DNA of 12,263 bases from Prasinococcaceae sp. CCMP 1430 (Eukaryota; Plantae; Prasinodermophyta). Positions 1 through 12,263 of the stretch are shown here, one piece after another (positions within the stretch are counted from its first letter, which is position 1; each line of letters starts with the position of its first letter). A model generated the notes under the pieces. That model saw only the letters and a program-made list of their open reading frames with translations, was not told where the DNA came from and searched no databases. Both the position numbers and the translations under genes were made by a program. Location: assembly GCA_013416795.1 (NCBI GenBank), contig RQSC01000005.1, positions 193,590 to 205,852 of the forward strand, in the 5' to 3' direction.

Positions 1-70
1 GCGCGGCGCGGCGCGGCGGCGACCGCGGACGCGTGCGGTGGTGCGCGGAGAGGTCGTCGACGCTGGGCGC

Positions 71-740
71 ATGGAGGACGCGATCGATCAGCTGGCCGCG
101 CGCTGCGGCGAGCTGCTCGTGGCAAAGGGCGCGGGCGAGCGCGTGGTGATTGGCATCGCCGGCGCGCCGGGCTCGGGCAAGTCGACGCTTGCCCGCGAGC
201 TCTCCAGGGCGCTCGGCGAAAGCGCGGTTGCTGTGGGAATGGACGGCTACCACCTGCCACGGGCGGCGCTCGACGCCGAGGGAATGGCACGCCGCGGCGC
301 GCCCTTCACCTTCGACGCGCGCGCGTTCGTAGCCGCCGCGCGCACCCTCTCGGACTGCAGCGCGCGTGTCCTGTGGCCAGGATTTGACCACGGCGTGGGC
401 GACCCGGTCGAGGGGCAGATCGCCATCATGCCGGAAGCGAGGGTCGTCATTTGCGAGGGCAACTACTTGATGCTGGACGCGCCCGTCTGGGAGGAGCTTG
501 CGGCGCCCGGAGTGTTCGATGAGCGATGGTTTGTACGAGCCCCCCGTCGACGAGTGCTGTGCGCGCGTGCGGGCGCGCCAGCTCGCCGTCGGTAGGCCTG
601 AGGAGGTGGCGGTCGCCAAAACCTCCGTCGGCGGGAGCGACTGGCTCAACGCCACGCTCGTCGCCTCGGACGGCTGCGAGGACCGCGCGGACGTCGTGGT
701 TGTGAGCAGGCCGTTCGAGGGCGGCGTGCCACGAGCGTAG
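71..740 (+). CDS. P-loop kinase of the uridine/pantothenate kinase-like family (YggC/Yfh7-like), with an apparent 1-nt frameshift at 540-545
   Basis: Contains Walker A GIAGAPGSGKST and family-typical motifs MDGYHL, RRGAPFTFD, EGNYL and FDERWF. Removing one C from the C6 run at 540-545 joins FDERWFVRAP to VDECCARVRARQLAVGRPEEVA...DWLNATLV (frame of ORF 498..740), giving 222 aa from ATG 71 to TAG 738-740. The frame is also open to the window 5' edge (RGAARRRPRTRAVVR), so the true start may lie upstream. Confidence 0.85.
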
Positions 741-757
741 TCTCTAGCTACAATAGC

Positions 758-788
758 CTCTCTCTCTCTCTCTCTCTAGCTAGCTAGC
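758..788. repeat. (CT)10 microsatellite followed by (TAGC)3
   Basis: Read directly: ctctctctctctctctctct at 758-777, then tagctagctagc at 777-788, just downstream of the kinase stop. Confidence 0.9.
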
Positions 789-1088
789 GTCAGCAGCAAC
801 CTCAGTAAGTGTCGTATGTTGTGGTTGCGTCGCCTGGGGATGCATTGTAGTGTTGTTTCGACTGGGTTCAGACCGAGCGGTCCGCAGTGCCTGCGTTCGC
901 TCTTCGCGCGTGCCGCGGCGCGGACGGCAGGGACGCAGACGCCGGGGGCGAGCGCCACACCGCACGCGCCAATGTGGGCGGGGATAGTGGAGCGAGGGGA
1001 CGCGGTGGGACGCGTGGCGGCCGCAGCCCGCGCACGGGTGGCGGCGAGGAGGCGCGCCTCGCGCCCCGCGCGCCCCGCGCCGGCGAGG

Positions 1089-1913
1089 ATGTGCGCTGCT
1101 GAGTTCGTGCCGGCCAAGACGCCGTGCCAGGTGGCCGTCTACGGTGCGCACGCGCGAGGGCGCGCGCGACCTCGCGCCACTGTGCGCGCCCATGACGTGT
1201 TCTGACGGTGAGTGCCGCCCCGAATTGGCGCCTCACGCGCAGGAACGCTGCTCTCGGGATGCCGCAACCACCACCTCATGGAAAACTGTGAGCTCGTGGG
1301 CGCGGGCGAGGCGAGCGGCGTGGCCATCTTCGCGCACCTCGGCGTGCGCTGCCCAGCGGCGTCTCTCATGGATGGCGCCACGGCGCGCGTGGAGGTGTAC
1401 CGCGTGCCGGATGACGAGGCGATGGCAGGCCTCGACAAGCTCGAGTGCTACCCTGAGTGGTACAACCGAGACCTTTTGCCCATAACCCTCAGCGACAGCG
1501 GCGCCAAGACCAAGGCATGGCTGGTGCGTGAGCGCGCGCGGGGCCCCGAGACATCGCGCCCTTGCAAAGCTGTGCGCGCGTGCTCACTCTCTCCACCTCT
1601 CCTTATCTTCCACGATCGCACGCCCTCAGTACTACATGGCCGAGAACGAGGCGAGCCGCGGCGGAGAGGCTGAGCGCATCGAGAGTGGCAGCTGGAAGGT
1701 GGGTACACACGTGCCCAATTACAGCTGTGCTCGCAGCCCTGCTTGGAACGGCGTGCTCACACTGTGCGGCGCGCGCGCGCGCGCGCGCTGCCCTGCGCCC
1801 TGCGCGCTGCCCGCGCTTACGGCACTTCCACCCTTCAGGCTTACCTCGACAGCCAAAATTGGCCGTACGACAAGCACACGGACATCCAGCGCCCGCCCAA
1901 GCAGAGCGCATGA
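1089..1913 (+). CDS. Gamma-glutamylcyclotransferase (GGCT/AIG2-like/YtfP fold), 4 exons, about 159 aa
   Basis: Exons 1089-1143, 1243-1523, 1630-1698 and 1839-1913 splice in phase. They rebuild VAVY-G-TL (the VYGTL motif, split by intron 1), NHHLM, EVYRV, LDKLE with the conserved Glu, AWL-YYM and RIESGSWK-AYL, ending at TGA 1911-1913. An in-frame upstream ATG at 972 could add an Arg/Ala-rich targeting peptide. Confidence 0.88.
1144..1242 (+). other. Spliceosomal intron 1 of GGCT (99 nt)
   Basis: Donor GTGCGC, acceptor CGCAG, CTCAC branch-like motif at 1232-1236. Splicing restores the G of VYGTL (g|ga). Confidence 0.85.
1524..1629 (+). other. Spliceosomal intron 2 of GGCT (106 nt)
   Basis: Donor GTGCGT, pyrimidine-rich 3' half, acceptor CTCAG. 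The phase-0 junction gives AWL|YYM. Confidence 0.85.
1699..1838 (+). other. Spliceosomal intron 3 of GGCT (140 nt), containing (GC)10 at 1769-1788
   Basis: Donor GTGGGT, CTTAC branch-like motif at 1816-1820, acceptor TTCAG. The phase-0 junction gives SGSWK|AYL. Confidence 0.8.
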
Positions 1914-2104
1914 GAATCGCGCGCAAGTGCGCAACTGCTTTATCAAGGAAGCTGCTGAAGGGTTACGCCGTGGCTTGGCACGAGCGGCGCCCTTGACCTC
2001 GACGGCGCGCTCGCCCTTGCACGCTGCGACCCCTGTATTGTACCATTCTTTCTTTCCTATGCCCGCCTACAAAATACACTGACGTCACGGACGGCTGCGA
2101 GCAC

Positions 2105-2501
2105 TCACTTTGCAGTGCCGCCCTTCCCAGCGACGCCGCTCTCGTCGGGAGCTGCGGCATCGTCGCTATCGTCGCTCACCTTTGGCCTGCACGCGAACCT
2201 TATCGCGCGCGCCTTCTGCATTGCGAGCATGAGGTCGCGAGCCTCGGCGCCACTGACGCCCTTTTGCGCACCGAGCACCACCTGGAGCACGCGCGCGCGG
2301 TCAGAGGTGCCATCACGCGCACGCAGGGCCGCGCACACGTGCCGATGCGCCTGCGGGCGAGGGCAGCGCACGTACGTCGACGGCCTCGTCGCACTTCCCC
2401 TCGTCCACCAGGGCATGGACGCGTTCGGAGAACAAATCGGCGTGCCGCTCATAGAAATTGCGCATGGTGTGCTCGTCTTCACCCAGAGCACTCCCGTCCA
2501 C
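2105..2501 (-). CDS. Hypothetical protein, at least 2 exons, 5' end unresolved
   Basis: An exon encoding ALGEDEHTMRNFYERHADLFSERVHALVDEGKCDEAVD ends at 2376. It joins in phase across a 94-nt intron (2375 to 2282; GTACGT...CTGAC...CCAG) to VVLGAQKGVSGAEARDLMLAMQKARAIRF...GGTAK, stop TGA at 2107-2105. An in-frame ATG lies at 2464, and the frame stays open up to a stop at 2666-2664. I recognise no domain. Confidence 0.6.
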
Positions 2502-2953
2502 CGCCTGGGCAGCGTGGCCGGCAGCACGCAGCGACGCCCGCTCGCCCGTTTCGCCCGCTCCAGCCTTGGCACTGCAGCGGGCGCCCTGCCTTCGGCCCGC
2601 GCGGCGCCCCCAGTGCGCTCCCGCGCGCGCTCCCGCGTTTCTCGCGCCCTTTCCGAACAGAGGTCATTTGCTACCAGGCCACCGGTCCCCCCTCTCCACG
2701 GCGCGCGGCGCGGCGCGCACGAGCTCCGCGGCGCGCCACACGCACCACGCGCGGCACGCAACGCCCCCACCCCGCCTCCTCTCCGCGCGCGCGGCGTGTG
2801 GCACGCGCGCAAGAGAGAGAGGGAGGCGCTCGCTCGACGCGCCTTTTTTCGCCACGTGGCGCTCACACGCCCGCGCGGCGATATTATTTGGCGCGCAAGG
2901 TTTGGGGCCTACCATCAAATGGTACGTGGAATACCCTGGTCAGGGAAGGGGCC

Positions 2954-2976
2954 TTTAGGGAAACTTTATAGGGTTT
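2954..2976. promoter_or_regulatory. Telo-box-like motifs (TTTAGGG; AAACCCTA on the minus strand) overlapping a TATAAA on the minus strand
   Basis: tttaggg at 2954-2960, tttata at 2965-2970 and tagggttt at 2969-2976, within the divergent intergenic region between genes 3 and 4. Function is inferred only. Confidence 0.4.
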
Positions 2977-3058
2977 ACACGAGGCTCAAACTAGATCACT
3001 GTGCACTACGAAGCGTAGTCGGATCGGCCGATCGAGCCGCGCTGCCCCCCCCCCCCCC

Positions 3059-3153
3059 NNNNNNNNNNNNNNNNNNNNNNNNNNNNNNNNNNNNNNNNNN
3101 NNNNNNNNNNNNNNNNNNNNNNNNNNNNNNNNNNNNNNNNNNNNNNNNNNNNN
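3059..3153. other. Assembly gap (95 N) preceded by a C14 run
   Basis: The N run is read directly; the C run occupies 3045-3058. Confidence 0.98.
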
Positions 3154-3229
3154 CGCGCGCGCGGCGGCCGGCGCGCGCCAGGGTGCACCGGCGAGGCACG
3201 CGCGGCGGGACCGGCGGAGATGAGATGGT

Positions 3230-3249
3230 GGGTGGGTGGGTGGGTGGGG
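3230..3249 (+). repeat. (GGGT)4GGGG, potential G-quadruplex
   Basis: Five G-tracts separated by single T, about 280 nt upstream of the protease ATG. Confidence 0.75.
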
Positions 3250-3525
3250 ATGAGGGTGCGCCGGCCGGGCGGTCGGGTAGGCAACCGCGCGGACGAGAGG
3301 CGCGTGCCACTCCCCCACAACACCACACGAACGCGTGCACACGTCGAGGACGCGCCGAGGCCTCTACGTTTCCGGGGCATCCCACGTAGGTAGCCGCGTC
3401 GCGCCCCGCCCGCGTGGACAGGGCCACGCAGCGCGCGGCGACCAGGCCCCGCATAGCAGCGGAGGCCGGGCCACCGCACCCGCAGCCGCCTCGCGCCGCG
3501 CCGAAGTACAGGGGCGCGTGCGAGC

Positions 3526-6525
3526 ATGGGAGTGCAAGCAGTCGCCACCACTCGTGCACCAATCGCTGTGCGACGGCCTCTGGGCCGGCATCCGCCTGCA
3601 GGGCGCGCGCTGGGCTCGCGTGACTCTTCGGCCGCCGGTTGGCACCCAAGCGGGCTCCACTTCGCGCGCATTCTACGCGTGGCAAAGGCATGCGCTTGCG
3701 CCGCGCTTTTGACTGCTGCACCGCCGCGGGGAGTCGGCGCCTTCGAGCTTCCCTCGCCATTGGTCGACGTGAGCTACCTCAGCGGAGGCATTGCCGAGGG
3801 CGAGGCATCCGTGCGCAACGTCGCTGGCACTATCGTCGCGGGGCGGGCTCTCTTCACCGATTCCGTGGCCTATGAGGCACTCGCGGCCTACCGCGAGTAC
3901 CTGGGCGGCCTGGGCGTCGTCACGGTCGCCTCCAACGCTACAGGCACCATCTCGCAGTTGCCTGTCGCTGCGGGAGTCACGGCACAGCTGCGCGCCGTTC
4001 GCTTTGCTAGCGCAGTCACCGACGCCACGCGCTTCGTCGACGGCGCTGGCAGCGCGCTGCCGATGCCCGAGACCATTTGTCTCATCGGCGAGACCGCCAC
4101 GCTGACGTTCGGGCACACCGCCGACCTCACGTACGACAATCCGAATTATGAAGACCCGGCCCCCTCTTCTGCGGGCGCGGGTGCGTCATCTGCAGTGTTC
4201 CCGGTGCACTGCGGCGCGGGATCGGAAGCGCTGGTGTGCGTGACGCCGCTGGGACACGCCGGTGGCTCGAGCGGGCGCGTGGAGTGTGCGGGGGCCACAC
4301 CCAACGCGTACGCAATCGTAGGCGCGATGGCGCCCGCTCCAAAAGACAATCGCACGGCAGCAGAGCTCTCCTCGAGCCTGAGCGCCGTGGCGTATGCGCT
4401 GGACAATGACACGCTGCACCAGACCGACCCCTTCGACAGTTTCCTCTCGGACGATCAGGACGTCAACCTGGCGCAGCTCCTTCCTGGAGACAAGATGTTC
4501 GCGATCTTCGAGGCTGAGGGGCTCGTCGGCGGAGACGAGGACGGGGGTGATCAAGCCCTCGCGCCGGGAGGAGAGAGCCGCCGCCATCTCTCCGATGAAT
4601 CTGGCACGGTTGACTGCATTACACTTGGCGTAGACACCACCCCGGGCATGGCGGGCGACTTCGGTAGCGCCCTGGCCGCAGCAAACTACATCACGCAGAT
4701 CTACGCCGCAGTGTCCCACATCTACCAGCGCGACGCCGGCTACCGGCTGCAGCTGGGCTACGTGCGGATCACTTCCCCAGGAAACCCCGCAGTCGACCCG
4801 TATGCAGGCCTCAGCGGAGTGGGTGAGCTCCTCAGCAAGGTGCACGACACATGGCAAGCGCTGCGCGCCGAGAACCCCGCCATTCCAGAGCAACATCTGG
4901 TGCAGCTGCTTACCACGGACGCCGGCGGCGGCGTCGCCTACCTGAACACGCCGTCAGAGGCCATCCCCCGCACGACGATGTGCACGGGGCGCGCCAAGAC
5001 GAGCGTGGCGGGCATCAGCGGCAGCTGGAATCCCACACTTCTCCCGGTGGACAACCTGAATTCGAACGGCGATCTTTACGTCATCGCACACGAGCTGGGG
5101 CACAACCTGGGCACGCCGCACACCCACTCGTGCGGCTGGTACGTTCCACCCATCGACAACTGCGGCGCGAGCTTTGAGGGGTGCGGCGGCAACCAGTGCG
5201 ACTTCGCGCCTGGAGATGCCACCATCATGAGCTACTGCCACTTCTGCCCGACTGGCCTGAGAAACTTGCGCATGGGCTTTCACGAGCGCGTCAAAGCAGT
5301 GCTCGTCAAGGCGCTCGCCAACACCAAAGACACCAGCTGCGCGGTGTGCGCCGCGCCAGGCGCTGGGGGCGGGAGCACGCCGGCACCGACGCCCGCGCCA
5401 ACTCCGGCGCCCACGGCGGCGCCCACGCCCGCGCCTACAGCCGCGCCCGAGGCGAATACTTGCGAGCCTGTCTGCGTGGTGTCGGGTCAGCACGACGCGG
5501 TGGAAGGCGCACCGTCGGCCATCGACGCGATGAACTACGCTGATTGGCAGCTGTGGCCACGCGGATCGAGCGTGGCCTCCACATATGAATCACGCCGAGT
5601 GTGTTCGCGCGGCCTGAAGGTGAACGCAAGGGCCAAGGGCGGCAGCGTGATCTTCGTGCAGCGCGAGCTGCAGCAGAGCGTCAGCGGCGCGTGCGACGCG
5701 GCCTTCCCATCGTTTGGTGCGCTGGCCGACACCTCCGCGCTCTTCCTCGAGTTCTGGCTGCGCCCGCTCGAGGTGCACTACGGCGCGTCGGGACCGGAAG
5801 GCAACTGTCCGACGCTCAACCCGTGGTCGATGCTCTTCCTCACCACCGTCTTTACCGACACCACCGGACAGGGCAGATCGAACAAATTGGGCTGGGAGTG
5901 GACGCCGCTCATCAGCCACGTGGCCACCACCCACCCACGCGGCTGGGGGTGGCCCACCATCGGCGCTTGGACGCGCTTTGTCTATCCCATTGCGTCTCCT
6001 GCCGACAAGGGGGCGTCGTTCGCGTGGAATCGCCTGCAGCTCGCAAACTTCGACCAGCGCGGCTGCGCGCTGCGTTTTGACATGGACGAGGTCAGGCTGC
6101 TCGTCGGGAGCGCCTGCATCCATGAGGAGGAGTTGCCAGGCGGTGAAGGCAACAAGCAATGCACAGCGAGGACGCTCGATGTGAATGGCGATGGCGCCGT
6201 CGACGTGCTCGACCTCAACGCGCTCGCGGCAAACATCACCGCGAGTGGAGGCTTCTCGTACGATCCCACCGCCATTACCTCAAGTGACAGTGGCGCCTTG
6301 GGGAGTGCCGACGACGGCACCGACGGGGAGGTGCTCGCAGAGCAGGAGACACAGATTGGCGAAATCGCTGAAGCGGTGCTGCGCTTGGCAGACGCCGGCC
6401 AGGCGCATCAGGGTGGCACCAACGCAACCATCCAGGTAACGCCTGTGGAGGAGCTCGTGGTTTCGCCGGCGGCCATGGCCGCATCGCTGCCCGACCCGGA
6501 GGCGCTGGACGGCATCGAGCAATGA
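3526..6525 (+). CDS. Probably secreted metzincin zinc metalloprotease (M12/reprolysin-like) with Pro/Thr linker, CBM-like domain and dockerin/EF-hand-like motif; intronless, 999 aa
   Basis: HELGHNLGTPH (HEXXHXXGXXH) at 5089-5121 and Met-turn TIMSYCH at 5221-5241. Upstream GGGVAYL and AVSHIYQRD resemble reprolysin-like bacterial M12 proteins. There is a hydrophobic signal-like stretch at 3688-3741, (TPAP/TAAP)6 at 5377-5448 and DVNGDGAVDVLDL at 6178-6216. Confidence 0.9.
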   Translation: MGVQAVATTRAPIAVRRPLGRHPPAGRALGSRDSSAAGWHPSGLHFARILRVAKACACAALLTAAPPRGVGAFELPSPLVDVSYLSGGIAEGEASVRNVAGTIVAGRALFTDSVAYEALAAYREYLGGLGVVTVASNATGTISQLPVAAGVTAQLRAVRFASAVTDATRFVDGAGSALPMPETICLIGETATLTFGHTADLTYDNPNYEDPAPSSAGAGASSAVFPVHCGAGSEALVCVTPLGHAGGSSGRVECAGATPNAYAIVGAMAPAPKDNRTAAELSSSLSAVAYALDNDTLHQTDPFDSFLSDDQDVNLAQLLPGDKMFAIFEAEGLVGGDEDGGDQALAPGGESRRHLSDESGTVDCITLGVDTTPGMAGDFGSALAAANYITQIYAAVSHIYQRDAGYRLQLGYVRITSPGNPAVDPYAGLSGVGELLSKVHDTWQALRAENPAIPEQHLVQLLTTDAGGGVAYLNTPSEAIPRTTMCTGRAKTSVAGISGSWNPTLLPVDNLNSNGDLYVIAHELGHNLGTPHTHSCGWYVPPIDNCGASFEGCGGNQCDFAPGDATIMSYCHFCPTGLRNLRMGFHERVKAVLVKALANTKDTSCAVCAAPGAGGGSTPAPTPAPTPAPTAAPTPAPTAAPEANTCEPVCVVSGQHDAVEGAPSAIDAMNYADWQLWPRGSSVASTYESRRVCSRGLKVNARAKGGSVIFVQRELQQSVSGACDAAFPSFGALADTSALFLEFWLRPLEVHYGASGPEGNCPTLNPWSMLFLTTVFTDTTGQGRSNKLGWEWTPLISHVATTHPRGWGWPTIGAWTRFVYPIASPADKGASFAWNRLQLANFDQRGCALRFDMDEVRLLVGSACIHEEELPGGEGNKQCTARTLDVNGDGAVDVLDLNALAANITASGGFSYDPTAITSSDSGALGSADDGTDGEVLAEQETQIGEIAEAVLRLADAGQAHQGGTNATIQVTPVEELVVSPAAMAASLPDPEALDGIEQ
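5377..5448 (+). repeat. Six 12-nt coding repeat units encoding TPAP-TPAP-TPAP-TAAP-TPAP-TAAP
   Basis: The amino-acid repeat is near exact while the synonymous positions have diverged. This is a typical flexible, glycosylatable interdomain linker. Confidence 0.9.
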
Positions 6526-6758
6526 GCGAGAGGAACCGACGTCGCTGTGCGGCACTTATTGGTGCAACCACCGAAACGCGCGCGCAGTACCCGCGCACAC
6601 GAGTCAAAACACGCGCAGGCACGGCGATGCGACCGAGGAGTGCGCTGAAGCGGCGCTATTGTTGCACTGCACGCAGTACTAAAGTGAAGTATACACAGTA
6701 GTACACACATATTTTACGCTGCAGGGGCGGCGACGCGGCCGCGTGGGCGCTGCTCCCT

Positions 6759-8361
6759 TCAGGGTCGTACCGGCAAAAAATCGAGGACGCCCGCGGCTGC
6801 ACGCGCGCCCGTCGCAAACGACGCCGTGAGCAAGTATCCACCAGTGGGAGCCGACCAGTCAAGCATCTCCCCCGCGCAAAAGACCCCCGTGGGCTCGCCA
6901 TCGCTGTTCCATACGCACAGCGTGCGCGCGTCAACTTGCCCGCGGCCGCGCCCGACGCGAACGCCGCCGGCGGTGCTAATGGCCCGCGACAACGGCATGG
7001 CTTCTGCCAGCCTGATGGGCACACCCTTGACAGCCGCCGCCAGGGCGCGAGAGTCGCGAGAAAGCTCGGAGAGAGGAATGGTCGCCGCCGCGCGCTCGTC
7101 TTCGCTGGCGCCTTCTGGCGAGTAGCCATATGCCGCCTCGGCCTCTCTGAGCATGGCCAGAGCCACTGGCGACACGCCGGCTCTTCGCAAGCGCTCCGAC
7201 ACGGAGCGCGTCTTTCGCTTCTTCTTCTTCTTTGGCACACTTCCGTCCTCAGTTGCGCGCGCGCTGGCGGCGGGAGGGGCCAGCTTCGCAGCCAGCGCAT
7301 CCACGCTCAGCCCGGGCCTGAAGTCCACGCGTAGCACCACGGCGTCACCTGCGGGCACGCCTCCGTGGCCGGCCGCGGCCGCGGCCGCGCCTTGCCCCTC
7401 GTCGAGCGCCGCGACCAGCAGATGCCCAAGCGCGTACACCGGCCCGCCCTCGATACCATTCTCTGTTATGACGAGGTCACCGGCGCTCGACTCCGCGCCG
7501 AAGCGCAGTCGCACGTCCTTGCACCAAGCACCCGCGAAGCGCTCGCGGAACACGTCGCCCCAACCGTCTGCGCCGGCTTCACCGACGGCCCTGAACCCGA
7601 CGTTGGCTGGACGCAGCGCGCTGCAGTCGAGCAGCGGACGGCCTGCATCAGCAAGCTGGTGTGTCCACGCGCCATCCGAGCCCAGGCCCGGCCAAGACGC
7701 GCCGCCGAGTGCAAGCACGAGCGCGTCACACTCCCAAGCGAGCCCCTCCTCGGCTGCTCCGAGCTCGTCGACCCGCGCCGCGTCCGAGCCCTCGCGCTCG
7801 AAGCGCAGGCCGATGCTGCCTTGCACCCCCTCCTCCGAGCACGTGGACACGCCCGCGAGGCGTCTCCGGTAGTGCACGTGAACGCCGAGGTCGTTGAGCT
7901 TGCGCATCCACGCGCGCAGCAGTGGCGTCGCGCGCAGCTCGGTGGGGAAGACTCTTCCACTCGAGCCGACGAACGTCTCCACTCCGAGCGATGCGCAGAA
8001 TTCGCGCACAGCGTCGGCGCCGCCGAACGCTTCGACCGCGGCTGCGGCAGCGCCCGCGCCACCACTGCGCTCACCGCCCGCGCCACCGCCCGTGTAGCGG
8101 CGCAGGAACGCGGCGCTAGCCTCCGAATGGGTGATATTGAGCCCGCCGCGCCCGGCCAGGAGGAGCCGCATGCACGGCGCGCTGCGCCGCTCGAACACGT
8201 GGACGTCGAGCCCTTCAGAGGCCTCCGCCAGGCGCTGCGCGCACATGAGTCCGGCGGGGCCGCTCCCGACGATGCACACGCGCCGCCGCCGCCGCTGCGC
8301 CCGCGCCTCCACCTCGCCGCCCCCACCTGCCGCCGGCGCGTCTGCGACGGCCTCGCCGGCT

Positions 8362-8413
<52 letters not shown>

Positions 8414-8449
8414 GCCGGAGGCGGTGTGGCGCGAGCACCGCGCGTGCAT
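6759..8449 (-). CDS. HI0933-family (BaiN/YhiN-like, TIGR03862-type) NAD(P)/FAD-dependent flavoprotein; probable ATG at 8449 out of frame across a G50 tract
   Basis: VCIVGSGPAGLM (GxGxxG at 8250-8267), LLAGRGGLNITHSE, ETFVGSSGRVFP, LVLALGGASWP, AISTAGGV and GVFCAGEMLDWSAPTGGYLLT are all characteristic of this family. No intron is needed. ATG 8449 is in frame only if the homopolymer is 48 or 51 nt long. Confidence 0.9.
8362..8411. repeat. G50 homopolymer (C50 on the coding strand of the flavoprotein gene)
   Basis: Counted directly. Its length is probably unreliable in the assembly. Confidence 0.9.
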
Positions 8450-8483
8450 GCCGCGCGCCGCGAGCTCGGCGCCTGCGAGGCGA

Positions 8484-8520
8484 GGGTTTTCGGTTTCGGT
8501 TTTATATTTTGGGTTTCAGG
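8484..8520 (-). promoter_or_regulatory. Putative core promoter of the flavoprotein gene: TATAAAA flanked by AAACC(G/C) repeats
   Basis: The minus strand reads cctgaaacccaaaaTATAAAAccgaaaccgaaaaccc. The TATA element (8500-8506) is about 50 nt upstream of ATG 8449, in an AT-rich island. Confidence 0.5.
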
Positions 8521-8709
8521 GTCGCACGCGCTCTTTGTCACGGCTGGCGGAGTGTGCACAGGGTTTGGTCGTTTGTAGCGAGGTCGTCAGCGATGGTATA
8601 GTACAGCCGCCGCGCGTGCACGGCGGTCGAATGCACTTCCAAGGAACGGGAGGGAAGGGAGGGGGGGTGGGGGGTGGGGGAGGGAACGGGTCGCGTCAGG
8701 CGAGCTCGC

Positions 8710-9798
8710 TCACGCCTCGCGGCCGGGCTCGTCCTCATGGTGGTCGCTCAGCAATGAGCTGAGGCAGCTGCTCGTGATGATGAGGGCGGCGCCCGCCCAG
8801 CCGGCTGCGCCCCAGCGTTCCCCGAGCAGCACCCACGCGAATGCGGCGCCCCACATCGGCTCGGCCGCGTACGTCAGCGCCGCTGTCGTGGCGTCGACCT
8901 CTTTCATGGCCTTGATCTCTAGCCAGAGAGTGAGCGCCGTCGAAATCAGGCCGGTGTACAGGATCTCGGGCATGCAGCCGCTCATCATGTCCACCAGATG
9001 CTCACCGTCGCTCGGCAGCACGCCCTGAGCCGCCGCCCACGCGGTGCAAGCCGCCGCCACGGTGGCCATCTGCAGGCCGATCACGGGCAGCGGGTCCTTT
9101 GCGAACATGTGCGCGTAGTGCTCCGTGCGCAGGATGTGGACTCCGAACAGCAGTGCCGAGGTGAGCGCCCACGCGTCGCCCATGCCGAAAGGCGCGGACC
9201 CGCCGGCCTCGAGCAGGCTCACCCCGCCCAGCGCAAGCGCAACGCACAGCCACGTGCACTTCGGGGTCTCTTTCCCGGTCAGGCCGGCGAGCAGCGGCAC
9301 GGAGATCACCGTGAAAGCGCTCAGGAAGCTCACGCGGCTCGCGTCGGCGCTCAGAAGGGCCATCGCTTGCGTCGCGTAGCCGCCCGCCGCCCAGAAGCCC
9401 AGCTCCAGCCCGCCCAGCGCGAGCTGCGGGTCGCGCAGCGCCTTGGTCAGCCCGAGCGGCGCGAGCGCCGCCGCGGCGGTGGCGAAGCGCACCGCCGTGA
9501 AGAGCTCGGGCTCCATCCCGCCCACGCCCTCGGACATCTTGAGGAGCGCCATGTTGGATCCGAAGAGGATCGTGAGCAGGTTCAACATGAGCACGCCCTG
9601 CAGGTGCGCGTCGACCTCGAAGCCGAGGACGGTCCTGCTGGCATCATCGCCGCGGGCGTCGGCGACCGCGCCGGATCCCTCCGCGCCGAGGTCCGCCGCG
9701 TGGCCCTCGAGCTCGGGCACGTGCTCGACGTGCCACCTCTGCGCGCGCGCGGCGGCGCGCTCCCGGCTGGGCACGGCGTGCGCCGCGTACTGCGACAT
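8710..9798 (-). CDS. EamA/drug-metabolite transporter (DMT) family membrane protein
   Basis: About ten hydrophobic helices in two EamA-like halves (LLTILFGSN, FTAVRFATA, SRVSFLSAFTVISVPLL, GDAWALTSALLFGVH, LYTGLISTAL, YAAEPMWGAAFAWVLLGE, GWAGAALII). ATG 9798 has a gccATG context and gives 362 aa. The frame stays open further upstream, so the start is uncertain. Confidence 0.9.
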   Translation of the reverse strand: MSQYAAHAVPSRERAAARAQRWHVEHVPELEGHAADLGAEGSGAVADARGDDASRTVLGFEVDAHLQGVLMLNLLTILFGSNMALLKMSEGVGGMEPELFTAVRFATAAAALAPLGLTKALRDPQLALGGLELGFWAAGGYATQAMALLSADASRVSFLSAFTVISVPLLAGLTGKETPKCTWLCVALALGGVSLLEAGGSAPFGMGDAWALTSALLFGVHILRTEHYAHMFAKDPLPVIGLQMATVAAACTAWAAAQGVLPSDGEHLVDMMSGCMPEILYTGLISTALTLWLEIKAMKEVDATTAALTYAAEPMWGAAFAWVLLGERWGAAGWAGAALIITSSCLSSLLSDHHEDEPGREA

Positions 9799-10108
9799 GG
9801 CCAGCGCGCGCTCCAGCGCCTCGATCTGGGCCGCGTGCGCATCCGCGTGGGCATCCGCCTGCTCGGGCGCCTGCCCGCGCCTGCCGCGCTCGCGCGCGAC
9901 GCCCGGCTCGCGGCGGCCGGTCAACACCCGATCGCTGCGCGGGCGCTGTTCTTTCCGGAAGGTCTCGCGGTGTGCGCTGCCGCGCGCCGGAACCAAAACC
10001 GCGAATTCGCAACCGAACCAAAAATGCAATGGGAACGCCCTCGGCCGGCCGTGCGAAACCCCGGAAGACACCCGCCAAAATTACCAAGTCCCGTTTTTTT
10101 GCACGGCA

Positions 10109-10126
10109 GATACAAAATTTTGTATC
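10109..10126. promoter_or_regulatory. Perfect 18-bp AT-rich palindrome GATACAAAATTTTGTATC in a divergent promoter region
   Basis: Self-complementarity checked base by base. It lies between the EamA (-) and ENY2 (+) starts. Function is inferred. Confidence 0.5.
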
Positions 10127-10357
10127 AAACCAGTGCACATGGGAGAGGAGACGCAGGGGCGCACCCTCCCCACGCCACAGCGCACGCGCTGCGGCGGCGG
10201 CGGGTCGCCGGGCGCCGAGCAGACAGCGAGGGCGAGGGTGGGGCTACTCAAAGGGTTCGGTTTGGGGGTCGGGGGGGCGCTTTGGCGTGAGGGGCGGGCG
10301 GACGGGCCCGGGAAGTGACGTGGGGTGGGGCGGGGTTGGTGGGGGCTTGGGAGGAGG

Positions 10358-10845
10358 ATGGAGGGCCGCACGCCAGCACCGGCGCTCGACGGCCGCGTGC
10401 ACGCGTCCATGATCGCCTCAGGCGACAAGGAGAGGTGAGCGCTCGCTGCGCCTCTCCTGCCCACCCCCACCCCCCGTGCGTGCGCTCTTGTGGGGCGTAT
10501 GGCGGCACCTCTGTCGCGCGCGAGGCCTCTGACACTCGAGGGTCCCCCTCTCGCTGCCTCCCTCGCCCGCGCACCGCGCCCCACCTGCCATCCGTGGTGC
10601 CCGCTACTGCCCGCAGGCTCAAGGCGCAGCTCCGAAGCCGGCTCGTCGAATGCGGCTGGCGCGACGAGCTCAAGGCGCAATGCCAAGAGCTCGTCAAGGC
10701 TCGGGGGTTGGAGCGATTCTCCGTCGACGAGCTTGTGAAGGAAGTGATTCCCATGGCGCAGGCGCGTGTGCCCGACGCCATCAAGGCTGAGACGCTCGCC
10801 GAGATTCGCGCGGCGCTGGCAAAGGCCGATGGGGATGCGCAGTGA
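10358..10845 (+). CDS. ENY2: Transcription and mRNA export factor ENY2/Sus1 (SAGA DUB module and TREX-2 subunit), 2 exons, 101 aa
   Basis: Exon 1 (10358-10434; MEGRTPAPALDGRVHASMIASGDKE-R) and exon 2 (10617-10845; LKAQLRSRLVECGWRDELKAQC...SVDELVKEVIPMAQARVPDAIKAETLAEIRAAL) splice in phase. SGDKERL...L.ECGWRDE and VPD.IK are ENY2 hallmarks. Confidence 0.93.
10435..10616 (+). other. Spliceosomal intron of ENY2 (182 nt)
   Basis: Donor GTGAGC, acceptor CGCAG. The phase-2 junction ag|g restores the Arg of KERLK. Confidence 0.88.
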
Positions 10846-10991
10846 TGCGAGGGCACTCTCGTCCACGCTTCGCGCTGCTGCGCCTGGTCGCGCTCGCCAC
10901 GTGCTCCCGGTAGTGGCGCGATGTGCAGCGTGTCGCATGTGCGCTCGGAAAGAGAGGGGGGCGCCAGTGTGCAGCGCGAGCGCTCGCAGGA

Positions 10992-10996
10992 TGTAA
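10992..10996 (+). terminator. TGTAA polyadenylation-signal-like motif downstream of ENY2
   Basis: TGTAA lies about 150 nt after the ENY2 stop in an AT-rich island. UGUAA is the established near-upstream poly(A) element of chlorophyte algae such as Chlamydomonas. Confidence 0.5.
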
Positions 10997-11083
10997 ATCA
11001 AATACAGTAATAATACAACGCGCGCGCGACGAGCCGGCGGGCTGGCGCAAGAGGGTGTGGTTCCTGAGGGTACCCGCGTTCCG

Positions 11084-11613
11084 TCACGTCTGCGGCTGGA
11101 CTGCCGCGTCGTCCGTCTGCGCGGCAGCCGAGGTCCACTGCTGCTGCTGTGCCGGCGGATGCTCGCGCGCGTGCTGCTGGCGCGCCTCCTCGCGCTGAGC
11201 TTCCACATCGGCCATGCCCGCGAGCTCACGCATGAGACCGATCCTCACGCGTGCCGGTGAGCGTCCCGAGGCCATCGCAAGCATCGACACCACCGACGCC
11301 TGCGAGAGCGCGTCCGCTGCGCTCTGCTTCGCTTCCTCGACCTGAGCACGCACCCGTCGCGCCGGACGCAGGGACAAGAGCGCGATACCGTCGGGTCAGC
11401 GCGCGCACGCGCAGACGCACCACGCACACCGGCCCATCCTCGACACGCCCGCGCTCGCCCCGCGCACATCCCCTGATCCCCCGTGTCCCCCGCCCCACCC
11501 CCTCCGCATCGTTCGCGCCTCTGCAGCGCAGCGCGCACAGGGAGGCGTGCCGAGAAAGGGGTTGCGAGGGGCGTCGCGCGGCGGCCGCGCGCCCGCACCT
11601 CGAAGTCCTCCAT
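11084..11613 (-). CDS. Small hypothetical protein, probably 2 exons (about 90 aa)
   Basis: gcgATGGAGGACTTCGAG (11613-11599, MEDFE) is followed by donor GTGCGG at 11598. A CTGAC branch-like motif (11399-11395) and acceptor CTCAG end the intron at 11342. The phase-0 join continues VEEAKQSAADALSQ...QPQT to the stop. I recognise no domain, and further 5' exons are possible. Confidence 0.5.
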
Positions 11614-11829
11614 CGCCACCGGCTCCTCCGCCCCCCCACCGTCCCTACGCGTCCCCGTTCGCCCCTCTTCTCCCCCCTCGCGCACCGCCCGCGCTCTGGC
11701 GCCCGCGCGGGCCTCCCCGCCGCCGCGCGCTCTCGCGGCCGCGCACCCCTCGCCACGGGGGGTTCCACGGTCAAGTGCCCTGGGCAGCCATGCTCCGGGC
11801 CGCCCGCGCGCGAACCCATCCTGGGTACA

Positions 11830-11845
11830 TTTAGGTTAGGGTTTA
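11830..11845. promoter_or_regulatory. Interstitial telomere-like repeat / exact telo-box (AAACCCTAA on the minus strand)
   Basis: tttaggttagggttta, with ttagggttt at 11836-11844, about 225 nt upstream of the gene 8 ATG. Confidence 0.5.
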
Positions 11846-12013
11846 CATTTATCTGCGCCCGCCCTCCCGCACGCCACGCGCCCACCGACGCCTCGTCCCG
11901 TGCCTCTTTGAGCCGACGCGAGTTCATGTCTGGTGCGACATCAGATGAAACGCACTCAGAATATGCCGACAGAACTGCTTCTCGCCGTGCGTTGGCAACA
12001 CGCAACCACCGCT

Positions 12014-12098
12014 GTGCACAATTTTGTCCGGCGGTTCCCCCGCGGCACCGCGTGCACAATTTTGTCCGGCGCGGGCCGCGGTTCCGCCGCGGCGCCGC
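12014..12098. repeat. Imperfect tandem duplication (38-nt and 47-nt units) with an exact 20-nt core
   Basis: gtgcacaattttgtccggcg occurs at 12014-12033 and 12052-12071. The tails gcggttcccccgcggcaccgc (12031-12051) and gcggttccgccgcggcgccgc (12078-12098) differ at 2 positions. Confidence 0.85.
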
Positions 12099-12263
12099 TC
12101 CATGTGTTTGGTTCCGTACAGGGTCCGCCGGGCCTGCGGAAGGAGGGTGTCCGCGGCTTGCCGGCCCGCAGATTTGCTGACGATTTCCTCAAACGTGGCG
12201 CACCCGCGCGCGCGCGGGCCTCTCGGTCGGGCGTGGCGGCGGCGGGCCGGAGGCGGGCTGCGG

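Follow-up and report, generated by a model that had tools for sequence, protein, structure and literature searches.

The window, that is, the whole stretch of DNA that we analysed, consists of 12,263 nucleotides from contig RQSC01000005.1 of the prasinodermophyte alga Prasinococcaceae sp. CCMP 1430 (assembly GCA_013416795.1, positions 193,590 to 205,852 of the forward strand). It contains a 3-kb open reading frame (ORF), the features of which are collected in Table 1. An initial annotation had described the ORF as intronless and as composed of a metzincin domain, a linker, a Trp-rich domain and a tail. This layout was borne out by our analysis, and all of the motifs quoted in its support, AVSHIYQRD and GGGVAYL among them, are present in the translation. 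On the downstream side, gap-free assembly sequence joins the ORF to an HI0933-like gene, an EamA gene and then EnY2, a eukaryote-only gene. On the upstream side, a 95-N assembly gap (positions 3059–3153) lies about 370 bp from the ORF.

Table 1. Features of the protease ORF, in positions of the window and residues of the 999-residue product.
Feature	Residues	Position	Strand	Basis
Whole ORF, 999 codons plus stop, ATG start, intronless		3526..6525	+	Translation; no joints in contigs
Signal-like segment: basic n-region, h-region ACACAALLTAA, then VGA/FE	45–72	3658..3741	+	Most hydrophobic window of the protein
Lineage-specific pro-region with four conserved Cys, ending at dibasic R352-R353	73–353	3742..4584	+	Conserved in the L001 orthologue
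Reprolysin-like (M12B-type) metzincin domain	362–608	4609..5349	+	Pfam; family alignment; profile match to solved adamalysins
Zinc motif HELGHNLGTPH	522–532	5089..5121	+	H522, E523, H526, G529 and H532 invariant in a 22-sequence alignment
Met-turn TIMSYCH (M568)	566–572	5221..5241	+	Family alignment: S, Y and C invariant; T, M and H nearly so
Gly/Pro/Thr/Ala linker with TPAP/TAAP repeats	609–645	5350..5460	+	Translation; similar Pro/Thr/Gln linker in the L001 orthologue
Orphan Trp/Cys-rich domain (about 234 residues), predicted beta-rich	646–879	5461..6162	+	58% identical in the L001 orthologue
Intact first dockerin-type segment: loop D885–D896 and helix LNALAANI		6178..6240	+	Dockerin_1; independent HMM; orthologue conservation
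Decayed second dockerin segment, helix kept	928–955	6307..6390	+	Alignments to bacterial dockerins; AF2 helix of low confidence
Variable acidic tail with conserved patch EE(L/V)..SP..MA..LPD	956–999	6391..6522	+	Orthologue comparison

The ORF is a real coding gene that is native to the alga. Its 3′ junction is tiled by pieces from three other sequencing runs, and seawater metatranscriptome contigs match it at four places with about 99% identity (0–2 differing letters each). Within residues 1–880, strain variants comprise six synonymous changes against three conservative ones; from about residue 905/911 to the end, a part that includes the dockerin linker and the acidic tail, the strain differences are mostly non-synonymous. 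The ORF was absent from the culture transcriptome-like assembly X3, though both neighbour genes are covered there, and the assembly index held no record of the exact 999-residue product.

We found only one close relative, on the Tara Oceans contig L001, and it keeps the whole architecture. When its exons were compared piecewise with the window protein, without a joined spliced model, this orthologue spanned residues 65–990 of the algal protein at 48–56% identity. Its coding sequence is split by canonical GT..AG introns, one of which lies within the Pro/Thr/Gln linker.

These observations bear on the possibility that the ORF entered the assembly from bacterial DNA, as a contaminant or as a chimeric insert, the latter having been raised in the initial annotation against its own reading. 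Such an origin would fit with the exclusively bacterial nature of the non-algal relatives (see below), the intronless ORF and the nearby assembly gap. GC3 and codon usage of the ORF agree with those of the neighbour genes, but its bacterial relatives are equally GC-rich, so that composition does not discriminate between the two origins. We nevertheless rejected contamination as highly improbable: the orthologue contains canonical spliceosomal introns, the ORF is continuous with EnY2 and the other downstream genes, the nearest bacterial sequence is only about 35% identical, and the stretch is present in several independent sequencing runs. The introns of the orthologue and the contiguous eukaryotic genes likewise rule out a chimeric insert, and they place the algal gene in a eukaryotic context rather than in that of a Planctomycetota genome.

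At the N-terminal side, residues 52–66 constitute the sole strongly hydrophobic window of the algal protein, and a hydrophobicity scan of the whole protein found no second hydrophobic segment past residue 66. A canonical signal peptide, ending AGA/ALELPSPLVDV, stands at the N-terminus of the L001 orthologue, at the same place as the signal-like segment encoded in the window. From this signal peptide of the orthologue, we infer that the product of the window ORF is secreted. The hydrophobic signal-like segment lies 50 residues past the first ATG, with no closer in-frame ATG, and is preceded by a 44-residue extension of doubtful reality. The true 5′ end of the gene is uncertain, because the hydrophobic segment comes late without a nearer ATG and because of the 95-N gap upstream.

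The pro-region that follows, about 280 residues in length, yielded no Pfam match at E values up to 10 and nothing useful in NCBIfam. Its alignment by hhalign to 30-odd bacterial N-terminal regions gave a probability of 1%, and a feature search (Atlas) returned one ADAM propeptide cluster, a weak and mixed lead. These sequence comparisons indicate that the pro-region has no relatives beyond this algal lineage. In both of the algal sequences, RR(H/R)L directly precedes the catalytic domain.

The catalytic domain matched three Pfam reprolysin families above their gathering cut-offs: Reprolysin_5 (47.8 bits against 27), Reprolysin_3 (40.3 against 22.4) and Reprolysin_4 (30.2 against 22); PF01421 was unmatched by the algal protein. 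A profile of the catalytic family matched the solved structures of snake-venom metalloproteinases, ADAM8, ADAM33 and ADAM17, with E values from 8e-16 to 1e-8; with an E cut-off of 1, the algal sequence on its own retrieved neither an ADAM nor any other eukaryotic M12 structure. Taken together, the sequence comparisons identify the domain as reprolysin-like and M12B-type, with its catalytic residues intact and its activity predicted. With adamalysins/reprolysins proper (MEROPS M12B), the algal protein shares HExxHxxGxxH, the Met-turn, the order of pro-domain and catalytic domain, and a basic site at their boundary. It differs from the snake-venom, ADAM and ADAMTS members in that the residue after the third zinc-binding His is T, not D, and in that it has no disintegrin, cysteine-rich, EGF, TSP1 or transmembrane modules. 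Disintegrin and TSP1 modules were not found in the 999-residue product by Pfam at E values up to 1. The earlier statement that the protein is not an ADAM or ADAMTS holds, and we rejected such an identity on the lack of disintegrin, cysteine-rich, TSP1 and transmembrane modules.

The previously proposed resemblance to M12 proteins of Planctomycetota and Bacteroidota was confirmed by searches. The best genome matches of the catalytic domain came from Phycisphaerales (33–36% identity), and the next best from Saprospiraceae and groups related to them. The non-algal relatives were all bacterial, with about 30–36% identity to the algal catalytic domain; the catalytic relatives that came up in two JGI metagenome scans, about 30% identical, were all of bacterial type, and the relatives P0002 and P0008 have bacterial genes on their contigs. 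No eukaryote-labelled relative was found in three word-index searches, all named matches of which were bacterial. The absence of eukaryotes for the catalytic domain rests on these word-index searches, the exhaustive search having covered the C-terminal region. Within this scope, the subfamily of the algal protein was otherwise met only in bacteria.

Trees of the catalytic domain separated the Bacteroidota-type sequences with an SH-aLRT value of 96 in a quick tree and with 97/90 support in a careful one. The algal pair (window and L001), supported at 100/100 in the careful tree, was located on the opposite, Planctomycetota-type side. A C-terminal dockerin is present in 15 of the 39 Planctomycetota-type relatives (8 of the 39 by an independent dockerin HMM), as against 0 of the 14 Bacteroidota-type ones. 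In the trees, then, the algal catalytic domain belongs with the Planctomycetota-type branch, in which a C-terminal dockerin is common. The trees are unrooted and contain no eukaryotic M12 outgroup, and they give neither the root nor the direction of transfer; they leave the algal pair on a long stem (0.59) that joins no particular bacterium as its sister, and 21% of the bootstrap trees put the pair outside all of the Planctomycetota-type rows.

The unrooted tree, the long stem and the bootstrap placements would be compatible with vertical descent from an old eukaryotic metzincin that most eukaryotes have lost. Its bacterial look would then reflect a lack, or too great a divergence, of sampled relatives in eukaryotes, and a dockerin-like loop would have been added by shuffling within the alga. 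The fact that two of the four domains occur only in this lineage points the same way. We consider such a descent unlikely, as the three word-index searches brought up no eukaryote-labelled relative, the algal sequence alone found no eukaryotic M12 structure at E below 1, and the pairing of the catalytic domain with a C-terminal dockerin is common to the very bacterial branch that groups with the alga. The initial annotation had left open whether the gene was acquired horizontally or arose by domain shuffling. For the catalytic and dockerin pair, shuffling is less likely than horizontal acquisition, since the bacteria that share its side of the tree have this pair too. That the alga received the gene long ago from bacteria is plausible.

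The catalytic domain is followed by a linker that had been read as (TPAP)6. A Pro/Thr repeat linker is indeed present, but it does not consist of six perfect TPAP units: the repeat at residues 617–641 reads TPAP three times, then TAAP, TPAP and TAAP. The next domain, which contains 10 Trp in the stretch from residue 674 to 834, had no relative except the L001 orthologue among 1.84 billion representative proteins in an exhaustive search. Pfam searches of this orphan domain at E values up to 10 were empty, NCBIfam gave nothing useful, and two JGI metagenome scans were devoid of its relatives. Atlas feature scores did not exceed 0.89 (CBM27, SGBP_B_XBD and Exop_C) and serve as leads only. An AF2 model of residues 644–999, built from a 4-row alignment, had a pLDDT of 36.8, which was too weak for a fold search. 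Given the lack of a Pfam match and of relatives outside the lineage, and the low confidence of the model, we rejected the proposed assignment of this domain as CBM-like.

The tail contains DVNGDGAVDVLDL at residues 885–897, in which D885, N887, D889, D893 and D896 occupy loop positions 1, 3, 5, 9 and 12. Pfam Dockerin_1 (PF00404) scored 16.5 bits with the whole protein, 19.8 with the tail alone (E 9e-4) and 19.3 with the orthologue, all below its cut-off of 22.9 bits. An independent dockerin HMM gave 24.2 bits, aligned over positions 2–39 of 67. The description of the tail as dockerin-like is accurate for the first half of the module; the other half has decayed, and the score stays below the Pfam cut-off. 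The loop of the second segment is degenerate and not the same in the two algal sequences. AF2 modelling of the tail with a 36-row dockerin alignment (pLDDT 49.8) gave a loop followed by a helix, then a disordered stretch and another helix; like the model of residues 644–999, it was too weak for a fold search. By these comparisons, the tail keeps a single intact calcium-binding segment of the dockerin type. Cohesin binding by the tail is doubtful because of the sub-cut-off match, the decay of the second segment and the low pLDDT.

The tail might accordingly be a relic or a generic calcium loop, in which case the enzyme would be released freely into the medium or wall space and any targeting would depend on the orphan domain. 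We regard this as a serious contender, though somewhat short of probable. It would account for the single intact F-hand, the divergence of the second loop, the Pfam score, the lack of a confident AF2 dockerin fold and the mostly non-synonymous strain variants past residue 905. It accommodates less readily the strong conservation of the first loop and its helix between orthologues that are only about 55% identical overall; moreover, the best library matches to the first-segment stretch are true tandem Dockerin_1 proteins. The previously suggested attachment to polysaccharide is not indicated; the partner to be expected for a dockerin-type module is a protein, namely a cohesin.

The arrangement of the algal protein can be compared with that of the planctosome, a still hypothetical assembly that was proposed for freshwater Phycisphaerae and in which dockerins are paired with M12B Reprolysin_4-like peptidases (Andrei et al. 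2019, ISME J, PMC6461901). The planctosome-type peptidases P0063, P0066 and P0067 have the signature HELGHNLGxxHT...PID.C...TIMSYCH in common with the algal protein, and the trees place them on its side. Both types feature an N-terminal region of at least 200 residues before the catalytic domain, a variable beta-rich middle, and a dockerin-type calcium module at the C-terminus, the first loop of which is preceded at a short distance by a Cys. The algal protein differs in its eukaryotic host, in the introns of its orthologue and in a catalytic identity of only about 30–36%. Neither its pro-region nor its middle domain shows sequence kinship with those of the planctosome type, and its dockerin has lost the second calcium loop and scores under the Pfam cut-off. 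The T9SS-sorted M12 proteins of Bacteroidota (Saprospiraceae, Chitinophagaceae and Flavobacteriales) belong to the same broad catalytic subfamily, with 26–33% identity to the algal domain, but they fall on the opposite side of the tree (97/90) and end in a Por-secretion tail (PF18962) instead of a dockerin.

We favour, with a probability of roughly 0.6, the interpretation that the ORF belongs natively to the nuclear genome of a marine prasinodermophyte green alga and encodes the zymogen of a secreted zinc endopeptidase with a dockerin-derived tail and a bacterial-type origin. The protein would enter the secretory pathway, and the pro-region would be removed at the conserved Arg-Arg just ahead of the catalytic domain. 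The Pro/Thr linker would form an extended stalk, and the orphan beta-rich domain would bind substrate or wall material. The dockerin-derived module would hold the enzyme, in a calcium-dependent manner, on putative cohesin-fold surface proteins of the same alga, where the tethered enzyme would remodel a proteinaceous wall or digest external protein. The catalytic domain and the dockerin were probably acquired jointly, long ago, from a Planctomycetota-like bacterium, and introns, a eukaryotic signal and new domains would have been gained afterwards.

A bolder extension of this interpretation, which we put forward as speculation and consider improbable, is that the alga runs a cellulosome- or planctosome-like proteolytic machine on its surface, the whole plug-and-socket system, enzyme included, having come from Planctomycetota-like bacteria early in Prasinodermophyta. 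In such a machine, enzymes that bear dockerins, the M12 protease among them, would dock onto proteins anchored in the membrane and made up of cohesin-fold modules. Enzyme-carrying cohesin–dockerin assemblies are known from bacteria; those carrying proteases have, to our knowledge, so far been only hypothesized, for Planctomycetota. The algal machine, if real, would be the first enzyme-bearing cohesin–dockerin assembly in a photosynthetic eukaryote. The sequence comparisons themselves point to a eukaryotic alga that carries a planctosome-type catalytic subfamily joined to a dockerin remnant, and the gene supplies two orphan domains for structural study. The host represents a deep lineage of green algae, of unknown wall chemistry (PMC7455551). 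If the pieces fit, the building and remodelling of its wall and the use of external protein in oligotrophic water would become testable, as would the domestication by a eukaryote of a whole bacterial surface-display system.

By the evidence of the sequence, the protease gene is native to the alga and under purifying selection, and it encodes a peptidase of bacterial type in which the reprolysin-like zinc peptidase residues are intact and the C-terminus carries half of a dockerin. The ORF at 3526-6525 of the forward strand begins with ATG and is open throughout its 999 codons. The window DNA is 65-73% G+C, a composition at which long ORFs frequently occur by chance. The ORF is clearly coding, because Pfam Reprolysin_5, Reprolysin_3 and Reprolysin_4 each score above their curated cut-offs, because nearly its full length is conserved in an orthologue, and because the strain variants in residues 1-880 comprise 6 synonymous and 3 conservative differences. 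From residue 911 to the end (the dockerin linker and tail) the strain variants are mostly non-synonymous. Every element of the layout listed in the initial annotation, including a long N-terminal region, was seen in the translation, as collected in the following table together with the downstream genes.

Features of the protease ORF (residue numbers) and of the genes downstream of it (window positions)
Feature	Position	Strand	Basis or remark
Signal-like hydrophobic stretch, ending VGA|FELPSPLVDV	residues 45-72	+	translation
Zinc motif HELGHNLGTPH	residues 522-532	+	translation
Met-turn TIMSYCH	residues 566-572	+	translation
TPAP/TAAP linker	between catalytic and middle domains	+	translation
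Trp-rich stretch, ten Trp	residues 674-834	+	translation
Calcium-loop sequence DVNGDGAVDVLDL	residues 885-897	+	translation
Acidic tail	C-terminal end of ORF	+	translation
HI0933-like flavoprotein gene	6759-8438	-	Pfam E 1e-47; converges on protease gene
EamA-family transporter gene	8710-10071	-	ORF
EnY2 (transcription/export factor) gene	10315-10845	+	176-codon ORF, EnY2 domain at its end

The ORF is joined to the HI0933-like, EamA and EnY2 genes by continuous sequence with no gaps, and EnY2 is a eukaryote-specific family; the first exon or start of this EnY2 gene probably differs from the 176-codon ORF model. The GC3 of the protease ORF is 0.79 and its codon use matches that of the downstream neighbours (correlation 0.82-0.86), but the bacterial relatives are equally GC-rich, so that composition by itself does not discriminate. 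The single close relative lies on L001, a 4.3-kb Tara Oceans metagenome contig of 68.7% G+C, and has the same architecture from signal peptide through tail. When the exons of L001 were compared individually with the ORF, rather than as a joined model, the identity was 48-56% across the protein as a whole, with 73-76% for the catalytic part. The L001 gene contains two canonical introns of about 120-150 bp, GTGCGT...CACAG at ~1703-1855 and, within the linker, GTACGA...CCACAG at ~3114-3235, and a far longer third interruption (~622-1464, ~840 bp) that parts the signal-peptide exon from the next coding piece. Gain or loss of spliceosomal introns between two such distant species indicates that the gene has long resided in the algal lineage, and the difference in these introns between the two algal copies rules out bacterial contamination as the source of the gene.

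Seawater metatranscriptome contigs match at four places within the ORF (4520-4670, 4908-5246, 6188-6338 and 6384-6534), each with 0-2 other letters; no joints inside the ORF were seen in the matching contigs, which may represent DNA carry-over. Both genes beside the ORF are represented in a small transcriptome-like assembly that bears the organism's label; it includes the 3′ end of the HI0933-like gene (6704-7300) and lacks the ORF, so that expression of the protease gene in the sampled culture was probably low. The 5′ end of the gene model is uncertain for several reasons. In the window ORF, 44 residues that are absent from the orthologue precede the signal-like segment, whereas in the orthologue the Met directly precedes a classical signal peptide (MLFPSSSAAAPLLALLLLLAAVSPPGAGA|ALELPSPLVDV). 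The window contains no in-frame ATG closer to the signal-like segment, an in-frame stop lies upstream of the ORF at 3454, and a 95-N assembly gap occupies 3059-3153, ~370 bp upstream. Secretion of the protein is thus suggested mainly by the orthologue, and the absence of other hydrophobic segments from the ORF protein is consistent with it. A GGGT-rich simple repeat follows the 95-N run at ~3225-3250, and the linkage of the upstream GGACT-like (1212-1673) and P-loop kinase-like (38-595) genes to the ORF spans an assembly gap.

A 22-member family alignment shows no variation at the zinc ligands and catalytic Glu (H522, E523, H526 and H532), at G529 or at the Met-turn S-Y-C, and almost none at T566, M568 and H572. 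The profile built from these 22 members found solved adamalysin-type structures, including snake-venom metalloproteinases, ADAM8, ADAM33 and ADAM17, with E values of 8e-16 to 1e-8, whereas the algal sequence alone had no match to them at E <1. The catalytic domain, as judged from these profile comparisons, is therefore a reprolysin-like metzincin distant from the animal ADAMs. Unlike ADAM and ADAMTS proteins, the algal protein is devoid of disintegrin, cysteine-rich, TSP1 and transmembrane modules in Pfam comparisons.

The pro-region (residues 73-353) contains four conserved Cys and ends in a conserved Arg-Arg, R352-R353 (RRRL in the orthologue), about 10 residues before the catalytic domain; ADAM zymogens have convertase sites at the equivalent boundary. 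It gave no Pfam match, and hhalign detected no similarity between it and the N-terminal parts of the bacterial proteins (probability 1%). With eight Cys and ten Trp, the middle domain (residues 646-879) is 58% identical to that of the orthologue. It had been called CBM-like, a label that we found to be a guess without support: the domain has no Pfam match, no further relatives came up when 1.84 billion representative proteins were searched exhaustively, atlas feature scores of at most 0.89 pointed toward assorted glycan-binding beta-sandwich families, and the beta-rich AF2 model is unreliable (pLDDT 36.8). The bacterial relatives have varied beta-rich modules (for example PA14, Big_9, Ig, NHL and FG-GAP) in the slot of the algal middle domain.

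The C-terminal tail scored below the 22.9-bit cut-off of Pfam Dockerin_1 (16.5 bits for the full-length protein, 19.8 for the isolated tail and 19.3 for the orthologue). The exhaustive search of the 1.84 billion proteins, for which residues 644-999 were the query, retrieved 8 proteins at E ≤0.001, two of them of the algal kind itself. The remaining six align only to about residues 840-948, and five of these consist of true Dockerin_1 modules, five to eight in each; the two tandem-dockerin matches that were examined both lie on prokaryotic contigs. An HMM made from tandem-dockerin proteins alone matched the algal tail with 24.2 bits, aligning only positions 2-39 of 67, a stretch that takes in the linker and the first of the two calcium-binding segments. 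The ligands of the first loop are canonical (D885, N887, D889, D893 and D896) and a helix follows; the orthologue shows strong conservation of this loop and helix. In the second segment a helix is kept, but the loop has degenerated and is not the same in the two algal proteins, and the AF2 model of the tail reached a pLDDT of only 49.8. By these alignments the tail is probably a dockerin whose second half has been lost, for which the earlier description as a lone dockerin-like loop was apt.

All non-orthologue relatives of the catalytic domain share ~26-36% identity with it. In a search of one genome per bacterial or archaeal species, Phycisphaerales and other Planctomycetota ranked first (33-36%), followed by Saprospiraceae, Chitinophagales and Flavobacteriales, which bears out the likeness to M12 proteins of Planctomycetota and Bacteroidota that had been noted in the initial annotation. 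The contigs of two top-ranking metagenomic matches carry plainly bacterial genes, among them those for EF-P, DAC, histidine kinases and flagellar rod proteins. No eukaryotic relatives of the catalytic domain were found in three word-index searches, in which all named matches were bacterial; these are less sensitive than the exhaustive search, which covered residues 644-999. Maximum-likelihood analysis of 130 catalytic domains gave a tree that separated a Bacteroidota-type half from a Planctomycetota-dominated half (SH-aLRT 96) and placed the algal pair (the window ORF and the L001 copy) in the latter on a stem of 0.59. In a 90-row tree with long branches taken out, the Bacteroidota-type rows lay on one side of a branch (support 97/90; 96% of bootstrap trees) and the algal pair (100/100) on the other, and the pair fell outside every Planctomycetota-type row in 21% of bootstrap trees. 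The trees are unrooted and contain no eukaryotic outgroup; the simplest reading, not a proven one, is that the catalytic domain was acquired by transfer from bacteria. In the tree, M12 domains from contigs labelled uncultured Klebsiella (L015) and Chitinophaga (L079) are near-identical to, or nested among, those of Phycisphaerales; these labels are probably MAG binning errors rather than transfers.

Three bacterial relatives (P0063, P0066 and P0067, one labelled Planctomycetota) have a C-terminal Dockerin_1 above the Pfam cut-off. By raw counts that ignore relatedness among the proteins, an HMM based on one dockerin alignment (A5) detected a dockerin end in 15 of 39 Planctomycetota-type bacterial proteins versus none of 14 of the Bacteroidota type, and an independent HMM in 8/39 versus 0/14; many Bacteroidota-type members have the T9SS tail PF18962 instead. 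Since the algal catalytic type and the kind of C-terminal module are both common to the same bacterial branch, joint acquisition of the catalytic domain and dockerin is favoured over later shuffling. Cohesin and dockerin modules were described in freshwater Phycisphaerae by Andrei et al. 2019, whose "planctosome" hypothesis has M12B Reprolysin_4-like endopeptidases held through calcium-dependent cohesin-dockerin contacts (PMC6461901). On L004, a Planctomycetota-type metagenome contig, an FG-GAP protein and two genes with weak Dockerin_1 matches (10826-12388 and 14997-16364) adjoin the bacterial M12 relative P0008, and the cluster looks like a dockerin-bearing surface-protein cluster of the planctosome kind. 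On the prokaryotic metagenome contig L114, a gingipain-type Peptidase_C25 with a weak dockerin match lies beside a protein of eight tandem dockerins (2440-4092 and 4250-7003), which would be a further protease-dockerin pairing outside cellulosomes.

The initial interpretation thus stands as to the bacterial-type M12 protease and the lone dockerin-like loop, and lacks support as to the CBM-like label. The protein is a eukaryotic relative of the known dockerin-tagged M12B peptidases of Planctomycetota, with introns in the gene of its L001 orthologue, a decayed dockerin and a pair of orphan domains. Among the papers searched, none links dockerins with Prasinoderma; the genome paper, which mentions neither dockerins, proteases nor peptidases, states that the wall composition is unknown (PMC7455551). 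In the working that we propose, the protein would be secreted as a zymogen that becomes active once cut at the Arg-Arg site, the Pro/Thr stalk would stand between the enzyme and a lineage-specific binding domain, and the remaining dockerin segment would attach the enzyme to a cell-surface partner of the cohesin type. If the enzyme were indeed cargo of a functioning cohesin-dockerin system in an alga, the significance of the finding would be greater.
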